Source: Bryobacterales bacterium (GTDB lineage: Bacteria > Acidobacteriota > Terriglobia > Bryobacterales > Bryobacteraceae). Taken from it: a stretch of DNA of 64,000 nucleotides. Positions 1-64,000 of this stretch are shown in pieces. Under the pieces are notes generated by a model, which had not been told where the DNA came from, did no database searches, and saw nothing but the letters and a program-made list of their open reading frames with translations. The position numbers and the translations under genes were made by a program. Every line of letters starts with the position of its first letter. Positions within the stretch are counted from its first letter, which is position 1. Where the stretch lies: the NCBI GenBank assembly GCA_963846175.1, contig CAWJUX010000002.1, positions 20 through 64,019 on the forward strand. Direction: 5' to 3'.

Positions 1-103
1 CCGAGATTTCGCTGTCAGCCACTCGTTGGTGCAATGCAAAAATCCGCTGCCTATCGGTCGGGCTGAATGGAATGATACTCACCGCCGCCCGGTGCCAATC
101 GTT

Positions 104-640
104 TTATGACCCAATATTCTTCATAAGACCTTCCGTTTGATGAGCACGTGACCGCACCAGTACGTGCCCCAGTTCGTGGGTAATGGCATACCCCAGCGCG
201 CGGGAGAATGTAGGCCCTTCCCTCTCGCTGAAGGCAGCCACTTTGTCCGCGAAAACCGTGACCTGGATACCGCGTTTCGCGCACGGCAAGGAATACCCAA
301 GTGCTTGCGCTGCAAAACCGGAGGGAGCGCGGGAAAGGATCTGCACTCGCAGGCTGGCTGACGTCGGGCGGTTCTCGCAGTCCCTTGGAGAGTAGGCGGT
401 GGAGTCTGTACCAAGATCGCCCAAATCCTCGAGCACGCCAGTACCCCAACGCAACTCCAGCCCAGCGGTTTGCAAGATCGTTCCGGCAATGCGTTCGGTG
501 CGGTCCAATGACTTGGCCCCCACATGTGCGGAATCGTACACCACTATCGTGATCTCTAGACGCGGCGTTTCCTGGCCCAGTGCTGCTGTAGCCAGCAGGC
601 TCAGAAACAAGCCTGTTTTCCAAATCTTGTGGGAGTGCAT
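104..640 (-). CDS. small secreted protein with C-terminal HExxH(x7)H zinc-metallopeptidase-like motif
   Basis: ORF 104..787(-). The internal ATG at 640 is preceded by GAGGAG and gives a signal-like N-terminus (MHSHKIWKTGLFLSLLATAALG). Motif AITHELGHVLVRSRAH lies near the C-terminus. Confidence 0.55.
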   Translation of the reverse strand: MHSHKIWKTGLFLSLLATAALGQETPRLEITIVVYDSAHVGAKSLDRTERIAGTILQTAGLELRWGTGVLEDLGDLGTDSTAYSPRDCENRPTSASLRVQILSRAPSGFAAQALGYSLPCAKRGIQVTVFADKVAAFSEREGPTFSRALGYAITHELGHVLVRSRAHQTEGLMKNIGS

Positions 641-844
641 CACGCTCCTCACTTCCCTGAGGGTGCGGGCATAATTTTCTTCCTGGAGAGTGCGGTTGGG
701 GGAATGTAGGGCCGCCAAAAAGAAACGAGGAATGTGAGACATTGAAGTGCCTGGTATGCAGCGAGAGTAGAAGGAATTGACCTTCAATTCTTGAGCGGCA
801 CGTGGGATTTTGATGAGGATTTCTTGAATAGGCCGCTACCGACC

Positions 845-2641
845 ATGGACGAGCGCAAGATCTACGCCTTCGACCGATTCACACTTGATCCACGAGAAAG
901 GCGGTTACTGCACGCTGGCTCCCCTGTCGCACTCGCGCCGAAAGTTCTGGACACTCTGATCGTGCTGATACAAAGTGCCGGCAGCTTATTAAGCAAAGAA
1001 GAGATTCACCGGCAACTGTGGCCCGACACGTTCGTAGAAGATGTCACCCTAGCGCGTAGCATCTCCGACTTGCGAACAGCTCTGGGACGATATTCGGAAT
1101 CGAAATACATTGAGACTGTGCCGAAGCATGGCTATCGCTTTCTGAGTGAAGTCAATGTAACGGCATATCCCAGGCCCGTCGCCAATCTTGGTGTCCCAAG
1201 CATTCAAACGTCGACGCGAAGAGGCTTGATGATTGCGGTGTTGCCATTTGCGCCGCTCGGCGATGACGGCTCCGTGCAGATCTTCGGCGACGGACTAGCC
1301 CAGGAAATCGTGCACGCTCTAAGCCGTATCGATGGACTTATGGTGGCTGCCTGCGGCTCATCATTCAGGTATCGCGGCGTCGCCTTCGACCTGCGCAAAA
1401 TCGCCGCGGAGTTGGGGACTGAACTCATCCTTCATGGCACGGTTCGAAAATCGGGCTCATGTTTTTACGTAACTGCGCAGTTGGTGGAAACAAACCGGTT
1501 CACTGTCCGATGGTCTGAACACTATCAGAAGGAATCCGCAGACCTGTTCGAACTTCAGATCGCTATCGCAAAGGTGATCGTACTGGAACTCAAACCGGAA
1601 CTACATGGCGCAGATCTGGGTATTAGACCTCTGCGCCACTCGAATCAAACAGAAGCGTGGCATTCCCTCTGGGAAGGCCGCCTCCATCAACACCGATTCA
1701 CGCCGGAAGGCCTTGCCCAGGCCGAGAGATGCTTTGAAAAGGCGATTCGTCTCGATCCAAATTATTCGCTTCCTTACTTGGGCATTGCGGGGAATCAGTA
1801 CATTAAGGCGAACCTCGCCCATGTCTGCCCCATTGAGGTGTTGCCACGGGCTTGTGACGCTATCTCCAAAGCTCTGCTTTTGGAAAGCGATTCTGGAGAT
1901 GTACACGCCGCCGCTGGGATGAACGAGGTTTTCTGGCGGTATAACTGGAGGCAGGCTGAAATCCATTTCCGTTCGGCATTGTCGCTCAACCCGTCCTCAT
2001 CCTCCGTTCATCACCTCTATGCCCTGTGGTGGCTCCGTCCGCAAGGACGATTTAAAGATGCGGTTGCCGAAAATCAACTGGCGTTGGATTTAGATCCGCT
2101 CTCGCCCTTTTTGCGTGTTGTGCAAGGTTATTTGCTGTATCTCGCCGGTGAGGATCGCGAAGCGGTTTCCGTGTGCGAGGCCGCTCTCAACTTTGACTCC
2201 AAGAACTTTCTTGCTCACCGGATTTTGGGACACATATTACAGCAGCAGGGAAAAATCCGGGACTCGAACAGAGCCTACGCCAAAGCCGTGGACCTTCCTG
2301 GAAGTTCTCCAATAGAACTGGGTTACCTCGCCGTGAGCTACGCTTTGCTCGGCGACTTTGAAAATGCGAGTAAGATCCAGGACCAGCTACGGATACCCAA
2401 GGCGGCCACTTATCTGTCTTCAACCATCATGGCCCTGATCGATCTGAGCTCCGGCTGTCCAGGGGATGCTTACAAATCGATCGAGAAAGCGGTCAAGGAA
2501 CACGATCCAAACCTATTCACAATGGCGACGGATCCGTGCTGGAGAGCCATGAACGGCTTGCAGGAATTCCAGTCGGCACTTAGGCAGATCGGCCTGAAAG
2601 TCAGGTGCCGCCCTGACTTCGAACCTGGCTCGAACTCCTGA
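845..2641 (+). CDS. CadC-like transcriptional regulator: OmpR/PhoB-type winged-helix DNA-binding domain plus TolB-like and TPR regions
   Basis: N-terminus YAFDRFTLDPRERRLL...VLDTLIVLIQSAG...IETVPKHGYRF is typical of the trans_reg_C fold. It is followed by IAVLPFAPLGDD and TPR-like repeats. ATG at 845; the ORF track opens at TTG 791. Confidence 0.75.
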   Translation: MDERKIYAFDRFTLDPRERRLLHAGSPVALAPKVLDTLIVLIQSAGSLLSKEEIHRQLWPDTFVEDVTLARSISDLRTALGRYSESKYIETVPKHGYRFLSEVNVTAYPRPVANLGVPSIQTSTRRGLMIAVLPFAPLGDDGSVQIFGDGLAQEIVHALSRIDGLMVAACGSSFRYRGVAFDLRKIAAELGTELILHGTVRKSGSCFYVTAQLVETNRFTVRWSEHYQKESADLFELQIAIAKVIVLELKPELHGADLGIRPLRHSNQTEAWHSLWEGRLHQHRFTPEGLAQAERCFEKAIRLDPNYSLPYLGIAGNQYIKANLAHVCPIEVLPRACDAISKALLLESDSGDVHAAAGMNEVFWRYNWRQAEIHFRSALSLNPSSSSVHHLYALWWLRPQGRFKDAVAENQLALDLDPLSPFLRVVQGYLLYLAGEDREAVSVCEAALNFDSKNFLAHRILGHILQQQGKIRDSNRAYAKAVDLPGSSPIELGYLAVSYALLGDFENASKIQDQLRIPKAATYLSSTIMALIDLSSGCPGDAYKSIEKAVKEHDPNLFTMATDPCWRAMNGLQEFQSALRQIGLKVRCRPDFEPGSNS

Positions 2642-2823
2642 TTCGATCAGAAAGGAGAGTTTTGGCCGAGCGAACCACGGTCCGGGCGGGATCGGGACAC
2701 GAGTATCAAACTTGTGTATCCGGGGAGGCGGAGGTGGGGTGTCCTTGCCTCCTCATCGAATCCTCATGAAATCCCAAGACAGACTACAAGACTAGTGGCC
2801 CCAACCTTCTGTATCGTTCGATT

Positions 2824-3282
2824 GTGGACTTATTCCTGAGGCCGAATCAAATAGCGGATGAACGGCTCTATAATGGCGCCCGGCTCCTGCTTTCCCTTTA
2901 CGAACTTAGGCGTGAACCCAAAATGCGTGAAGCACGGGAGTGGTTTCTGTCGTCCTTCCGTCCCCAAACAGTGGAAGACTTTCCGCGGATTTGCCCTCCA
3001 GGATCCGATCACGAAGTGTTCTTCCGAATGGTCTATAGCTATTGGGAAATGGCAGCGTCTTTCGTCACAGCCGGGATTGTGGATGAGAACCTTTTCATTC
3101 ACAACAGCAGTGAATTACTACAGGTTTGGGAACGCATTTGTGTTCTCGTTCCCCCATGGCGGAGGGCTTGGAAAAACCCGCTCATTCTCAGGAATATGGA
3201 AGAAGTCGCGCGCAAGGCAGCAGATTACCTCAACCGGGCGGATCCGGAGGCGCACGCTACCTTCGTGGCGAAAATGCGATAG
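2824..3282 (+). CDS. hypothetical protein (152 aa, GTG start)
   Basis: Uninterrupted ORF with a non-repetitive, protein-like sequence. I recognise no motif. Confidence 0.4.
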   Translation: MDLFLRPNQIADERLYNGARLLLSLYELRREPKMREAREWFLSSFRPQTVEDFPRICPPGSDHEVFFRMVYSYWEMAASFVTAGIVDENLFIHNSSELLQVWERICVLVPPWRRAWKNPLILRNMEEVARKAADYLNRADPEAHATFVAKMR

Positions 3283-3484
3283 AGCAAGAGATGCAAGCGG
3301 GCATCTCCAGCTAGCCGGAGTTGCCCTTTAGTTTGTCGCCGTGGCTGTTTTTCATTGCAGCGAAATGCTGCTTGTCTGGAACCTATAGCACTAGCGTTTA
3401 CTGTGCAAAGCGACCTGGTTGACTGTAAACTTGCAACACAGCACTGGGCGGTTAGAAAAAACCGAGAGTATACGGGGAAGAAAA

Positions 3485-5536
3485 ATGATGAAGATCCGAA
3501 CGGGGATCGTCGGGTTATTGACTGCTCTGAGTCTGACCGCAGCAACGCAGAACAACGCAGCGCCGGTTACTTACAAGGATTTTACTCGAGCCATTCGCGC
3601 CAATGATCTGGTCGCGTTGCGCAGCCTGACAGATAAGCCGGGCGCCATCAACGTCGAGAGTAGTTTGCATATGCAACCCTTGCAATACGCGGCTCTCTAT
3701 GGGTCTTTAGACGCATTGCGCATGCTTCTGGATGACGGTGCTGATCCCAATGCACGAAATCAGCAGGAAGCAACGGCTTTGATTTACGGAGCTTGGGCTC
3801 CGGCGCGAACGAAGCTGCTGGTCAATAGAGGCGCCCGGGTAAACGTTGCTGCCAAGGGCGGGACAACGCCTTTGATGCTGGCTGCCTCCGTGCTCGGCAA
3901 TACTGACAGCGTGAGGTACTTGCTCGAATATGGTGCCGACCTTAACGCAGCCGATGAGTTTGGGGACGACGCACTTATGCGGGCTGCGGCAATGGGCGAC
4001 ACGGAAATGACAGAGTTGTTGTTAATGAAAGGTGCGGATGCACGGCGTGTTGATAAGGCGGGTTTCACCGCCCTCCAGATGGCGCAAAGTTTCACCGATC
4101 AATCACGTGTGAATTTGCTCTTGAAAGCGGGCGCGGACGTCAGTGCAGCTAACACCTTTTCTGGCATTGTCAAGAATGGCCCCATTGCTCTCACCCATTT
4201 GACACCCTTGATGTTTGCGGTGCCGTTCGGCCATGCTGACACGTTGGATGCGCTCCTGAAGGCAGGAGCACGGGTAAATGATGTTGATGTTCGAAAGATG
4301 AGCCCGCTGATGCTTGCCATCGCATCAGACCAGGCGAAACCCGCCACGATACGACGGTTGATCGCGGCAGGAGCAGACGTGAACGCCAAAGACCAGAATG
4401 GTGAGTCAGTCCTCGATTGGGCGCGCAAGTTCAAACAACCGGAAATTGTTTCGCTACTCCAGCGAGCCGGGGCGCAGGGCGGCAGCGAACTCGACAATCC
4501 TCTTCCCACCGCCGATTCGACTGCCCACAGTCCCACGGAAGCGCTCGCGCGCACTCTTCCTCTGCTCGCCAAGTCAAGCAACCAGTTTTTCAAAGAGGGC
4601 GGTGGGTGCAACGGCTGTCACCACCAGATGATGGCTGCGAGAGTCTATGCGGCTGCATCAGACAAAGGCCTTTCCGTAAATGAAAACCTGCGGCGACCAT
4701 TCCGAGACGCATTGCTGGCGGAACGTCCCGCGGTCTTAGGCGGGCTCCCGCTCTTGCATGCGTTGCCCGGCGACACCGATCGAATATTGGCGCCTTTGAT
4801 GGCTCTCATTGACCTGCACGAGCCTTCAAACGATATGACGGACGCCGCCGTTCATTATCTGGCACAGCGCCAGGACGCTTCGGGTGCATGGCTCCAGACC
4901 GCCGCTCGACCACCCATCGAAGAGAGCCCTATCAGTCGGACAGCCATGGCTATTCGCGCTTTGAAGGTCTATGGCTGGGAGGCACGTCGAGTCGAGTTCG
5001 ACCAGCATATCGACCGGGCAAGACGTTGGCTGGAATCAGCTTCACCCGTAACAATATATGAGGAGGCCGATCGGATCCTTGGTCTCAGGATGGCGGGAGG
5101 CTCTACTACGGGGTTACTGCCGGATGCCAAGAAATTATTGGCTGAACAACGGCCGGACGGCGGTTGGCCGCAAACTCGTTATCTTCCGTCTGATTCCTAC
5201 GCCACCGGCCTGGTCCTTCACAGCCTCTATGCAGCAGGCTTGCTCACACCGTCCGAGCCGGCCTATGGAAAGGCTGTCGCGTTTCTATTGCGGACTCAGT
5301 TTCCGAACGGCTCATGGTACGTGCGCAGCCGAGCAGCGAAATTCCAACCCTATTTTCAAAGTGGATTTCCGTTCAATCATGATCAATGGATCTCCAGTGC
5401 CGGGACAGCTTGGGCCGCCATTGCTCTTATTGATGGCACTGAGAAGCAGGCAGCAGACCGACGTTTGGATCTTGTCAAGCGTAGAACTATCCTGCAACTG
5501 CCACTTGGCCGTATAAAGCGCACTCCGTTGACCTGA
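3485..5536 (+). CDS. secreted ankyrin-repeat protein fused to a CxxCH motif and prenyltransferase/squalene-cyclase-like repeats
   Basis: Signal-like MMKIRTGIVGLLTALSLTAATQ at ATG 3485. Multiple ankyrin-type repeats (G.TPLM.A...G....V..LL..GADVN). GGCNGCHH motif. C-terminal repeats QRQDASGAW / EQRPDGGWPQ / TQFPNGSWY. Confidence 0.7.
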   Translation: MMKIRTGIVGLLTALSLTAATQNNAAPVTYKDFTRAIRANDLVALRSLTDKPGAINVESSLHMQPLQYAALYGSLDALRMLLDDGADPNARNQQEATALIYGAWAPARTKLLVNRGARVNVAAKGGTTPLMLAASVLGNTDSVRYLLEYGADLNAADEFGDDALMRAAAMGDTEMTELLLMKGADARRVDKAGFTALQMAQSFTDQSRVNLLLKAGADVSAANTFSGIVKNGPIALTHLTPLMFAVPFGHADTLDALLKAGARVNDVDVRKMSPLMLAIASDQAKPATIRRLIAAGADVNAKDQNGESVLDWARKFKQPEIVSLLQRAGAQGGSELDNPLPTADSTAHSPTEALARTLPLLAKSSNQFFKEGGGCNGCHHQMMAARVYAAASDKGLSVNENLRRPFRDALLAERPAVLGGLPLLHALPGDTDRILAPLMALIDLHEPSNDMTDAAVHYLAQRQDASGAWLQTAARPPIEESPISRTAMAIRALKVYGWEARRVEFDQHIDRARRWLESASPVTIYEEADRILGLRMAGGSTTGLLPDAKKLLAEQRPDGGWPQTRYLPSDSYATGLVLHSLYAAGLLTPSEPAYGKAVAFLLRTQFPNGSWYVRSRAAKFQPYFQSGFPFNHDQWISSAGTAWAAIALIDGTEKQAADRRLDLVKRRTILQLPLGRIKRTPLT

Positions 5537-5590
5537 ACCCCAAAAATCCCTACAACACGTTAGCCCCCATCTTGGCCTGCGGTGGAAAAA

Positions 5591-5612
5591 TGAGACAGTC
5601 GAGTTTGGGGAC
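5591..5612. repeat. IS3 left terminal inverted repeat
   Basis: Matches the reverse complement of 7077..7098 at 20/22 positions and starts with TG. Confidence 0.8.
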
Positions 5613-5635
5613 ACTTTCAGCGAGAGGAGAAGGAA

Positions 5636-6001
5636 GTGTCAAAGCAGGCAGGTCGGCGGTGGAGCAAGTACAGTCCGGAGTTCAAGCGGACAGCAGTGGA
5701 CCGGATCGTAGCGGGCGAGAGTCCGACTGCGGTAGCGCGAGAGTTGGGCATTCGATGTAAGTTTCTGTATGCCTGGAAAGCCGCTGGAAAAGGAAGTCAG
5801 GGCGCGCCCACGGTTTCAAAGAAAGTAGATGGCGACCCGCAGGAGCAAGAGGTGGCGCGGCTGCAAAGGCGGATTGCGGAGTTAGAACGGCTCACAGGAA
5901 AGCAGACGGCGGAACTGGATTTTTTCGCCGCAGCCTTGCGCAGCGTCAAGGAGACACGCCGGAAGAGCGGCGCGCCTTCCGACGAGGAATCTACCAAGTG
6001 A
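5636..6001 (+). CDS. IS3-family transposase OrfA (HTH)
   Basis: RRWSKYSPEFKRTAVDRIVAGESPTAVARELGIRCKFLYAWK followed by a leucine-zipper-like region. GTG start after GAGAGGAGAAGG. Confidence 0.85.
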   Translation: MSKQAGRRWSKYSPEFKRTAVDRIVAGESPTAVARELGIRCKFLYAWKAAGKGSQGAPTVSKKVDGDPQEQEVARLQRRIAELERLTGKQTAELDFFAAALRSVKETRRKSGAPSDEESTK

Positions 6002-6897
6002 TTCAAGATCAGGTAGCTGCCCAAGGCCAGGCCAGTATCGAAAGAATGTGTGAACTGGGCAAGGTGAGCCGTGCGGGCTTTTATCGAGATTGGCAAGAAC
6101 GCCAGCCGCAGGAAGCAGAAGTCGCTCTTCGAGAGGTGATTCAAAAAGCCGCGCTCGCGCGGCGGACTTATGGCTATCGCCGCATCACAGCGTTTGTGCA
6201 ACGCGCCGGCATTGCTGTGGGCGAGGGCGTTGTGAGGCGTATCTTACGCAGCGATAATCTCCTGTCAGTTCGAAAGCGCAAGTTCAAGCTCACCACCCAC
6301 TCCGAGCATGGCTTCACCGTTTACCCGAATCTGGCACAGTATGTGCAGATCACAGCAGTCAACCAACTCTGGGTAGCCGACATCACCTATCTGCGTTTGG
6401 GACGTGAGTTTGTCTATCTAGCGGTGGTGCTGGATGTCTTCTCCCGACGCGTAGTAGGTTGGTCACTGGGTCGCAGTTTGCAGACGACGCTGCCGCTGTC
6501 TGCATTGAATCAAGCCATCCAAGATCGTCAGCCGGGCGCTGGCCTGGTGCATCATTCCGACCGCGGGAGCCAGTATGCCAGCAACGACTATGTGAAACGA
6601 CTGGAGGAGGTCCGCATGGTGATCAGTATGAGTCGCCCCGCCAGACCGTGGGAAAACGCGTATTGCGAGAGTTTCATGAGCACTCTCAAACGAGAACAAA
6701 TCAGTTGTCCAGGTTACGCGGCGATGGAGGATTTGCAGAACCGCATGGCCGAGTTCATCGACCAGTTCTATAACGTTCAACGATTGCATTCTGCGCTCGC
6801 TTATTGCTCCCCAGTGGAGTTTGAAACTCAGCAGGGCGCAGTTCCGCCAGCCGGCTTGAGTTTTCCCAGGCATGAGGAAATCTATCCTGATGCTTAA
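5998..6897 (+). CDS. IS3-family transposase OrfB (integrase core, DDE)
   Basis: WVADITYL...HHSDRGSQYAS...WENAYCESFMSTLKRE is typical of the rve domain. The frame is -1 relative to orfA and is open from at least 5860. Confidence 0.9.
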   Translation: MIQDQVAAQGQASIERMCELGKVSRAGFYRDWQERQPQEAEVALREVIQKAALARRTYGYRRITAFVQRAGIAVGEGVVRRILRSDNLLSVRKRKFKLTTHSEHGFTVYPNLAQYVQITAVNQLWVADITYLRLGREFVYLAVVLDVFSRRVVGWSLGRSLQTTLPLSALNQAIQDRQPGAGLVHHSDRGSQYASNDYVKRLEEVRMVISMSRPARPWENAYCESFMSTLKREQISCPGYAAMEDLQNRMAEFIDQFYNVQRLHSALAYCSPVEFETQQGAVPPAGLSFPRHEEIYPDA

Positions 6898-7076
6898 CCT
6901 AACACCCAATCAGCGAAGAGCGGAATCCCGCCCTCCGCTGTCTCATCAGGATGAGTTTCCAGCAGAATATTCCTTAGCCGGTTGCTCTCCAGCAGGGCCG
7001 GCCTCCGCTTCTTCTGCTACGCTCATCCTCAACCCGAAACTTACTATTGGCTACTGTTTTTCAGCCAATGGCAACC

Positions 7077-7098
7077 GTCCCCGAATTCGACTGTCTCA
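7077..7098. repeat. IS3 right terminal inverted repeat
   Basis: GTCCCCGAATTCGACTGTCTCA, ends with CA; partner of 5591..5612. Confidence 0.8.
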
Positions 7099-7336
7099 AC
7101 TCGTAACGCAAGCCAATCTCCTACCCCCTGGGACACCCGCCTGCCAACCTGAAACTTAACGAAATTGTTTTCAGATCAACGCCGACTGGACGCGGATCAT
7201 GGTTCGACAACTTCGTGAACGATGCTCCGAGCTATTTTCGAAGTGTCCAATACCTTCGGCCGGGATGCAGTTATTTTCCCGACACTGCATCAGTAACTTT
7301 CGCGCTCGTTAAATCGAAGCTACAGTTAATAAGGCA

Positions 7337-8005
7337 ATGGACGACCCCACCCAAACACTTCGACTCAAGCATCTGGTAGCCATTCGCTGGTTCCATTGGA
7401 TCAATTTCCCTTTGCTGGCGATGATGATCTGGAGCGGCATCCTGATCTATTGGGCCTACTCCCCCTATCACATCGGGGGCTTTCATTTCTTCCCCGATTG
7501 GTTCGTCGCCGCCCTGAACATCAAATTTCACCTGGCTGAAGGTATTGCCCTGCATCTGGTGTTTATGTGGCTCTTCATCACCAACGGCATTCTGTATGTC
7601 GGCTACACCTTAATCTCGGGCGAGTGGCGGATGCTGATCCCACGTTCTTTCACCGCCTTTCGCCACGCCTGGCAGGTTCTGCTTCATGACCTGCATCTCA
7701 GCAAGGAAATGCCGCCGCAGGATAAGTACAACGCGGCGCAGCAAATTGCCTACACGGGCATCGTACTGATGGGGATCGGCTCCTTTCTGACGGGGCTTGC
7801 CATCTATAAACCGCAACAACTCGGCTGGCTCGCGGCTCTGTTCGGCGGCTACGCCACCGCGCGGCTGATTCACTTCTGTCTCACGTTGGGCTATGTGGGC
7901 TTCTTTGTCATTCACATCACGCAAGTGGTTCTGGCGGGGTGGAACAATTTCCGCAGCATGGTGATTGGTTACGAACTGGTGAGCACAAATGACAAACCGG
8001 CATAG
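7337..8005 (+). CDS. membrane b-type cytochrome (Ni/Fe-hydrogenase/thiosulfate-reductase cytochrome b family)
   Basis: Four hydrophobic segments with conserved His residues (RWFHWINF, ALHLVFMW, RLIHFCLTLGYVGFFVIHI). It overlaps the following Mo-enzyme gene by 17 nt. Confidence 0.75.
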   Translation: MDDPTQTLRLKHLVAIRWFHWINFPLLAMMIWSGILIYWAYSPYHIGGFHFFPDWFVAALNIKFHLAEGIALHLVFMWLFITNGILYVGYTLISGEWRMLIPRSFTAFRHAWQVLLHDLHLSKEMPPQDKYNAAQQIAYTGIVLMGIGSFLTGLAIYKPQQLGWLAALFGGYATARLIHFCLTLGYVGFFVIHITQVVLAGWNNFRSMVIGYELVSTNDKPA

Positions 8006-8765
8006 AGAGTTAACGCTGCCTGAGAAAGAGGCGCAGCAGCGGCTGAAACGGATGACCCGGCGTGGCTTCCTGGCCGGCGGAGTGGCGGCGGTCGCGGGAG
8101 TTGCGGGATACACATGGCTGACAGGTCAAGGTCAGATCGGCGAGATTTCCTGGCCCCAGCGCGAAGTTTTGGATTTCAACGGCAAGTTGTCCAAAGCCTA
8201 TCTAAGTGATGTGCGCATGGCGCCCATGTTCCAGCCGAATCAGGTGGGCGTCCTGAAGCCCAATGGCGGCGAGGGTCTGGATCTGGATAACCCGGACAGC
8301 CTGACTAACTGGAAATTGATGTTTGATCCCGGTGCGGGTATTAAACCGATTGAACTCCAGATGAGCGACGTGCAAAGCCTGCCTCGTGTCGAGATGATCA
8401 CCAACTTTTGTTGTATTGAAGGTTGGAACACCGTCGCAAAGTGGACCGGCGTCCGGCTTTCAGACTTCCTCAGAAAGTACACGCCGCCCAGCCGCGAACT
8501 TCCCGGCTATGTGTACATGGCCACGCCGGGCGAAGACTACTACGTTGGTTTGGATATGAAGAGCGCTGTGCATCCGCAAACGCTGCTGGCGTGGGAATTG
8601 AATGACAAGCCGCTGACCCCGGATCACGGAGCGCCGCTTCGTCTCTCCATTCCAGTGAAGTACGGCATCAAAAATATAAAGCGCATCGGGCTGATTCGCC
8701 TGACCGACAAACAACCGGATGATTATTGGGCAGAAAATGGATACGATTGGTTTGCAGGTCTTTAA
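7989..8765 (+). CDS. molybdopterin-dependent oxidoreductase, sulfite-oxidase fold (YedY/MsrP-like), Tat-exported
   Basis: Twin-arginine signal MTRRGFLAGGVAAVAGVAG. CIEGWNTVAKWTGVRLSDFL and GAPLRLSIPVKYGIKNIKRI match the oxidoreductase molybdopterin-binding domain. Confidence 0.8.
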   Translation: MTNRHRELTLPEKEAQQRLKRMTRRGFLAGGVAAVAGVAGYTWLTGQGQIGEISWPQREVLDFNGKLSKAYLSDVRMAPMFQPNQVGVLKPNGGEGLDLDNPDSLTNWKLMFDPGAGIKPIELQMSDVQSLPRVEMITNFCCIEGWNTVAKWTGVRLSDFLRKYTPPSRELPGYVYMATPGEDYYVGLDMKSAVHPQTLLAWELNDKPLTPDHGAPLRLSIPVKYGIKNIKRIGLIRLTDKQPDDYWAENGYDWFAGL

Positions 8766-8768
8766 ATT

Positions 8769-9515
8769 GTGTCCGATTGCCCGTTTTACGCCGGCACTTC
8801 CGGGTTTGCTTATCCGTCCTGGAAACCCGGTTTCTATCCGCCGAAGTTAGCCGCTGGCCAGTTCCTTCACTTCTACGGGTCGCGCTTGAACACCGTCGAG
8901 GTGAATTACACCTACCGGCGCATCGCTTCCGCTGCTACGTTTAAGAAGTGGATTGATGCCACGCCGAACGGCTTCTTGTTTCTGCCCAAGGCGCACATGA
9001 AGATTACCCACTCCTTGAAATTAAAGGACGCGGAGGAATTCACGCGCTACTTTCTGGAGTCTCTGGAACCCTTGCGCGAAGCCGGAAGATTGGGGCCGGT
9101 TCTCTTTCAATTGCCGCCGAATATGACCGCCAACCCGGCGACCCTGGCTGCCTTTGTACGTCTGCTGCCAAAACCTTATAGAGCTACATTTGAATTCCGG
9201 AACGCCACCTGGTTTGCCGAAGACACTTACAAAGTCCTCCGTGAGCATAACGTCGCCCTCTGCTTGGCTGAGAATGAGAACCTGGAAACACCGCCAGTAG
9301 TCACCGCCGATTTTGTCTATCTCCGCCTCCGGAAGCCCGATTACGAAGAGTCCGAGTTGCTCGCGATTGATCGCCGCGTTCAACAGTATCTCGCCAACGG
9401 TTACCCTACCTTCGCCATCTTCAAGCACGAAGATACCCCCGCTGGCGCGTTGAATGCGGAGAAGCTTCTGCGTCTGCGCGGAACAAAGCCATTGGCATGG
9501 ACGGCGTCGCTGTAG
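8769..9515 (+). CDS. DUF72 (YecE-like) family protein
   Basis: N-terminal YAGTSGFAYPSWKPGFYP and FEFRNATWF...VYLRLR motifs are typical of DUF72. GTG start. Confidence 0.8.
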   Translation: MSDCPFYAGTSGFAYPSWKPGFYPPKLAAGQFLHFYGSRLNTVEVNYTYRRIASAATFKKWIDATPNGFLFLPKAHMKITHSLKLKDAEEFTRYFLESLEPLREAGRLGPVLFQLPPNMTANPATLAAFVRLLPKPYRATFEFRNATWFAEDTYKVLREHNVALCLAENENLETPPVVTADFVYLRLRKPDYEESELLAIDRRVQQYLANGYPTFAIFKHEDTPAGALNAEKLLRLRGTKPLAWTASL

Positions 9516-9542
9516 GATCTCCCCGCCGCCTAATTCGAAGCG

Positions 9543-10340
9543 CTAAGCCAGAATCACTTCAATGCCCCGGCTCCTCAGTCGCTCCACGTCTTTCGTTGGG
9601 GCGCGAGTATCTGTTATGACCCGGTGAATGCCACGAAAATCGTTGATCAGCGAAAGGCTGCGATGCCCGAACTTGCTCGAATCTGCCAGCACCGTCACTT
9701 CCGCAGTCGATTGGATCATTCGATGATTCAATTGAGCCTCCAGGATGTCAAGCGTCGTGATGCCGGTCTCGGTGTCCAGACCCACCGCGCTCATAAAGCA
9801 ATGGTCCGCGTGCAGAGAACTCATCATATGCTCGGCATGGGGTCCCACCAGCGCGGTGGAGGGATGGCGCAGAAAACCACCCAGCATAATGAGCGAAAGC
9901 TTTGGGCTGTCCGCCAGAATCTGCGCAATATTCAGCGCATAGGCAATCACGGTGACGTTTGACGGCGCTTGCGTCTTTAATTGGATGGCCAGCTCTGCCG
10001 ACGTGGAACCGCTGCAGAGAAACACCGTTTGCAAAGGCTTGATGAGCTTGGCCGCAGCCTGCGCAATGCGAACTTTTTCCTCATGGTTCATCCCCTCGCG
10101 GACCTTCAAGGGATGTTCCGGGGCCGCAGCCAGCGGCTTAATGCCGCCCCCATGCGATCGAACCAGGGCGCCGGAATCCGAAAGCGCATCCAGATCACTG
10201 CGTGCCGTAACAGCAGAGACTCCGAAGCGTTTTGCTATCTCTTCGACAGTCACACGGCCGTGCTGTCCAAGGACACTTACTATTTCCCGGCGGCGCTCCT
10301 CGGCTAGCAGCCGGTTCGGCAATTTTTTGGAGGTCGACAT
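9543..10340 (-). CDS. DeoR/GlpR-family transcriptional regulator
   Basis: EERRREIVSVLGQHGRVTVEEIAKRFGVSAVTARSDLDAL HTH followed by a DeoR C-terminal sensor-like region. Confidence 0.85.
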   Translation of the reverse strand: MSTSKKLPNRLLAEERRREIVSVLGQHGRVTVEEIAKRFGVSAVTARSDLDALSDSGALVRSHGGGIKPLAAAPEHPLKVREGMNHEEKVRIAQAAAKLIKPLQTVFLCSGSTSAELAIQLKTQAPSNVTVIAYALNIAQILADSPKLSLIMLGGFLRHPSTALVGPHAEHMMSSLHADHCFMSAVGLDTETGITTLDILEAQLNHRMIQSTAEVTVLADSSKFGHRSLSLINDFRGIHRVITDTRAPTKDVERLRSRGIEVILA

Positions 10341-10454
10341 AGTTTGAAAGCGAAATATTCCGGTTGAGCTTTTGTTCGGTATCCGTATTCTATCTTTTGC
10401 TTGTGTTTATTGAGCCTATAAAAAGTACGCGACAATGGCAAGAGTTTCCTTAAA

Positions 10455-11648
10455 ATGGCTACTTCAAACGCGATTCCTGGCCAATTTGTTCCCGAGGTCC
10501 ATTCTCAGACGGTCGCAACCGATGCTGCCGCCGCTATACCCTGGCACATCTGGTGCGCCGTCGCGGCTGTCACGTCCATCATGATTGGCGGCCATTGGGA
10601 CATTTCTTGGCACTCCTCCATCGGGCGTGACACATTTTGGACGCCCGCCCACATGGCAATTTACCTGGGTGGCCTGTTATCGGGCCTGGCCTTCGGATTC
10701 ATCATTCTGAACACGACGTTGTCGAAAGACTCTGCGCTGAGGGCTTACTCGGTAAGCGTCTGGGGTTTCCGCGCGCCACTGGGCGCCTTCATCGCGGCCT
10801 GGGGCGGCATCACTATGCTGACCTCTGCGCCCTTCGATAATTGGTGGCACGATGCGTACGGCCTGGACGTCAAAATCATCAGTCCGCCCCACATCATCCT
10901 TTTTCTCGGAATTTACGCCATTATCGCCGGCACCATGATCCTGATCTGTGGTCACATGAACCGGGCCACCGGGATTGCGCAACAACACGCGCGCCTGTTG
11001 TTCCTGTATATTTCCGGAATCATGCTCACGGTCATGATGATCATGCTGATGGAAACCGTGAGCCGACCGTACCTCCACGAATCCACACCCTACGTTGTGA
11101 TGGCGGCGCTGACCCCGATTACACTAACCATTGGCTGGCGAGCAACGAAGCTACCGTTTGCCGCAACGCTAATTGCCGGCATCTATACTTTTGTCAATAT
11201 CGCGCTGATCCAAATTCTGCCGTTGTTTCCCGCGCAGCCGAAGTTGGGCCCGGTTTACCAGCACGTCACTCAATTTATCCCGCCGCCGTTTCCCATCCTG
11301 CTGATTCTGCCGGCTTTGGCCCTTGATCTGCTTTGGAAGCGGACGGCTGGCTGGAACTCCTGGAAGATCGCCGCCATCAGCGGCCTTGTCTATACCAGCC
11401 TCCTCATTGCGGTGGAGTGGTTCTTCGCCGCATTCCTTATGTCTCCGGCGGCCGCCAATCGCTTCTTCGGCGTCATGTACCTTTATTACGCTCTTCCACC
11501 GCAATCGTTCCTGGCTCGCCATATGTTTCTGATAACGGAAACCTCGGGGCAACTCTGGCTTGGTTTTCTTTTCGCAGCGGTGCTCTCCGTCGTTTCCATC
11601 CGCTGGGCTATCTCCAGAGGTAACTGGATGTTTGCCGTCAAGCGCTAG
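10455..11648 (+). CDS. polytopic membrane protein of unknown function (HWDISWH motif)
   Basis: About 10 hydrophobic segments. Conserved-looking GGHWDISWHSSIGRDTFWTPAHMAIYLGG and NWWHDAYG. Confidence 0.55.
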   Translation: MATSNAIPGQFVPEVHSQTVATDAAAAIPWHIWCAVAAVTSIMIGGHWDISWHSSIGRDTFWTPAHMAIYLGGLLSGLAFGFIILNTTLSKDSALRAYSVSVWGFRAPLGAFIAAWGGITMLTSAPFDNWWHDAYGLDVKIISPPHIILFLGIYAIIAGTMILICGHMNRATGIAQQHARLLFLYISGIMLTVMMIMLMETVSRPYLHESTPYVVMAALTPITLTIGWRATKLPFAATLIAGIYTFVNIALIQILPLFPAQPKLGPVYQHVTQFIPPPFPILLILPALALDLLWKRTAGWNSWKIAAISGLVYTSLLIAVEWFFAAFLMSPAAANRFFGVMYLYYALPPQSFLARHMFLITETSGQLWLGFLFAAVLSVVSIRWAISRGNWMFAVKR

Positions 11649-11652
11649 TGGT

Positions 11653-13134
11653 ATGTCGCGAATTGGTAAGGCCGCACTCCTGCTTCTGGCTTTCGTAACG
11701 CTCGGCCAGGCGCACATCGGGAGCCCCGATATCTATGTGGACGGCAATGCCGGACCATACAGGCTATTCGTCACCATTCGTCCGCCGCAGGTGATTCCCG
11801 GAGTAGCGCAGGTGGAAGTGCGCGCGGAGGCTGCGGGAATTCGCGAGATGAGCGTGACGCCGCTTTCCCTGGGCCAGACCGGCGAGCAGAATGCGCCTAC
11901 GCCTGATTTGCTTCGCAGGAGCAATACGGATCCGCAGTTCTTTGCAGGCGCGCTCTGGCTGATGACGGACGGTTCCTCCCAGGTTCGCATTAAGGTGGAG
12001 GGTGCCCAGGGCAGTGGTGTCCTTGCCGTGCCGGTTGCCGCGGTGGCCAGAACCACTCGCAGCATGCAGTGGCAGCTTGGCGTCATTCTTAGTGTGCTCG
12101 GCCTGTTTCTGGTTGGCGGCATCACGGCCATCTGCGGGGCCGCTGTGCGCGAAGCCAAGCTTCCGGAAGGCCTCGCTCCCGCGCCACTCCAAGTCCGGCG
12201 AGGCAGAATCGCCATGGCCGCCGCTTTCGGCGTGATTGCGCTGGTGCTGTGGGGCGGAAAGTCTTGGTGGGACAGCGACGCTGCCGTCTATCGGGATCGC
12301 ATCTATAAGCCGCTCAACATGCAGGCTGATTTGCAAGAGAAGACGCTGACTCTAAAGCTCAGCGAACCCGGTTGGATGCAGGCTCAGCCGAATCGCGTAA
12401 CTCGGATTCTGTTTATTCGGAAGATGGATGATCTGGTTCCGGATCACGATCATCTCATGCACCTGTACGCTATTCGCGAGCCTGCTCTGGATGTTATTTA
12501 CCATCTGCATCCCGATCAATCCGGCCCTGACGATTTCCGCTTACAGCTGCCCAATATGCCGCCAGGCGAATATCAGCTGTATGCGGATGTCGTGCATGCC
12601 AACGGCCTGCCGGAGACTTTAACTGCCAGGCTCGCTTTGCCGCAAGGCATCGCCGCTTCAAGGCCCTTAGCCGGCGACGACGCCGCCGCTGAAACCGAGC
12701 CGGTGAGCCAGGCAACGCTAGGCGGCAGCTTTGTACTGCCGGACGGATATCGTATGCGCTGGCTGCGCGATGCAATGCCGCTACATGCTGAGGAGGGCAG
12801 GGAATTCCGCTTTGAGCTTTTGACTCCGGCAGGAAACAAGCCGAAGGACATGGCGCTTTACATGGGCATGGTGGGCCATGCCGCCTTTGTCAAAGACGAT
12901 GGCTCGGTGTTCGCCCATATCCACCCGAACGGAACCGTATCCATGGCGGCCTTTATGCTGGCCCAGAACAAAAGCGATCCCATGGCCGGGATGAATATGA
13001 ATATGGATTCCTCCATCCCGAATGAAGTGGCCTTTCCTTATGGATTGCCAGTGCCAGGAAAATTTCGCATCTTCGTTCAGATGAAACACGGGACCACGGT
13101 GGAAACCGGCGTCTTTGACGCCGCTGCCCAATAA
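11653..13134 (+). CDS. secreted/membrane-anchored His-rich protein, possible metal-binding
   Basis: ATG 11653 gives the signal MSRIGKAALLLLAFVTLGQA followed by HIGSP (a mature N-terminal His is possible). Two central TM segments. Repeated HLMHLYAI..HLHP and GHAAFV..AHIHP motifs. Confidence 0.5.
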   Translation: MSRIGKAALLLLAFVTLGQAHIGSPDIYVDGNAGPYRLFVTIRPPQVIPGVAQVEVRAEAAGIREMSVTPLSLGQTGEQNAPTPDLLRRSNTDPQFFAGALWLMTDGSSQVRIKVEGAQGSGVLAVPVAAVARTTRSMQWQLGVILSVLGLFLVGGITAICGAAVREAKLPEGLAPAPLQVRRGRIAMAAAFGVIALVLWGGKSWWDSDAAVYRDRIYKPLNMQADLQEKTLTLKLSEPGWMQAQPNRVTRILFIRKMDDLVPDHDHLMHLYAIREPALDVIYHLHPDQSGPDDFRLQLPNMPPGEYQLYADVVHANGLPETLTARLALPQGIAASRPLAGDDAAAETEPVSQATLGGSFVLPDGYRMRWLRDAMPLHAEEGREFRFELLTPAGNKPKDMALYMGMVGHAAFVKDDGSVFAHIHPNGTVSMAAFMLAQNKSDPMAGMNMNMDSSIPNEVAFPYGLPVPGKFRIFVQMKHGTTVETGVFDAAAQ

Positions 13135-13135
13135 T

Positions 13136-15487
13136 TCATCGCCGCAACTTCACAACCCGGTCTGCCAGCGCAGAAGGCTTACCTAGAATCGACAAAATCG
13201 TATTGCTGAAATTCAACCCATCATAGGGTTCTTCCACTGCTTGCGTGGGAATGCCCTCGCCCGCAAGCATCCAAACCGAATGCGTTGAGATCCGGAAGAA
13301 CCCGCCGTGATTCCCGCCTGCATTAGGGAAGCGGACATTGAAATTCCAGTGGTCGGCAGCGAAGATATGGAAATCCGTCTCCACCAGGGTGCGCCGTCGC
13401 TTTTCGTAGCGAACCATCACCGGATCCATGCCGCTTTTGCCGGGTACATCCGGAGCAATAGGCGATAACTCCTCAATGATGCCGATAACCCCGGTCGAAT
13501 AGCGGCACTTGTGAATGGCTTCCATCCACTCTCTCTCGCTGTGCCAGCTTGACAGCCATTGAGCTTTATCCGCGCCCGGCGGCAGGTGTAAATTCTCGTC
13601 CTCGAACAAATCGAGAGGCAGTCCCGGTTGCCAGGTCGTGTCCTCGGCATTCACCGGCTCACCCGCATCAGCCTGAGTCAGATTCATCACAGGTCGAAGC
13701 CTGATCTGGCAATCGGAGTTCGTCTCAATCACTAGCTGTTTCTGGTCATCACGGTAAAGCCAGTAGGACTTCCTGCCGGGCAGAATAGCGGCGACAAAAT
13801 CAATAGGCTGGTTTGATAAAGCCGCCTGCGGATTGTTGCGAACCCGTTGCGCCAGCAGCAATTGAGGATAGTTCACGTGCCGGAAGGTACTCTGCTCATC
13901 CAGCATGCCCGCGTTGTTCACTGAGATGCCAAGCGGCGAAAGGCCCACTACATAATGTTGAATCTGCCCCACGCTATTGTTATCGCCTTGGGCCAGCGCC
14001 GGCAGGAAGCTGTCCACTTTGTCTTCGAGCGGCTTCGATGCATCAGGGACATAGGCCAGCAAGTGCCGCAGATGTTGAAGATAGTCGGTGTACCCCTCCA
14101 CTTCCTCCTGCCAGTCCGCCAGTTCGTTTCGGAGGCGGCGATTTTTCATGTACTGGCCCGAGTTATCGCCTTTGCTGGAGCGAGTCATCTTCAACTTCGC
14201 TACCATCTCCTTGCGAGGCGTCATGAGTCGTGCCAGGACTGTAATTTCGTCGCTGAGCTCGTGATCCGTTCTTGTCCAGTCCGCCCGGTTCCTATCAATC
14301 AATGAGCGCACATACAGTGCCGCGGCCTTCCGTTCGGCCGCCGGCAAATCCTGGCGCGCCAGTTGCTTCAGAAGAATGTGAATTTTATTCAGGTCATTGT
14401 TCCGCAAACCGACCGAAGTCCGTTCGTTTCCATCGATATCAATCCATGCCGTCGGATATCGATCCGCTTCATCCGCCAGGTAGAACGATGTCTTCGTAGG
14501 AGTAATTACTCTTGTTACCAGCGGGTCCAGCGCTCTTAATTTGAAGTCACTCAGTTGCTGACGGTCAGTGACAATGTGGTGGCCGCCGCCGGCCGGGCTG
14601 CTCAGCAAGTCAGTAATGCTGTAGGTCTGACTGATGATGCCGGGCACATTATTCATGCCATGGTCGGAAACCATCGCCAGAACGGTCTGATGCGCCAGCG
14701 GGCTCTTTTCTATTTCAGTCCATACCTGGCCCACGCGTGCATCCACACCCCGCAGGATGGCAGTCAACGCTTCCTCCTGGCTGGTGCCGTGGCCCGCATG
14801 GTCCACATCGCCGTCGTAGCTATCAAGATACAGGATCTCGCTGCCGGCTATGCCGGCCGCTACGTCGGCGTCTGTTTGATCTTGCAGTAAGGATTCGTAG
14901 GAAGGCACTCCCGCCTCTTCCACAGTGGCTAAAATCGCGGTTCTTGAGAACCTGCGTCGCAGTACATTGCTCAGCGTTTCCCAGCGGACTCCACGCTGGA
15001 ATAGCTGAAAGCTTTGGTATGACTCGGCGGGTTTGAACGAATCAATCAACAGGGGTATGCCCGCACGGTCCAGTACTTCCACTCCAGGCATATCCACCTG
15101 GTGTTTGCGCGCGTAGCTTATGTAGAATGGAAAGAAATTGAGGTAATCGTAAGACTTGCCGTAATAGCGGTCAAACTCCACATTGCCGCGAATGACTGGA
15201 TGGCGGCCTGTGTCGAGGATCGACCACGATGGTGCAGACAGACTGATTCCTCTGGAGTAGAAGTTTTTAAAGACCGTGCCGTTATCGAAGAAGACGTGCT
15301 TGATCCACGGTAATTCCGATTTGCCGGTGTCCGGATCAATCTTGTTGACGGCGCGCTCCAGCAGATCTTGATTTAAGCCGTCGATCTTCAGAATCACGAC
15401 GCGCTTGGGCGTGTCCGCAGATTGTGCTCTGAGAAGGCTTGCCGCCAGAACCACTACGATTGCCGCGCGCGCCGCCAGGTGGGTCAC
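13136..15487 (-). CDS. alkaline-phosphatase-superfamily protein (nucleotide pyrophosphatase/phosphodiesterase-like N-domain) with a long C-terminal extension
   Basis: Signal-like N-terminus. VVILKIDGLNQDLL and LAMVSDHGM motifs are typical of type I phosphodiesterase/AP-superfamily enzymes. Confidence 0.65.
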   Translation of the reverse strand: MTHLAARAAIVVVLAASLLRAQSADTPKRVVILKIDGLNQDLLERAVNKIDPDTGKSELPWIKHVFFDNGTVFKNFYSRGISLSAPSWSILDTGRHPVIRGNVEFDRYYGKSYDYLNFFPFYISYARKHQVDMPGVEVLDRAGIPLLIDSFKPAESYQSFQLFQRGVRWETLSNVLRRRFSRTAILATVEEAGVPSYESLLQDQTDADVAAGIAGSEILYLDSYDGDVDHAGHGTSQEEALTAILRGVDARVGQVWTEIEKSPLAHQTVLAMVSDHGMNNVPGIISQTYSITDLLSSPAGGGHHIVTDRQQLSDFKLRALDPLVTRVITPTKTSFYLADEADRYPTAWIDIDGNERTSVGLRNNDLNKIHILLKQLARQDLPAAERKAAALYVRSLIDRNRADWTRTDHELSDEITVLARLMTPRKEMVAKLKMTRSSKGDNSGQYMKNRRLRNELADWQEEVEGYTDYLQHLRHLLAYVPDASKPLEDKVDSFLPALAQGDNNSVGQIQHYVVGLSPLGISVNNAGMLDEQSTFRHVNYPQLLLAQRVRNNPQAALSNQPIDFVAAILPGRKSYWLYRDDQKQLVIETNSDCQIRLRPVMNLTQADAGEPVNAEDTTWQPGLPLDLFEDENLHLPPGADKAQWLSSWHSEREWMEAIHKCRYSTGVIGIIEELSPIAPDVPGKSGMDPVMVRYEKRRRTLVETDFHIFAADHWNFNVRFPNAGGNHGGFFRISTHSVWMLAGEGIPTQAVEEPYDGLNFSNTILSILGKPSALADRVVKLRR

Positions 15488-17346
15488 TTAAGCCGCTCAG
15501 TAAGCGGAGTCGAGGCTGGCTCGGCCAAAACGCCGGGAACTTTGGTGGCGACGGGCCATCGGGTCGCATTCAGCTTTCCGGAAGCTTGCAAGCAGTCGGC
15601 TTTAACTTCGTTGTCGGCCGTCAATCTGCGGAGCTTGTCCAGTGTCTGCTGAGCATGCAGCCGCATTTGAGGTGATTGAATATCGGCAATCATGTCTCCC
15701 AGCTCCGTTACCGAATCTCGAATCCGGAATTCCTGAAACGCTACCTCCGGCGGAGTACCCGCGGTCACTAATTTGTCGAGGAACTCCAGGTTATACTCGG
15801 CGCGGCGGTAAGTGGCAAGCATCACCAGGTCGGCATCATTTTTCTTTGCCCGGTGCGTATACTTACCCAACGTGATCGCATGTAAGGCGATATCGATGCC
15901 GCGTCTTTCTGAACTGGCGTCAAATGCCGCCAGTTCCTCCCGGCGCTGGTTGTCTATTTGTCTCATCAGCAGGCTGTTGTCTCCTCGCGCCTCAAGGCTA
16001 AGCCGGGCGTAACGCTTCAGCGCAGCCGCCATTTCGTTGGCTGGGGAAGATTCCAGCGGATTGCTGGAGATGTATTCGGCTCGCCGCGAAATCTCCTGCC
16101 GCAAGCCCGGGTCCAGGTCGTGGTCAAGCGCCAGCGAAACTCGGAACTCGCTGTAGCTGTCTAAGCGCTCGGCCCGGTTGCTGGTCTTGCCGCGGCGCTC
16201 CTGAACAAAAGAAAAAATATCTGTGGCCACAAAGTAGTACCAGTTTGTGAAATGCGACACACCCACAATGCCGCTGGCGATTTCATCTATTGACTTTTGC
16301 GCGATGTCATTCCGTCGAAGGTTGAGCTTGTCGCGAAAATCAACTAGCAGGAGCGGCTGCCTCGGGTAGGTAAAGCTGTATAGGGCAAGCGGTATCAGCT
16401 TGCTGGTCACACCGTTCACCTCCGCGATTTTGGCGAAGCCGGTCCAACTTCGCAAACGTTCGTCGGAGTAAGGGTTCGTAATCGAAAGCAGCTTCCAGAT
16501 TTCCCCAAGCTTCCCTGAGCCGGGTTCCTGCTGCGCGCGTGACGGATACCACAGCATGCCATATTGCTGCTCAGCGCCGGCTAAGGTCACGGGTTCAAAT
16601 ACCAAGCCGGCCTTCTCGGCACATTGGCGCAGCAGTTCCCAATTCCGGGCGCGAACGCTTTCCTGCTCAAAGCTCGCTTCCTTTCCAAGTGAGGCCAGGT
16701 GTGATGAATTCACAAAGCCGCCTAAAAGCTTCTTGCGCAGCTCAATGCGGGCCATCACAAAATCCCGCTGGTCGGAAGTGATCTCATCGGCGCTATTCCC
16801 AACCGGCGCATTGAGGAGATAAGTGTTGGCTTCCTCCAGGTGCAATCGCTCATCGTCGACCTGATTCGTACGGTAAGCGCGAGTGGTTGCCCGCACAGGC
16901 GTGCCGATGGTGTCGAGGGCCGTCCATTGCAGAATCTGGCGCTCCACCTTGTTCACAGAGGTGCTTTGTGGAGCCGAGAGGTCCAGCAGCGGGGCTGTGT
17001 CTTTGCGCTTCACCTGAGAAGAGCCATCGCCGGGACTCCAGTAGAAGAAAGGAATGGAGGCAAGAGCCCGCTGACCCAGCGTGGGTCTTGTATAAGCTAG
17101 CAGCCAGACGGCGGTGATTTTGTGGCTGGACACGTCATCCTCACCCAGCGTGTCGCGGAGAACGGCGACCAGCGGAATATCTTGGCCGACCTTGTCGCCT
17201 GCGCCGCAAGCACGGCAGAATAACGTCAGGAGATTCGCGGTGACCGGTTGTCCGGCAGGCAGACTTCGCCAGTAATAAACCGGAGCCGCTAACATAGACG
17301 CCGAACCGAGTGTCAATGCCAAAAAAAAGCCAAGTACTCGAAACAA
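15484..17346 (-). CDS. hypothetical secreted protein (620 aa), co-transcribed with the AP-superfamily gene
   Basis: Signal-like MFRVLGFFLALTLGSASMLAAP (TTG start). Its stop overlaps the start of the downstream gene by 4 nt. Confidence 0.5.
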   Translation of the reverse strand: MFRVLGFFLALTLGSASMLAAPVYYWRSLPAGQPVTANLLTLFCRACGAGDKVGQDIPLVAVLRDTLGEDDVSSHKITAVWLLAYTRPTLGQRALASIPFFYWSPGDGSSQVKRKDTAPLLDLSAPQSTSVNKVERQILQWTALDTIGTPVRATTRAYRTNQVDDERLHLEEANTYLLNAPVGNSADEITSDQRDFVMARIELRKKLLGGFVNSSHLASLGKEASFEQESVRARNWELLRQCAEKAGLVFEPVTLAGAEQQYGMLWYPSRAQQEPGSGKLGEIWKLLSITNPYSDERLRSWTGFAKIAEVNGVTSKLIPLALYSFTYPRQPLLLVDFRDKLNLRRNDIAQKSIDEIASGIVGVSHFTNWYYFVATDIFSFVQERRGKTSNRAERLDSYSEFRVSLALDHDLDPGLRQEISRRAEYISSNPLESSPANEMAAALKRYARLSLEARGDNSLLMRQIDNQRREELAAFDASSERRGIDIALHAITLGKYTHRAKKNDADLVMLATYRRAEYNLEFLDKLVTAGTPPEVAFQEFRIRDSVTELGDMIADIQSPQMRLHAQQTLDKLRRLTADNEVKADCLQASGKLNATRWPVATKVPGVLAEPASTPLTERLK

Positions 17347-17409
17347 CCCTGAAAAGCTCTCCTCGTAGATCTGATGCTCCGAGTACCTCGCATGTTACGT
17401 TATTAGGGC

Positions 17410-17826
17410 GTGGCTTTTGAGACCATCCTAAACGCCGTGTGGCTCCTGCTGGGGTTAACTTCCCTACTGGTCATGCTCAGGCGGTCCCAAAAAGGCAGAG
17501 CCTCTGTCCTTTGCGGCATCGGTGTCAGCCTCATCATCGCCACTCTCTTTCCGGTTATTTCGGCCTCCGATGATGTCATCCGGATTCAACATCTGGAGAG
17601 ACTTCACGACTCGCAACATCACCAGTCAAAGACCACCAGCCACAAACGGACGACCGATAGCCTAATCCGCCTCTATGAGGCTATGGAATCACCGCTGGCC
17701 GCCACCCCGGTTCGCGTTTGCTTCATATTATTCTTCGCCTTTTTGACCATTCCTTTATGCGAAGCTTATGCGCGCCAAGGCACTATAAGTGCTATTGGCC
17801 GTTCTCCGCCGATGGTTGTCGCATAA
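17410..17826 (+). CDS. small membrane protein upstream of the czc-like operon
   Basis: GTG-start ORF with 2-3 hydrophobic segments and a His/Ser/Thr-rich loop. No recognisable family. Confidence 0.35.
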   Translation: MAFETILNAVWLLLGLTSLLVMLRRSQKGRASVLCGIGVSLIIATLFPVISASDDVIRIQHLERLHDSQHHQSKTTSHKRTTDSLIRLYEAMESPLAATPVRVCFILFFAFLTIPLCEAYARQGTISAIGRSPPMVVA

Positions 17827-17875
17827 AGCAACTGTTGTTTAACCGAAATCTTAAGGAAACAAACTAGGAGGAAGT

Positions 17876-19144
17876 GTGCAACGCCACACTTGGCGTCTAG
17901 CCATCCCACTCCTGAGTGCCGTGGTTGTTGCATGGGCGCAAACTCCCCCACAGCCAATCAAAGCCATGACATGGCAGGCGGCTCAGGATGAATTTAGAGC
18001 GAATAATTCCACGCTAAAAGCGGACCAGGCTTCGGTCGACGAGGCTCGCGCGCAGGAGATTACGGCCTACCTGCGCCCGAATCCGGATTTGACCCTCGGG
18101 ATTGACCAGCTGACTTTGTTTCAGTCCAATGCCTTCCAACCGCTCTATCAATCCTATGAATACGGGAGCCTTTCCTATTTGCATGAGCGCCGGCACAAAC
18201 GCGAACTCAGGCTGCAAAGCGCCAAACTAGGGACCGCGATTGCGCTATCCCAGAAGGATGATTCGGAACGGACCCTGATGTTCAGTCTGCGTGATGCGTT
18301 CATCCGCGCACTCACCGCGAAAGCCACCTTGGCACTGACGAAAGAGAACCTGGACTACTACGACAAGCTGCTGAATATCAACAGCGAACGATTCAAGGCC
18401 GGCGCCATCGCACACGTCGATTACCAGCGCCTGGAACTGCAGCGTGTCCAATATGAATCAGACCTGGCAACCGCCAATGTAAATCTCCGCACGGCTAAAA
18501 TCGACCTGCTTCAACTTCTGCAGGATCGCACTCCCGTGGAAGAGTTCGACATTACCGAGGATTTTGATTTTACCGGGTCAGCGCCGGCAACCGATGATCT
18601 GCATCGAATTGCGCTCGAAGACCGCCCGGACTTGAAGGCGGCACAGGAGACGCTGAATCAGTCCCGGACGAATTTCAAGCTCGAAACGGCCAACGGTTCC
18701 ACCGATCCGACATTTGGAGTTGACGCTTCTCATCAGCCCAACCCGCTGGGTACCTACGTCGGCTTCAGCATAAACTTTCCGCTGCGCATTTTCGATCGCA
18801 ATCAGGGTGAAAAGTTGCGCACCAAACTGGATATCGGCAAGAGTCAGCACCTGCTGGACGCGGCTCAGATTGGTGTCTTGCATGATGTCGACGCGGCTGC
18901 CGCGACGCTTGACAGCACTCTCACCCTGCTGCGTCCCTATAAGGAGAAATATCTCCAGGAGGCGGCGGATGTACGATCCGTTATCTCCTTTTCCTATGAG
19001 CATGGAGCGGCCTCGCTGCTGGATTTCCTGAATGCCCAGAACGAGTACCGCGCTACTAGGCTCGCCTACATAAATCTGGTGAGTTCGTACAAATCCGCTG
19101 CAAATCAACTCAATGAAGCTGTTGGACGCGAGGTGATCAAATGA
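17876..19144 (+). CDS. czcC: TolC-family outer-membrane efflux protein (CzcC-like)
   Basis: AGGAGG then GTG start, signal peptide, paired coiled-coil/OEP repeats. Stop overlaps the next gene (ATGA). Confidence 0.8.
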   Translation: MQRHTWRLAIPLLSAVVVAWAQTPPQPIKAMTWQAAQDEFRANNSTLKADQASVDEARAQEITAYLRPNPDLTLGIDQLTLFQSNAFQPLYQSYEYGSLSYLHERRHKRELRLQSAKLGTAIALSQKDDSERTLMFSLRDAFIRALTAKATLALTKENLDYYDKLLNINSERFKAGAIAHVDYQRLELQRVQYESDLATANVNLRTAKIDLLQLLQDRTPVEEFDITEDFDFTGSAPATDDLHRIALEDRPDLKAAQETLNQSRTNFKLETANGSTDPTFGVDASHQPNPLGTYVGFSINFPLRIFDRNQGEKLRTKLDIGKSQHLLDAAQIGVLHDVDAAAATLDSTLTLLRPYKEKYLQEAADVRSVISFSYEHGAASLLDFLNAQNEYRATRLAYINLVSSYKSAANQLNEAVGREVIK

Positions 19145-20298
19145 CACGAATCTGTTCTAGTAGGGCTGCCATCGCGCTGGCATTAGGTGTGTTGGGCGCT
19201 GGTTTGCTTTTGACCGGATGCAGCGGTGCGAAAGGGAAGATTGATGAGGCCGCCGCCGCTCCACCTCAAGCCCACGTAGTTGAGACGGGTGATTCGAATC
19301 TGGTGAAGGTGGATAAGCCTGACCGCTTCGCGGTTGTCAAGGCCGAAGCGCGAAGCGTCCTTCCCGAACTGCACTCTACGGGAGTCATCTCGCCGGACGT
19401 AGACAACAACGTTCCCGTTGTCTCCCTGGCCGCCGGCCGTGCCCTTGCTCTGTACGCCAAGCTTGGGGATGAGGTGAAAAAAGGCCAGTTGTTGCTGAAG
19501 GTGCAGAGCAGCGACGTATCCAATGCGTATTCCACTTATCAGCAGGCGAAGGCTGATGAGCAGTTGACCAAAACTCAACTGGACAGGTCCAAACTGCTTT
19601 ACGACAAAGGCGCCATTGCGCTGAATGATCTGCAAGTCGCTCAGGATACTTACGACAAAGCCCACGTCGCATTATTGGCTGCTGAGCAGATGCTCCAAAA
19701 TCTTGGCGGCAATCTGAATCAGCAGAGCAGCATTGTGGATGTTCTCGCTCCCGCTACCGGCACAATCGTGGAACAGAACATCGTGCAATCGGCGTCGGTT
19801 CATACCCCGGATAATCAGGCCAACTTGTTTACCATCGCCAACCTGTCTTCCGTATGGGCTCTTTGCGACGTGTATGAAAACGACCTCGCGATGGTTCGCA
19901 TGGGCGACATCGCCGACGTGCGCGTAAATGGTTATCCTGACCAGACATTCCGGGGCCGCATCAGTAACATCGGCAAGGTGCTCGATCCCAACACCCGTTC
20001 CGCCAAGGTCCGAATCGTCCTGCGAAACCCCGGCATCATGCGCGTTGGCATGTTTCTTACCGCCACGTTCTACGGGAAGAAGGGCGTAATGAACGCCGTG
20101 GTTCCCTCGGCGGCCATTCTTCATTTGCACGACAAAGATTGGGTTTTCATCCCTGCTCCCAACAGCAGCTTCCGGCGTCTGGAAATTCAATCCGGCAGGA
20201 TTTTGCCGGAAAATCTGCAGATCGTGCTATCCGGCCTTGGGCCCGGACAGTCCGTGGTAAGGGATGCTTTGTCGCTTGAAGCGGAAAGCGAGCAATAG
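19141..20298 (+). CDS. czcB: RND efflux periplasmic adaptor (HlyD/CzcB-like)
   Basis: Lipoprotein-like LLLTGCSG, a lipoyl-like GDEVKKGQLLLKVQS motif, coiled coil and beta-barrel region. Confidence 0.85.
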   Translation: MTRICSSRAAIALALGVLGAGLLLTGCSGAKGKIDEAAAAPPQAHVVETGDSNLVKVDKPDRFAVVKAEARSVLPELHSTGVISPDVDNNVPVVSLAAGRALALYAKLGDEVKKGQLLLKVQSSDVSNAYSTYQQAKADEQLTKTQLDRSKLLYDKGAIALNDLQVAQDTYDKAHVALLAAEQMLQNLGGNLNQQSSIVDVLAPATGTIVEQNIVQSASVHTPDNQANLFTIANLSSVWALCDVYENDLAMVRMGDIADVRVNGYPDQTFRGRISNIGKVLDPNTRSAKVRIVLRNPGIMRVGMFLTATFYGKKGVMNAVVPSAAILHLHDKDWVFIPAPNSSFRRLEIQSGRILPENLQIVLSGLGPGQSVVRDALSLEAESEQ

Positions 20299-20304
20299 CG
20301 AACC

Positions 20305-23300
20305 ATGATTAAGGGTTTCGTTAATTTCTCGCTCGCCAACAAGTTTCTGGTTCTCGCTGTCGCGATCATCCTGCTTGGCTGGGGAGGCCTTTCGTTCCGG
20401 GCCTTGCCGGTAGAAGCTTACCCGGACGTGGCGAACAACTACGTACAGATCATCACGCAGTGGCCGGGCCGCGCCGCCGAAGAAGTAGAACAGCAGATTA
20501 CAGTACCCCTGGAAGTGGTGATGGCCGGTATTCCGCAATTGGACAACATCCGATCCATCTCAGAATTCGGCATTTCCGTCGTCACCATGACTTTTGACGA
20601 CGAAAGCGTAAACGACTGGAACCGTGAACGCACGCTCGAACGCATGAGTCAGGTGACCCTGCCCACCGGCGTGCAGCCGCAAATGGGTCCCGACTACAGC
20701 CCCGTCGGCCAGCTCTACTGGTACACGCTGCAAAGTGCCAACCCTTCTTATGACTTGATGGCTTTGAAATCACTCCAGGACTGGGTGCTTCCCAAACAGC
20801 TCAAGGCTGTCCCCAGAGTGATCGACGTTGCGGCATTCGGCGGCATTACCCGTGAATACCAGGTGCGCGTGGACCCCGACAAACTGATTTCGTATGGTCT
20901 GAGCCTGCAGAACGTGGAACAGGCCATTACCAGCAATAACCTGAACGCGGGCGGTAGCTTTCTTCAGGAGGGTCAACAGCAGGTGAACGTTCGTGAACTG
21001 GGACTTTATAAAAACACCAGCGATATTGGCCTTACTGTCCTAAAGACAAATAATGGCACGCCTGTTTTAGTCAAAGATTTAGGCCCGGTTGAACAGGGCG
21101 CCAAAATTCGGCTCGGACAGATTGGCAAAGCCACTCACCTGCCCAATGGCAAAATACTCGACAACCCTGACACCATTGAAGGTATCGTGCTGCTTCGTAA
21201 AGGAGCAGATGGCGACGCCATGCTGGCTGCTCTGCACGAGAAAGTCAAATACCTTAACGATCATTTCCTGCCGCCTGGAGTAAAGATCGTCCCGTTTCTG
21301 GACCGCAGTGATCTGGTTCACCTGACAACCCATACCGTCGAGCACAACCTGACCGAGGGAATGCTGCTGGTTTCCATCATTCTCTTTCTGTTCCTTGGAA
21401 ATATTCGCTCTGCCCTCATCGTTGTTTGCACCATTCCGTTTTCCTTGTTGTTCGCCTCCATTTGCCTGGATCTCAGCCACGTACCCGCAAACTTGTTGTC
21501 CCTCGGCGCTCTCGATTTCGGCATGGTGGTGGATGGATCCGTCGTGATGGTGGAAAACATCATGCGTCACATCAGCGGTTTCCAGCGAAACGAAAAAACC
21601 GTCGCTCAGGCCATTCGGGAAGCGGCGCAGGAAGTTCAACGGCCGGTGTTCTTCGCGGTGGCCATCATTATCACCGCGTACCTGCCCATCTTTACGCTCC
21701 AGGCTGTGGAAGGCCGGCTGTTTCATCCCATGGCGCTAACCGTGGCCTTCGCGCTGGCTGGGTCGCTCATCTTCTCGTTATCCGTGCTGCCTGTTCTGGC
21801 GCTGCTTGTGTTTGGACCAAGCACCAAGGAATGGCACAATCCCGTCCTCTACGCAGTGATAGCCGGTTACCGGCACGCGCTCGAATGGGTTACCAAAACG
21901 ACGCCCCGCCACGTACTCATTCTCGGCGGCGCCTTCGCCCTGCTCATCGGCTCCGTTTACCTCATGGTCGGCGGCTATATCGGTTCCGAATTCCTGCCTC
22001 ACCTGGATGAAGGCGCAATTTGGGCGCGCGGAACACTGTCGCCCAGCACCGGACCCACTGATGGAGAACGGGTCATGCACCAGGCACGTCTCAAGTTCGC
22101 AAGCTTCCCCGAGGTCACGCAAGTCGTCACCCAGGTCGGCCGTCCTGACGACGGCACCGACGTCACTTTGTTTTCAAACACCGAATACTTCATCGACCTG
22201 AAGCCCAAGTCTGAATGGCGTTCTCTCTTCCATGAAGACAAGGAAGAACTCATTCGCGCCATGGATCGCGAGGTGAATAAGATGCCTGGCGTTTTATGGA
22301 ACTTCTCACAGCCTATCTCCGACAACATGGAAGAAGCCGTCAGCGGTGTGAAAGGAGAACTGGCCGTCAAGATTTACGGTACAGATCTGAAATTGCTGGA
22401 AGCCAAAGGCGATGAAATTGTTCGCGCCATGCAGAACATTCAAGGTATTCAGGACCTGGGTCTGTTCCGGGTCGTGGGCCAGCCGAACCTGAACGTGGTT
22501 GTGAATCGCGAGAAAGCTGCGCGCTTCGGATTAAATGTGTCTGATGTCCAGGACGCCGTTCAAACCGCCGTCGGTGGCAACGCCGTTACCTCTGTTCTGC
22601 AGGGCGAAGAAGTCTATGATCTGGTGATTCGCTACCTCAAGGATTATCGTTCAACACCGGAAGAAATTTCGAACATCCGCCTGCTTGCGCCCACCGGCGA
22701 GCGGGTTTCGCTTTCCCAGGTGAGCGACATCAAAACACAGGATGGAGCTTCGCAAATCTATCGGCAGAATAACAGCCGCTATGTCGCGCTAAAATACAGC
22801 GTTCGAGGACGCGATTTGGGCAGCACCGTTCAGGAGGCCATCAGTAAAGTGGAAGGCAGTGTGAAACTGCCGGCCGGTTATTACCTGGAGTGGGCCGGCG
22901 AATACCAAAGCGAGCAACGCGCCAACAAGCGCCTGTCGCTCATCGTTCCCGTCACCATCGTGGTGATCTTCTTCCTGCTATACACCATGTTTCATTCGCT
23001 GAAATGGGCGGCTCTCGCTATGGTGAGCGTGGCTCTGGCGCCTATTGGAGCGTTGTTGGCGCTTTGGTTTACCCACACCCATTTCAGTGTCTCCTCGGGT
23101 ATTGGAACCCTCGCGCTCTTCGGCGTCGCCGTGCAGACCGGCGTGATTATGATTCAGTACATCAATCAGTTGCGCGCGCGCGGTTTCAACATTCGCGAAG
23201 CCGCGATCGAAGGCGCGGTGCTGAGGCTGCGGCCCATCATGATGACCATGACAGTCGCGACCCTTGGCCTGCTGCCGGCGGCCATGTCAAACGGCATTGG

Positions 23301-23457
23301 CTCCGATTCGCAAAAGCCCTTCGCCATTGTGATTGTCGGCGGCTTAAGCGCCACGCTCCTGCTGAGTATCTTTGTTATTCCAACCATCTACACATTGGTG
23401 GCTCGCGACGGCGATGTGCTGCCGGCTTATGAGCCCGAGTTGAACGAACCTCAGTAG
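20305..23457 (+). CDS. czcA: CusA/CzcA-family heavy-metal RND efflux pump
   Basis: 1050 aa. N-terminus IKGFVNFSLANKFLVLAVAIILLGWGGLSFRALPVEAYPDV and the 12-TM architecture are typical of the HME-RND family. Confidence 0.93.
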   Translation: MIKGFVNFSLANKFLVLAVAIILLGWGGLSFRALPVEAYPDVANNYVQIITQWPGRAAEEVEQQITVPLEVVMAGIPQLDNIRSISEFGISVVTMTFDDESVNDWNRERTLERMSQVTLPTGVQPQMGPDYSPVGQLYWYTLQSANPSYDLMALKSLQDWVLPKQLKAVPRVIDVAAFGGITREYQVRVDPDKLISYGLSLQNVEQAITSNNLNAGGSFLQEGQQQVNVRELGLYKNTSDIGLTVLKTNNGTPVLVKDLGPVEQGAKIRLGQIGKATHLPNGKILDNPDTIEGIVLLRKGADGDAMLAALHEKVKYLNDHFLPPGVKIVPFLDRSDLVHLTTHTVEHNLTEGMLLVSIILFLFLGNIRSALIVVCTIPFSLLFASICLDLSHVPANLLSLGALDFGMVVDGSVVMVENIMRHISGFQRNEKTVAQAIREAAQEVQRPVFFAVAIIITAYLPIFTLQAVEGRLFHPMALTVAFALAGSLIFSLSVLPVLALLVFGPSTKEWHNPVLYAVIAGYRHALEWVTKTTPRHVLILGGAFALLIGSVYLMVGGYIGSEFLPHLDEGAIWARGTLSPSTGPTDGERVMHQARLKFASFPEVTQVVTQVGRPDDGTDVTLFSNTEYFIDLKPKSEWRSLFHEDKEELIRAMDREVNKMPGVLWNFSQPISDNMEEAVSGVKGELAVKIYGTDLKLLEAKGDEIVRAMQNIQGIQDLGLFRVVGQPNLNVVVNREKAARFGLNVSDVQDAVQTAVGGNAVTSVLQGEEVYDLVIRYLKDYRSTPEEISNIRLLAPTGERVSLSQVSDIKTQDGASQIYRQNNSRYVALKYSVRGRDLGSTVQEAISKVEGSVKLPAGYYLEWAGEYQSEQRANKRLSLIVPVTIVVIFFLLYTMFHSLKWAALAMVSVALAPIGALLALWFTHTHFSVSSGIGTLALFGVAVQTGVIMIQYINQLRARGFNIREAAIEGAVLRLRPIMMTMTVATLGLLPAAMSNGIGSDSQKPFAIVIVGGLSATLLLSIFVIPTIYTLVARDGDVLPAYEPELNEPQ

Positions 23458-23517
23458 CGGCAAGTAGGGCTTTTGGTGCACAGGCAGCGGAGTGTCCGAA
23501 TTCTCGGAGGACTTTCC

Positions 23518-23566
23518 AATAGGCTATAATCTATCAATATCGCCACAAAAATAGGCTATACTCTAT
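23518..23566 (+). promoter_or_regulatory. two 17-bp direct repeats, each containing the palindrome ATAGnCTAT and a -10-like hexamer; candidate operator/promoter of the HTH-Fic cassette
   Basis: AATAGGCTATAATCTAT (23518..23534) and AATAGGCTATACTCTAT (23550..23566) are 16/17 identical with starts 32 bp apart. TATAAT at 23525..23530. They lie 32-80 bp upstream of ATG 23598. Confidence 0.5.
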
Positions 23567-23597
23567 TAAGTACTCACAAAACGAAAGGACGTAGCTT

Positions 23598-24053
23598 ATG
23601 AAAAGAGCCCGGATTGCTGCCGAGTCGCGGTCCTACCTGGATGAACGCTTCAGGAGGCTGGGACCTGTTGCGCTCTACAATGCGCCGGTTCGAGGTTGGA
23701 TCAAGGCCGTCCGCGAGGCGCTCGGCATGACCACCCAGCAGCTGTCAGTGCGGCTCGGCGTCAGGCAACCGTCCGTGGTGGATATGGAGCAATCCGAAGC
23801 GAAGGGAGCCATCTCTCTCGCCACCTTGCGGCGCGCTGCGGAAGCACTCGACTGCACGCTCGTTTATGCGCTGGTGCCGAACCAGCTGCTGGAGACCACC
23901 GTTCGGGATCGCGCGCGTTTCTTTGCCCGGCGTCGTCGTGAGCCCATCGAACACTCGATGCTGCTGGAGGATCAGAAGGTGAAAGAAGAGTACAGCGAAG
24001 CAAGGATCGACGAGATTTTGCGCGACACGAACCCACGTCAGTTTTGGGACTAG
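23598..24053 (+). CDS. XRE-type HTH protein of the 'mobile mystery protein A' type (antitoxin-like partner of the Fic protein)
   Basis: RGWIKAVREALGMTTQQLSVRLGVRQPSVVDMEQSEAKGAISLATLRRAAEALDCTLVYALVP matches my memory of that TIGRFAMs family. It overlaps the next gene by 10 nt. Confidence 0.75.
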   Translation: MKRARIAAESRSYLDERFRRLGPVALYNAPVRGWIKAVREALGMTTQQLSVRLGVRQPSVVDMEQSEAKGAISLATLRRAAEALDCTLVYALVPNQLLETTVRDRARFFARRRREPIEHSMLLEDQKVKEEYSEARIDEILRDTNPRQFWD

Positions 24054-24637
24054 TGAACGATCTCTTCGAGCAGCCGGACCATGCCACGCCGTTGACGCCG
24101 GAGGAAATGCGCGAGTTGATCCCCTCGTACGTCGCGTATCGCCGCGAGCTGAATGAGGTTGAACAGGAAAACATTGCGCGCGGACAGGACTGGGCACTTG
24201 GACGCAAGCGAGACCTGCTCACCGAAAAATTCGTCATGGATCTGCACCGCCGGATGCTAGGCGACGTATGGCGTTGGGCAGGAAAATTCAGGAAGAGCGA
24301 GCGGAATATCGGAATTGTCTTTTACGAGATTCCGCTCGCCCTGCGACTTCTGCTCGACGATGCGAAAACCTGGATTGCCTGCAACACTTATCCGCCCGAT
24401 GAAATCGCCGTTCGCTTTCATCACCGGCTCGTGCAAATCCATTCGTTCCCGAACGGCAACGGCCGCCACTCCCGTCTGATGGCGGATCTTTTGGTTATGA
24501 GGCTGGGCCGTGAGCGGTTCTCCTGGGGGAGCATCGGTCTGCGGGAGCCGGGCGAACTGCGTCAGCGATACATTACAGCCCTGCGGGCGGCTGACAACCT
24601 CGACGTCGGCCCGCTGGTGGCGTTCGCTCGTTCTTAG
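24044..24637 (+). CDS. Fic/DOC-family protein of the 'mobile mystery protein B' type
   Basis: Fic core motif HSFPNGNGRHSR (HxFx[D/E/N]GNGRxxR). N-terminal ATPLTPEEMRELIPSYV...ELNEVEQENI is typical of this subfamily. Confidence 0.85.
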   Translation: MGLVNDLFEQPDHATPLTPEEMRELIPSYVAYRRELNEVEQENIARGQDWALGRKRDLLTEKFVMDLHRRMLGDVWRWAGKFRKSERNIGIVFYEIPLALRLLLDDAKTWIACNTYPPDEIAVRFHHRLVQIHSFPNGNGRHSRLMADLLVMRLGRERFSWGSIGLREPGELRQRYITALRAADNLDVGPLVAFARS

Positions 24638-24668
24638 GACGCCGGTAATGTCGCTCTTTCTCGCGTAA

Positions 24669-24770
24669 GACACCGCTAAAATTCGTGTCCGCGATATGTT
24701 TTCCAAGCTGGACATGACGGACCGCACAGAAGCAGTCTTGCTTGAAAACTTCGAATTTCCGGTAAGCTAG
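24669..24770 (+). pseudogene. 3'-terminal remnant of a LuxR/NarL-type HTH regulator
   Basis: A 33-codon open frame, DTAKIRVRDMFSKLDMTDRTEAVLLENFEFPVS-stop, resembles the last helix-turn-helix of LuxR-family regulators. It has no start codon and no N-terminal part, and begins 32 nt after the Fic gene ends. Confidence 0.55.
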
Positions 24771-24774
24771 GCAA

Positions 24775-25203
24775 ATGCTTGAAGAGATCAATAACTTGGA
24801 GATTCTTTTGATTGAGGATGACATCTCCATGTCCTATTTGACCAAAGAGGCCTTTCGGGCAAACGAACTGCATCATGGATTGATCTGTTTGCCGGATGGT
24901 GACGAGGCGTTGGATTATCTTCGCGCAACCGGTAAGCCAAAGCCGCATCTCATTTGCCTGGATCTTCATCTGCCCAAGGTGCCGGGTCTGCAGGTCTTGG
25001 CTCAATTGAAGTCAGATCCGCAACTCAAGCGTATTCCCGTTATTGTGGTCTCGGGCGCCGACGATCCGCACGAAATTCGCGAAGCTTACGAACTGCATGC
25101 AAGCTGTTTCATTCACAAGCCCAATGATTTGGACCAGTTTCTTCGCTTTGTCAAGATCTGTTTTGAATTCTGGGGTTCGGTGGTGACGTTATCGCCGGTT
25201 TAG
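24775..25203 (+). CDS. stand-alone CheY-like response-regulator receiver
   Basis: ILLIEDD...LICLDLHLPKVPGLQVL...PVIVVSGADD...FIHKP contains the receiver signature residues. Confidence 0.85.
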   Translation: MLEEINNLEILLIEDDISMSYLTKEAFRANELHHGLICLPDGDEALDYLRATGKPKPHLICLDLHLPKVPGLQVLAQLKSDPQLKRIPVIVVSGADDPHEIREAYELHASCFIHKPNDLDQFLRFVKICFEFWGSVVTLSPV

Positions 25204-25278
25204 CGCAGCAATTCAAGTCTCCTCGCGGCGATCGGTAAGCTCATATCCGCGAATTCTAAAACTGATTAAACCTAAAGT

Positions 25279-25354
25279 TGGTGGACCTGATCGGGTTCGA
25301 ACCGATGACCTCTTCCATGCCATGGAAGCGCGCTCCCAACTGCGCCACAGGCCC
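25279..25354 (-). tRNA. tRNA-Ala (anticodon GGC), CCA encoded
   Basis: The reverse complement folds as a cloverleaf: acceptor GGGCCUG/CAGGUCC with G3:U70, anticodon loop AUGGCAU, T-loop UUCGAAC, 3' ACCA. Confidence 0.9.
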
Positions 25355-25539
25355 GTTCGTGAAGGAGAACGCTTTGAGAATACCACACTGTCTGTACCAA
25401 AACTCCCGGTTTAAACTGTGTGAAAATTCCTCTCATAATTGCTCACGTAGATCTCTTGACTCTTCGGATTATTCAAGGCACAATCGAACGGTCGGAATCA
25501 AACGGGTGACCTTAACTGCTTCCTTCCGGCCGTCACTTC

Positions 25540-25845
25540 ATGAGCACTGCTGTAAGTCCCTTTACGACTCAGTTGCGGGATGCTGATCCGGCAACCGATG
25601 AGAAAATTTCTGTTTCAGGTGTTACCCCTGTGAATCTAGATGAATTGATCCACGAACTGCGTCAGCCCTTAGGCGTGCTCGAATCGCTGACTTATTTCAT
25701 TGAGATAACCACTACCGACGAAAGCATTAGCCCCCAACTGGAGCACATGCAAAGCATGTTAGCGAAGGTGCACCACATTCTGGAAGACGCCTGTGAGCGC
25801 GGCGTTTCCTCGTATCCTGCAACAATACCCGGTTCGCTTCGCTAG
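25540..25845 (+). CDS. DHp (HisKA)-only histidine-kinase-like protein, no ATPase domain
   Basis: H-box LDELIHELRQPLGVLESL. Only 101 aa. The stop overlaps the convergent lpxD stop at CTAG. Confidence 0.45.
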   Translation: MSTAVSPFTTQLRDADPATDEKISVSGVTPVNLDELIHELRQPLGVLESLTYFIEITTTDESISPQLEHMQSMLAKVHHILEDACERGVSSYPATIPGSLR

Positions 25846-26900
25846 GTCTGTTCCTCGTCCAGCAGTCTTTCTTCTAACTCACGAACCCGTTGTCTGAGCT
25901 GGCGAACTTCTTCCTTCAGCTCAGACAGCTTGTTCACATTCGCCAGGCCTTTCAAATGCTGCCGCAGCGGCCGTGCCGGAATGCCCCACACCGGCTCACC
26001 GGCTCGCACAGTGGCCGAAGTCAGAATGCCCGCTTTCCCGCCCACAATAGCCTTCGCTTCAATGCGAGCCTTCTCGCCAATGCCCGCCTGGCCCCCGATC
26101 ACCGCAAAATCGCCCACTGTCACACTGCCTGAAAATCCCGTCTGTGCCGCCACCACAACGTTTTCACCCAGCACGCAATTGTGTCCCACGTGAATTAGAT
26201 TATCGAGTTTAGTACCGGCTCCTATGCTGGTAATTCCCAGAGCGGCACGGTCAATACAGCACGCCGCGCCGATCTCCACGTCGTCGTGAATAACAACCCC
26301 TCCCACTTGCGGAAACTTTTGATAGCGCCCACCCACCAAAACGAAGCCGAATCCATCTGCGCCAATCACCGCACCCGCATGAATAATCACCCGCGCTCCA
26401 ATGCGGACGCCGTCGTAGATCGTCACGTTGGGATGCAGTCGTGTGTTCTCGGCAATGTGGACGCCATCTCCAATCACGCATCCATCGGCTATCGCACAGC
26501 CGCTGCCGATCGCCGTATGGCTGCCCACGCTCACGTGTGCGCCAATAAAGCAATCCTCAGCAATCTTCGCCGATTCTGAAACAATCGCGCTCGGGTGAAT
26601 GCCGTCTCGAAACCGTTTCGGCGGATAAAGCGCGCCGAGCGCCAGGGCGAACGCCATGCGTGGTTCGTCCACGCGAATCAAAGCCCAGGGACCCTCCGTC
26701 GAGAAAGACTGCGGCACAATCAGACACCCTGCCTTCGAACTCCCTGCCGCAGCGATACCCTGTTTGCCCGATACGAACGACAAATCAGACGCATTCGCTT
26801 CCGTCAAGGGTGCTGCGCCCGTGATCATTCGTCCCTGCTCACCCTCGCCTTTGCCGGCATTCAGCAAAGACGCAATCTCAGCAACAGTAAGGCTCTGCAT
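25842..26900 (-). CDS. lpxD: UDP-3-O-acylglucosamine N-acyltransferase
   Basis: N-terminal LTVAEIASLL...ASDLSFVSGKQ, long hexapeptide (LbH) repeats and a C-terminal coiled coil. Confidence 0.88.
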   Translation of the reverse strand: MQSLTVAEIASLLNAGKGEGEQGRMITGAAPLTEANASDLSFVSGKQGIAAAGSSKAGCLIVPQSFSTEGPWALIRVDEPRMAFALALGALYPPKRFRDGIHPSAIVSESAKIAEDCFIGAHVSVGSHTAIGSGCAIADGCVIGDGVHIAENTRLHPNVTIYDGVRIGARVIIHAGAVIGADGFGFVLVGGRYQKFPQVGGVVIHDDVEIGAACCIDRAALGITSIGAGTKLDNLIHVGHNCVLGENVVVAAQTGFSGSVTVGDFAVIGGQAGIGEKARIEAKAIVGGKAGILTSATVRAGEPVWGIPARPLRQHLKGLANVNKLSELKEEVRQLRQRVRELEERLLDEEQT

Positions 26901-26914
26901 CCCTCATACTTAGC

Positions 26915-27751
26915 ATGATGATCGACGCTTCCGCATATATCGCGCCCACTGCGCGCGTTCACCCCTATGCATCCATCGGGCCCCACAGTCACATTGGTGA
27001 GTTCTGCGTCATCGAATCGGATGTGGAAATGGGCGTTGGCTGCATGCTGGAGCCATACGTGTACATCAAGCGCTGGACGCGCATGGGCGATTACAACGAA
27101 ATCTCATCCGGTACCGTCTTAGGTTCTGATCCGCTGGACAAAGCATTCAGCGGTGAGCGCAGCTTCCTCATCATGGGGAACAACAACAAAATCCGTGAAC
27201 ATTTCACCATCTCCCGCGGAACCGACCCTGATTCCGAGACCCGCATCGGCAACGGCAACTACATCATGACCTCTGGTCATATCGCCCATAACTGTACTCT
27301 ATGGAATGACATCGTGGTTGCGAGCTCGGCGCTGGTTGCCGGCTATGTCGAAATTGAGAGCCAGGCCTTTCTCTCCGGCGGCGTAGTCGTACATCAACAT
27401 TCGCGAATTGGAAGATTAGCCATGATCGGCGGCAATACCCGAGTGAACAGTGACTTACCGCCTTACTTCCTTTACTCGGATTTCAACGTCGCCGCCAAAG
27501 GTCTCAACGTGGTGGGGCTGCGCCGGGCCGGATTCTCAAGACAGGATTTTCAAGCATTGAAGCTGGCGTTCAAACTCCTCTATCGATCCGGTCTCAATCG
27601 CAAAGAAGCGTTGGCCCGAATTCTAGCCGAAGCGCCTAACGAACACACTCGCCATTTAGTGGAATTCATCGAGGCCAGCAAGCGCGGCATTTGCGGCGCC
27701 AGCCGCGACCCGATGGTCGTTTTAATAGACGACGATGCTCCCATATCATAG
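26915..27751 (+). CDS. lpxA: acyl-ACP--UDP-N-acetylglucosamine O-acyltransferase
   Basis: Aligns along its length with E. coli LpxA from memory (IDASAYIAPTARV..., HIAHNC, GLRRAGFSRQDFQALKLAFKLLYRSG). Confidence 0.88.
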   Translation: MMIDASAYIAPTARVHPYASIGPHSHIGEFCVIESDVEMGVGCMLEPYVYIKRWTRMGDYNEISSGTVLGSDPLDKAFSGERSFLIMGNNNKIREHFTISRGTDPDSETRIGNGNYIMTSGHIAHNCTLWNDIVVASSALVAGYVEIESQAFLSGGVVVHQHSRIGRLAMIGGNTRVNSDLPPYFLYSDFNVAAKGLNVVGLRRAGFSRQDFQALKLAFKLLYRSGLNRKEALARILAEAPNEHTRHLVEFIEASKRGICGASRDPMVVLIDDDAPIS

Positions 27752-27766
27752 GAAGACGAAAGACGA

Positions 27767-28042
27767 ATGACGGAAGCAAGCGGCAGCGGAAGAATGGACC
27801 GTATCAAAGCGGCATTAGGCCGTCTTGAGGCTGCTCAAGAACGGGATCACGAAGGATTCACTCGAGACCACCAGCAAATCATGACTTGGCAGGTCCTGAT
27901 GCAAGGCAAAATGGACCCCTCCCGGGAAGACTCCGAACGCGAACGCAAGCGTCTAGATCAGCTCTGGGCAAACACGGACAAACGCATCGCTGATTTGGTT
28001 CTCGCCATCGGCCAACTAGTCCGAAAAGACTCAGCCGCTTAA
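27767..28042 (+). CDS. small charged coiled-coil-like hypothetical protein
   Basis: 91-aa ORF directly downstream of lpxA. No recognisable motif. Confidence 0.35.
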   Translation: MTEASGSGRMDRIKAALGRLEAAQERDHEGFTRDHQQIMTWQVLMQGKMDPSREDSERERKRLDQLWANTDKRIADLVLAIGQLVRKDSAA

Positions 28043-28055
28043 ACAGCGGCCAATT

Positions 28056-29393
28056 CTAGCGGCTAATCATAACCTGGGCTTTGGCCTCTATCGGCACCAC
28101 CGCACTCCGCCCGCGGTAAAAGCGAACATACAAATACCGCACAGCATAAATCGAACAACCAATCGCCACCGCCAGCACCGCATTCACCACCAGCACCGCC
28201 ATCGCTGTGCTCAAAAATGCAGCTGCATCCACCTTGCGCATCCGGCCAAGCCTTCGCCAGGTGCTCCACTCCAAAAGGCAGATCCCGATGTAGGCCGTAA
28301 CGCCGGCCAGCGCTGGAATCGGAACATGCGCTATGAAATCCGCACCCAGCGCCAGGAAGCCGAAGATAAAAAGCGCATGAAAAATATTCGACAGCCGCGT
28401 CGTGCCCCCGCAGCGCACGCTAGCCAGGCTGCGCGCCGGTATCCCAACGCTCATCGGCGCGGCGAACATCCCCGCAAAGATATTCGCAATGCCGTAAGCT
28501 CCCAACTCGGTGTCCGCGTCCCCCGGCTTCAAATGCTTGTGCCGTCCCCGAAAATGCTCCACCACACGCGACGTAATCAGAATATTGACTGATGAAACAA
28601 ACGCCAGCCCGAAAGCTTCCGGAATCACGCTGAGCACATCCGCCGGCGACCACAGAAAGCCCGCAAAGGCCGGAATCTCAAGTGGCAGTTTGCCCACTTC
28701 CCGTTGATGCAAACTGAACGCCAGCGCCACACCGACTGACGCCAGAACTCCAATCAGGGGAGCGGGTGCGCGTGGCGCGAAATAGGCTGTTGCAAATGAC
28801 GCCGCCACCACCACGCCGCTGATGATCACGGCGCTCCACTGCGTTTGTGAAATATGCGATAGCACCTGCCAGCTCTGATACAGCATGTTGTTGGAGGTGC
28901 GGTCCACCACCGCCCTCACGCCCAACATCACGCCCAGTTGGGACAGCACCATCATGGCCCCAATGCCGCACGAAAAGCCCGTCACCACTGGCTGCGGCAC
29001 TTTCTGGATATGCCGCCCCAACCGGAGCACACAAAAGACCAACATGAATACCGAAGCGACAATGCACACCTTGGCCGCGCCGCCGATTCCTTGTTTCGCA
29101 ACCGCCTTGGCAATAAAAGGAACTGTGGCGCTGGCCGTCCCGCCAATCAGAACCGGATTGCGCCCCAGCAGTGCGGTAATTGGCGCGGTGGCCACGGAAG
29201 TCACCAACCCTAGCACCGGCGGCAAACCCATCATGTTCGCCATGGCCAGTCCATACGGCAGCGCTATCAGCGCGGCAATGGCGCCGCCGGCTATGTCACC
29301 AGCCAGGCGCGCCCAGCTATACCGAATTCGGGGAAGGTTCAAATTTATACCTGGATGAAAAGTAAGAACCGAACCAATAGGAAAAGGGGGCAA
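28056..29393 (-). CDS. SulP-family anion transporter (no STAS domain visible)
   Basis: RIRYSWARLAGDIAGGAIAALIALPYGLAMANMMGLPPVLGL is the conserved SulP N-terminal region, and the protein is polytopic. The start is uncertain: TTG 29393 lies inside the upstream terminator hairpin, and an in-frame TTG about 20 codons downstream is possible. Confidence 0.75.
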   Translation of the reverse strand: MPPFPIGSVLTFHPGINLNLPRIRYSWARLAGDIAGGAIAALIALPYGLAMANMMGLPPVLGLVTSVATAPITALLGRNPVLIGGTASATVPFIAKAVAKQGIGGAAKVCIVASVFMLVFCVLRLGRHIQKVPQPVVTGFSCGIGAMMVLSQLGVMLGVRAVVDRTSNNMLYQSWQVLSHISQTQWSAVIISGVVVAASFATAYFAPRAPAPLIGVLASVGVALAFSLHQREVGKLPLEIPAFAGFLWSPADVLSVIPEAFGLAFVSSVNILITSRVVEHFRGRHKHLKPGDADTELGAYGIANIFAGMFAAPMSVGIPARSLASVRCGGTTRLSNIFHALFIFGFLALGADFIAHVPIPALAGVTAYIGICLLEWSTWRRLGRMRKVDAAAFLSTAMAVLVVNAVLAVAIGCSIYAVRYLYVRFYRGRSAVVPIEAKAQVMISR

Positions 29394-29409
29394 ACCGGAA
29401 CCTGCCCCC
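29382..29409 (-). terminator. rho-independent-type terminator hairpin downstream of the aminotransferase gene
   Basis: The minus strand reads GGGGGCA-GGTTCCGGTT-TGCCCCC followed by TTTTCCTATT. Confidence 0.55.
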
Positions 29410-29435
29410 TCAAATCAGACAAACAGGAAAGCTAA

Positions 29436-30611
29436 CTACGCGTAAACTTTGTCGAACGCCTTTTTGAAGGCTGCCATGTCTTCCTTGGTGCCCACCGTCA
29501 CTCGCACCCAGGTCGGCCATACCGGCCACACTCGGCCGATATAGACCTTGTTCGCCGCCATCTTGTTGTAGAACTCGTGCGCATCGCCCTTGGTGTTCAG
29601 CATGAAGCAATTGCTCTGCGAAGGAATGAATTCCACGTTCTTCGCAGTCAAATAGCTGAACGTATCTTCCCTCACATCGCCCATGTATTTGCGGCGCTCG
29701 GCCACCAGCGTCTTAACTTTCAGACTGGTGTTCGCGCCCACCATGGCGGTAATCGGCATCGCGCCCGCGCTATACGGCCGCATTTTCGCCAGCAGGTCAG
29801 GCCGCGCAAACGCCGCGCCTGCGCGCAAGCCGGCCATCCCATAAAGCTTTGAGAAAGTCCGCAGCACAATCACGTCTTTATCGGCCGCAACCATATCTAC
29901 GCACTTCACCGCATCCTTTGAGATGTGAATGTATGCCTCATCCACCATCACAACTGAACCGGCCGGCTTGTTCGCCACCAGCCATTCGATGTCGGCCCGG
30001 CTGGTCAGCGTCCCGGTTGGGTTATTGGGATTGCAGATATAAAACAAACCTGGTGTTGGGCCGGCCGCTTCCACCATAGCCTTTACATCGTGATCCCAAG
30101 AGCCCTTGCGCAGCGGCACCATCACCGCCTTGGCCCCAATGTACTTCGCCGCGCGGCCGCCCTGCTCATAGCCGGGGTCGCCCGCTACAAACGGCTTGTC
30201 CTTCGAACAGAAAGCCACCACCGCCTGCTGCAGCGGGGCGCTCGAACCCGCGAAAATCTCAACATAGCTGTCGCTGCCGAAGCCGCTGCCGACCTTCAGC
30301 CCTTCCTGCTCTCCCAAAGTGGTGGCCAGCTCCATGGTGTCTTCATACATGTAGCGTCCGCCCTTTTTGACCACGCTGTAAATAGCCTCGGCGGCTTCCG
30401 GACAGGGACCCAGCGGATTCTCATTGGCATTGATCTTTACCGCGTCCGGCGGCATGTTTTTTACCATGGAGAGCTGCGCCATCGCCGGTTCATTGAAGAG
30501 CGGAAGGGTAGCGCCCGCCGTAATCAGGCTGGCAATTTTTCCAAAGCTGCGGCGTGAATAGCCTCGCTTAATCAAGTCGGATTGATGGTCCGCTGTAAGT
30601 ACTGTAGACAT
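29436..30611 (-). CDS. class I/II PLP-dependent aminotransferase (HisC-like) with a twin-arginine signal peptide
   Basis: N-terminus YSRRSFGKIASLITAGATLPLFNEPAMA (Tat-like). NENPLGP and TFSKLYGMAGLRAG (PLP lysine) motifs. Confidence 0.85.
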   Translation of the reverse strand: MSTVLTADHQSDLIKRGYSRRSFGKIASLITAGATLPLFNEPAMAQLSMVKNMPPDAVKINANENPLGPCPEAAEAIYSVVKKGGRYMYEDTMELATTLGEQEGLKVGSGFGSDSYVEIFAGSSAPLQQAVVAFCSKDKPFVAGDPGYEQGGRAAKYIGAKAVMVPLRKGSWDHDVKAMVEAAGPTPGLFYICNPNNPTGTLTSRADIEWLVANKPAGSVVMVDEAYIHISKDAVKCVDMVAADKDVIVLRTFSKLYGMAGLRAGAAFARPDLLAKMRPYSAGAMPITAMVGANTSLKVKTLVAERRKYMGDVREDTFSYLTAKNVEFIPSQSNCFMLNTKGDAHEFYNKMAANKVYIGRVWPVWPTWVRVTVGTKEDMAAFKKAFDKVYA

Positions 30612-30686
30612 CTTCTCTCCTGTTTCTTAAACCTCTGAATCCGTGGAAATGAGGCTGACGTGGCCCCCAGTAATGCTTGCTCCCTC

Positions 30687-33600
30687 TTAGAACGAGAAGC
30701 GTAGTGCCAATTGCAACTGCCGGGCGAAATTGGACTGCGTGTTGATTTGCCCAAAAGTGCCGCTGGAAAAATTCGTGTTAGGTGAAGCGAACAAGGGTGA
30801 GTTGAACGCATTAAGACTCTCAAACCGGAATTGGGCGCGAAAACGTTCCTTTATAGAATACGTCTTGAAGAGGGACATGTCCCAATTCTTCTGCCCCGGG
30901 CCTAGCAGCGGGAGCGTGCGCCCCACGTTTCCGAAACTCGCTGCCGGCGCCAAGGAAAACGCAGCCGGATTGATGTAATTGTAGATTCTGGATTCAACAC
31001 TGCCCGAAGTTCCCGGGTCGGTTCCCGTTGCATTCGGGCGCTGTGTAGCGTAGCCGTATTCTGAATTGTTGTTGGTTTGGTAGACCTGTAGCGGGAATCC
31101 CGTCTGGTAAACGGACACCGCATTAATCGTCCATCCGCCCACAACCAAATCCAGAATTGTGCTGCTATTTGCAAACTGGTGGCCCTTTCCGAAAGGTAAG
31201 TCGTAACTCACCGAAGTAGCCCAGCGCAGCGGCGTGTCGATGTTTGCCAGGCTGTACTCGGCCGCCAGATTGTAGGGGTTCTGGGGACCGCCTTGGGCGC
31301 CTCCATTCAGCGCATTTCCAGGACCGGCGCTACTCTCGTCCATATTCTTTGACCACGTCAAGGTGCTCAGGAAGGTCAGCCCTTTGCTCAACCGCTTTTG
31401 CGCTTTGATCACGCCTGAGTTGTAACTGGCATGATTCTTGCTGCTGAAGATTAGGTTGATCTGCTGATAGGTGGAGTACGGCAAGAGCAGCTGGTAAGCC
31501 GGAACAGTCGCGCCGCCCAAAGTGCCTGAAGACACCAGGCCAGCATAGGGATTGGCCACTGAAGCATTCAAACCCGTGGCGCCCAGTGAGAAATAAGATG
31601 GGTTCAAAGCGTTGATGTTGATGTTGCCCGTTCCCAACGTCAGATCCGTTGTGTGCGACCCTACATAGCCCACTTCAAGCGCCACGCCCAGCGGCAGTTC
31701 GCGCTGGATATCCACCGAGTACTGCTGCACCCTGGTCGATTGCGCATTGGGGTCCACCAGTGAGAATGATTGTCCCAGCCCCGCCGCTGTACCCAAACTG
31801 TTGCCGGTCGGCTGAATCAGTGCGCTGGGGAACGGGTTGGTCAACGTGGGAACCACCTGACCGGCTGAGTTCACGCTGCCCGTGTAACTGGTGGTGGCCG
31901 AATAGCCGAGCGTATTGATGGGCGCGCCTAGAGCAATTTGCGGCGCATAGAAGATTCCATATCCGCCGCGCAGAATGGTCTTCGAATTCAGCTGGTAAGC
32001 AATACCTAGGCGCGGCGCGAACTTGTTCTTGCCGTAATCCCCCACGTGCGTCGGAGCGCCATTCAAACCCGCGTACTCCACTGCTCCTTTCGGCGAAATG
32101 CCCGTCACCTGGTTTGCCAGAACGTTCGCCACAGTGGTGTTGAAGCCGGTAATCAGCGCGTTATGTACTTCCTGTACGCCGTCTTCTCGCTCCCACCGCA
32201 AACCGAAATTTAGAGTCGTTTTGGAGTTTAGCCGGAAATCGTCCTGCGCGAAAAGTCCGTAGTAGTTGATCGTGTCACTGAAGTGGCTGTCCGTGTCGGC
32301 TTGGCGGCCGTAGGCGTAACCAGTCAACAAATCTCCCAGGTCCACCCCTGTGTAGCTGTTGCCCGCCGCTTTCGCCGTTCCATAATTCGGATCCGAATTA
32401 AATGTGTAAGAACCGGTCGGATAATTTTGGCTGAATCCAGCGGTTCCCAGCTTGCGGAAGTCGAAGCCGGCCTTCAGGCTATGTTTACCGATGTATTTAT
32501 CACCGGCCACCGAAAAGTTGTATGAATACTCGTCATAGTAGGAATTGTCCCCGGAATCGCCCAGCGAATAAAAGGTACTCATATTCACCGCTGGAAACTC
32601 CGCCAGCGCCGGCGAAATGGAGTTTGCAAATGCGGGGCTGAACCCCAGCGATCCAATGTTGAAGCCCTGCGAACTGTTGTAATCGTAATTCGGAAAGCGG
32701 TTAAACCCATAGCGAACCGTCAGCACGGTGGTCGGATTGACGGTGAACATATTGTTCAACTGTGTCGCGTCCACCCGTCGCAGCAATCGCCAGCCCGATT
32801 GAGTCGCTGGGCTGTTAAACCAGGTGTCGCCCGGCTCCAGCGAGTAGTAGCGCAGGTAACTGAGGCTTGTTCTCCACCAGCTGGTAAAGTCTTCGTCAAT
32901 TTTCCCGGTATATTGAACCGCCCTGGCCTTAATAGCCGAAGACAATGTCAGATCATTTCCGCCATAAGACGTCGGCGTCGATGTGGGCAATGGATATTCG
33001 CTCGCAATAGCCAATCCCACCGGGTTCAGCATGGTCGCCGGAATGATGTTGTTCGCAAATGGTTGTCCGGTCGTCGGGTTGTAAACAGTGACTCCGGCGC
33101 CCTGAAAGTTACCAACGCGCTCAGCTGCGGTTGGCAATGCAAAATTGGAAGAGTCTGACTGCTCATCGTCGTAATGCTCAACGGCCAGCCAGAAGAACGT
33201 CTTGTTCTTGCCGTTGTACAGTTTCGGAATCCAGACTTTCCCTCCGAAACTGGCGCCCCACGTCGTGTTCGGCTGAGCGGCTATGGGAAGGCTTGCGGCG
33301 TTGCTGAAGAAGTTATTGGCATCCCAATCTGTGCGGCGCAAATGTCCGTACGCACTGCCGTGATATCCGTTCGCGCCGGAACGCATGAGCGTGTTGAACA
33401 TGCCGCCGCCGGTTCGCGCCATTTCCGCGTCGTAGGTGTTGGCCTGCACCTTCACCTCTTGCACGGCTTCCAAAGACGGAATGATAATCGCTCTGTTATT
33501 GGCGTCCGTAATTGGAATGCCGTCCAACAGATAGTTGTTGCCGCGAACCGGACCGCCCGAAATCGAGATCATGGATGAACCGCTCTGGTCTTCCATCCGG

Positions 33601-34136
33601 TTATAAGCCGGCGGTCCCACCGGAATCACGTTCTCCACAATGCGGGACATCATGAACGGGTTCCGTCCCAGGTTCGGTAAATCCGTCAACTGCTGGTTGT
33701 CCAGCACTTGCCCTTGCGATGCGTTCGAAGCCTCTACCAACGGCACCGACTCTGTCACCGTCACGCTCTGGGAGACCGCGCCCACTTCCAGCGCAATATC
33801 CACGTCCAGAAACTGTTGCGTGCCCAGCACAATATTTGTGCGTTCATACTTCTTAAAGCTGACGCTTTCGGCTGAAACTGCGTAGGTGGCCGGCACTACC
33901 GCCGAAAAATCATAGGAGCCTGAGCCGTTAGTCAGAGTAGATCGCGGTTCGCCCGTGCCGGCGTTCGTGAGGGTCACCTTCACGTTCGCAACCGGCGCTC
34001 CGGATGGATCAACCACGCTACCGCGAATACCTCCCAGGGTTGATTGGCCCCAGATGGACGCACTCAGACTGAAAAAAACAAGAGCTGAAACAACGCTTGC
34101 TCGTGCTTGAATAAACATGCAAGTCCCCTTTCGCAA
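30687..34136 (-). CDS. TonB-dependent receptor with N-terminal carboxypeptidase-regulatory-like domain
   Basis: Signal peptide. GIRGSVVDPSGAPVANVKVTLTN...GSYDFSAVVPATY. Plug-like region. A barrel of about 1000 aa ending in a terminal aromatic residue (LALRFSF). Confidence 0.9.
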   Translation of the reverse strand: MRKGTCMFIQARASVVSALVFFSLSASIWGQSTLGGIRGSVVDPSGAPVANVKVTLTNAGTGEPRSTLTNGSGSYDFSAVVPATYAVSAESVSFKKYERTNIVLGTQQFLDVDIALEVGAVSQSVTVTESVPLVEASNASQGQVLDNQQLTDLPNLGRNPFMMSRIVENVIPVGPPAYNRMEDQSGSSMISISGGPVRGNNYLLDGIPITDANNRAIIIPSLEAVQEVKVQANTYDAEMARTGGGMFNTLMRSGANGYHGSAYGHLRRTDWDANNFFSNAASLPIAAQPNTTWGASFGGKVWIPKLYNGKNKTFFWLAVEHYDDEQSDSSNFALPTAAERVGNFQGAGVTVYNPTTGQPFANNIIPATMLNPVGLAIASEYPLPTSTPTSYGGNDLTLSSAIKARAVQYTGKIDEDFTSWWRTSLSYLRYYSLEPGDTWFNSPATQSGWRLLRRVDATQLNNMFTVNPTTVLTVRYGFNRFPNYDYNSSQGFNIGSLGFSPAFANSISPALAEFPAVNMSTFYSLGDSGDNSYYDEYSYNFSVAGDKYIGKHSLKAGFDFRKLGTAGFSQNYPTGSYTFNSDPNYGTAKAAGNSYTGVDLGDLLTGYAYGRQADTDSHFSDTINYYGLFAQDDFRLNSKTTLNFGLRWEREDGVQEVHNALITGFNTTVANVLANQVTGISPKGAVEYAGLNGAPTHVGDYGKNKFAPRLGIAYQLNSKTILRGGYGIFYAPQIALGAPINTLGYSATTSYTGSVNSAGQVVPTLTNPFPSALIQPTGNSLGTAAGLGQSFSLVDPNAQSTRVQQYSVDIQRELPLGVALEVGYVGSHTTDLTLGTGNININALNPSYFSLGATGLNASVANPYAGLVSSGTLGGATVPAYQLLLPYSTYQQINLIFSSKNHASYNSGVIKAQKRLSKGLTFLSTLTWSKNMDESSAGPGNALNGGAQGGPQNPYNLAAEYSLANIDTPLRWATSVSYDLPFGKGHQFANSSTILDLVVGGWTINAVSVYQTGFPLQVYQTNNNSEYGYATQRPNATGTDPGTSGSVESRIYNYINPAAFSLAPAASFGNVGRTLPLLGPGQKNWDMSLFKTYSIKERFRAQFRFESLNAFNSPLFASPNTNFSSGTFGQINTQSNFARQLQLALRFSF

Positions 34137-34387
34137 TTGATCAAAAAGATCCCACTGTCTTGTGGCGCGTTGCAGGGCGCAGGGTTCAACAAGGAGCCGC
34201 GGTCCGGATCCGGATTTTAAATCCTCGCCTGCGGGTACAGGGTCACGACTGACAAGTCAGACACCCGGGAGGATCAGATTATTTGTGGAGTGTAACACTT
34301 TCTTAAAGGTGGAGCTAGTCTAAAAACGATAGACTAAGCCTACATTTCTTCAACATTTGCTTCAACTCTGCAGCGAGTGTTTCCTGG

Positions 34388-35023
34388 TTAACGTCCTGCT
34401 GGCAGTGACTTTTCAAGCGAGGATAAAGCCGATGGGGGCAACACAAGGTTGCCGCCCGTCAGTTCTTCCGCCGAGAGCGAGGGCTTCGTCAGACCCTTGC
34501 TGGTGTGGCTCTTCTCATTGCCCAGCATGTGGTAAACCTCGTGCGCAATAACGACCGCCAGTGCGGAGCCGTAAGCCTGCTGGCTCTTCACCGAGGCGTT
34601 GAAACCCAGGATTCTTTGCACGCAACGCCGCACCCGGTCGCATTGAACCTCGCCAAAATGTAAAACTTTACCGTCGCTCGTATAAGCGGAGGCCAGCGGC
34701 CCCAGTTCATCGGGAAAGAACGCCGTCGGCATCGGGTTCAACCGGCAGGACCCCTTCATCTTGAAAACAACCAGTTGACCGAATTGTGCGTTGTCCGGTA
34801 AATCTGCTTTGAGCTGGACATCCACCACGTAGCCGCTAGGACCCAACAACTCGCCCAAACTCGAGCGCAGTGCCGCCAGTTCATCGACGGAGGCATCGCC
34901 GTGCGGCGCTTCAAAGTCCATCAGAACGGTGAGAGGAGATCTTAAACGGGGATTGCCCGCGCTGTAAGTAACCAGCGGCGACAGCAGAAGAAGGGCGATG
35001 AGGCGGACGTTGGCTGCATTCAT
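34388..35023 (-). CDS. small secreted protein with C-terminal HExxH(x7)H motif (paralogue of 104..640)
   Basis: ATG 35023 gives the signal-like MNAANVRLIALLLLSPLVTYSAG. Motif VIAHEVYHMLGNEKSHTSKGLTK. Confidence 0.55.
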   Translation of the reverse strand: MNAANVRLIALLLLSPLVTYSAGNPRLRSPLTVLMDFEAPHGDASVDELAALRSSLGELLGPSGYVVDVQLKADLPDNAQFGQLVVFKMKGSCRLNPMPTAFFPDELGPLASAYTSDGKVLHFGEVQCDRVRRCVQRILGFNASVKSQQAYGSALAVVIAHEVYHMLGNEKSHTSKGLTKPSLSAEELTGGNLVLPPSALSSLEKSLPAGR

Positions 35024-35163
35024 GGCATTCTCGACAGAGAGATATGGCCCGATCGCGGACTGAGCGACCAATCTCAGTATATGGATGTCGCGCCGAGCTT
35101 ACAATGCGTAATATCGACGCGTACCTAAATACTCGATAGATTGAGACGAGATTCGAAACAAAT

Positions 35164-35343
35164 ATGCAGCGTGATGAGCAAGTAATCGAAGACGAGCTGA
35201 TGGAAATCAGCGCCATACAAGACGACACCATCAGGCTGGAACGCATCGTAGCTTGGTGCGCGACCTACCCCAGTGAAATTCCCATAGCCTTGCGCTTCTT
35301 CCGTATGCGGCTACATGCCGAAGGCAAAGCAAACCAGGCCTAA
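35164..35343 (+). CDS. possible 59-aa protein (below the ORF-track cutoff)
   Basis: ATG..TAA frame read by hand: MQRDEQVIEDELMEISAIQDDTIRLERIVAWCATYPSEIPIALRFFRMRLHAEGKANQA. The composition is non-repetitive and it lies in the same orientation as the next gene. Confidence 0.3.
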   Translation: MQRDEQVIEDELMEISAIQDDTIRLERIVAWCATYPSEIPIALRFFRMRLHAEGKANQA

Positions 35344-35556
35344 CTTCGCCGGTGACAAAGGAAGCAAATATCTTTGCCTCCGCAAGTCAGACAATTCACT
35401 GCCACTTACAAGCCAACCCCAAAAACGCGCACCAACTCCGTCCGCCCGCCTGTCACTCTGCAATCAACCAGGCCAACTTAAACAAAGCCCCTAGCAGAAC
35501 CGCGACCCGTGAGGGAGCGGCCTCTCCCAGCCCGCAATCCTGTCCAGGAGCACCAA

Positions 35557-36165
35557 ATGACACCCAGATCCATCCGCCGCGCCGCCGAGCGAAAAGCCAA
35601 AAAACAGGAGCTAAAAAAACTAAAACTCATGTCCCGATCAACCGGTCCAATCCCGCCCCAGGGCAAAGCCATCGCCTCCCAAAGCGCAACCAGCCTCCGT
35701 CTACTCAACAACGAATCCAAATCCGACTACCAAGCCCTGCAAAACCTCTGGTTCGAGGCCTACAACCCCCAAAACCCCTTCGAAATCGATCTCGTCCAAA
35801 AGGCAGTCCAAGCCGACTGGTTAGCCCGCCGGGCCGACCGCCACTACGCCGATCTCGAGGTCGACCTGTTCACCGCCAACCCGAACCTCATCGACTGGAC
35901 CCCGGAACAACACAAACTCCTGGCCTTGGCCGATCGCTACCGGACCGCGAATGCAAACGCCCTAACCAAAGCCCGCAAAGCCCTCGAAGACTACCGCAAA
36001 AACCGTCGAGCCGAAGCTCCCAAAGTCATCACGACAAAACCCGAACCCGACCCGGACTTCGAAGGCGAAGACGACATAGCCAAAGAACTTGAATGGATGC
36101 GCAAAGAAGCCATCCGCCTAGGCTACGCCAACCCCGACGGAACCCCCACCGGCAAAAAGGACTAA
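35557..36165 (+). CDS. hypothetical protein with basic N-terminus and STGP..GKA motif
   Basis: ATG 35557 (MTPRSIRRAAERKAKK...), then STGPIPPQGKAIASQSA and a helical C-terminal part. It resembles a widespread uncharacterised family that I recall from Acidobacteriota and Planctomycetota. The coding strand is unusually G-poor. Confidence 0.5.
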   Translation: MTPRSIRRAAERKAKKQELKKLKLMSRSTGPIPPQGKAIASQSATSLRLLNNESKSDYQALQNLWFEAYNPQNPFEIDLVQKAVQADWLARRADRHYADLEVDLFTANPNLIDWTPEQHKLLALADRYRTANANALTKARKALEDYRKNRRAEAPKVITTKPEPDPDFEGEDDIAKELEWMRKEAIRLGYANPDGTPTGKKD

Positions 36166-36715
36166 CTATCTAAGTATCTATTTCGGGGACGCTCCACACA
36201 ACCACTTAATTCGAAATCAAACCGGCTCACCCGCCAGGCCCAACCACGCTCAAAATCCGGAAAAACCGCCCCACTCACCCACCGTCCGCCACTTTTCCGA
36301 CTCCTGCCACCCCGCCCAAACAAGAATTGCCCGTCTTTCGCGCGTCCATTTCGAAATCTCCACCGGCAACCTTGCGACCCACCAGTTCGTTCGGAAAATC
36401 ACCCATCCGCGTCCATCAGCGTTGATCGGCGGCCCATCATCAGGCGAAAATGGTGCCTAGCCAAAAATGGTGCCTGCCAACGCGTTTCCACAAACCCACC
36501 CAGCGGAAAAGCACCGCCTGCTCACCCAACCGGCAGTCCGTTCCGAAATCTAAACCCGAGCCCGCCCACACCACCGCACCGCGCCAATTAAGTTTCCTCG
36601 TCCAAACCTCAGAATGCGCTCCACGTCAGTTCGTTTCGAACTTCGTTCGGAAATGTACCGGGCTGCACATCCCCGTACCTTTCCAACCCCCACTTCGTTC
36701 CGAAATCCCTATCGC
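36166..36715. repeat. non-coding, G-depleted stretch with dispersed TTCG(N)AAAT-type motif copies
   Basis: Copies: TTCGAAATC 36210..36218 and 36350..36358 (the latter within the palindrome ATTTCGAAAT). GTTCGTTCGGAAAATC 36385..36400. GTCCGTTCCGAAATC 36536..36550. A double copy at 36629..36655. CTTCGTTCCGAAATC 36693..36707. Only Pro-rich artefactual ORFs cover the region. Confidence 0.55.
36447..36478 (+). repeat. tandem direct repeat, 2 x 16 bp
   Basis: AAAATGGTGCCTAGCC followed by AAAAATGGTGCCTGCC. The identical 12-mer AAAATGGTGCCT occurs at 36447 and 36464. Confidence 0.7.
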
Positions 36716-37201
36716 CTACCCACCACTACGGGCAAAATTAATCGAATCCACATTAGGCGGCGTCCTGCCCAACGCACGCAGAAACCCAACCACCTGACCC
36801 CGATGATGCGTGGAATGGTTCACCACATGCAAAATGATCTTCCAAAGCGGTTGCCGCCACGGATTCCCCTTCAAATCCGAATACAGCAAATCCCCGGCCG
36901 CATCCTGAGCAGTAAGCCCGTCACACCGCGCAATCCATCGTTCACTCATCCCTGGCCAATTTTCATGAAGCGAAGCCAGCGCGTCATCCCCGGCAACCCG
37001 AAACTCAAGCGCCTGCCCCTCTATCCGCCCGAGCCAAATCCGCTCCGCGCGATAGATATGCGCCAAAGTCCCGCAAACCGATTGATCCGCCGTTCCGAAA
37101 TCCCGCACCAACTCATCGCCGCTCAACTCGCTCACGGCCTCTATAATCCGGGCATTCGCCCAAGCCGCGTACCGAACCTGATACCGCAAAGTTTCCAACA
37201 T
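36716..37201 (-). CDS. DinB-family (DinB_2) metal-dependent four-helix-bundle protein
   Basis: YAAWANARIIEAV...GTLAHIYRAERIW...HVVNHSTHHRGQV motifs. Confidence 0.85.
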   Translation of the reverse strand: MLETLRYQVRYAAWANARIIEAVSELSGDELVRDFGTADQSVCGTLAHIYRAERIWLGRIEGQALEFRVAGDDALASLHENWPGMSERWIARCDGLTAQDAAGDLLYSDLKGNPWRQPLWKIILHVVNHSTHHRGQVVGFLRALGRTPPNVDSINFARSGG

Positions 37202-37212
37202 CTAAATTCGCC

Positions 37213-38106
37213 TCACTGATGCGCCGTCAAGCGCCGGATCTCAAACCCAACTCCGGTCTGCCGGAAAACATCCCCGAGCAACCGCTCAATCTCGTCAAAC
37301 CCACGCTCGCCGAACGCCGCAACCGACGGCCCGGCCCCGCTCAAACACACCCCTAGTAAATCCGGGTGCTCCAACGCCAGCAACTCCGCCAAACCGGGAA
37401 TCAGCTTTTGCCGGTGAGGCTGATGAATCCGGTCCTGAAAGGCCTGCCGCAACACCCCAAAATTGGCCGTTAACAACCCATATAAAAGCAAACTACACCG
37501 CTGAATGTTGAACACCGCATCCTCGCGGGAAATCATCTCCTGCAAAGCCTCGCGCGACGCGACAGTCGAAAGCGGAAAATGCGGCGTCAGGACCAGAATG
37601 CCCAACGCCTCCGGCCAGCACATCCGGGCGGCAAACGCGGAACGGTCCGGCATCTGGCAACTGATGGTCAAGCCGCCCAGCAAAGCCGCCGCCACATTGT
37701 CAGGATGCCCCTCCAGCGCGCAAGCGGCATTTAACAAACCCTGCTCCGGCAGATGCCCCGCAATGGCTTCATACAGCCGCAGTCCCGCCACCGTAGCCGC
37801 GGCGCTGCTGCCCAAGCCGCTCTTCATGGGAATTTCCGTCCGCATGATCACATGCATTGACGGAAATTCTTCGCCCTGCTGCCGCGCTAAAAACCGGAAA
37901 GCGCGCTCAACATAGTTTTCGCCATCCACGCGGCAATCGGCAAACTCGAACTGCAACTCCCCAAAACCGTTCAGCGGAGTGACGTGCAAATGCAGATACA
38001 GCCGCACGGCCACCGCCAAAGTATCGAAGCCCGGGCCCAGGTTCGCAATCGACGCCGGAACTTTGATCTCGATGCCGGCTGCCGGAATCCGGCTATACAT
38101 GCACAC
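37213..38106 (-). CDS. thrB: homoserine kinase
   Basis: PASIANLGPGFDTLAVAV and PMKSGLGSSAAATVAG (GHMP kinase motif). It overlaps thrC by 14 nt. Confidence 0.9.
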   Translation of the reverse strand: MCMYSRIPAAGIEIKVPASIANLGPGFDTLAVAVRLYLHLHVTPLNGFGELQFEFADCRVDGENYVERAFRFLARQQGEEFPSMHVIMRTEIPMKSGLGSSAAATVAGLRLYEAIAGHLPEQGLLNAACALEGHPDNVAAALLGGLTISCQMPDRSAFAARMCWPEALGILVLTPHFPLSTVASREALQEMISREDAVFNIQRCSLLLYGLLTANFGVLRQAFQDRIHQPHRQKLIPGLAELLALEHPDLLGVCLSGAGPSVAAFGERGFDEIERLLGDVFRQTGVGFEIRRLTAHQ

Positions 38107-39316
38107 CCGTGGTGCTTGCAGTCGTTTGCTTGTGCCGCTTGATGATGTAGTCGGTGTCTTTCAGGACGTGTCCGGTAAGGACCGCCACTACAGTTGCATC
38201 CTGGTCCAGTTCGCCTCGCAGATACAGCTTGCGAAGGCCCGCGAGCGTGGTGGCCGACGCTGGTTCGCAACCGATGCCATCCCGCCCGATCCGTTCCTTC
38301 GCCTCGCCAATTTCTTCGTCCGTCACATCCATGACGAAGCCGCCCGAAAATCGAATCCCCTGCAAAGATTTCTTCCAGGACCGCGGATTGCCAATACGAA
38401 TGGCCGTCGCCAGCGTCTCGGGTTTCGCAACCGCCGTCAATTCGTTCGCCCCTGAATCCCACATGCGGAACAACGGGTTTGCGCCGCTCGCTTGTACTAC
38501 GATGATGTGCGGAATTTTGTCGATCAAGCCGTAGTGTTTCAGCTCGATGAAGGCTTTGCCGAAAGCTGACGAATTGCCCAGATTGCCACCGGGAACCACC
38601 AGGTAATCCGGAATGCGCCATGCCATTTGTTCCAGCATCTCGAACATAGCCGTCTTCTGGCCCTCAATCCGAAAGGGGTTGATGGAATTCAGGAAATACA
38701 GATCAGGGTCATTGCCGTTAAGCAAGGCGTTCAGCGCATCGTCGAAGCTGCCCGCTATCTGGACGGTTTCAGCTCCATAGTCCAGCGCTTGCGCCAGCTT
38801 GTTCGCGGAAGCTTGGCCCGCCGGCAGATAGACACGTCCCACCACTCCGGCGCGGGCCGCATACGCTGCCAGCGAAGCCGCCGTATTGCCGGTGGAAGCG
38901 CAAGCCACAGCTTTTGCTCCCATGAATTTCGCTTCCGTCATGCCGGCCGTCATGCCCAGATCTTTGAAGCTGCCCGTTGGATTGAAGCCCAGATGCTTGA
39001 AACGAAGATCTTTCAGCCCTACCCATGCCGCTGTCATTTGCCCGCGCAGCAGGGGCGTGTTGCCCTCATTCAGGGTGACAATGCCATCCGGCCCATAGGT
39101 ATCAGGAAGGAATTCGCGAAAGCGCCACACGCCGCTGGCGTCGCGTGGACTGTAAGAAGTGCGGCGCTCCAGCCAAGTCCGCTTCAGGTCCTCCGGTTCG
39201 AATGACCCAGGGTCCACAACTACTTCCAGCAACTCCCCGCAAACAGGACACGCAAGTGCCCGGTCGTGCAGGTCGAGAGTTGCGCCACACTCGCTGATGC
39301 TACATCGCAGATGCAT
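38093..39316 (-). CDS. thrC: threonine synthase
   Basis: N-terminal Cys4 zinc ribbon, NPTGSFKDLGMT (PLP lysine), STGNTAAS. Confidence 0.9.
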   Translation of the reverse strand: MHLRCSISECGATLDLHDRALACPVCGELLEVVVDPGSFEPEDLKRTWLERRTSYSPRDASGVWRFREFLPDTYGPDGIVTLNEGNTPLLRGQMTAAWVGLKDLRFKHLGFNPTGSFKDLGMTAGMTEAKFMGAKAVACASTGNTAASLAAYAARAGVVGRVYLPAGQASANKLAQALDYGAETVQIAGSFDDALNALLNGNDPDLYFLNSINPFRIEGQKTAMFEMLEQMAWRIPDYLVVPGGNLGNSSAFGKAFIELKHYGLIDKIPHIIVVQASGANPLFRMWDSGANELTAVAKPETLATAIRIGNPRSWKKSLQGIRFSGGFVMDVTDEEIGEAKERIGRDGIGCEPASATTLAGLRKLYLRGELDQDATVVAVLTGHVLKDTDYIIKRHKQTTASTTGVHV

Positions 39317-39405
39317 GCCGAAACCTAACTTAACATCCGCTCAAACCACTAACCCAGCTGAGCGTTCCGTTGTGATAACGTGTTGCCGAAGGCCCGAATT
39401 TCAAT

Positions 39406-40419
39406 ATGCGTCTGCAATACCTTTTCCTCTTCCCCCTTATGATGAGCGTTATGTTCGCAGGTTCCGGCGGATCAGGTACCGCCACTACAGGTCATGGTTT
39501 CGTCCTCACCGCTAATAAAGGTGCTCACACGATGGGGATCATTGATCCCGTCAGCATGAAGCAGATCGCCGAAGTTGCCGAAGACGGCGTGACGGGCCAT
39601 GAGGTCATCGCCTCTCCCGATGGCAAGTTCGCCTATGTTCCGATTTACGGTAACTCCGGTGTCGGAAAGCCAGGAACCGACGGCAGGAACATGGTGGTGG
39701 TTGACGTCGACGCTCGAAAAGTCATCGGAAATGTCGATTTCGGCAAAGGCGTGCGCCCCCACTGCCCGGTTTTCGACGCGAAGCGCAATCTGCTCTATGT
39801 GACCACCGAACTGGAAAACAGCATCACCATCATTGATCCCAAGACGTTGAAGATAGTGGGCTCCGTCCCCACCGGCCAACCCGAATCGCACATGTTCACC
39901 CTTTCACATAACGGGCATTTGGGCTATACCGCGAACGTTGGCCCCGGAACGGTTTCGGTTCTTGACATGGACGCTCACAAAACTCTGGCCGTCATTCCCA
40001 TTTCCAAGACTACCCAGCGCATCTCCATCTCGCCTGACGACTCCATGGTTTTCACCGCTGACCAGGTAACGCCCCGTCTGGCAGTGATCGACACCAAGAG
40101 CAACACTGTAAAGCACTGGATTCCCCTCGATGCCGCCGGTTATGGCACGGCGCCCACGCCCGATGGCAAATATCTGGTCGTGGCAGTACCCAGCGCCCAT
40201 CAGGTAGCGGTTGTTGATCTGCACAGCATGGAAGTCGTTCATAAAATTGCTGTGCCCGCCTCGCCGCAAGCTGTAGCCATCCGTCCCGATGGCAAAATGG
40301 CCTACATCTCCTGCGACATCGCCAGCAAGGTAGCCGCCCTAAATTTGACCGACTGGTCTGTCAGCACCATCGACGCCGGTAAAGGCACTGACGGAATCAC
40401 CTGGGCCCGTGCCAACTAG
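39406..40419 (+). CDS. secreted YVTN-family beta-propeller repeat protein
   Basis: Signal-like N-terminus. Repeated units such as SPDGKFAYV, LYVTTELENSITIID, GYTANVGPGTVSVLD, VFTADQVTPRLAVID, LVVAVPSAHQVAVVD. Confidence 0.8.
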   Translation: MRLQYLFLFPLMMSVMFAGSGGSGTATTGHGFVLTANKGAHTMGIIDPVSMKQIAEVAEDGVTGHEVIASPDGKFAYVPIYGNSGVGKPGTDGRNMVVVDVDARKVIGNVDFGKGVRPHCPVFDAKRNLLYVTTELENSITIIDPKTLKIVGSVPTGQPESHMFTLSHNGHLGYTANVGPGTVSVLDMDAHKTLAVIPISKTTQRISISPDDSMVFTADQVTPRLAVIDTKSNTVKHWIPLDAAGYGTAPTPDGKYLVVAVPSAHQVAVVDLHSMEVVHKIAVPASPQAVAIRPDGKMAYISCDIASKVAALNLTDWSVSTIDAGKGTDGITWARAN

Positions 40420-40796
40420 CTGTTTCTAGTGCTCGCCCTGCCCAAAATATCTGGCAGGTTCTGGACAAAGGCCGAACGAGCCAGCACCGTGTCGCAGCCG
40501 GCATCGACTGCGGCTGCGCGCAGCTCTGTTTGTACGTGCGAGACAAATGCAAGTAAAGGGATAGACCGGAGCGCTTCATCGGCTTTGCAAGCCTTGATAG
40601 TCTCCAGTGGTTCGCCGGCAACATAGTTCAGATCGATGATGATCAGTACAGGCTGAGCTGCGGCGCGTTCCAGCAAGGCTGTCTTGGTTTTTACAACCAG
40701 CGTTGATAGTGCAGCCCTCTTAGCCGCTTCTTGTATGCGGACCATGAACATCAGATCCTCCATCAGTGCAATTACTTGGTCATTAGGGTTTGTCAT
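40416..40796 (-). CDS. receiver-domain-like protein (atypical response regulator)
   Basis: VLIIIDLN (phospho-Asp position), LLAFVSH, AGCDTVLAR. ATG 40796; the ORF track opens at 40829. Confidence 0.55.
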   Translation of the reverse strand: MTNPNDQVIALMEDLMFMVRIQEAAKRAALSTLVVKTKTALLERAAAQPVLIIIDLNYVAGEPLETIKACKADEALRSIPLLAFVSHVQTELRAAAVDAGCDTVLARSAFVQNLPDILGRASTRNS

Positions 40797-40877
40797 TGAA
40801 TTGGAAGATCGAATGCAACGTAGGCGCATCGATTCCCTTTTGCGTTACTTCAAATTGGTCTTATCATCGAGTAAGCT

Positions 40878-42447
40878 ATGGGCGTAATCACACAGACGGT
40901 TTCAGAACTGGGGTCGCTTGAAAGCAACCCGCTCCAGGACCCCTTAAGATTCGCTCGGCAAATACCGCCTTGCGCAATTGTAATCTTCGGCGCAAGCGGC
41001 GATCTGTCGAAACGAAAACTTCTTCCCTCGCTCTACCGGCTTTTTTACGAGCGCCGCATTTCCCAAAATTTTGCCGTTATCGGCAGTTCGCGTACTCCCA
41101 TGTCGGACGCGCAGTTTCGCGATCGCATGAAGGAATCGGTCTCCAAGTTTCTGGAAGACGCGCCGTTCGATGAGGATGTTTGGAAGTCGTTCGAACAGTC
41201 CTTGTTCTACGTGCCCGGCGATCTCACCAATCCCCCTTCCTACGATGACCTCGGGAAGAAACTGGATGAGGTTGAGAAATCACACCAGACCGGCGGCAAC
41301 GTTCTGTTCTATTTGTCCACGCAGCCTAGCCATTATGCCGACGCCATCAAAGAACTGGGCGCGCATAATCTGGCCAAAGGCAATGGCTGGCGTCGAGTCA
41401 TTATCGAGAAACCCTTCGGCCATGATCTGCAGAGCGCGCTCAAACTCAACGAAGAGATTCACACCGTCTTCGATGAATCGGACATTTACCGGATCGATCA
41501 TTATCTTGGCAAAGAAACCGTCCAGAACATCCTGGCTTTCCGTTTCGGCAATGGCATCTTTGAGCCGCTGTGGAATCGCCGCTATGTCAGACCACGTGCA
41601 GATTACGGCGGCTGAAAGTATTGGCGTAGAAGGGCGCGGCGGCTACTATCAGGAAGCCGGCGCTTTGCGCGACATGATTCAGAACCACTTGAGCCAGGTG
41701 ATGGCGACCGTGGCCATGGAACCTCCTACGGTTTTCGATGCGGAAAACGTGCGTGACGAACGTGCCAAGTTGCTGCGGGCCGTGCGCGTCATGAAGCCCG
41801 AAGATGTTCCGACATATGCGGTAGCGGGTCAGTACGGGCCCGCGAAGGTGGGCGGTCAGGATCTGCCGGGCTTTCGGGAGGAGCCGAGCGTCGATCCCGA
41901 TGCGCAAACCGATACCTATGCAGCGGTCACATTTTTCATCGACAATTGGCGCTGGGCCGGCGTTCCGTTCTACATCCGCACCGGCAAGCGCATGCCGAAG
42001 CGCGTTACTGACATTGCAATTCAATTTCATGCGCCGCCCTTAGGTTTATTCACGCAGGAAACCAAAGGCGGCTTGCGCGAGGCGCGGCCGAACTTGCTGG
42101 TGTTGAGAATTCAGCCGGAAGAGGGCATATCCTTGCGCTTCGTATCGAAGAGCCCGGGTAGCGGCATGCGCGTGCGCCCGGTTTCCATGGACTTCAATTA
42201 CGGTTCCAGCTTCGGCGAACGAACTCCCACCGCCTACGAAACTCTGCTGGTGGACGCGATGGCCGGCGATCCCACACTCTACACTCGCCAGGACATGGTG
42301 GAAGCGAGCTGGCGAATTGTTCAGCCGGTGCTTGAAGTCTGGGCCAAAACGAAATTTGATTTTCCGAATTATCCATCTGGCAGTTGGGGTCCGAAAGAAT
42401 CGGACGAGATGCTGGCGCGCCAGGGCCATGTTTGGAGGGTGCCATGA
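40878..42447 (+). pseudogene. zwf: glucose-6-phosphate dehydrogenase, reading frame broken once (+1) near 41589
   Basis: The N-part (frame 0) carries IFGASGDLSKRKL, RIDHYLGKE and FEPLWNRRYV. The continuation DHVQITAAESIGVEGRGGYY...RDMIQNHL lies in frame +1. Frame 0 stops at 41613..41615. Confidence 0.85.
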
Positions 42448-43464
42448 GCAGCACAGTGATTTTTCCGGCGCAGCCCGAGCAGATTTTGAAAGGCCTCGGC
42501 AAGCTCTGGACCACGCTGGGCCAGGAAGAAAAGGGCCAGGGCAAACCAACCGTTCTGCGCGCCTGCGCCATGACCTTGATTGTGGCCACAGATGAAGATG
42601 ATCAGGGCTTTACCGCGTCGCAAACTATTTCAGACTTGATGAAGGAGCATCCCAGCCGGGGAATCGTGCTCTGCGTCAATAGCGAGGCGGAACACAGCCT
42701 GGAAGCCCGAGTTCTGGCCAAATGTTGGAAACCGTTCGGGAAAGCGCAGCAGATTTGTTGCGAGGAAATAGAGATTACCGCGAAACCCGAGAGCTGGCCG
42801 AACGTCGCGCCCGACACTGGTGGGACTGGTAGCTGCGGATTTGCCGGCGATCTTCTGGTGCCGCCATTTGGCCGCGCTTCGCAAAGATGCAACCAAGGCA
42901 CAGAAGGCCGGGCTAGCCGCAATTGTCGATCTGGTCCACAAAGTGATATTCGACTCGCGTGATTTAACTGCGCAAGATGCGATTGATCTGATCACCCGAT
43001 GGCAGAATCAAAATCGAGTAGTGGCGGATCTGGCTTGGACGCGTTTGACTCCATGGCGTGAGCCGCTCAGCCATGTTTTCGATAACGAATCCCGGCAGAA
43101 CACTTTCTATAATTTTCATAGTTTTGAAATCGAACACACCGAAGAAGAGCCATCGCTTACTGCTCTCTACATGGGGGCCTGGCTTTCCAGCGCGACCAAG
43201 GCCAAGGTCAAAATTTCAAAGGTGAAGGGATTTGCGCCCGGATTGCAAAGAGTGGTCCTGCACTCCAACGACGAAACCATTGAATTTGTCAGAGAAGGTC
43301 CGGCCTGCGCCACTCTCAAAAGCACCAATGGCCGCTCGCGCCGCTACAATTTTGGCGAGCCTTCGTTAACTGCATTGATGACGGAAGAATTAGCTGTCCC
43401 CGGAAGTGATCCGGCGTTTAACGCTGCCTTTGCGCGCGTAAAAGAGTTGGTGGCGCACGACTGA
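42444..43464 (+). pseudogene. opcA: OpcA-like G6PD assembly protein, reading frame broken once (+1) near 42816
   Basis: ATG overlaps the zwf stop (ATGA). The N-part runs to ...ITAKPESWPNVAPD in frame 0. The continuation LVGLVAADLPAIFWCRH...DLAWTRLTPWRE is in frame +1. Confidence 0.8.
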
Positions 43465-44173
43465 TGGAAGCAAAAATCAAAGTGGCGGATTCGCCTCAAG
43501 AAGCGGCCGCCAATTGTGCGGCCTTCATTCTGGATGTTCTGAAGGACGCACAAGACACCCACGATAGCAATCTCCGGCGGAACTACGCCGAAGCTTTTAT
43601 TCGAGGATTTAGCCCGTTCCGGATTTGACTGGTCAAATGTTCATGTCTTTTGGGTGGATGAGCGCTGCGTGCCGCCCACAGATCCGGCCAGCAATTTCAA
43701 ACTTGCGAATGATGCGTGGTTTGTTCCCGCGAAATTTCCGCACGTCGAACATTCATCGGGTTTTTGGGGAATTGGAACCCGCTGAGGGCGGCAAGAAGTA
43801 CGCCGAGGAACTGGTCAAATTCTTCAAGCTCGGCCCCGGAGAAATTCCTGTCTTCGATGTGCTGCATCGCGGCATGGGCGCCGATGGGCATACTGCGAGC
43901 TTGTTTCCAGGCAGCGAGTTGGTGAATGACCGCACGGGAATCGCAACGAATGTCTGGGTTGAGAAGACCAAGATGCATCGTGTCACCCTGCTGCCCGCTG
44001 TACTCATGGCCGCGCGAACCACTGTACTTCAAGTGTCTGGCGCCGACAAGGCAGACGCGTTGAAAAGCGTGATTGAAGGTCCTGAAGACTGGATGCAGTT
44101 TCCGTGTCAGATTGCGAGCCGTGATCCAAGAACGACGTGGTTTCTGGATCAAGCCGCGGCCGCAAAGCTCTAG
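43464..44173 (+). pseudogene. pgl: 6-phosphogluconolactonase, reading frame broken twice (+1, +1)
   Basis: Frame 0: MEAKIKVADSPQEAAANCAAFILDVLKDAQDT. Frame 1: IAISGGTTPKLLFEDLARSGFDWSNVHVFWVDERCVPPTDPASNF...AKFP. Frame 2: SNIHRVFGE...GMGADGHTASLFPGS...WFLDQAAAAKL. Confidence 0.8.
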
Positions 44174-45077
44174 GTGAGCGCGGTCTTTTCTCGCGCTGCT
44201 TCTCGCATTCGCATTGCGCGGCCAGGCCGCGGATGCGTACAATCGGCTGATTTTTGCCGGCGATGTCATGTTCTCGCGCGACGTGCGGCGTCAGATTCTG
44301 GCTTGCGGCGACATGGCCATGCCGTTTCGAAAAATCGCGCCACTACTGGCTGCGTCCGATTTGGCATTCGTGAATCTGGAGTCGCCGTTTTCCGATCAAG
44401 GACCGTATTATCCGGGAGGTTTGATATTCCACGCGGCACCGGATATGATCAGCGGCCTGGAACTGGCGCACGTCGCGGTTGTCTCAACCGCGAATAATCA
44501 TGCGCGAGACTGCGGACCGCACGGCGTGGAATTCACGGTTAAATGGCTGCGGCAACATGGCATGTACGCGGTCGGCAGCGGTTTAGACCAGGACCAGACA
44601 CATGCCGGCGTGGTGGTGACCCGGCATGGTGTGCGGTTTGGATTTCTGGGCTATACGTTTGATCAGAGCAATGGCAACTGGAAAGATGTCGACCCGCGTG
44701 TCGCGCTGGCTGATGTGAAAACGATGCAGGCGGATGTTCGCCGGATGAAAGAACATGCCGATGTGGTGATTGTTTCCATGCATCACGGCATTGAGTACCA
44801 GACGAAGCCGTCGGCCGCGCAGATTGAGTTCGCGCATGCAGCCATTGATGCGGGAGCAACTTTGGTTGTAGGACATCATCCCCATGTGATTGAGCCCACG
44901 GAGCTGTATGGCGGGGGAGAAATCATTTACTCGCTGGGCAACTTTGTGTTTGATCAATACCAGCGCGAAGCCACGCAACACGGCGAGATAGTGCAGATCT
45001 CGTTTGTGGGCCACCGCATTTTGGCGACCCACATTATTCCGGTCCTGATCACGAAGACCGGACCGGAAGTGGAATAA
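44174..45077 (+). CDS. CapA-family (PGA_cap, metallophosphatase-like) protein; start region out of frame
   Basis: [28 protein letters not shown] and GHHPHV motifs. The in-frame upstream codons 44178..44213 encode a signal-peptide core ([12 protein letters not shown]) but contain no start codon. The only nearby start, GTG 44174, is one nucleotide out of frame. Confidence 0.75.
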
Positions 45078-45078
45078 T

Positions 45079-46062
45079 CTAGTTGCCGGTGGGGCGCTCG
45101 ACGTGGCCGCCGAACTTGAAGCGCATGGCGGAGAGCACCTTTTCAGCAAAGGTCTGTTCGCGGCGGGAGCGGAAACGCGTGAAGAGAGCCGATGCGAGGA
45201 CTTCGCATGAGACAGCTTCTTCAATAGCGGCATTGATGGTCCAGCGGCCTTCACCGGAGTCTTCCACCTTGCCGCTGAATTCGGAGAGGTTAGGATTCTC
45301 CACCAGAGCCATGGCCGTGAGATCCAGCAGCCAGGAACCGACCACGCTGCCACGACGCCAGAGTTCTGCGATGTCGGAGACGTTCAGATCAAAACGCTCG
45401 TCTTCGGGAAGGTCAGTGGAGTTCTTGTTCACCATGATGTCGAAACCTTCGGCGTAGGCTTGCATCACGCCATACTCGATGCCGTTGTGCACCATCTTGA
45501 CGAAGTGACCAGAGCCGGCGGGGCCAGTGTGCAGATAGCCTTGCTCGGATGTGCCTGGAATCTTATCGCGGCCGGGCGTGCGTTCAATGGTACCGATGCC
45601 GGGCGAGAGAGTTGCGAAGATGGGCTCCAGGCGAGCGAAAGCCTCCTTGGATCCGCCGATCATCAGACAATAGCCGCGTTCAAGGCCCCACACGCCGCCG
45701 CTGGTTCCCGCGTCCATATAATCGATTCCGCGCTTCTTCAGTTCCGCGGCGCGCCGAATATCGTCTTTGTAGAAACTATTGCCACCATCAATGATGGTGT
45801 CGCCTTCTTCCATGGCTGCGGCTAGTGCCTGGACCGTCGATTCGGTGGCTTTGCCTGAAGGCACCATGACCCAAACTGCACGAGGTTTAGCGAGCTTTTT
45901 GACCAGGTCTTCGAGTGACGATGCGCCCTCCGCACCATCCGCTACCACCTTTTTCACGTTCTCCGGATTCAGATCGAAGACGGTGCAAGTATGCCCGCCT
46001 TTGCCCAATCTCCGGCTCATGTTTGCGCCCATGCGCCCCAGACCTACCAAGCCAATTTGCAT
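45079..46062 (-). CDS. gnd: 6-phosphogluconate dehydrogenase, decarboxylating (short Gnd/YqeC type)
   Basis: [19 protein letters not shown] Rossmann N-terminus, GGNS..D motif, [16 protein letters not shown]. Confidence 0.85.
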
Positions 46063-46136
46063 TGTTTCTCCTTTGCCGCCGCGATTTGTGTCGAAATACT
46101 GACCGCCACCTGATAGCTTAACTTCTTTGCCCTTAT

Positions 46137-47126
46137 ATGAGTCCTAACAACCGGCTTTCGTATCGGATTTGCTCCGCAGTAATTTTGGCAGGGCTTTTGA
46201 GTCTTGGCATCGGCTGTAACCGCGATCACGTCACGACAGTGGCTATGATCCCGAAGGCCAGCGCCGATCTTTTCTGGCAGAGCGTCCATGCGGGCGCCGT
46301 GAAGAGCGCGCTGGACCACAACGTTCGAATTGTCTGGGATGGTCCGCCGAATGAGACGGATATCGCCACGGAAATGCAGATTGTCGAGACCATGATCAAC
46401 CGCCATGTGGATGCCCTGGCGCTGGCGCCGTCGGACCGTTCGGCATTCAAAATTGTGGTTGAGCGTGCCGCCGTGGCCAAGATCCCTGTGATTATCTACG
46501 ATTCGGGGATTGACTCTGAGAATTACACGACATTTGTGGCCACTGACAACTATCTGGGCGGTGAGATGGGCGCCGACCGATTGGGTCAGTTGTTGAAGGG
46601 AAAGGGACAAATCGTGATGGTGAAGACGACCCCGGGCGGTGCGTCGACTACCGCACGCGAGGACGGATTCCGGCATGAATTAAATGAGAAATTTCCGGCG
46701 ATCAAGATACTCGATGAACGTTATGGGATGGCGAGCGTTGCGCAATCGTTAACCGTGACGGAGAACATGCTAACGGCGCATCCCGATCTGGATGGGATTT
46801 TCTGTTCGAACGAATCTGCTTCGACGGGCGCAGCGCAAGCGCTGAAGGGACGGCATATCAAGACCATCAAGCTGGTGGGTTTTGATTCAAGTCCCACCTT
46901 GATTTCCTTACTGAAGGATGGCTGGATTAATTCCCTGGTGATCCAGGATCCGTTTCGAATGGGGGAGACGGCTTTCAACGAGGCAATCGCTGCTTTGCGA
47001 GGGGAGAAGACTCCGAAGAAGATTTTTCTCCCGCCGCATTTGCTCGACATGGGTAATCTACATGATCCGGCGATTCAGGCTCAGCTCTTTCCAGATTTGA
47101 AAAAGTATTTGGGCAGCGTGGATTAG
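46137..47126 (+). CDS. periplasmic sugar-binding protein (RbsB/Peripla_BP_4-like), orphan
   Basis: Lipoprotein-like [25 protein letters not shown]...VDALALAP...PVIIYDSG...VATDNYLGG. No permease or ATPase gene is adjacent. Confidence 0.8.
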
Positions 47127-48403
47127 TCTCTGAACGAGGCCAGCAGTGTATCTCCGGTTTGAGGGGCCGTCGCCGTGCTCGTGAACGTGATGGTTGTTCC
47201 GCTGATGGCGTAATCGCCAGATTGTGACAACAGCAATCCGTTCTTATACAGCTTGAGGCTCGTGGAGGGATTAGGGGCGGAAGGCAGTGTGAAGACCAGG
47301 TTCGTTCCGTTGATCGTACCCGAAGGAACGGCGGCGTCTACGAAATTGCTGGTGGTAGATCCAGTGCCCGGCAATCGATAGAAAGCTTGCAGTGTGTCAG
47401 TGGCGAGTGGCACGCTCACGCTGAGGAATGTTAGTACCGAACCGGACAACGTGTAATCCACGCCCGAGGCCTGGGCCAAACCATTTCGATAGACCGTTAG
47501 GCTGGAGGCGGGCGATGGCGTGTTTGCAAGGGCGAACGTTGTATTGACGCCATTCCTGACGCCGCTTGGCACTTCCGAATCAATGAATTGCTCGGATGAT
47601 CCATTGGAGGTTAAGCCGTTGACGGTTGTAACCAGCCCATTCACCATGTTGGTCAGGTTCGTCAAGGATGTTGATAATCCCGACACGGTGCTGCTGATGC
47701 TGCCCAGGTTGCTGGTGAAGGACGTGATGGACGTGTTGTTTGATGCGACGGTGGTGCTGAGGCCGTTGACGGTTGAGGTCAATCCATTTGTGGTCGTCGT
47801 CAGGCCAGCGACAGTGCTGCTCAGGCTGCTGACTGTGTTCTGAAGGCTTGTGAGGGCCGTGCTGGTGGGTACGGCCGCCACTTCCGTGTTCAGCGTTGAA
47901 ATCGCGCTGTTGATGGTGCTCAGGCTGGAGCTTAGGTCGGTGATTTCGCTGATAGCGATGGGTAAGGTCGCGTACTGCCCAGAAGTTGTTCCTCCCGATG
48001 TTGTTCCGCCGGAGCCTTGCGATGTGCTCTGGCGCACTTGACTGATGGTCAAAGGCGTTGTGCTGGGCGGCACCTGCCAGGTTTCGGTCCAGGTGACAGT
48101 GCCGTCGCTGCTGGTATAGATGACCTGATAGTACGTTCCCGCGGCCGCAGTAGTAGTCGGAACCAATAGAACCGACAGAATGCCGTTGTAGATACTGGCG
48201 GAGGCACTCAATTGTGAAACGGGAGTGCCGCTCGGGACCGAAAAGCCGTTCCAGGTGATCACCACCATTCCATCGAAGGGCGTGCCGTCTGAATTCGTGA
48301 TCGTATCCCGAATTTGGGTCAAGCTGGATTGCGCAAGCGCGCAAATGGTTGCTAGCGTCGAGCAAAGAAAAATTGCCACTAGCAGATGGCGGAATTTAAC
48401 CAT
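47123..48403 (-). CDS. secreted Ser/Thr-rich fibre-like protein with two C-terminal repeats (tail-fibre/adhesin-like)
   Basis: Signal peptide. About 130 aa of degenerate S/T-rich short repeats (TVNGLT, TVSGLS...). Then two units of about 75 aa, F(I/V)D..VPSG..NG.N..F.L...P.P..SL..Y.NGL....G.DY..SG...TF. Confidence 0.5.
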   Translation of the reverse strand: MVKFRHLLVAIFLCSTLATICALAQSSLTQIRDTITNSDGTPFDGMVVITWNGFSVPSGTPVSQLSASASIYNGILSVLLVPTTTAAAGTYYQVIYTSSDGTVTWTETWQVPPSTTPLTISQVRQSTSQGSGGTTSGGTTSGQYATLPIAISEITDLSSSLSTINSAISTLNTEVAAVPTSTALTSLQNTVSSLSSTVAGLTTTTNGLTSTVNGLSTTVASNNTSITSFTSNLGSISSTVSGLSTSLTNLTNMVNGLVTTVNGLTSNGSSEQFIDSEVPSGVRNGVNTTFALANTPSPASSLTVYRNGLAQASGVDYTLSGSVLTFLSVSVPLATDTLQAFYRLPGTGSTTSNFVDAAVPSGTINGTNLVFTLPSAPNPSTSLKLYKNGLLLSQSGDYAISGTTITFTSTATAPQTGDTLLASFRD

Positions 48404-48584
48404 GATGCCTCACGTGAAGATTCGCTGTACATGTACGAGCGACTTCAATGAACCATGGGAACGGCCGTTATCTGAAATGCACACGCGCCAGTGAGGAGCA
48501 CGCAACGCGCTACATCGCCTTGATTCCGCTAGGCTTAGGCGAAACTACACAAAAATGAGAAGAGCTGTGAACGCATTTGCCCGA

Positions 48585-49868
48585 TTACATGAACCTGCCG
48601 TCGGCAGAGATACGCTCGGCGCCCATATAGGGTTGGAGGGCGGCGGGAACAACAACGCTGCCATCCGGCTGTTGATAGTTCTCGACCACGGCGACCCAAG
48701 TGCGCCCAATGGCAAGACCGCTGCCGTTCAGAGTGTGAACGAAATCGGCCTTGGCCTTGCCGCTCTTATAGCGGATTTGGGCGCGGCGAGCTTGGAACGC
48801 TTCGAAATTGGAGCAGGAAGAGATTTCCTTGTAAGCGCTCTGGCCGGGCAGCCAGACTTCAATGTCGTAGGTCTTGGCGGAACTGAAGCCCATGTCACCG
48901 GTACACAACAGCATTGTCCGGTATGGCAGACCCAGTTTCTCCAGGACGGTTTCAGCGTGATGAGTCAGCTTCAGGTGCTCTGCATTGCTTTGTTCGGGCA
49001 GCGTGAACTTGACTAATTCCACCTTCTGAAATTGATGCTGGCGAATGATGCCGCGAACGTCACGACCATAGGAGCCGGCTTCACTGCGAAAGCAAGGAGT
49101 GTAGGCGCAAAGCGAGATGGGGAGTTCGTCAGCGCTCAGTGTTTCTTTGCGGAATAGATTGGTGACGGGTACTTCGGCCGTGGGGGCCAGCCACAGATCG
49201 TGCTTTTCACATTTAAAAAGATCTTCTTCAAATTTCGGCAACTGGCCGGTTCCGTACAGGCTTTCGGAATTAATGAGAAAGGGCGGCAGTACTTCGTAAT
49301 AGCCATGCTCTTTGGTATGGAGATCGAGCATGAAGTTGATGAGTGCGCGTTCCAGGCGCGCACCGAGGCCCCAGTAAACTGCAAAGCGTGCGCCGGTCAC
49401 TTTGGCAGCGCGTTCCAGATCTAAAATTCCGAGGTCAGCGCCCAAATCCCAGTGCGGTTTGGGCGTGAATGAAAACTCGTTCGGCGTGCCCCAACGGCGA
49501 ACCTCGACGTTATCGTGTTCGCTTTTTCCGGCAGGGACATCCGCCTGCGGCAGGTTAGGGATGCGGGCGAGCACGTCACGAAATTCGGCATCGAGTTTGT
49601 CAACCTCTGCGTCGAGCTGTGAGCTGCGATCAGCCATGGCACGGACTTCTTGTTGGCGTTCGGTGGTGTCGACGCCCTCCCTGCGCATTTTGCCGATTTC
49701 GACGGTGGCTTGATTGCGCTCGGCTTTGAGCGTTTCGTTTTCGGTGACGAACTGGCGGCGGCGGCGATCCAGTTCGCTAAAGGCTTCCATATCGAGGCTG
49801 AAGCCACGGTCGGCGAGGCGATTGCGAATGAGATCGAGATTATTGCGGAAGAAGTTGAGATCGTACAT
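48585..49868 (-). CDS. serS: seryl-tRNA synthetase
   Basis: N-terminal coiled coil [18 protein letters not shown] and class II motifs ([30 protein letters not shown]). Confidence 0.95.
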
Positions 49869-49970
49869 GAGGAAGAGTTCAGACCCGACGAGGGGTGTTT
49901 GTCCAGTTTAGCTTTTGAGAAGCGCTGGAATGCTGGAAAATGCTACAGTCAAGGCTTCGGAGAACAATTG

Positions 49971-50522
49971 ATGCGAATCACCAGACGAGTTGCAGTCGGC
50001 GGCGGGATCAGCGTTCTATTGGCCGCCCAACAAAACGGACCCGTGTCCTCCTCACTGAAAGTGGGCGATACGGCTCCTGACTTTACATTGCCTTCCACCG
50101 AGGGCGGCAATGTCCACATGGCTGACTTTTTTGGCAAGAGCACGGTTGTTCTGGCCTTTTTCCCGGCAGCCTTCACCGGTGGTTGAACGGCCGAAATGAA
50201 AGCGTACCAGGCTGGTATGCAACATTTTCAGGAGACCGGAGCGAAGGTGTTCGGCATTAGCACGGACAACACTCCTTCGCAGAAGGCCTTTGCGGCTCAG
50301 TTGGGTTTAACGTTTCCGCTGCTGAGCGATTTCCTTGACCGCAAGGTTTCTCAGCAGTACGGTATCTTCATTCCGAAATATGCCATTGCGAACCGGGTAA
50401 CGTTTGTCATTGACAGCCAAGGCAAGATCGACACGATTGAATCCGGTGGCGATGCTATCAAGATGCTGCAGACGCCGGATGCGTGCAGCCGATTGGCGCA
50501 CAAGAAGGCGCAGGGCTCTTAG
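49971..50522 (+). CDS. AhpC/TSA (BCP-like) peroxiredoxin with an in-frame TGA at the peroxidatic-Cys position (candidate selenocysteine; otherwise a nonsense pseudogene)
   Basis: ORFs 49650..50186 and 50196..50522 are in the same frame. Read through, the sequence is [12 protein letters not shown]...[24 protein letters not shown]...VFGISTD..., the Prx active-site context FxPxxFTxxC(T/S). Confidence 0.65.
50193..50228 (+). promoter_or_regulatory. SECIS-like stem-loop starting 6 nt after the in-frame TGA
   Basis: Lower stem GAAAUG/CAUUUU (50193..50198 with 50223..50228). Upper stem GCGUACC/GGUAUGC (50202..50208 with 50214..50220, one G:U). Apical loop AGGCU, whose G residues lie 24-25 nt from the UGA. 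Confidence 0.45.
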
Positions 50523-50529
50523 CGGAGGT

Positions 50530-52860
50530 TTAGCGATCCCTACATTCGGCGGCAAGCCGTTTGTATACTTCTTCAGCATGGTTATAGGCCTCGCTGGCAG
50601 CCGTTTGCTCAGCGGTCGCTATGCGCGGGGCCTTCTGACTCCAGCATTGATGAACGGCGGCCAGCGCCCATTTTGCGCTGGCTTCTGAAGCTCGAACTGG
50701 TTTTCCCCAGACGGTGATGAAGATGGGATTCGTGTGCGCGGCGGCCAGCACACGAACGGCTACCCAGCTGCTTTTCTCAATAGGTACATCAAAACCAACA
50801 TCATGGATAGCGCCGTCGGCAGCGATTGGTTTCTGAGCGACCGCAACGCCGTTGACGATGAGCTCCACGTTTACATTCCGGGAACTGCCGGCGCGAGCAC
50901 GCTCCACAGTCCAATAGGGCTTCTGATCGTAAGGACGAGACTTCACAGCTTCGTCGGGAACGGAGTCGAGCGCGGCTGCGGCATGCAGTGTGACGTGAAC
51001 AGTGGCGGGTGAAGGCAGCTTTAGTTCACTGTCGTTGACTCCCACCCCGGAACCATTAATGGCGAAATCCATAAGATGCGTTCGGCCATCTGAAACGTAG
51101 CTGCGTCCGGATTTTAGACCAGTCAGCCAGCTCTCATAAGTAAGCGGCCCTTTGAGATTCACATAGCTGCGGGCCTGACCCACGCGAGCGTCGGTGATGC
51201 AGGGGAAATCAGTTTCGCCGACGATGCGAGTGCGGAATCCGAGATTCAGAGTGTGATACCAGATGCTTAGTTCCCATACGACGGGAGTGTCGCCGACTGA
51301 TAGAAAATCGACCGCGCCGGGCTCGGTAACATCCACGATATATTCGTTTGCGCCTATGCCGTCGAAGCCGGGCATTTCGAGACTGGGAATTTGAGTGCCG
51401 GCCACCTGGAGTCCCCAACCTGAATGGGCGAAACCGACCACTGCTCCCTGTGCGTGCGCCCATTTGAGGATCGGCAGATCCCAGGTGGGCCAGTCTTCCA
51501 GCTTATGAGTCTTTGGATAATCCTGGTTTTTCAACCCGAGGAGAACCAGATGACCGGCGTGGCTGGAGGGAAAGCCCGAAACCTCCAAGTCATAGTGCAT
51601 GCGGGAACATGTGGTGGAGAGCGGGTCATCGACGCCGGAGAAGAATTGCTTCTGGTAGTAGTAATCGGGCCCCCAGGTGAGCACGGAGCCGATATTCAGC
51701 TTTTCTCCAGCGATCTGGCGCATCATGTCGGAGGGCAACACGCCTTCGGCCGGATTCATGTAGTGGGAACAACCTGCAGCGTGAACGTGGGTATCGCCGG
51801 AATACCAGTTGAATTTAGAAGGGTCGATCCATCGGCTGAGCTTGATGTTCAGCTCGGCGGGTGACTGGTCCGTGAGTTCTAAAACTTTGGTCTCCGCGAT
51901 ATACTCCGGGCCTCCGGTTGTTGTGACTTTATATTCGCCGGGAGGTAAAGTGATGGATTCGCCGTCAGCGCGGTAAACCTGCGGCTGGAAATAAAGATCA
52001 GGCGCGAGGCGTTTAGAAGGGGTTGGGTAAAGGCGATTTTGAGCGTCCCGAATGGTGAGCGGGGCAATGGTCGGGTTGCCGTTTTCGTCCAGAATGTGAA
52101 GTTTGATCTCGCGTGCCGGCTTTGCCTGAAACAGGATGGTCAGTTGATCCCGGAAGGCCAAATCTTGCGTACCTTGCCCCACGCTGAAGTTAAGGATGGC
52201 GGAGCGCGGGCCGGCATCGCGGCTATAGATTTCAAGAATCTGGTAGTCGAGAGGGAACCCGGAAAGGTTTTTTTGAAGCGGTGGACTTGTAGCGAGAGAG
52301 ATTTCGGCCCAGCGGTCGCGGACGTCCGCGGGACTCAGCACCATGGCGGGCGCCGGGCTTCCGTTGGAGGTGGTGTAGACATCGCCGCTGTTTGGGCTTG
52401 TAACCGTGAGAGGTGAAGTGACGCCTGCGCGGTTGATGACTTTCGCCAGGAAGAAACGGCTTCCCCCTTGGACAAGATCAGCGGGCGCGGGACCGCGTTC
52501 CACTTTCACGCGGCTTTCTGCGTTGATATCGACTATCGCTAGGACGTAAGGATCGAGGGTGCGCTGCAAGGCCGTGACGCCGGTTAATTCATCTTTGTTC
52601 GAGATTGCGTCGTTGATTGCTTCCTTGGTAGCGCGATCGAGAGGTTGTCCGAGAACTTCCATGGCGGATTCGAGGCGGCGGATCTGCTGGGCGAGGGGCT
52701 GGATTGCGAGCTGGCCGGGATCAGTGGTGATGAGCCGGGAGCGATTGTTACCACCGAACCAGGATTGCTGGCTCTGTCTGAAAGAGCTGTTGTCCTGGGC
52801 GCCAGCGTGTGAAAGAGTCAGCAACAGAGAGAAAATCAGGCAGTGAGGCACATGAGTCAT
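50530..52860 (-). CDS. secreted CehA/McbA-family (PHP-like) metallohydrolase with large N-terminal beta-rich region
   Basis: Signal MTHVPHCLIFSLLLTLSHAGAQ (ATG 52860). YSGDTHVHAAGCSHY, GFAHSGWG and ETDFPCI motifs. Confidence 0.65.
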   Translation of the reverse strand: MTHVPHCLIFSLLLTLSHAGAQDNSSFRQSQQSWFGGNNRSRLITTDPGQLAIQPLAQQIRRLESAMEVLGQPLDRATKEAINDAISNKDELTGVTALQRTLDPYVLAIVDINAESRVKVERGPAPADLVQGGSRFFLAKVINRAGVTSPLTVTSPNSGDVYTTSNGSPAPAMVLSPADVRDRWAEISLATSPPLQKNLSGFPLDYQILEIYSRDAGPRSAILNFSVGQGTQDLAFRDQLTILFQAKPAREIKLHILDENGNPTIAPLTIRDAQNRLYPTPSKRLAPDLYFQPQVYRADGESITLPPGEYKVTTTGGPEYIAETKVLELTDQSPAELNIKLSRWIDPSKFNWYSGDTHVHAAGCSHYMNPAEGVLPSDMMRQIAGEKLNIGSVLTWGPDYYYQKQFFSGVDDPLSTTCSRMHYDLEVSGFPSSHAGHLVLLGLKNQDYPKTHKLEDWPTWDLPILKWAHAQGAVVGFAHSGWGLQVAGTQIPSLEMPGFDGIGANEYIVDVTEPGAVDFLSVGDTPVVWELSIWYHTLNLGFRTRIVGETDFPCITDARVGQARSYVNLKGPLTYESWLTGLKSGRSYVSDGRTHLMDFAINGSGVGVNDSELKLPSPATVHVTLHAAAALDSVPDEAVKSRPYDQKPYWTVERARAGSSRNVNVELIVNGVAVAQKPIAADGAIHDVGFDVPIEKSSWVAVRVLAAAHTNPIFITVWGKPVRASEASAKWALAAVHQCWSQKAPRIATAEQTAASEAYNHAEEVYKRLAAECRDR

Positions 52861-53116
52861 TGTCCCGTCCGGCGATGTCCATTCGTCCAAGGCGCGGTAT
52901 TCGGAATCCGTTCCTCATGACTGATGATGTACAAACCAACAGCCACAACATATCAAAGAGCTCTCTTCTGTAGGATGACTGACTCAAAGGATGAGGGAAG
53001 CACGTGCTTTGCTAATAACGGCTGAGGGATTCTTCTTGAAATGTACGCACGATTGGCGTACACTACGGTGTTGGGAGCTTTGCTCGCCGTCAATTATTAG
53101 GCGGGAGGGGCATGCG

Positions 53117-53419
53117 ATGCGAGTGATAGAACGCAGCACGCGAACAACCGGAAATGAGCGCTTTGCGGCACGGGTAAGTCCCGAGAAGAAGTCGTTGTTG
53201 AAGCGAGCCGCAAAGCTTCGCGGTAGCTCCCTCACAGAATTCGTGATCAATAGCGCCATGGAAGCGGCGGAGCGCACCATAAAAGAAGCGGAGTTTATGG
53301 AACTCACGCAACGCGACAGGGCAGCGTTTGTACAAGCCCTGCTGAATGCTCCGGCGCCGCCCAATGCAAAACTGCGTAAAGCCGCTTTACGGCATGCGCA
53401 GATGTTTCCTGCGAGTTAA
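53117..53419 (+). CDS. DUF1778 (TacA-like) type II antitoxin
   Basis: RFAARVSPEKKSLLKRAAKLRGSSLTEFVINSAMEAAERTI... is a typical RHH DUF1778 sequence. GGAGGGG precedes the ATG. Confidence 0.8.
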   Translation: MRVIERSTRTTGNERFAARVSPEKKSLLKRAAKLRGSSLTEFVINSAMEAAERTIKEAEFMELTQRDRAAFVQALLNAPAPPNAKLRKAALRHAQMFPAS

Positions 53420-53445
53420 GCGCCATTACCGCGAATTCTTTTTTT

Positions 53446-53955
53446 GAGATCGAGCCGCTGGGAGCCAGCCATAGACCCCTCCGAGCGTCCTTTTCATGCG
53501 GGATAGATGCGCTCGACCGTTATTTGAAACAGCAGGCCAGCCAGGACGCCCGAAAAGGTGTAGCGCTGCCCTTCGTGCTTGTATCCAAAGACAATCGCCT
53601 CGCTGGCTATTACACGCTTGCGTCTTACGGCTTGCGGTCGGATGATCTTCCGGCCGAGCTGACAGAGCAGCTTCGCCTGCCTGGCTATGACGTGATAGGT
53701 GCGACGCTGCTAGGAAGGTTGGCGCGCCATCTGACTTTTAAAGGGCAGGGAATCGGCGAGGTGCTTTTGACCGATGCGCTCAAGAGGGCGCTTCATGGCA
53801 GCCGGACAGTAGCAGCGTCGGTAGGCGTGATAGTCGATGCAAAGGACGAAAAGGCGCAACGGTTCTACGCCGACTACGAGTTTTTCGCTCCATTCCCCGA
53901 TACGCCAAGACGGCTGTTTATGCGAATGGAAACGATAACGGAACTCTTCGCCTAG
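53446..53955 (+). CDS. GNAT-family acetyltransferase toxin (TacT-like); no canonical start codon for the conserved N-terminus
   Basis: The frame is open from 53380. EIEPLGASHRPLRASFSCGIDALDRYLKQQA (typical TacT N-terminus) precedes the first ATG/GTG/TTG in frame (TTG 53524). GNAT core LGRLARHLTFKGQGIGEVLL. Confidence 0.7.
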   Translation, partial: EIEPLGASHRPLRASFSCGIDALDRYLKQQASQDARKGVALPFVLVSKDNRLAGYYTLASYGLRSDDLPAELTEQLRLPGYDVIGATLLGRLARHLTFKGQGIGEVLLTDALKRALHGSRTVAASVGVIVDAKDEKAQRFYADYEFFAPFPDTPRRLFMRMETITELFA

Positions 53956-54679
53956 ACGCAACGAACGGGAGAATAACAAGCGTTAAGCAGAGCGGTGATG
54001 GGCGCGGTAGCTGAAAACTTGGCGAAAGCCTACCGCAAGCCGTTCCGGAAGGTTGGCCTCCAGAGCAATCCTCTATGCTCTGTTCCACTTCCGGAGCGAT
54101 ATCTCCTTCATCGTAGCCTTGTAAACACAATTCGACAGCACCGTCACGCTTGATCGGCCGCCTCGCCCGGCGTCGATTTAAGGGCGGCTCGGAGAGGGGG
54201 CAGGGAAGCCGCGGCGGTTAATACAACATTAAGGGGGGGTAGGTCTGGCTATTTTTCATTGAGGCAGCACAGCGAACACCAAACAAACTGCTGCTGCGAA
54301 TATCAATGCTTTTGGTCCCAATAACATTGCGAATGCAGAGGGTGTGCGCCCGAACTCTGGCGCCGCTGTGATGCTGCAGCATCTGGCGGCAATTCCAGTG
54401 AAGCATGTGTCAATGACAACTATAATCCGGTTTCGCGAATAGTGCTTTGGTTTGCCTGGGGTTACTGATTCAGTATTGCGGAATACATTTCTCGGTATTG
54501 GAAGAAAAAGACATTCCCTTTGGTACTGCCGCAGCATCCGTAAGATCGACAGAACACCGTCAACAGGAATAAACTAACTCAGAACCGTTTTCGCCAGGCA
54601 TTTCGCTTCGGCACGTCGAAGATCGAATAAACTTGCTTAATTCTGTAATGATCCGCGCCTTTCGCGCAGCAATCTTTGA

Positions 54680-56065
54680 ATGAGGGAAATGATGAGAAAT
54701 AAGATTTATCGCGGACCCATTGGATATGTCCTGGCAGCAAGCTTGCTGGCGATTCCGTTAACGCCGCTGTTTGCGCAAACGGCCACGAAAACGGCTCCTG
54801 CGCATACGGCGGCATCGCCGGTGGATTCGGTGATTCAGCTTGTAAAATCCGGAATGTCTGAGGGGCTGATCATCAAAACACTGCAGAAACAGAACAAAGC
54901 GGTGAGTCTATCGCCTGCCGATCTGGTGAAGCTACAGAAGGCAGGAGTATCAGAGAACATTATCAGCACGATGATGGATCCGAGCGCCACGCCGGCAGCC
55001 GCTGCGCCGGTGGCTCCGACACCCGCGCCGGGTCCGGCCATTGTCTCCACACCCGCTCCAGCGGCGCCATCCGCGCCGGCCACCGCGACATCGCCCTCAA
55101 TGGTGCCGCCTGCGCCCACCGCGGTCAGCCAGGCAGATAAGAAGCGCGTCATTGTCGACGATTTTGATTACTCCACCGTGAAGACAACAGTGCAGGCGGT
55201 TTTCGGCACGGAACAGAACGTCGGCAAGGGGATTAAGGCGATGTTAGTGACTCGGCTGGCGAACCAGGGCCACGTAGTGGTGGTGGAGCGCGGCAAAAAC
55301 ATTGACGTGTTGATGAAGGAACAGGACCGGAATCAGAGCAATCGGGTGAAGCAGGGAAGCGGGAGCCGGGTTGGCCGAATTTCCGGCGCGGATGCGTTAT
55401 TGACCGGTGACATTACGACGTTTGGCCGCGACGATAAACATAAGGGTGTGGGCGCGGGCGGTTTCGGCGGAGGATGGCTGGGCGGTGCAGCGGCAGCGCT
55501 TTCGGCATCGAAGACCGAAGACAAGGCGGTGGTGGTGATCAACTACCGGCTGGTGGACGCCGAAACGTCTGAAGTGATTGCCACTGGCGAAGCGCGCGGA
55601 GAATCAGCCCGTAAGAGCAAGGCCTTGGCGGCTTTTGCCGCTGGTTATAACCGCGGCGCGGTGGGCGGGGGCGGCGGGGGATTCGATATGACGAGTTCCA
55701 ATTTCGCAGAAACGATTATTGGTGAGGCTACCCAGGATTGTGTGAACAAGCTGGCCGACATTCTGAACACGCAGGCAGCGGCGATGAAAAAGGTGGTGCG
55801 AGATGTGGAAGCGTCAGTGGCCGATGTTTCGGGCAGTTCCCTCACTATCACCGCCGGCGCGAATGATGGCGTGAGCCAAGGCGATATTTTTGAAGTTCTC
55901 AAAGTGACTCGCGAAGTACGGGACCCAACCACAAAGGAAGTGTTGGATCGCCTGACCGACAAAGTGGGCGAGATGACGATTGTCAGCGTGCGCGATAAGA
56001 TTGCTACCGGCAACTATCAGGGTTCCACTCCGCAGGTTGGATTTCTTGTGCGGAAGAAAATCTAG
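54680..56065 (+). CDS. CsgG/HfaB-family lipoprotein-like secretion component with N-terminal duplicated helical motif and P/A-rich linker
   Basis: Signal peptide. Duplicated motif VIQLVKSGMSEGLIIKTL / LVKLQKAGVSENIISTMM. Core KKRVIVDDFDYS...GKGIKAMLVTRLANQGHVVVVER...ADALLTGDITTFG. Confidence 0.8.
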   Translation: MREMMRNKIYRGPIGYVLAASLLAIPLTPLFAQTATKTAPAHTAASPVDSVIQLVKSGMSEGLIIKTLQKQNKAVSLSPADLVKLQKAGVSENIISTMMDPSATPAAAAPVAPTPAPGPAIVSTPAPAAPSAPATATSPSMVPPAPTAVSQADKKRVIVDDFDYSTVKTTVQAVFGTEQNVGKGIKAMLVTRLANQGHVVVVERGKNIDVLMKEQDRNQSNRVKQGSGSRVGRISGADALLTGDITTFGRDDKHKGVGAGGFGGGWLGGAAAALSASKTEDKAVVVINYRLVDAETSEVIATGEARGESARKSKALAAFAAGYNRGAVGGGGGGFDMTSSNFAETIIGEATQDCVNKLADILNTQAAAMKKVVRDVEASVADVSGSSLTITAGANDGVSQGDIFEVLKVTREVRDPTTKEVLDRLTDKVGEMTIVSVRDKIATGNYQGSTPQVGFLVRKKI

Positions 56066-56074
56066 CAGGGCCCT

Positions 56075-56854
56075 ATGAAGCTGTGCGTACCTGTCCTTGT
56101 AGTTTGTGCGGCGACGGGATATTGCCAGACACCCGCTGCCACAGCACCGGTCTGGAGATCCCACCTGTTATCGCTCCCTGGAACTCCCCCGGCCAGCACG
56201 TCACCCCAGGACATCACGCAATTTGAACGCAATATGCGCATGGCCGCCACCTACCTGGGCAACATGCCGCCAAACGCCACCCCGGCGCAATGGGAGGCGA
56301 ACCGCATTTTAGTGCGGAGGATGGCCGCGTACCTGGCTGGACTTCACAGCCTGACTGGCGATACCCGGCTCAAGAGCGCGGTCACTCATGCGCAAAGTTC
56401 GTTCGACTCCCTGGGCTTTGGTCCCTATTTGGCGTTTATGATGTCGGCGAACGCTCCTTATCCGGATGCGCCGCAAAGCGATGTGACTGGAAATGCCTAT
56501 GACGCACCAGCGCCGCAGGTGACGCCGACTGCCGCACCCTTTGAATTGGATGCGCCGGAATTGACTAATGTCAGCGCGGCGGATAAAGACAAGGCGGCAG
56601 ATTTGAGCAAGCGCTACGAATCAGATTCCGCGTACGCGTCCGCAGTTTGGCAGAACGCCGAAATTTTAAGGCAAAACCTGGCGGCGCGCGGGATGGGGTT
56701 GAATCTGGATACTGCCACTGCGATGATGCGATTGCCTCAGCCGTTCCATTCGGCGGCGGCAGATCTTCGCGCGGGCAACTGGGATAGTGCGCGCTCGCAT
56801 CTGGAACAGGCGGAAGCTGTAACGGAAAAGATAGCCAAGTCAGTTGGCCGGTGA
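56075..56854 (+). CDS. secreted hypothetical protein sharing a C-terminal module with the downstream kinase
   Basis: Signal MKLCVPVLVVCAATGYCQ. The last 61 aa align without gaps to the last 61 aa of the 56869..59058 product. Confidence 0.55.
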   Translation: MKLCVPVLVVCAATGYCQTPAATAPVWRSHLLSLPGTPPASTSPQDITQFERNMRMAATYLGNMPPNATPAQWEANRILVRRMAAYLAGLHSLTGDTRLKSAVTHAQSSFDSLGFGPYLAFMMSANAPYPDAPQSDVTGNAYDAPAPQVTPTAAPFELDAPELTNVSAADKDKAADLSKRYESDSAYASAVWQNAEILRQNLAARGMGLNLDTATAMMRLPQPFHSAAADLRAGNWDSARSHLEQAEAVTEKIAKSVGR

Positions 56855-56868
56855 GGCGGCTTTGACCC

Positions 56869-59058
56869 ATGATTTCTCAGCTTGCGCAAATTTGCGAAAA
56901 CTGCGGCGCACAGGTTGCGCCTGAAAATAAATTCTGCCAAGGGTGCGGCAGGCCGGTGGCGCCAGCGCCGGTCCAGACAAGTACTGTCGAAGCTGCGGAT
57001 CAACACAGCCGGTTGAAGAAGCTTTATCATCAGGCGCTTCAAGTCGATCCAGCACAGCGCGATGAATTCCTGGTGAGCATGTGTGAGGGCGATACGGCGT
57101 TGCTGGCCGAAATCCGCCGCATTTTCGCGAACCTGGCTGCTTCCCAAAGCCAACCGAGTTCTACGCTCAATGCCCCAGTTGAATCCCAAGCTGAGCTGAT
57201 TGGAGCCTACCGCGTGCTGCGTGAACTCGGGCGGGGCGGCATGGGCGTAGTGTATTTGGCGGTTCGAGATGACGGAGCTTTCCGCAAGAATGTCGCGCTG
57301 AAGCTGCTGTTGCGCGAGTGTGTGACTACCGAGTTCATCTCAAGATTCAAACAAGAGCGCCAGGTGCTGGCGGCGATGGACCATCCGAATATCGCCCGCA
57401 TTCTGGATGGCGGCGATACAACGGACGGAATGCCTTACTACGTGATGGAATTCGTGGAAGGGCAGGCGCTGGACAGATATTGCGATCAGCAGCGAGTGTC
57501 GCTGAGCGGCCGGCTGAAGTTGATGCAGCAGGTTTGCCTGGCGGTCGATTATCTGCACCAGAACTCCATCCTGCACAGGGATTTGAAGCCCAGCAATATT
57601 CTGGTTTCGTCCGATGGCGTGGTGAAGCTGCTGGACTTCGGGATCGCCAAGGTGGTGGGTGCTGGATCCTATGCAAATCCGGAGTTGACTACCGCGCAGG
57701 GGCATCCGATGACGCCCACTTATGCTAGCCCGGAGCAGATTTCCGGCGTGACGCTGCAGAAGACGTCCGATATTTATTCGCTCGGCGCCATTCTTTACAC
57801 ACTACTGACGGGGCGTTCCGCCTATAACGACCTGGATGAAAAGCTGGCGAAGATAGCGGCGGGGGAAACGCCGACCAAGCCAAGCACGAACATCCGGCAA
57901 GATCTACGGTCGGCGGAGACGACGGCGCAATTCCGGCGGGCGATGATGGGCGAACTGGACAGCATTGTTCTGAAAGCGATGCAGATTGATCCTAAGAACC
58001 GCTATCAATCGGCCGCAGAGCTGGCGCAAGACCTGCAGCGGTTTATGGAAGGCGGCCAGGTCACCGCCTATCACACCTCGGCTGCAGTGCGAAGTGTGAA
58101 GCTGTTGAAGCGCAAGAGTCTGGCGATCGCCATGGCTTGCCTGATTCTAGCGTTGGCCGGATTCGGGGCGTGGGCGTGGCTGCGATTGGAACGTCAGAAG
58201 GCGGAAGCCGCTGCAAATCAAGCGCGGTTGAGTGGGTTAATCGACCAATTGGAAACCCGAGCGGACAAGACGGCAGCTCCAGTGCAGGATGTGAATCAGT
58301 TCAAGGCGGCATTCCAGAAGGACTTCAGTTCCGCGGCCGACCATGACGTGTTGCTGGTGAAAGGAGTGCAATATCTGGACCGAGTGAGTGCGGAAGCACC
58401 CGCGAACCCGGATCTTAGTTCGGCGGTGGGGGATGCTTATGAGCAACTGGGCACTCTTCAGGAATCCACACCCAAGGCGGCGCTGGCGACTTATCAGAAA
58501 GCGGCGAACCACCTGGCTGGAGTGGCTGGTTCCGGGAGTAAAGAAGCGGAGCAGGCCAAGCAGCAGTTGGCCCATGTGAACGCACGAATAAGGGCTTTGG
58601 GTGGTGCGACGGTGGCTTTGAGAGAAGAACAGCCGCCAAGCATGACCCCGGCACCTGTGCCTGCGACGGAGACGCAAACGGTACAAGCGACTAATGATCC
58701 GGTTGTTAAGGAAAAGCCGAGGCGTACAGCGCCTATCGCGGTACAACAAGCAGTTGTCGAAACTCCTCCGCCGCCGCAGCCAACTCAGCCGGTGATTTCC
58801 GCTGATACGCAGGATCAACTCACGGCGGTGGCGGCGAAGGTGGATGCGGCGGAACAGGCGATTGCGCCGTTGCGCCAAAGCCTGGCGCAGCAAGGGCAGA
58901 CGCTGAACGCCGATACGCTGGCACGCATTTCCCGCATGCACTCCAGCCTGAATCGCGCACAGCGCGCGGTCGCGGCCGGTAATGAGGCAGACGCGAAGGA
59001 AAGCCTGGCGGCGGCTGAGGCTTTAGCCGCGAAGTTGTTAGCGTCGGTTGGACGATAG
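56869..59058 (+). CDS. Ser/Thr protein kinase with N-terminal zinc ribbon, one TM segment and an extracytoplasmic helical region
   Basis: CENCGAQVAPENKFCQGCG. Hanks motifs GRGGMGVVY, ALK, HRDLKPSNIL, DFG, SPEQ. TM segment LAIAMACLILALAGFGAWAWL. Confidence 0.9.
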   Translation: MISQLAQICENCGAQVAPENKFCQGCGRPVAPAPVQTSTVEAADQHSRLKKLYHQALQVDPAQRDEFLVSMCEGDTALLAEIRRIFANLAASQSQPSSTLNAPVESQAELIGAYRVLRELGRGGMGVVYLAVRDDGAFRKNVALKLLLRECVTTEFISRFKQERQVLAAMDHPNIARILDGGDTTDGMPYYVMEFVEGQALDRYCDQQRVSLSGRLKLMQQVCLAVDYLHQNSILHRDLKPSNILVSSDGVVKLLDFGIAKVVGAGSYANPELTTAQGHPMTPTYASPEQISGVTLQKTSDIYSLGAILYTLLTGRSAYNDLDEKLAKIAAGETPTKPSTNIRQDLRSAETTAQFRRAMMGELDSIVLKAMQIDPKNRYQSAAELAQDLQRFMEGGQVTAYHTSAAVRSVKLLKRKSLAIAMACLILALAGFGAWAWLRLERQKAEAAANQARLSGLIDQLETRADKTAAPVQDVNQFKAAFQKDFSSAADHDVLLVKGVQYLDRVSAEAPANPDLSSAVGDAYEQLGTLQESTPKAALATYQKAANHLAGVAGSGSKEAEQAKQQLAHVNARIRALGGATVALREEQPPSMTPAPVPATETQTVQATNDPVVKEKPRRTAPIAVQQAVVETPPPPQPTQPVISADTQDQLTAVAAKVDAAEQAIAPLRQSLAQQGQTLNADTLARISRMHSSLNRAQRAVAAGNEADAKESLAAAEALAAKLLASVGR

Positions 59059-59124
59059 AAAACAAAGTCACTGGTGAGCAACAATCGGATAGCAGGGTGG
59101 GAATTTCCGCGCCAAGCTGTAGTC

Positions 59125-60180
59125 ATGCAGTCCGACTTATTGTTTGATGAGGATTCGATGTGGAAGGCTGTGGAAGGCCGCGACCCTGCCTATGACGGCA
59201 AGTTTTTTTTCGGCGTTTTGACTACAGGCGTTTACTGCCGCCCTTCTTGCGCTTGCCGGCTGCCGCTGCGAAAAAATATCCGGTTTTTCCAAACCCCGGC
59301 GGAGGCTGAGCGCGCGGGCTTGCGCGCTTGCAAGCGTTGTCATCCAAATGAGCGGGGCCGGATTGGGGAGCTGGCTAAGTATATTCGCGAACATTCAGAT
59401 GAGAATTTGACGCTGGATGTTTTGGCGAAGCGGGCCGCGGTCAGTCCTTTTCATTTGCAGCGCAGTTTCAAAGCGGCGATGGGTGTTTCGCCGAAGCAGT
59501 TTGTTGAGGCCTGCCGGTTAAGCAAGTTGAAAGGGCAGCTGAGAAAAGGCGACCGGGTAACGGACGTGATTTACGATGCGGGTTTTGGTTCCAGCAGCCG
59601 GGTTTATGAGAAAGTTGACACGCATCTGGGAATGACGCCGGCGCAGTATCGTGCCGGTGGGCGGCAGATTCGGATCTCCTATGCTTCGGCTGATTCGGCG
59701 CTGGGACGCCTTATGATTGGGGCCACCGACCGCGGCATTTGTTTTCTACAATTCGCAGAGTCAGACGCTGACCTGTTGCGGATGCTGGGTGAAGAATATC
59801 CGGCAGCTACTGTCGAGCCGATGAAAGAGAGTTCGGCGGCGCAGTTTGAACTTTGGATGGCGGCGTTGAATGAGCATTTAGCGGGGAAGGCCAACAAAAT
59901 CGAGCTGCCGCTGGATATTCGCGCGACGGCTTTTCAGTGGAAGGTCTGGCGGTATTTGCAGACGATTCCGTACGGAGCGGTGAAGTCCTACTCGGAAGTG
60001 GCCGTGGATCTTGGGCAACCAACCGCAGCCCGAGCGGTGGCGCGCGCGTGCGCGACGAACCGGGTGGCGCTGGTCATACCCTGCCACCGGGTGATTCGAG
60101 GTAGCGGAGAGCTGGCGGGGTATAAGTGGGGGCTGGATCGGAAGCGCGCTCTGATTGACCGTGAGCGAGCTACGAAGTAG
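59125..60180 (+). CDS. ada: bifunctional Ada-type regulator / O6-methylguanine-DNA methyltransferase
   Basis: Ada Zn cluster (YCRPSCACRLP...CKRCHP), AraC-type HTH (SPFHLQRSFK) and the MGMT active site IPCHRVI. The ORF track opens at GTG 59074. Confidence 0.85.
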   Translation: MQSDLLFDEDSMWKAVEGRDPAYDGKFFFGVLTTGVYCRPSCACRLPLRKNIRFFQTPAEAERAGLRACKRCHPNERGRIGELAKYIREHSDENLTLDVLAKRAAVSPFHLQRSFKAAMGVSPKQFVEACRLSKLKGQLRKGDRVTDVIYDAGFGSSSRVYEKVDTHLGMTPAQYRAGGRQIRISYASADSALGRLMIGATDRGICFLQFAESDADLLRMLGEEYPAATVEPMKESSAAQFELWMAALNEHLAGKANKIELPLDIRATAFQWKVWRYLQTIPYGAVKSYSEVAVDLGQPTAARAVARACATNRVALVIPCHRVIRGSGELAGYKWGLDRKRALIDRERATK

Positions 60181-60182
60181 CT

Positions 60183-61736
60183 TTATGGCTCCAGATATTT
60201 GCCGAATACATGGACGGTGTTATCCACAGTGGTGAAGTAAGCACGGCCGTTGACCACGGTTAGGCCAGTGAGACTGCCGGCGGATTTAACCTGGTCTTTT
60301 GTAGAAAACATTTCCTGGCCAGTGGCAGCGTCCAGGACGTATAGGACGGCGTGGCTACCCTTGCCGGAGCGCATCTTGTCAGCCGAATACGTTCCGTTTG
60401 CGAGTGCGAAGACCGCGCCCTTTGCAACGATGGGCGGTACGGGCGATTCCAGATCATGCGAGACCCAGGCGGGGGTTAGTGTGGGAGCATCGGCGTCTGC
60501 AGAAAGTTTGAATGCGACGATTGAGCCGTTAGGTGCGTCCGCGCCCGGAATGGCTTTTCGAAGCTCTTCGCTGAGCGGTCCCCAGACAGGAGCGAGCACA
60601 TAACGCGAGCCATCCGTGTCTTCGAAGCTGGATAGTCCTCCCCAGATGCCGTGAGCGGAGTTGCCGGTGAGCTGCGGGATCACCATGCTTCTCGATAGGT
60701 AATGATGATGGTCATCGCTGCCGATGCCGGAGGATTTCAGAAGGTAAAGGCGGCCGTCTTGATTAGCGGCGACCACCATTTCCTGCCCTTTGTAGGTGAA
60801 GAGGAGCGGGCCGGTCTGATTCAGTTGCGAAGCATGGGCCGGCTTGCTCTCACTCGCGGGCATCACGAAATAGTCGCTTAGTGTGAGGTCCGGGTTCAGG
60901 GCGACCAGCGAGCCTCCGAACTTACCGGCATTCGGATCGAAAGAGCCGTCGCGGGTTTGGACGAAGACTTTGCCGTCAGATCCCATGGCCAAGCCAGCCA
61001 TACCGGCGATATCGGCTCCGAGTTTGAATGATTTGGGCTGGGGCGCGGTTTCGGATGTGTCGATGGACCAGACGGCTGCATCTTCTCCGCAGCCAGATTG
61101 AGTAGCGGTGAAGACGGTATCTTCCGAAATGGTGAGCGCTTCGGCCATGGCGCCGCTGTGCAGGAACGGCACCGGCGGATTGAGATCTTCGCCGTCGGCC
61201 TGGTTCACTTGCCGCAGAATTCCATCACCGGTTAGCACATAGATTGGCTCGGCGCGCCCAAAACGTGAGGCGGCGCTCCGCGATTTCTTTTGCGCTGGAG
61301 TTTCGTTAGTGCGGGCGCGGAACACAACCGGACCAGGCAGAACCGGAACAGCGGTTAGATTCCCGGCGCAGGCTTTGCTCTTACCGCCCTTAGAATCGCC
61401 ATCAAAATGCTTCGACCAATACATGCGGTCGAGATCGGCGTCAATGGCCCATAAGTGATTGTCGCTTCCGGCTATGAAGGCCAGTTCCTTGAAGCCTCGA
61501 TAACCAATAAGACGGCCCAGGACTACGGGTGGGAATAATGACTCATGCCGATTGGCGTCAGTCAACTTTCGCTCCCATAACAGGCGGAAGTCTTTGACAT
61601 CGTCTTTGGTGAAAGACTGTTCGTTCTTGCCAAAGTTGTCGCGTTGCGCGTCGCCTCCGAAGGTCCACCAGTCAGTCGTTCTTTGCGCATTGAGAGCGCA
61701 GGCACCGCAGAGGGCGAGGAGGATAACGAGTTTCAT
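60183..61736 (-). CDS. secreted PQQ-like (BamB-like) beta-propeller repeat protein, paralogue 2
   Basis: Signal peptide. The ATG shares one nucleotide with the upstream stop (TGATG). Clear paralogy to 61736..63322, e.g. HAVLYVLDAATGQEMFS / HAVIYALDGQTGKELWS. Confidence 0.75.
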   Translation of the reverse strand: MKLVILLALCGACALNAQRTTDWWTFGGDAQRDNFGKNEQSFTKDDVKDFRLLWERKLTDANRHESLFPPVVLGRLIGYRGFKELAFIAGSDNHLWAIDADLDRMYWSKHFDGDSKGGKSKACAGNLTAVPVLPGPVVFRARTNETPAQKKSRSAASRFGRAEPIYVLTGDGILRQVNQADGEDLNPPVPFLHSGAMAEALTISEDTVFTATQSGCGEDAAVWSIDTSETAPQPKSFKLGADIAGMAGLAMGSDGKVFVQTRDGSFDPNAGKFGGSLVALNPDLTLSDYFVMPASESKPAHASQLNQTGPLLFTYKGQEMVVAANQDGRLYLLKSSGIGSDDHHHYLSRSMVIPQLTGNSAHGIWGGLSSFEDTDGSRYVLAPVWGPLSEELRKAIPGADAPNGSIVAFKLSADADAPTLTPAWVSHDLESPVPPIVAKGAVFALANGTYSADKMRSGKGSHAVLYVLDAATGQEMFSTKDQVKSAGSLTGLTVVNGRAYFTTVDNTVHVFGKYLEP

Positions 61737-63322
61737 CAGTTTTGAGGAATTCCGAATGCGTAGAGCGTGCTGTCAAAGGTTCCAAGATAGACACGCCCGT
61801 TGGCGACAGACAAGCCGGAGAAGTGTGCGAAGGATTTGATCTGGTCGCCGCTAGACCACAGTTCCTTTCCGGTCTGACCATCAAGCGCATAGATCACTGC
61901 GTGACTTGAGCCGGCGATCCGCGTCTCAGAGGTGTTGGCAACCAAGCCTTGTTTGGCCGTGGCCTGAACTGTATCCTCACCGTTGCCGTACGCATAGACG
62001 ATTCCGTTGGCGATGACGGGCGGCTCCGCCAGATTCATGTCGCGCGATATCCAGGCGGGCTGCAATATGGTTTTGCCATCCTGATCTATGACTTTGAAGG
62101 CGACAATTGCGCCGTGGGTCACTGCGCCGTAGGAGACGGGAACTTTGAAATCGGGATGAACGGGTCCCCAAAAGGGGGTTAACACCCAGCGGGTGCCGTC
62201 CGCGTCCTGCCAGCTTGCCATGCTGCCCCAAACTCCCGCTGAGGCGAAGTTCACTTCTTCGTTGCACATCAGGGGGGTGCGGTAGAGAGGCGTGCGGTGG
62301 TCAGCGCCGCCAAGTGATTTGCTGTCGAGGAGGAAGACGCGGCATTCCTTGCTAGAGGTAGTGACCAGTTCGCGACCTTTATACTCGAACACGGCCGGGG
62401 TGACGTTCATGTCCAAGTCGCGCTTCCATAGGAAGGCGGCGTTGGAGGGGGCGTAATAATCCTTGAGGGTCAGCGTCTTTGCATTGACGGCGATCAGCGC
62501 TTCACTATAAATGTGCTTTTCCGGTTCGAACGGGCCGTCGCCGGTGGGGGCATAAACGGTACCGTCTTCGCCGACCGCAGGTCCGGTGCGTCCCCAAAGT
62601 CCGCCGCCGCCTCCGGGCATGAAGTCGCTGACTTTCTTGCTGGCGAGGTCGATACCCCAGACTTCGTTTTTATTGCCGCCGCAGCCTTGCGCTGTTGTGC
62701 TGTAGATGTATCCGTCGAAGAGGTTCAGCGCATACGCTTTAGCGTTCGGCGGAAGAAAAGGAACAGGCGTGGCGACTTCTTCGCCGTCGGCAACATTCAA
62801 TTGATGGAGCATGCCATCTGAGGAGGCGGCATAGACGGTGCGGGCTGTATCCGGAGATTTGGGCGCCAGTACGGGAGTCGCCACTAGACCGCCCGGGCAC
62901 AAGGGGCCACGGCCTGACTGCTGCGGCTTTTCGGATTTGTATTCGAAGTGCTTGCTCCAGAGCAGGGAGCCGGTGGCGACGTCGATTCCGAAGAGGTTAT
63001 CGGAAGAGCCAGCCTCGACTGCGATCTGTTTCTCGCCGGACGAGGTCTTCACATCGCCGGCAATCAAGGGCGGGAACAACGAGTGCATTTCACGGGGCTG
63101 GTTGTCGAGTCGCAGCTTCCAGAGGAGCTTCAGGTTTTGGGCATTGTCTTTGCCGACAATGGTTTCCTCGCGCTGCCAGCCGTCGCGCTTCGAACTTCCG
63201 CCGTCGGTGGGCCAGTCGGCCGCAGAAGCGAGGCAGCAGCCCGCCAACAAGGTGAATGCGGTCAGTTTGATGCGCATGGTTAATTGAAGTGTGGAGATTG
63301 AACGACCGTTCATTTTTATCAC
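61736..63322 (-). CDS. secreted PQQ-like (BamB-like) beta-propeller repeat protein, paralogue 1
   Basis: Signal-like LTAFTLLAGCCLASAADWP. Repeated LW/ATP..A.G.VY propeller blades. Confidence 0.75.
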   Translation of the reverse strand: MIKMNGRSISTLQLTMRIKLTAFTLLAGCCLASAADWPTDGGSSKRDGWQREETIVGKDNAQNLKLLWKLRLDNQPREMHSLFPPLIAGDVKTSSGEKQIAVEAGSSDNLFGIDVATGSLLWSKHFEYKSEKPQQSGRGPLCPGGLVATPVLAPKSPDTARTVYAASSDGMLHQLNVADGEEVATPVPFLPPNAKAYALNLFDGYIYSTTAQGCGGNKNEVWGIDLASKKVSDFMPGGGGGLWGRTGPAVGEDGTVYAPTGDGPFEPEKHIYSEALIAVNAKTLTLKDYYAPSNAAFLWKRDLDMNVTPAVFEYKGRELVTTSSKECRVFLLDSKSLGGADHRTPLYRTPLMCNEEVNFASAGVWGSMASWQDADGTRWVLTPFWGPVHPDFKVPVSYGAVTHGAIVAFKVIDQDGKTILQPAWISRDMNLAEPPVIANGIVYAYGNGEDTVQATAKQGLVANTSETRIAGSSHAVIYALDGQTGKELWSSGDQIKSFAHFSGLSVANGRVYLGTFDSTLYAFGIPQN

Positions 63323-63356
63323 ACTTGGTTCGGAATCAGCGTGTCAACATGTCGTT

Positions 63357-63821
63357 ATGGGCTGTGTTCGAGTTTCCGCTTTTCTTCTTATTTCGTCGCT
63401 GGCGTTTGCCCAGAAATCGCAATTGCCGGATGGGGCGGGTAAGGATACATTTGTGAGGGTTTGCAGCGCTTGCCATGCGCCCGAGATGGTGCTTGGGAAG
63501 GGCAACACGCGTGATGGATGGACTCAACTTGTGGGTGAGATGATTTCGCGGGGAGCTCAGGGCTCGGATGATGACTTCGCGACCGTTGTGGATTATCTGA
63601 CGGCGAATTTCCCGCCACAGTCGGATGTGCAGAAGGTGAATGTGAATAAGGCCGATGCCCCGGCTTTGCAGTCGGGGCTCCAGTTAGCGGCCAAGGATGC
63701 GACCTCGATTGTGGATTACCGCAAGCAGAATGGGGACTTTAAGAGCTTTGAGGATTTGAAGAAGGTTCCTGGGGTGGATTTGGCTAAGTTGAGCAGTGTT
63801 CGGGATCGAATTTCGTTTTAG
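63357..63821 (+). CDS. c-type cytochrome fused to a ComEA-like helix-hairpin-helix domain
   Basis: Signal MGCVRVSAFLLISSLAFAQ. Heme motif CSACHAP with a downstream Met. C-terminus VNVNKADAPALQ...IVDYRKQNGDFKSFEDLKKVPGVDLAKL is typical of ComEA HhH. Confidence 0.7.
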   Translation: MGCVRVSAFLLISSLAFAQKSQLPDGAGKDTFVRVCSACHAPEMVLGKGNTRDGWTQLVGEMISRGAQGSDDDFATVVDYLTANFPPQSDVQKVNVNKADAPALQSGLQLAAKDATSIVDYRKQNGDFKSFEDLKKVPGVDLAKLSSVRDRISF

Positions 63822-63935
63822 GGTGGTCGAGATCAGGCACCTGTCTTGAAGCTCTTTTGAGGTGATGTATGGCCAGACATTACGGCTAAAGTGACAAGAA
63901 TGGATGCATCGGTAGCTGAAGCAAAAAGTCGTTTG

Positions 63936-63954
63936 CCTTCAGCGGGCCTGAAGG
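63936..63954. terminator. hairpin between the convergent cytochrome c gene and the tRNA gene
   Basis: CCTTCAG-CGGGC-CTGAAGG. On the minus strand it lies 19 nt past the tRNA 3' end, with a T5 run 9 nt after it. Confidence 0.4.
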
Positions 63955-63973
63955 TACTTTCCCAAAAACCGAA

Positions 63974-64000
63974 TGGTGAGCCGGGCGGGACTCGAACCCG
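63974..64000 (-). tRNA. 3' part of a tRNA gene (CCA encoded), truncated by the window edge
   Basis: The reverse complement reads CGGG-TTCGAGT-CCCGC-CCGGCTC-A-CCA: part of the 5' T-stem strand, T-loop, 3' T-stem strand, acceptor strand, discriminator, CCA. Identity cannot be determined. Confidence 0.6.

Follow-up and report, generated by a model that had tools for sequence, protein, structure and literature searches.

A conserved in-frame TGA at the peroxidatic position of a Bryobacterales peroxiredoxin gene is probably a selenocysteine codon with its own bacterial SECIS element

In the 64-kb stretch of Bryobacterales DNA analysed here (hereafter the window), an in-frame TGA at 50184-50186 splits an open reading frame of 71 aa (49971..50186) from one of 108 aa that starts at ATG 50196 and runs in the same frame to 50522. 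Does this TGA end a protein, disrupt a gene or encode an amino acid? When the TGA was read through, a single product of 183 aa (49971-50522) was obtained, in which the residues TAEMKAYQ follow the TGA, and the Pfam family AhpC-TSA (PF00578) matched across it (profile positions 1-122 of 124, E 2.7e-37, 127.9 bits against a cutoff of 26). The first-pass annotation, made from the letters of the DNA, had described two same-frame ORFs parted only by a TGA, a complete AhpC/TSA protein of about 183 aa on read-through and a stop placed exactly on the catalytic Cys of peroxiredoxins (Prx). Coordinates and frame were verified, the Pfam match runs through the stop, and the PxxxTxxC column is occupied by Cys in homologues. 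The elements of the reading frame, all on the forward strand, are as follows.

49959..49963, + strand: Shine-Dalgarno-like GGAGA, 7 nt 5' of ATG 49971, found by sequence inspection and presumed to serve in initiation

49971..50522, + strand: complete CDS of the predicted selenoprotein, 183 aa including Sec72, with the stop TAG at 50520-50522, delimited by the AhpC/TSA match and by orthologues

50184..50186, + strand: putative Sec-UGA codon (Sec72) at the peroxidatic Cys position, assigned from TGA and TGC counts across orthologous loci

GGAG-like motifs were also present 5' of the orthologous start codons.

Orthologues were found in 85 loci besides the window. A scan of one genome per species gave 80 loci for codon counts, nearly all from Bryobacterales, Bryobacteraceae or Terriglobia MAGs. 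At the catalytic column 76 of these 80 carried TGA and four carried TGC (L059, L067, L077 and L064, the last from the cultured strain F-183); five metagenome contigs added further TGA loci, giving 81 in total. Within the TGA forms protein identity drops to about 55%. The protein sequence is conserved before as well as after the TGA, synonymous sites are saturated outside the hairpin region described below, and in the orthologue alignment the 111 codons 3' of the TGA are under strong purifying selection and contain neither stops nor frameshifts.

These data bear directly on the explanation that the first-pass annotation had kept as its alternative, namely that a TGC or TGT codon was turned into TGA by a simple nonsense mutation, or by an assembly error, so that the gene would be a pseudogene. 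Elsewhere in the window zwf is indeed disrupted by a 1-nt frameshift near 41590, so either the assembly or the genome is not flawless. An accident of this kind would nevertheless have to recur at the same column in the 76 independent species-level genomes and the five metagenome contigs, in front of codons that remain under selection and together with a hairpin that accompanies the TGA. We reject the alternative and leave it next to no probability.

When 5.8 billion proteins were searched, the closest relatives (86-93% identity) were almost all 108-aa fragments starting at the Met after the TGA, and the full-length relatives (55-83% identity) had Cys at the aligned column. This column is invariant Cys in the alignment of Cys homologues (A3). 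In a neighbour-joining tree, calculated without support values, Sec and Cys forms were interleaved, which fits the repeated exchange of Sec and Cys described for Prx.

The region immediately 3' of the TGA folds into a hairpin, for which two extents have to be distinguished.

50202..50220, + strand: conserved core of the putative bacterial SECIS (bSECIS), stem GCGUACC/GGUAUGC with loop AGGCU, -9.2 kcal/mol when folded alone

50193..50228, + strand: extended hairpin, whose lower stem of 6 bp pairs 50193-50198 with 50223-50228, not family-wide

In the 36-nt extended hairpin the lower stem has 6 bp and the upper stem 7 bp, or 8 if an A-U pair closes it; together with the loop AGGCU it has a folding energy of -12.4 kcal/mol, and its loop G residues lie 24-25 nt past the A of the UGA. 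As a single-sequence fold this is modest (z = -2.03; 6 of 200 shuffled sequences folded equally well), and since the one sequence folds only modestly better than expected by chance, the decisive evidence for a SECIS is comparative.

Pairing was scored for 79 TGA loci aligned without gaps. In the upper stem it reached 95.7%, against 23-43% in slid registers, and pairs of this stem were exchanged in a compensatory manner: an A-U pair became U-A in 12 sequences, where a Tyr codon TAC changed to Phe TTC together with a change of Gly GGT to GGA, and a C-G pair became G-C in two. The core consensus, GCRUACC-AGKCU-GGUAUGC, begins 18 nt past the U of the UGA; 53 loci have AGGCU as the apical loop and 19 have AGUCU. 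Synonymous codon entropy falls to near zero at alignment codons K49-Q56, where Tyr is TAC in 67/67, Gln CAG in 77/77, Ala GCT in 56/56, Lys AAA in 61/62 and Gln CAA in 60/64 cases, in a gene that is otherwise saturated. This collapse indicates that selection acts here on the RNA and not on the protein. The lower stem behaved differently. It forms in the window sequence and its near relatives, but across orthologues its pairing came to only 74.6%, two of its pairs were open in most sequences and compensatory exchanges were absent; it was therefore ruled out as a conserved feature. The hairpin originally described from the window sequence thus folds as proposed and its upper stem-loop is conserved; its lower stem is not.

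According to published criteria a bSECIS pairs 4-16 bp in its upper stem, leaves 3-9 nt in the apical loop and reaches an MFE of -7.5 kcal/mol or lower, with a G in the first two loop positions (N1-G-[G|U]-N-N2) and a UGA-loop distance of 16-37 nt (PMC13188914). The window has a stem of 7-8 bp, the loop AGGCU, a spacing of 22-23 nt and an MFE of -14.2 kcal/mol by this measure, which bears out the earlier remark that the spacing of the loop G residues suits a bacterial SECIS. On all four points 78 of the 81 TGA loci agreed with this model, as did none of the four TGC loci, from which the hairpin is missing altogether. A covariance model, one of the checks named in the first-pass annotation, was built from the alignment; it gave 79 bits for the window, 46-50 bits for two held-out TGA loci (L074 and L068) and 17-28 bits for the TGC loci. 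The comparison of orthologues proposed at the same time gave a consistent picture, the TGA loci carrying the hairpin and all four TGC loci lacking it. The model found no second copy of the hairpin in the 64-kb window, and no Rfam family matched it at the gathering threshold or at E values up to 10.

In a distant subclade (L063, L065, L072, L073, L075, L083 and others) a stem in a shifted register was observed about 18-40 nt past the TGA. It contains a bulged U, GGCGUACC...GGUA-U-CGCC, and suggests that the SECIS stem is kept there by a different architecture. The two Gly codons just 5' of the UGA (50178-50183) are GGT in 61/79 and 68/79 orthologues, unlike elsewhere in the Prx gene, where GGC is the preferred Gly codon. 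An RNA structure enclosing the UGA was considered as the cause of this bias, and no conserved pairing of that kind was seen in the orthologues; the GGT-GGT preference may reflect an influence of codon context on the decoding of Sec.

The same alignment allowed us to weigh a split gene, in which translation would stop at the TGA and restart at ATG 50196, giving polypeptides of 71 and 108 aa that perhaps assemble. Of 78 distinct sequences, 72 do have an ATG 9 nt past the TGA, the GGTGGT upstream of it is weakly Shine-Dalgarno-like, and gene callers predict exactly these two ORFs. The three codons between TGA and ATG (ACN; GCN or AAG; GAR), however, vary at position 3 only, as translated codons would, and five of the 78 distinct orthologues have no start codon at this place (Ile, Val (GTC) or Phe instead). 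Moreover, the two products would miss the catalytic residue that is present in every contiguous homologue, and the hairpin would be left unexplained. We consider a split gene extremely unlikely.

Taken together, we read the TGA as a genuine selenocysteine codon served by a bacterial SECIS, within a presumably exported AhpE/BCP-like peroxiredoxin, and place the probability of this reading at about 92%. The proposal of a Sec-peroxiredoxin with a SECIS-like hairpin, which had been made from the window sequence, is strengthened by the restriction of the hairpin to TGA loci, its covariation, the synonymous constraint and its agreement with the bSECIS criteria.

The remaining question is whether the codon is read as something other than Sec, either through a genetic code with TGA as Trp or Gly, or through a suppressor or near-cognate tRNA inserting Trp or Cys, with the hairpin acting as a stimulator of read-through. 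Some public gene calls do show W at this column. Full-length JGI calls with Trp at the catalytic column are P0001, P0073, P0101, P0107, P0111 and P0120, and the contigs of P0001 carry TGA at the column (L084 480-482, L085 970-972), from which table 11 does not yield the protein; P0001 was therefore called with a table in which TGA means Trp. On short metagenome contigs the assignment of the genetic code can thus be misled by a conserved Sec codon. In the window, TGA terminates 12 of the 40 long ORFs, and is therefore an ordinary stop in this DNA, which excludes a reassigned code. Trp or Gly at the peroxidatic site would in addition abolish Prx chemistry, homologues have Cys there, and the hairpin fits the bSECIS loop pattern and spacing exactly. 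Other in-frame TGAs of the window with long open frames on either side were inspected and dismissed as shadow-frame noise, not selenoprotein genes.

A non-Sec decoding also draws on the search for Sec machinery in the one 64-kb contig of this genome: neither selA, selB, selD nor a tRNA-Sec was present in the window, and the fetched flanks had none of them either. No match was obtained by tblastn with SelA and SelB queries against the window and all loci, the window, 60 Prx loci and four SelA loci all gave no tRNA-Sec with ARAGORN, and Pfam annotation of the 40 long ORFs of the window revealed no selenium-related gene. At the level of the lineage the evidence points the other way. For Solibacter usitatus, a member of the Bryobacterales, SelA, SelB and two Sec-containing FdhA proteins are listed in the supplement of Zhang et al. 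2006 (PMC1794560), so the lineage possesses the machinery and uses Sec in FdhA. Homologues of the S. usitatus SelA were abundant at 72-90% identity, some of them in MAGs labelled Bryobacteraceae at NCBI. Three SelA matches were traced to their assemblies, none of which was among those in which a Prx locus had been found. The Sec-decoding trait is supported at lineage level, through SelA and SelB in relatives, and a non-Sec decoding of the TGA appears to us very unlikely.

Regarding the surroundings of these genes, three Bryobacterales-type contigs, L086, L088 and L089 (~5864-7335), share the conserved order tRNA-Pro(CGG), selA, efp, and neither selB nor a tRNA-Sec is adjacent to selA in them. 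In the window, serS (48585-49868, - strand) lies next to the selenoprotein gene on its upstream side and is divergent from it; its product, seryl-tRNA synthetase, loads serine onto tRNA-Sec. This adjacency is absent from the 85 other loci and, being confined to the window, is probably coincidental. None of the window's neighbours recurs in the orthologous loci, either as a conserved neighbour or as a gene for a reductant partner.

We next consider what kind of protein the uninterrupted frame would encode. Three features mark the catalytic centre and the C-terminus.

50163..50186, + strand: active-site motif P65-A-A-F-T69-G-G-U72 (PxxxTxxU), aligned with FFPLAFTGIC of AhpE

50394..50396, + strand: codon of the catalytic Arg142 (ANRVTFVID), aligned with IANRGTFVVD of AhpE

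50484..50486, + strand: codon of Cys172 (DACSRLAH), the only Cys of the protein, in a family-specific C-terminal helix

Pro65, Thr69 and Arg142 are invariant in homologues, Arg142 in both alignments A1 and A3. The best sequence match in the PDB was AhpE of M. tuberculosis (E 6e-25, 44% identity), and Sulfolobus BCPs scored similarly. The closest Cys homologue was modelled with AlphaFold2 (pLDDT 80.9); the model, which has a C-terminal helix at 165-181, superposed on Sulfolobus Bcp1 and Bcp4 and on AhpE with target-normalised TM scores of 0.85-0.90. A Prx-fold model that matches these structures identifies the protein as AhpE/BCP-like. For the AhpE subfamily proper we applied the criteria of closest similarity to AhpE, a 1-Cys mechanism without resolving Cys, and dependence on mycoredoxin or mycothiol; compared with this subfamily the window protein has an extra conserved residue, Cys172, on its C-terminal helix. 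The C-terminal Cys is present in 99% of the Sec forms and invariant in the Cys forms. We propose it as a candidate resolving residue that would convert the selenenic acid into a Se-S bond.

The N-terminus had been noted from the beginning as signal-like, and this feature is kept in the family.

49971..50033, + strand: predicted export signal of 21 residues, with a basic n-region containing TRRVAV, a hydrophobic core and an A-Q-Q c-region

The n/h/c architecture of a signal is conserved in orthologues, with RR in 33 of 84, and the model residues equivalent to 1-22 are disordered (pLDDT below 50). From these sequence features the product is predicted to be exported from the cytoplasm. The type of signal switches within this one orthologous family: in the subclade of the window it is twin-arginine-like, (S/T)RRxAIG with a Gly-rich core, and more distant members have a classical Sec-type signal (MRLLKFALL...AQA). 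As criterion for the Tat pathway we used recognition of an (S/T)RRxFLK-type motif by a Tat signal model; in an NCBIfam scan of five N-termini no Tat-signal model matched.

From these elements the following course can be envisaged. The stem-loop at 50202-50220 would act as a bacterial SECIS and recruit SelB-GTP together with Sec-tRNA(Sec) to the UGA at 50184-50186, where Sec72 would be inserted in place of chain termination. Decoding would accordingly be expected to depend on SelB and to incorporate selenium at the UGA. The N-terminal signal would send the 183-aa product out of the cytoplasm, and there Sec72, activated by Thr69 and Arg142, would reduce peroxides and become a selenenic acid. Cys172 would probably resolve this intermediate as a selenenylsulfide, which a thiol reductant could then recycle.

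Among bacterial selenoproteins, peroxiredoxins with a TxxU motif form an established family, for which there is experimental proof from Eubacterium acidaminophilum (PMC13188914). The first-pass annotation had rightly stated that Sec-containing Prx are not new, and the nearest catalogued examples are entries 2 and 3 for Anaeromyxobacter dehalogenans among the Sec-Prx of Zhang et al. 2006 (PMC1794560), which are TxxU proteins of AhpE/BCP-like type as in the window. Entry 2 shows 40% identity over the whole mature protein and has an aligned C-terminal Cys (SCPLHK, against ACSRLAHK in the window); entry 3 shows 42% identity and contains VVLAFYPAAFTPVUT. Anaeromyxobacter, however, belongs to a different phylum, its motif is AFTPGU or AFTPVU compared with AAFTGGU in the window, and the supplement entries are given without N-termini. 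S. usitatus is not among the Prx entries of the 2006 supplement and the string FTGGU is absent from it (PMC1794560).

PrxU of E. acidaminophilum (NF040737; Sohling et al. 2001, cited in PMC13188914) likewise has Sec in a PxxxTxxU motif, encoded by an in-frame UGA. It represents a different Prx subfamily, since the window protein reached only 63 bits against a cutoff of 270 with the PrxU profile of 233 positions. PrxU is a cytoplasmic enzyme of a strict anaerobe. Two further families were excluded. With the Prx-SUH model (NF045827, CxxU) the window protein, whose motif is TGGU, scored 31.4 bits against a cutoff of 298. The Prx-like UxxC/UxxU oxidoreductases and cd02970 (UxxS), motifs taken from PMC13188914, do not agree with the sequence U-T-A-E that is read in the window.

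AhpE (Rv2238c; PDB 1xvw and 1xxu) and Sulfolobus Bcp1/Bcp4 share with the window protein the FFPxAFTGxC loop and the arginine in IANRxTFV, but use Cys instead of Sec. AhpE, a 1-Cys Prx according to its PDB entry, starts at the catalytic domain without a signal-like N-terminus in the alignments, and both sequence and fold matches to AhpE and the Bcp proteins stop short of the Cys-bearing C-terminal helix of the window protein. On the RNA side, the fdhF/fdnG-type SECIS of E. coli and the bSECISearch model also have a stem-loop right after the UGA within the coding region. The small loop whose second nucleotide is G and whose third is G or U is common to this model and to the window, where the spacing is 22-23 nt, whereas the sequence of the fdhF/fdnG-type SECIS is unrelated to that of the window hairpin.

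The literature held nothing specific on a Sec-Prx in Bryobacterales or Solibacter, and recent reviews and database papers do not mention such a clade in their main text. The finding is a lineage-wide new example of an already known kind of selenoprotein, and leaves the known mechanism of Sec decoding unchanged. A wider reading would be that an uncatalogued clade of exported, periplasmic AhpE/BCP-type Sec72/Cys172 selenoperoxiredoxins, possibly Tat-routed in the window's subclade, is the default form across the Bryobacterales; we regard the chances of this as evenly balanced. If it holds, Sec decoding would be near-universal in the order, most public genomes and metagenomes of Bryobacterales would mis-annotate the gene, and a TGA=Trp code would sometimes be given wrongly to whole short contigs. 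The Bryobacterales are an abundant soil and peat group of the Acidobacteriota. The conserved Sec codon itself marks them as probable habitual selenocysteine users with a predicted extracytoplasmic selenoenzyme, which bears on soil selenium ecology and on oxidative stress.

The consequences for annotation follow a regular pattern. On independent contigs the neighbouring gene calls show the same split into 71 and 108 aa, and the expectation that the gene would be mis-annotated as two fragments is borne out by public calls that are either these fragments or full-length proteins containing W. The error is systematic: fragments or a Trp-containing protein are called in no fewer than 76 species-level genomes, and likewise in many metagenome clusters. 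Neither of the Prx fragments with the boundaries of the window is a called protein in a collection of 15 billion proteins, and none of the NCBIfam selenoprotein models covers the window protein. The more than 80 orthologous UGA-plus-hairpin elements, together with natural Cys revertants without hairpin, offer a clean comparative set for bSECIS models.

Several minor observations were made elsewhere in the window. The zwf gene (40878-42447), encoding glucose-6-phosphate dehydrogenase, lies in two frames owing to a single extra base, with the junction at about 41588-41592. The extra base (tat gtc A gac cac gtg) is outside a homopolymer; the N-terminal part ends with LWNRRYV and the C-terminal part resumes with DHVQITAAE, so that zwf is either a pseudogene or carries an assembly indel. 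An ORF at about 23942-24634 (+ strand) contains the Fic-type motif HSFPNGNGRHSR, and the segment upstream of its TGA looks non-coding. An IS-type integrase with an rve domain was located at 5998-6897, and a gene for a TacA-like antitoxin at 52991-53419, 2.5 kb downstream of the Prx gene.
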